Source of the DNA: a virus
Direction: 5' to 3' (one strand)
UHGV virus genome: UHGV-1620146
DNA length: 12,254 nt
The notes below the pieces were generated by a model. It had not been told where the DNA came from, ran no database searches, and worked only from the letters and a program-made list of their open reading frames with translations. The stretch's first letter is position 1. Each line of letters begins with the position of its first letter. Below are positions 1 to 12,254 of this stretch, piece after piece. Position numbers and translations under genes: made by a program.

Positions 1-58
1 CTTCGGGCTTACCAATATGGGCCAGAATTGCTGACCAGTTATCGTGAGAGTAATTCAT
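1..58 (-). CDS. insL: IS4-family (IS186-like) transposase, N-terminal 19 codons only (partial)
   Basis: ATG at plus 58..56; translation MNYSHDNWSAILAHIGKPE matches my recollection of the IS186 transposase N-terminus. No strong SD, which is common for IS transposases. ORF is truncated by the window edge. Confidence 0.55.
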   Translation of the reverse strand, partial: MNYSHDNWSAILAHIGKPE

Positions 59-113
59 CGGCACGTTAAATCATATCAGGCGTAATACCACAACCCTTAA
101 GTTAGCGCTTATG
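1..113 (-). mobile_element. Partial insertion sequence, IS186-like (IS4 family): terminal inverted repeat and start of transposase gene; element continues beyond the window's left edge
   Basis: Minus strand at plus 113..88 reads CATAAGCGCTAACTTAAGGGTTGTGG, which I recall as the IS186 terminal inverted repeat. 55 nt downstream an ATG at plus 58 opens an ORF reading MNYSHDNWSAILAHIGKPE that runs off the window. The TMP-like reading frame loses its character exactly at this junction. Identification is from memory, not a search. Confidence 0.6.
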
Positions 114-1276
114 GGATTTTCATCCGCAAACTTCGTGAATTTCTCCCCCAACTCCCCCAGCCACTGCGTGATGTTCTTAGCGTCACCAGAAAATGCGCCG
201 CCAATAGCCGCAAGGCCGTTAGTTGCGGTCCCCGTCATTGCCTCCCACAGGTTGGACAGCGTACCAAGCTGAGCCTGAACACGTTTATTCAGGCTGGCCT
301 GTTTATTCATCTTCTGCTGGATCTGATCGTAGCCATCCTTTCCTTTATCGATTAGTGCATTGACCACCTGAAGGGTTTCGGCATCATCACCAAATATTGC
401 CTTAAGTACACCGGTTCGCTTAACGTCGGTCAGTTTTCGCAGCTTTGCCAGTTGCCTGAACATGTTATCAAGACCGCCAAAACTCCCTTTGCCATCAGTA
501 AAATCGAGCTGTACCCCGAGTTTCTGGCGGGCCATGATTTTATTGACGTCCCTGATTTTCTTAACGCTTAATCCGGACTGGATAACTTTTCGCAGGGCAT
601 TACCTGCCGACTCCCCGTTCATCCCCATCTGATCCATCATGACACTGATGGGGGCAAGACTCTGTGCAGCCTGAAGACCGTCCTTATTCACCATCTTCAG
701 AACAGAACTGGTTTTAGTGAAGAATGACAGCATGTTGGTATCGTCCACGCCCAGATAAAACGCCTTCTGAATTGTGTCGAACAGCCCCATCATGTCTTCT
801 GAGGCCGTTCCGGTAGCATCCTGCATCTTTGCGGCAAACTCAGCAGCCGCTTCCGGTGTTTTTTTCAGTTGTACCGCAAGATAAGCTGTCGCTTTACCCA
901 CACCACCAAGAATGTTTTCTGCCGGGATCCCCTGACGCACCAGCATCTGCATCATGTTCTGGAAATCAGCCGTTGTACCGGGTAGCTGGTTACCCAGGCC
1001 AATAGCCAGTTTATTGATGTCCTGAAAGCTCTTTCCAACCTCGCCGTTCGCATCCATCATGGCGACTTTCAGCCCGGTGGCGGCGTTTTCCTGATCAGCA
1101 TAAGATTTCAGGGAAAGCGTCAGACCCGCTGCCAGTCCGCCACCAAGCGCCAGCCCACCCTGTGACGCTTCTTCCGCCTGGCGTTTAAATCCCCGGATTT
1201 TCTTTTGCATTTTCGACAGCGCGGGAGAAAGCCTGTCGACACCGGTGATCAACGCCTTAAGCTCAAATTCAGCCAT
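71..1276 (-). CDS. Tail tape measure protein, 3'-truncated by the IS insertion (about 388 TMP codons plus 13 IS-derived codons before a TGA)
   Basis: 401-aa ORF directly downstream of the chaperone/frameshift pair. Ala/Gly/Leu/Lys/Gln-rich, low-complexity helical composition typical of tape measure proteins. AGGAG lies 10 nt upstream of the ATG at 1276. The last 13 codons (ISANLRVVVLRLI) are encoded by the IS terminal repeat. Confidence 0.75.
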   Translation of the reverse strand: MAEFELKALITGVDRLSPALSKMQKKIRGFKRQAEEASQGGLALGGGLAAGLTLSLKSYADQENAATGLKVAMMDANGEVGKSFQDINKLAIGLGNQLPGTTADFQNMMQMLVRQGIPAENILGGVGKATAYLAVQLKKTPEAAAEFAAKMQDATGTASEDMMGLFDTIQKAFYLGVDDTNMLSFFTKTSSVLKMVNKDGLQAAQSLAPISVMMDQMGMNGESAGNALRKVIQSGLSVKKIRDVNKIMARQKLGVQLDFTDGKGSFGGLDNMFRQLAKLRKLTDVKRTGVLKAIFGDDAETLQVVNALIDKGKDGYDQIQQKMNKQASLNKRVQAQLGTLSNLWEAMTGTATNGLAAIGGAFSGDAKNITQWLGELGEKFTKFADENPISANLRVVVLRLI

Positions 1277-1687
1277 GTGTGCGTTTCTCCTGCTCTATCC
1301 TGTTTGCCTGACTGACCAGCAAGGGAATTTCACTGATCGGCATATTCAGCAATTCGAAGGGATTAATGCGCCAGTAGCTGGCGCAGTCAAAGAAGCGATC
1401 AGTGAGGTATTCAGCCGTCAGGCCTGGAGGAAAAAACCAGCCACAAGCCACGCCGCTGCATTCAGGTCTGCCGGAGACATCTGGTCGACAGAGCTTTGCG
1501 GCACTTTCGCCAGCCGCACAATGTATTTCGACACCACATGCGCCAGAAGTCTGACGGACTCATCCTGATTCATCTGGTAGGGATACCCCAGCTCGCGGAC
1601 ATCCTTCCCGGTGGGTTCATCAAACTCCAGTACGGAGAGTGTCTCACCATGAGCGATAATCGGTTTCTTTAACTCAAGCTCTTTCAT
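1269..1687 (-). CDS. Tail assembly chaperone, long form made by programmed -1 ribosomal frameshift (predicted 139 aa)
   Basis: ORF 1269..1451 is in the -1 frame relative to 1418..1687 and overlaps its 3' end. The heptamer T TTT TTC (minus strand, plus 1436..1430) sits in X XXY YYZ register in the zero frame. Predicted junction is ...VAGFF|PPGLTAEY... Confidence 0.55.
1418..1687 (-). CDS. Tail assembly chaperone, short form (P2 gpE / lambda gpG analogue)
   Basis: 89-aa ORF between the tube gene and the tape measure gene. Its ATG at 1687 overlaps the tube stop (TAATG). It ends just after a slippery heptamer and is followed by an overlapping -1 frame ORF. Confidence 0.8.
   Translation of the reverse strand: MKELELKKPIIAHGETLSVLEFDEPTGKDVRELGYPYQMNQDESVRLLAHVVSKYIVRLAKVPQSSVDQMSPADLNAAAWLVAGFFLQA
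1430..1436 (-). other. Slippery heptamer U UUU UUC for -1 frameshifting
   Basis: Plus 1430..1436 is GAAAAAA, so the minus strand reads TTTTTTC. In the chaperone zero frame the codons are GGT TTT TTC, 4 codons before its stop. Confidence 0.55.
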
Positions 1688-2043
1688 TACTGGTAATCCC
1701 CTTCTTCACCGTGGAACTCAAGATCAACCGTGCCTTCTTCGGCATTATGGTTCGCTTCTCCGTGCAGCCAGGCGGACGACAATACATAGACCTGACCGTT
1801 CGCCAGCTCGGCAGTGATTGTCATCTCATCAGACGAGGTGATTTTGCTCACCGGAAAATTCTTCGGCACCTTGAAGGTCCCTTTGACATAAGGCGCACGG
1901 TGAGTTTCCTTGCGGTCCACTGAACCGTCCAGGCCGATGATGTCATCATTGACCGTCCTGTTCATGGGCACCTCAATGCCGCCGGTCAGCGATAGCTGCT
2001 GACCGTCAATTTTGAAATAACAGGTTCCCCCGATACGGGCCAT
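1687..2043 (-). CDS. Tail tube protein (contractile tail, Mu/P2-like)
   Basis: 118-aa ORF immediately downstream of the sheath gene; its ATG at 2043 overlaps the sheath stop (TAATG). Size and position fit a myovirus tube protein. Confidence 0.8.
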   Translation of the reverse strand: MARIGGTCYFKIDGQQLSLTGGIEVPMNRTVNDDIIGLDGSVDRKETHRAPYVKGTFKVPKNFPVSKITSSDEMTITAELANGQVYVLSSAWLHGEANHNAEEGTVDLEFHGEEGDYQ

Positions 2044-3539
2044 TATGCAGACTCCTCTGAATACTGAAGACGGAACTGGTTAACCACGGCAAAAACACGC
2101 AACTGGTTAACATAGTCAGGCGGGAACAGCGTGTTCAGGCGGTTCGGATCGCTGGCATCACGCTCCACAACCAGGTACTGCTTAAACAGTTCGTAGTTTT
2201 CCACGATCCCCGCACGCTCAAGCTGACGATAGGTTGCCAGCAGTTCCCCTTTGATTACCGCCGGGGTGACAATCGCCTGAGCGGGACCAAAGCGGGTACC
2301 GTCGCTGGCAAGCTTGTGACGCCCGTACTTACTGGTAATGACGGATTTCAGTTTGCGCAGTACATACGCACTGGTATGCAGCGTCTCGCTGTCGAGGTAG
2401 CTGTTATCCGCAACCCCGTAAGCATTTTTCCTGTACGTGGTGACATCACGCTGAATGCGCAGCACCCCGCTTTCGACATACGCCGTTGCCACGCCATGAG
2501 ACAGCAGGGTCTGCTGCTCGGTCATCGTGAACCGTTTCCCCTTCGGCGCAGGCAGAATACCCACCAGCTCACCGGTCTGCGTGGGACGTGCCGGATCGTT
2601 GCGGATAAACACCGCTGCGCGGGCGGTACGGCTTGCCGCCAGCTCGTCGGCAGGGGTCTGGGTCTCTTTTTCGTACCCCGCCAGGGTGATGTGCTGCTGG
2701 TTAAACTGGTCACCTGCGTTCACCAGTTCTGACAGTGTGCCGGTCTTTGCCGTATACACATGACCATACAGCTGACGCGCATAGCTCCAGCGACCGCTGG
2801 TATCGTTCATTTCGGTCACCAGCGTGTTAACGGAGGCCGTGTCGTTGAACGGCAGACCGATATAATCAAACGGCTCATCCGCCATTGCAGCCACCGCGCC
2901 GGTGAGAACCGGAGCGCCCGTTCCGGCGGTCCCCGTCGCCACGGCAATCTGTACGCCCGCTGGCAGCACTTCGCCCCCACCGAAGCCGTAGTAATTGAGG
3001 CTGACAGGAATTTCATTCCCGCAAAGCCCCTTATGACGCGCGGTCAGCGTGACAACACCAGCCGAAGATGAAGCTGTAAACGGCAGAGTCGGAACGGCAT
3101 TGATGGCATCTTTGATACTGCTGGCAATCGTCGTGACGTTATCGCCGTTGGTCACCGAAGCCTGCACGCGGGTACGTCCCACATAGACATTCACCGTGCC
3201 GCTTTCGGTTGCTTCCCCGGTCACCGTCAGCGTAACCGTTGCCGCCGCGCCTGTGGCTTCCGGAACGGCAATCACATACAGCTCACCAAACGGGTCGGTC
3301 TGGCGATAAGCCTCGACCATACGCGCCAGCTGACTTCCCGCACCACAAATCTGGCGTGCATAGTCTGCCGACGGCATCAGCACCAGACTGTTGGCAACAA
3401 TCTCTGCACCGTTATTGGCATGACCAATCAGCAGCGATGCTCCGCTGTCCTGTGCAGTATTCGCAGCCTGGTTATCCATTTCCGCATAAAACAGCGGAAC
3501 CAGCGTATTCGACGGAATGGTGTTAAAGCTTATCGTCAT
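2043..3539 (-). CDS. Tail sheath protein (Mu gpL-like)
   Basis: 498-aa ORF with AAGGTG 7 nt upstream of the ATG at 3539. The N-terminus MTISFNTIPSNTLVPLFYAEMDN and overall size resemble Mu-type sheath proteins. It is followed by the tube and chaperone genes. Confidence 0.85.
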   Translation of the reverse strand: MTISFNTIPSNTLVPLFYAEMDNQAANTAQDSGASLLIGHANNGAEIVANSLVLMPSADYARQICGAGSQLARMVEAYRQTDPFGELYVIAVPEATGAAATVTLTVTGEATESGTVNVYVGRTRVQASVTNGDNVTTIASSIKDAINAVPTLPFTASSSAGVVTLTARHKGLCGNEIPVSLNYYGFGGGEVLPAGVQIAVATGTAGTGAPVLTGAVAAMADEPFDYIGLPFNDTASVNTLVTEMNDTSGRWSYARQLYGHVYTAKTGTLSELVNAGDQFNQQHITLAGYEKETQTPADELAASRTARAAVFIRNDPARPTQTGELVGILPAPKGKRFTMTEQQTLLSHGVATAYVESGVLRIQRDVTTYRKNAYGVADNSYLDSETLHTSAYVLRKLKSVITSKYGRHKLASDGTRFGPAQAIVTPAVIKGELLATYRQLERAGIVENYELFKQYLVVERDASDPNRLNTLFPPDYVNQLRVFAVVNQFRLQYSEESA

Positions 3540-3693
3540 CGGTGTTCACCTTTTTATTCACGCGCCGGATATCACCCGCTGCTTCACGGCGCAGCCAGTA
3601 GTTGTTCTCATCAACATTTCGCCCTTCGGCGGGCAAAAGGTCGCCGCGGGCAGGGTCAGGCACTGACCGCCCTTTAACAGGTTTCACAAACAT
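3523..3693 (-). CDS. Small hypothetical protein (56 aa), absent from the ORF track because it is under 60 aa
   Basis: ATG at 3693 preceded by GAGGA with a 5-nt spacer. It fills an otherwise unexplained 160-nt gap in a tightly packed operon and overlaps the sheath start by 17 nt. Translation: MFVKPVKGRSVPDPARGDLLPAEGRNVDENNYWLRREAAGDIRRVNKKVNTDDDKL. Confidence 0.4.
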   Translation of the reverse strand: MFVKPVKGRSVPDPARGDLLPAEGRNVDENNYWLRREAAGDIRRVNKKVNTDDDKL

Positions 3694-3701
3694 GATGATC
3701 C

Positions 3702-4262
3702 TCAGGAAGGAAGGGGTATTTCGGTGTGATGTTCGATATCGCCGTCAGGCCCGTTACCGGGATCGAGATAATCAACATCAATCGCCAGCGTTCGCAGTTC
3801 ATCCAGACTGTTCAGGTCATCCTGCTGGCGGGTATCGTCTTCGGTCAGCTCGCTGATGACCGAAAAATCGAACTGATAAATCAGCTCATGACGATTCAGA
3901 TCCAGCAGCGTGCCGCCGTCATAGGTAATCGGGTTACCGCACGCTTCCGGGTTCCAGCCCAGCAGGGCCTTAAAGAGCATCTGCCGGACATCGTCCACCA
4001 CATCATACGAAGCAAACTGACCGCGCTCATCACGCCCGTTACTCAGTATGACAACCACGGAGAAGCCCTCTTTCAGCTCCTGCCAGTAGTCGGTCTGGCT
4101 TTTGTTTTCTCCCGGAGAGTCATCACCCGGTACCACATACGCCGCCGGGAGTCTCAGCTTTCCGACCTCCGGCAGATTTTTGAACTGTGCCGCGCCTGCC
4201 ACCCGGTTTTCAAAATACGGGCAGCGGGCACGCAGCGCAGCAATAACAGGCGTCAGTTTCAT
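3702..4262 (-). CDS. Tail-proximal neck or tail-terminator-like protein (possibly Mu gp37/DUF1834-like); function uncertain
   Basis: 186-aa acidic ORF. Its ATG at 4262 overlaps the upstream stop (ATGA). It lies immediately upstream of the sheath gene, where myoviruses encode tail terminator or completion proteins. Confidence 0.6.
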   Translation of the reverse strand: MKLTPVIAALRARCPYFENRVAGAAQFKNLPEVGKLRLPAAYVVPGDDSPGENKSQTDYWQELKEGFSVVVILSNGRDERGQFASYDVVDDVRQMLFKALLGWNPEACGNPITYDGGTLLDLNRHELIYQFDFSVISELTEDDTRQQDDLNSLDELRTLAIDVDYLDPGNGPDGDIEHHTEIPLPS

Positions 4263-4765
4263 CTGCGTCGTCGCTCCGGCTTCAGTGATTTACGTAATTC
4301 CCGCGCCAGAAAATAGCGTGTCCAGCTGCGGTTCTTTTCAAGAGTTTCCACCATAAAGTTATTACGTGGAGCCAGCCGCCAGCCGCTGCCACCGGATGCA
4401 CCACGATGATGACTACGACGACGTTTTGCTCCTCCCCGGACACCAAAAAACAGAAACGCCGGATAGAAGTCACCAGAGATCATCCGGTTCCCCTTCCCGT
4501 TGCGCTGGTTAGGGGCAATGCGTGTCATAAAACCGGCTCGCTTTTTACTGGCTCTCGGCACCATGTAACCAATCGAACGAGCCAGGCGTCCGGTCTGATA
4601 ACCGGGGTTTTCACCCGGTGCCGACCGCGCACGGCGCATCACCAGCCGACGGGCATCACGCATATGACGCTGCCCAATCGTGACAAACGCCCGCCGGACA
4701 CGGGCGCGGTTAAAGCGCATCTCCGCGGGCTGCTGAACATCAACGTGAAAAAAGGGAGTCGCCAT
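4259..4765 (-). CDS. Neck / tail-completion protein, possibly HK97 gp10 family
   Basis: 168-aa very basic, Arg-rich ORF. GGAGG lies 5 nt upstream of the ATG at 4765. A ...TGRLARSI... motif is reminiscent of the gp10 family. It sits after the head-closure gene. Confidence 0.55.
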   Translation of the reverse strand: MATPFFHVDVQQPAEMRFNRARVRRAFVTIGQRHMRDARRLVMRRARSAPGENPGYQTGRLARSIGYMVPRASKKRAGFMTRIAPNQRNGKGNRMISGDFYPAFLFFGVRGGAKRRRSHHRGASGGSGWRLAPRNNFMVETLEKNRSWTRYFLARELRKSLKPERRRR

Positions 4766-5150
4766 TGCTGCCTCCGTGACTCTGCGTAAATTCGCCCAGT
4801 TCCGTACACTCCAGCAGCAGAAAGCGCCGCGCCCCGTTCAGATCGCGCTGACGTTTCACCCGGTACACACTGTCATCACAGACCACCTCATAATCAGCAG
4901 TGATCCCCCGGCGGTAGCGAATGGTGATGTAATGGGTGATGGCATCTCCGGTCTGCGCGGTTTCCTGCCAGGTGGTGGCACTGGTCTGGATAACCTTCGC
5001 CCATGCCCGGAACGCAACCGGGTATTGAGGCTCCACGCCAAAGTTATCCGCGGGCATATCCACCCGCTGGCGGATCAGGACGCGTTTATTCAGTTCACCG
5101 GGGTCCGGCAGAATGTAGGTTGCGCTGGTCTGCGCCTGACGAATTTTCAT
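4740..5150 (-). CDS. Head-closure / head-tail adaptor protein (SPP1 gp16 / HK97 gp7-like)
   Basis: 136-aa ORF. Its ATG at 5150 overlaps the connector stop (ATGA). The central ...HYITIRYRRGI...YRV... pattern is typical of head-tail joining proteins. Confidence 0.7.
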   Translation of the reverse strand: MKIRQAQTSATYILPDPGELNKRVLIRQRVDMPADNFGVEPQYPVAFRAWAKVIQTSATTWQETAQTGDAITHYITIRYRRGITADYEVVCDDSVYRVKRQRDLNGARRFLLLECTELGEFTQSHGGSNGDSLFSR

Positions 5151-5470
5151 TGCGGAAAGTACCTGTACGGGCCGACAAGCCAGCCAAAACTCTGCGGCAT
5201 GTCGAGTTTCTCCACTTCCGTAACCGACGAGCGGTTTTCGTAAAAATGGCTGATAAGCATCAGCATCCCCAGACGAATATCATCCGGCAGGTGCAGCCCG
5301 TCCGGATCGCTGTCCGGAATGGTTTCATCCGGTGCATAGAGCTTCCGGTTCAGATACGTTTCCGTCCGCTTTTGTGCCGCACAGGCCAGCAGTTGCAGAT
5401 GGCGGTCATCAGCATCGAAATCCTCATCCAGCCGGAGTTGGGCTTTAATCTCTTCCATTGTCAGAAGCAT
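5147..5470 (-). CDS. Head-tail connector protein (gp6-like)
   Basis: 107-aa ORF. The N-terminus MLLTMEEIKAQLRLDEDFDADDRHLQLL...AAQ...E.YL is characteristic of gp6-like connector proteins. It follows the capsid gene region. Confidence 0.75.
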   Translation of the reverse strand: MLLTMEEIKAQLRLDEDFDADDRHLQLLACAAQKRTETYLNRKLYAPDETIPDSDPDGLHLPDDIRLGMLMLISHFYENRSSVTEVEKLDMPQSFGWLVGPYRYFPQ

Positions 5471-5472
5471 AC

Positions 5473-5673
5473 TCAGCCCTCTTTACTGGTCGTGGCTTTT
5501 TTCTCTTTTGTCGCTTTACTGCTTTTTGCACTGGTTCCGCGCTCTGCTAACCCGGCCTGAAGTGCAATCTCCTGCACCCGGGCAGGAAGCGCCCCGTCGT
5601 CATACTCACCGGCCCGAATGACCTCAACACGCATACCGTCCGGTGACCATTTCAGATCTTGTTTCAGGATCAT
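5473..5673 (-). CDS. Hypothetical small protein (66 aa) with a Lys/Ser/Thr/Ala-rich C-terminal tail
   Basis: ORF lies between the post-capsid hairpin and the connector gene. Its stop is 2 nt from the next start. The SD is weak (GGGTGAAGAA). No family recognised. Confidence 0.5.
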   Translation of the reverse strand: MILKQDLKWSPDGMRVEVIRAGEYDDGALPARVQEIALQAGLAERGTSAKSSKATKEKKATTSKEG

Positions 5674-5692
5674 GATTCTTCACCCGTCAGAA

Positions 5693-5716
5693 CAGGGGCG
5701 CGGTTCCGCGCCCCTG
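5693..5716 (-). terminator. GC-rich stem-loop immediately 3' of the major capsid gene (attenuator / partial terminator or mRNA-stabilising hairpin)
   Basis: Perfect inverted repeat CAGGGGCGCGG / CCGCGCCCCTG (10-11 bp stem, 2-4 nt loop) lying 6 nt after the capsid stop codon. On the minus-strand RNA it is followed by UUCU only, a weak U-tract. Confidence 0.45.
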
Positions 5717-5721
5717 AGTGA

Positions 5722-6927
5722 TTACGCCACTGCAATCTTCAGCAGTTTGATGGCCTGCGAATCGACCAGCATGCCGCCGGTGCGTTTGGTGGTATAAAAA
5801 CCGACAAACGGTTTATTGGTGTACGGGTCACGCAGAATGCGGGTGCCGATACGGTCAACGATGGTGTAACCCCGTTTGAAGTTACCAAATGCAATGGCTT
5901 TCGCATCAGCGGCGATATCCGGCATCTGTTCGTTTTCAGCGATACCGTAACCCGCCAGAGAGGACGGCTGCCCCAGCTCCAGCCCCGGACGCCACAGATA
6001 GTTACCCTCGCTGTCTTTCAGCAGACGGATGGCAAACAGGCTATTGTTGTTCATCATGAACTTCGCGCCGGTGCGGTGTGCCTTACGCAGCGTGTAAATC
6101 AGTTTGATAATGGCGTCTGCGGTCGCCGCCGTCGCGTCGCCGGATACAATATGCTGAAGTTTGCCGAACGCCCGGACCTTATCGTTTTCATCCGTGGATT
6201 CATACGCCAGGAACCCTTTCGGCTTCTTGGTACCATCGCCGGTGGTAAAGGCAATTTCTTCCTGTTCGGCAAATTCGGTTGCCAGCTCGCTGTTGATCCA
6301 TGCTTCCACGTTGAAAAAGGCATCATCCAGCATTTTCTGGGTGGCCTGCGGGTTACCGTAGATTTCCCCCATGAAAGGTTCAATCAGGCCCAGTTTTGAG
6401 GTGGCAGTCTGGGAGCGCGCGTCAGTCTCGTCAACCCATCCGGAAGCCGTGCCGCCCAGATTCACCAGTTTTTTGTAGTCGGAACCACCAACGGTGATCA
6501 CCGTGGCTTCCTGGCGCATCACCACTTCATCTTTCAGCAGGGTGAGAATGTTGCGATCCAGTGCTTCCGGCACGGCATAGCCGCCGTCTTCATCGGTGCC
6601 CACCTGTAATGCCTTGCGCTCCAGATCGCGCAGACCATCTTCACGGCCTTTACGCAGGAAGCCCACAAACGCTTCTTTATGCTCGGTGGCCAGTTTATTT
6701 TGCGCACCACCTGCCGGACGTTTCAGCTCAAGCAGCTCTTTTTCAAGATCGCTTTTGAGGTTTTCCAGCTCGCTGAGTTTCCCGTTCAGGGTTTCCACCT
6801 GCCCGGCAAGCTTGCCTTTTTCCTGCTCAATCGCATCCACGCGCTTGTCGTTCTTTGCTTTGAAGTCGTCAAACTTCTGCTGCAGCTCCTGCGCGACCTG
6901 TTCGACATCTTTAATATCTACCGCCAT
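5722..6927 (-). CDS. Major capsid protein, HK97 fold, with N-terminal delta (scaffolding) domain
   Basis: 401-aa ORF with AGGAG 7 nt upstream of the ATG at 6927. The first ~100 aa are a charged coiled-coil-like segment (...LNGKLSELENLKSDLEKELLELK...). There is no separate scaffold gene between protease and capsid, as in HK97. Confidence 0.9.
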   Translation of the reverse strand: MAVDIKDVEQVAQELQQKFDDFKAKNDKRVDAIEQEKGKLAGQVETLNGKLSELENLKSDLEKELLELKRPAGGAQNKLATEHKEAFVGFLRKGREDGLRDLERKALQVGTDEDGGYAVPEALDRNILTLLKDEVVMRQEATVITVGGSDYKKLVNLGGTASGWVDETDARSQTATSKLGLIEPFMGEIYGNPQATQKMLDDAFFNVEAWINSELATEFAEQEEIAFTTGDGTKKPKGFLAYESTDENDKVRAFGKLQHIVSGDATAATADAIIKLIYTLRKAHRTGAKFMMNNNSLFAIRLLKDSEGNYLWRPGLELGQPSSLAGYGIAENEQMPDIAADAKAIAFGNFKRGYTIVDRIGTRILRDPYTNKPFVGFYTTKRTGGMLVDSQAIKLLKIAVA

Positions 6928-6941
6928 CGTATTTCTCCTGA

Positions 6942-7592
6942 TTAGAAGTTCAGATTTTTCAGTGCATTCAGTGCAGAGCTCACATCCTCAGCGTCGCGCA
7001 GGGACAGTGCGCCATAGCCCCCGGCCATGAATGCTTTGGCCTGGGTACGGGAGAGTCCGACATCACGCAGGACTCTTTCGATTTTTTTCTGTTCGGGGAT
7101 TTCCCCGCGGGCCAGCGCGTTCTTGACGTCGCTGATCCGCGCCTCGTCGTTAGACGGGAACGTCACCAGACTGACTTCCCAGAGGTCGATTTCTTTCAGC
7201 AGAAAGGCTTCTTTCGTCCGGTCGTATTCCCAGTCTTTCAGGACGTACCCAATAGAAAGGCCGGTTAACGAACCGGCCTTCATGTGTGCATGTGCGCGTT
7301 TTGCGAGGGGATCATCATCAATAAGCAACCGTCCCCTGACGTAAAGCCCGACATCGTCTTCCTTCATTTCGGTGTAAACACCGATGGGTTCATCCATGCG
7401 GTGCTGCCAGAGCAGCGCAGGTAACGCTTTTCTGTCACTCCACGCCCGCAGGGAAGCAGCAAATGCCCCGGACATCACCACATCATCGTGGCTGTCCTTT
7501 ACACCAAAGACGGAGCCATACCCTTCAAACTCACCGGAGTCACTGACAGATTTCAGACTCAGCGGTACATCAAGACGTTGTTTCGTCTGCAT
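6942..7592 (-). CDS. Prohead maturation protease, HK97 family (peptidase S78)
   Basis: Motifs EFEGYGSVFGVKDSHDDVV...GAF and GLSIGY match HK97-type protease hallmarks (catalytic His and Ser context). I prefer the ATG at 7592 (AAGGA 8 nt upstream) to the ORF-track start at 7628, which has no SD and overlaps the portal gene by 59 nt. Confidence 0.85.
   Translation of the reverse strand: MQTKQRLDVPLSLKSVSDSGEFEGYGSVFGVKDSHDDVVMSGAFAASLRAWSDRKALPALLWQHRMDEPIGVYTEMKEDDVGLYVRGRLLIDDDPLAKRAHAHMKAGSLTGLSIGYVLKDWEYDRTKEAFLLKEIDLWEVSLVTFPSNDEARISDVKNALARGEIPEQKKIERVLRDVGLSRTQAKAFMAGGYGALSLRDAEDVSSALNALKNLNF

Positions 7593-12254: not shown

What the first reader, a model, noticed from the sequence alone, without database searches (positions are those of the whole stretch)
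1..125. Tape measure gene truncated by an IS186-like insertion, so the prophage is probably tail-defective
The tape measure ORF (1276 to 74, minus strand) has about 388 TMP-like codons, then 13 unrelated codons (ISANLRVVVLRLI) and a stop. At that junction the minus strand reads CATAAGCGCTAACTTAAGGGTTGTGG, followed by an ORF starting MNYSHDNWSAILAHIGKPE that leaves the window. I recognise both as the IS186 (IS4 family) terminal repeat and transposase N-terminus, from memory. Tape measure proteins of contractile tails are usually much longer (roughly 600-900 aa) and set tail length, so the ruler is interrupted and the element is likely cryptic or will be rescued only by IS excision or recombination.
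Basis: partly seen in the sequence, partly recalled or inferred. Interest (0 to 1): 0.6.

Follow-up and report, generated by a model that had tools for sequence, protein, structure and literature searches.

The report
IS186 cuts prophage tape measure gene
A common E. coli jumping gene (IS186) truncates the tail-length gene of an SfV-like prophage, and in a near-identical genome the far side of the IS is chromosome rather than phage, so this is an ordinary decayed prophage that cannot be repaired by IS excision.

Summary
Window 1-113 is the left end of IS186 (IS421): it matches K-12 IS186A at 113 of 113 bases. The tape measure ORF (1276-71, minus strand) matches the 611-aa protein of phages SfV and SfII up to Pro388. 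It then reads 13 codons of the IS inverted repeat and stops.

The window ends inside the IS. A 1.5-Mb contig of the same clone (L003; 4 mismatches in 11,276 bp, identical junction) shows a full 1,339-bp IS186. Its other end abuts the ecpA-ecpB intergenic hairpin, a recurrent IS186 target, with no target-site duplication.

In related complete genomes the prophage sits at thrW with its late genes pointing toward ecp. In strain 5735 the two breakpoints are 20,937 bp apart and collinear.

The best reading is therefore an IS186-associated deletion. It removed the tape measure 3' third, the baseplate and fibre genes, the distal prophage end and ecpBCDE. The remnant has no tail and IS excision cannot rescue it.

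Two limits apply. Only one contig spans the IS, and the thrW location of this clone is inferred from relatives. This is ordinary prophage decay and of low interest.

The parts
1..113 (-). Left end of IS186 (IS421), IS4 family. The 23-bp terminal inverted repeat CATAAGCGCTAACTTAAGGGTTG lies at 113..91. The transposase (InsL) start codon is at 58..56, with the first 19 codons at 58..2. The window ends inside the element.
   Evidence: 113/113 identity to K-12 IS186A. 100% hits to annotated IS421-family transposase loci in 2,197 genomes. The full 1,339-bp copy in L003 carries a 370-aa PF01609 DDE transposase.
71..1276 (-). Truncated tape measure gene. Codons 1-388 are authentic (window 1276..113). 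They are followed by 13 codons read from the IS inverted repeat (ISANLRVVVLRLI) and a TGA stop at 73..71.
   Evidence: PF10145 PhageMin_Tail matches residues 88-296. Intact homologues are 611 aa.
112..127 (-). Target side of the joint. The minus strand reads GCGGATGAAAATCC|C, and the intact gene continues CCCCGGGTTATT. This is a degenerate IS186 target (GCGG-N8-CCCC). The IS is joined after the second C of the C-run, the same register as K-12 IS186A, L002 and L006.
   Evidence: The target motif GGGG(N6/N7)CCCC is from Lee et al. 2016, PMC5009759.
1269..1687 (-). Tail assembly chaperone gene (89 aa, 1687..1418) with a TTTTTTC slippery heptamer at 1436..1430. A predicted -1 frameshift extension ends at 1269. 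This gene lies directly upstream of the tape measure gene and is intact.
   Evidence: PF10109 Phage_TAC_7 is recorded for the identical gene in L003.
1687..11705 (-). The rest of the late operon retained in the window. It comprises HNH endonuclease, small and large terminase, portal, prohead protease, capsid, connector and head-closure genes, tail terminator, sheath and tube. All have the same lengths as in intact relatives.
   Evidence: ORF list compared with the annotations of N9, 5735 and H10407. 97-98% DNA identity to SfII, SfI, SfV and thrW prophages.

Best explanation
The window is the head and proximal-tail half of an SfV/SfII-like (HK97-type head, Mu-type contractile tail) prophage. 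Its tape measure gene is cut at codon 388 of 611 by a full-length IS186. The same single IS186 copy is joined on its other side to the ecpA-ecpB intergenic hairpin of the chromosome.

The most likely history has two steps. IS186 was present at two sites in direct orientation, one in the tape measure gene and one at the ecpA-ecpB hot spot. Recombination between the two copies then deleted everything in between, about 21 kb in a related genome. Less likely, a single intramolecular transposition event produced the same result.

The deletion removed the tape measure 3' third, including its only two strongly hydrophobic segments. It also removed the DNA-circularization, baseplate and tail-fibre genes, the distal prophage end, and ecpE, ecpD, ecpC and ecpB.

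The consequence is a prophage remnant that can at most make heads, sheath and tube protein. It cannot make a tail and IS excision cannot restore it. The host has also lost the assembly genes of the E. coli common pilus.

Shown: the identity of the IS and the gene, the breakpoint, and the far-side junction and missing target-site duplication in L003. Inferred: that the window's own genome has the L003 structure, the order of events, and the phenotypes.
For: IS identity.

Breakpoint at Pro388 of a 611-aa protein.

Same clone elsewhere: the exact 401-aa fusion protein occurs on 41 contigs. L003 and L004 differ from the window by 4 and 2 mismatches over 11,276 bp.

Far side of the IS in L003: the right IS end is followed by GGGGGCTACCCCTGCTGG and then ecpA, ecpR, ykgO, ykgM and fdeC. 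The left flank is GCGGATGAAAATCC, so there is no direct repeat.

The ecpA-ecpB hairpin is a recurrent IS186 target. It is empty in M217. LAU-OXA has a simple insertion in the same orientation with an 11-bp duplication. MIN9 has an insertion in the opposite orientation.

Synteny: in H10407, 5735 and N9 the order is proA, thrW, int, early genes, lysis genes, terminase ... tape measure, baseplate, fibres. In 5735, where the region fetched extends far enough, it continues through ecpE-D-C-B to ecpA.

Strain 5735 has an ecpA-fdeC flank 100% identical to L003, and its two breakpoints lie 20,937 bp apart on the same strand. A collinear join of this kind is the signature of a deletion, not an inversion.

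Lee et al. 2016 (PMC5009759) document the IS186 target motif and frequent deletions by recombination between direct IS copies. (PMC11708052) lists missing target-site duplications as the mark of IS-IS recombination or adjacent deletion.
Against: The window stops inside the IS, so its own far side is unseen. Only one contig (L003) spans the IS. All other contigs carrying the fusion protein end in the IS.

L003 comes from an assembly I could not examine further, and a mis-join through a 1.3-kb repeat cannot be formally excluded.

I could not walk L003 upstream to thrW. The HNH look-up did not return that contig. The chromosomal location of this particular prophage therefore rests on its closest relatives.

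The tape measure target (GCGG-N8-CCCC) departs from the published motif in both the G half-site and the core length.

No genome with the presumed intermediate, a simple insertion in the tape measure gene at this site, was found.
Confidence: 0.8

Rival explanations
1. Simple IS186 insertion. The 3' 223 codons of the tape measure gene and the rest of the tail module lie immediately beyond the IS, flanked by a target-site duplication. Precise excision could then restore the phage.
For: The window alone cannot exclude it. The left joint has the canonical IS186 register. Simple IS186 insertions occur in and beside this gene family, for example GCUET01, where the IS sits at the tape measure stop codon with the 10-bp duplication GGCTGATACC. 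All remaining late genes in the window are intact.
Against: The only contig spanning the IS in the same clone shows chromosome on the far side, not tape measure sequence, and no duplication. No complete E. coli genome carries an IS at this position.
Confidence: 0.1
2. The L003 join is an assembly artefact or reflects an inversion or translocation between IS186 copies. The distal tail genes would then still exist elsewhere in the genome, separated from the head genes.
For: IS186 is multi-copy, with a median of 3 and up to 22 copies per genome, so repeats can mislead assemblers. Only one spanning contig is available.
Against: An inversion between inverted copies would join the tape measure 5' part to the ecpB side in inverted orientation. 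What is seen is a join to the ecpA side in collinear orientation. A random mis-join would not be expected to land on the neighbouring locus about 21 kb downstream on the same strand. A 1.5-Mb contig implies reads long enough to span 1.3 kb. Even if this were true, the tape measure gene would remain split and the tail operon broken.
Confidence: 0.07
3. One-step event. An IS186 already resident at the ecpA-ecpB hot spot made an intramolecular transposition or adjacent deletion into the tape measure gene, or the reverse, instead of two insertions followed by homologous recombination.
For: The end product is identical: a single IS, no duplication, and both joints in transposase register. Adjacent deletions are a recognised cause of missing duplications (PMC11708052).
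Against: In that study the IS186 events carried no deletions. IS186 showed no local-hopping bias in mutation-accumulation lines, whereas recombination between direct IS copies was frequent (PMC5009759). This rival concerns only the route, not what is present.
Confidence: 0.25

Closest known systems
IS186 (IS186A/B/C of E. coli K-12; synonym IS421), IS4 family
   Same: The 113 bases in the window are identical to K-12 IS186A. The full copy in L003 is 1,338/1,339 identical, with 23-bp terminal inverted repeats and a 370-aa DDE transposase. It is joined after the second C of a CCCC run, as in K-12, L002 and L006.
   Different: This copy has no target-site duplication in L003. Its two flanks come from loci about 21 kb apart. 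The tape measure target deviates from GGGG(N6/N7)CCCC.
Tape measure protein of Shigella phages SfV (orf14, NP_599046) and SfII (SfII_16, YP_008318494)
   Same: Residues 1-388 are 99-100% identical. The gene occupies the same position after the sheath, tube and frameshifting chaperone genes. PF10145 domain present.
   Different: It lacks residues 389-611, including both hydrophobic segments and the C-terminal domain, and carries 13 IS-derived residues instead.
thrW-integrated SfV-like prophages of E. coli (H10407, N9, 5735)
   Same: Same gene order, with 97-98% DNA identity over the 12 kb of the window.
   Different: Those prophages keep the full tape measure gene and at least the DNA-circularization and baseplate genes downstream of it. 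Their fibre regions are variably decayed. Here everything distal to tape measure codon 388 is replaced by IS186.
IS-mediated deletions in E. coli (Lee et al. 2016 NAR; LTEE IS150 deletions)
   Same: A single IS copy sits at the centre of a deletion, the target-site duplication is missing, and the flanks are collinear.
   Different: None in kind. This is a natural instance that takes out half a prophage and ecpBCDE together.

Membership tests
IS186/IS421 (IS4 family) | 23-bp terminal inverted repeat CATAAGCGCTAACTTAAGGGTTG at the element end | tested here: met
   Window 113..91 carries it. The right-end copy is present in L003 at 12480..12502.
IS186/IS421 (IS4 family) | Near-identity to the reference element and its 370-aa DDE transposase InsL | tested here: met
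   113/113 for the window and 1,338/1,339 for L003 against K-12 IS186A. PF01609, E = 1.6e-26. RefSeq annotates the matches as IS421-family transposase.
IS186/IS421 (IS4 family) | 10-11-bp target-site duplication within a GGGG(N6/N7)CCCC target | tested here: not met
   Not visible in the window. In L003 the flanks GCGGATGAAAATCC and GGGGGCTACCCC do not repeat. This speaks against a simple insertion, not against IS186 identity. Reference copies show the duplication.
Phage tail tape measure protein (SfV orf14 type) | PF10145 domain and position directly after the frameshifting tail chaperone genes | tested here: met
   PF10145, 95.6 bits. Chaperone with TTTTTTC slippery site directly upstream.
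Phage tail tape measure protein (SfV orf14 type) | Full-length 611-aa protein with hydrophobic segments and C-terminal domain | tested here: not met
   The protein ends at residue 388 plus 13 foreign residues. The hydrophobic peaks of the intact protein lie at about 390-449.
Complete SfV-like prophage | DNA-circularization, baseplate and tail-fibre genes downstream of the tape measure gene | tested here: not met
   These genes are absent downstream of the IS in L003, where ecpA follows. They are outside the window itself, so for the window this is inferred.
Complete SfV-like prophage | Integration at thrW next to proA | not tested
   Shown for the closest relatives N9 and H10407. In 5735 the integrase lies at the same end, but the region fetched does not reach thrW. 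L003 could not be walked that far upstream.

The most novel reading that the evidence does not exclude
The deletion may not be neutral decay but a selected domestication event. One IS186-mediated step would immobilise the prophage while keeping its immunity region, the bor/iss serum-survival gene and an expressible truncated tape measure protein, and would at the same time abolish assembly of the E. coli common pilus. The 388-aa tape measure fragment might interfere with tail assembly of superinfecting SfV-like phages.
Probability: 0.05. Interest if true: 0.4.

Novelty: already known. Interest (0 to 1): 0.12.

Why it matters
This is mainly a matter of correct annotation. The 401-aa product is deposited as 'phage tail tape measure protein', but it is an IS-truncated pseudogene. 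The element should be scored as a tail-less prophage remnant, not an inducible phage. The same event probably removed ecpBCDE, so strains of this clone should lack the common pilus. The case also shows why short-read contigs that end in an IS cannot separate insertion from IS-mediated deletion. It has no wider biological significance.

Tried and rejected
1. Exact search for the 37-base junction in GTDB representative genomes, IMG/VR and JGI metagenomes found nothing. The clone is simply absent from those collections.

2. Megablast of window 1-1500 against 5,426 complete E. coli genomes found no genome with this junction. The best two-piece hit, GCUET01, has an independent IS186 insertion at the tape measure stop codon.

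3. A look-up of the HNH protein, meant to walk L003 upstream toward thrW, failed. The protein is too common (490 blocks) and the L003 contig was not returned.

4. The 148-aa 'fused' chaperone call in L005 looked like evidence for the frameshift product. It is an artefact of a run of N in that scaffold.

5. The paper that first defined the IS186 target consensus (SaiSree et al. 2001, PMC95536) is not held. I used Lee et al. 2016 instead.

6. Rfam and tRNA scans of the window found nothing.

7. Inversion was considered and rejected on the orientation of the flanks.

Full report
**Observation**

The minus strand of window 1-1500 carries an ORF at 1276..71, 401 codons plus a stop. I aligned it with three 611-aa tape measure proteins: phage SfV orf14, phage SfII gp16 and an E. 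coli prophage (Sx181-0-1). It is identical to them up to Pro388, apart from one I/V difference. It then diverges into ISANLRVVVLRLI and stops. PF10145 (PhageMin_Tail) matches residues 88-296.

The string CATAAGCGCTAACTTAAGGGTTGTGG lies at 113..88. An ORF MNYSHDNWSAILAHIGKPE starts at 58 and runs off the window.

**Identity of the inserted DNA**

Window 1-115 matches loci annotated 'IS4-like element IS421 family transposase' at 100% identity in 2,197 of 5,426 complete E. coli genomes, with a median of three copies per genome. Window 113..1 equals the first 113 bases of IS186A of K-12 MG1655 without a mismatch. The element is IS186 itself.

Homology to intact tape measure genes ends at window 113. 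The C at 113 is shared by the IS terminus and the target.

The target reads GCGGATGAAAATCC|CCGGG. The IS is joined after the second C of a CCCC run. Three other insertions use the same register:
- K-12 IS186A, target GGGG-ATCACT-CCCC, duplication GGATCACTCC
- GCUET01, duplication GGCTGATACC
- LAU-OXA, duplication GGGGGGCTACC

. Lee et al. 2016 (PMC5009759) give the IS186 target as GGGG(N6/N7)CCCC, used in either orientation. The site here is a degenerate version, GCGG-N8-CCCC.

**Identity of the phage**

Window 113-12254 is 97-98% identical to functional phages SfII, SfI, SfIV, SfV and vB_EcoM-689R6 and to E. coli prophages. All fifteen late genes upstream of the tape measure gene, from small terminase to the tail chaperone, plus the HNH gene ahead of them, have the same lengths as in intact relatives.

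**What lies beyond the IS**

The window ends inside the IS. An exact look-up of the 401-aa fusion protein found it on 41 contigs. Nearly all are 10-20-kb contigs that stop in the IS, as the window does.

One contig spans the IS: a 1.5-Mb contig of GCA_037022815.1 (L003). L003 differs from the window by 4 mismatches in 11,276 bp and has the identical junction. It carries a complete 1,339-bp IS186, 1,338/1,339 identical to K-12 IS186A, with an intact 370-aa transposase.

The right IS end in L003 is not followed by the rest of the tape measure gene. It is followed by GGGGGCTACCCCTGCTGG, the hairpin about 30 bp downstream of the ecpA stop codon. Then come ecpA, ecpR, ykgO, ykgM, ykgR and fdeC. The two flanks share no direct repeat.

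**The ecpA-ecpB site is an IS186 hot spot**

The site is empty in strain M217, where it reads GCAGGGGGGCTACCCCTGC. In LAU-OXA it holds a simple IS186 insertion in the same orientation as L003, with an 11-bp duplication. In MIN9 the insertion is in the opposite orientation.

**Synteny**

In ETEC H10407 and N9 the related prophage lies at thrW. N9 is the closest complete-genome match to the window, at 98.3%. The order is proA, tRNA-Thr, int, early genes, lysis genes, bor/iss, HNH, terminase, head genes, sheath, tube, chaperone, tape measure, DNA circularization, baseplate, fibres.

Strain 5735 shows the same order from int onward, although the region I fetched starts inside int and does not reach thrW. 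Only there does the fetched region also run on through yagU, ykgJ and ecpE-D-C-B to ecpA. Its ecpA-to-fdeC flank is 100% identical to L003 over 8.7 kb. The tape measure breakpoint and the ecpA-ecpB hairpin lie 20,937 bp apart on the same strand.

The L003 arrangement is tape measure 5' part, one IS186, then the ecpA side, all collinear. That is what a deletion of this interval leaves. An inversion between inverted IS copies would instead have joined the tape measure 5' part to the ecpB side in inverted orientation.

**Mechanism**

Both joints are in the register that IS186 transposase produces, so each was made by a transposition event. The simplest history is two IS186 copies in direct orientation, followed by homologous recombination that leaves one hybrid copy. 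Lee et al. 2016 measured this kind of event at about 4.5e-5 per genome per generation. A one-step intramolecular event gives the same product and cannot be excluded. Missing target-site duplications are the recognised mark of both routes (PMC11708052).

**Consequences (inferred)**

The truncated protein lacks residues 389-611. That region holds the only two strongly hydrophobic stretches of the protein, at about 390-449. From general knowledge of tape measure proteins (not tested here), it also holds the end that anchors the protein in the baseplate hub, where tube polymerisation starts.

With the DNA-circularization, baseplate and fibre genes also gone, no tail can be built. Because the 3' part of the gene is absent, IS excision cannot restore it. 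Loss of ecpB-E should also abolish assembly of the E. coli common pilus.

The retained late genes show no further decay, so the event is probably recent. It appears confined to one clone: 41 contigs carry it and no complete RefSeq genome does.

**Caveats**

- The far-side structure rests on a single spanning contig.
- The window's own far side is unseen.
- I could not walk L003 upstream to thrW.
- No genome carrying the presumed two-IS intermediate was found.
- I put about 0.8 on the deletion reading, about 0.1 on a simple insertion in the window's genome, and the rest on a mis-join or other rearrangement.

**Comparison and novelty**

Every component is known: IS186, the SfV-type tape measure gene, thrW prophages, and deletion between IS copies. 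This is a routine instance of prophage decay. Its value lies in correct annotation (a pseudogene and a tail-less remnant) and as a reminder that a contig ending in an IS does not tell an insertion from a deletion.

Noticed in passing
window 1436..1430 (minus strand), within 1269..1687: The tail assembly chaperone gene (89 aa) carries a TTTTTTC slippery heptamer 10 nt before its stop codon. A -1 shift there would give a 139-aa product ending at 1269 and overlapping the tape measure start codon. This is the conserved chaperone frameshift of long-tailed phages.
   Followed up: partly
window 12231..12254 (+ strand): The window's right end holds the start of a bor/iss-type lipoprotein gene (MKKMLFSA...). 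Related prophages have Bor/Iss at exactly this distance from the HNH gene. This gene and the lysis genes beyond it recurred unchanged in every related prophage fetched, so they may be repeated within a genome. Together with the left end in IS186, that suggests the window is a whole short-read contig bounded by repeats.
   Followed up: partly
window 11928..12050 (+ strand): A 40-codon ORF (MFHSTNHQAVIMAASACATDLFRFTLSLIHFYLTGSPLSF) lies in the AT-rich spacer between bor and HNH. It is preceded by a strong AAGGAGG ribosome-binding site. It was not checked for conservation or function.
   Followed up: no
L002 7061..8419 (NZ_CM183448.1, strain GCUET01): An independent full-length IS186 insertion sits at the stop codon of the same tape measure gene family. 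The target is a perfect GGGG-CTGATA-CCCC with the 10-bp duplication GGCTGATACC. An extra 678-bp gene lies between the IS and the DNA-circularization gene.
   Followed up: partly
L006 2774..4133, L024 about 1150..2550, L007 3001..3013: The ecpA-ecpB intergenic hairpin GCAGGGGGGCTACCCCTGC is hit by IS186 repeatedly and in both orientations in unrelated E. coli genomes. Such insertions probably have a polar effect on ecpBCDE expression. The L003 joint has one G fewer than the LAU-OXA joint, which could be an independent event or a homopolymer error.
   Followed up: partly
L005 about 9683..9727: This metagenome scaffold has a run of N inside the chaperone gene. The run produces a spurious 148-aa fused gene call. 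The large terminase gene is also split in this scaffold.
   Followed up: yes
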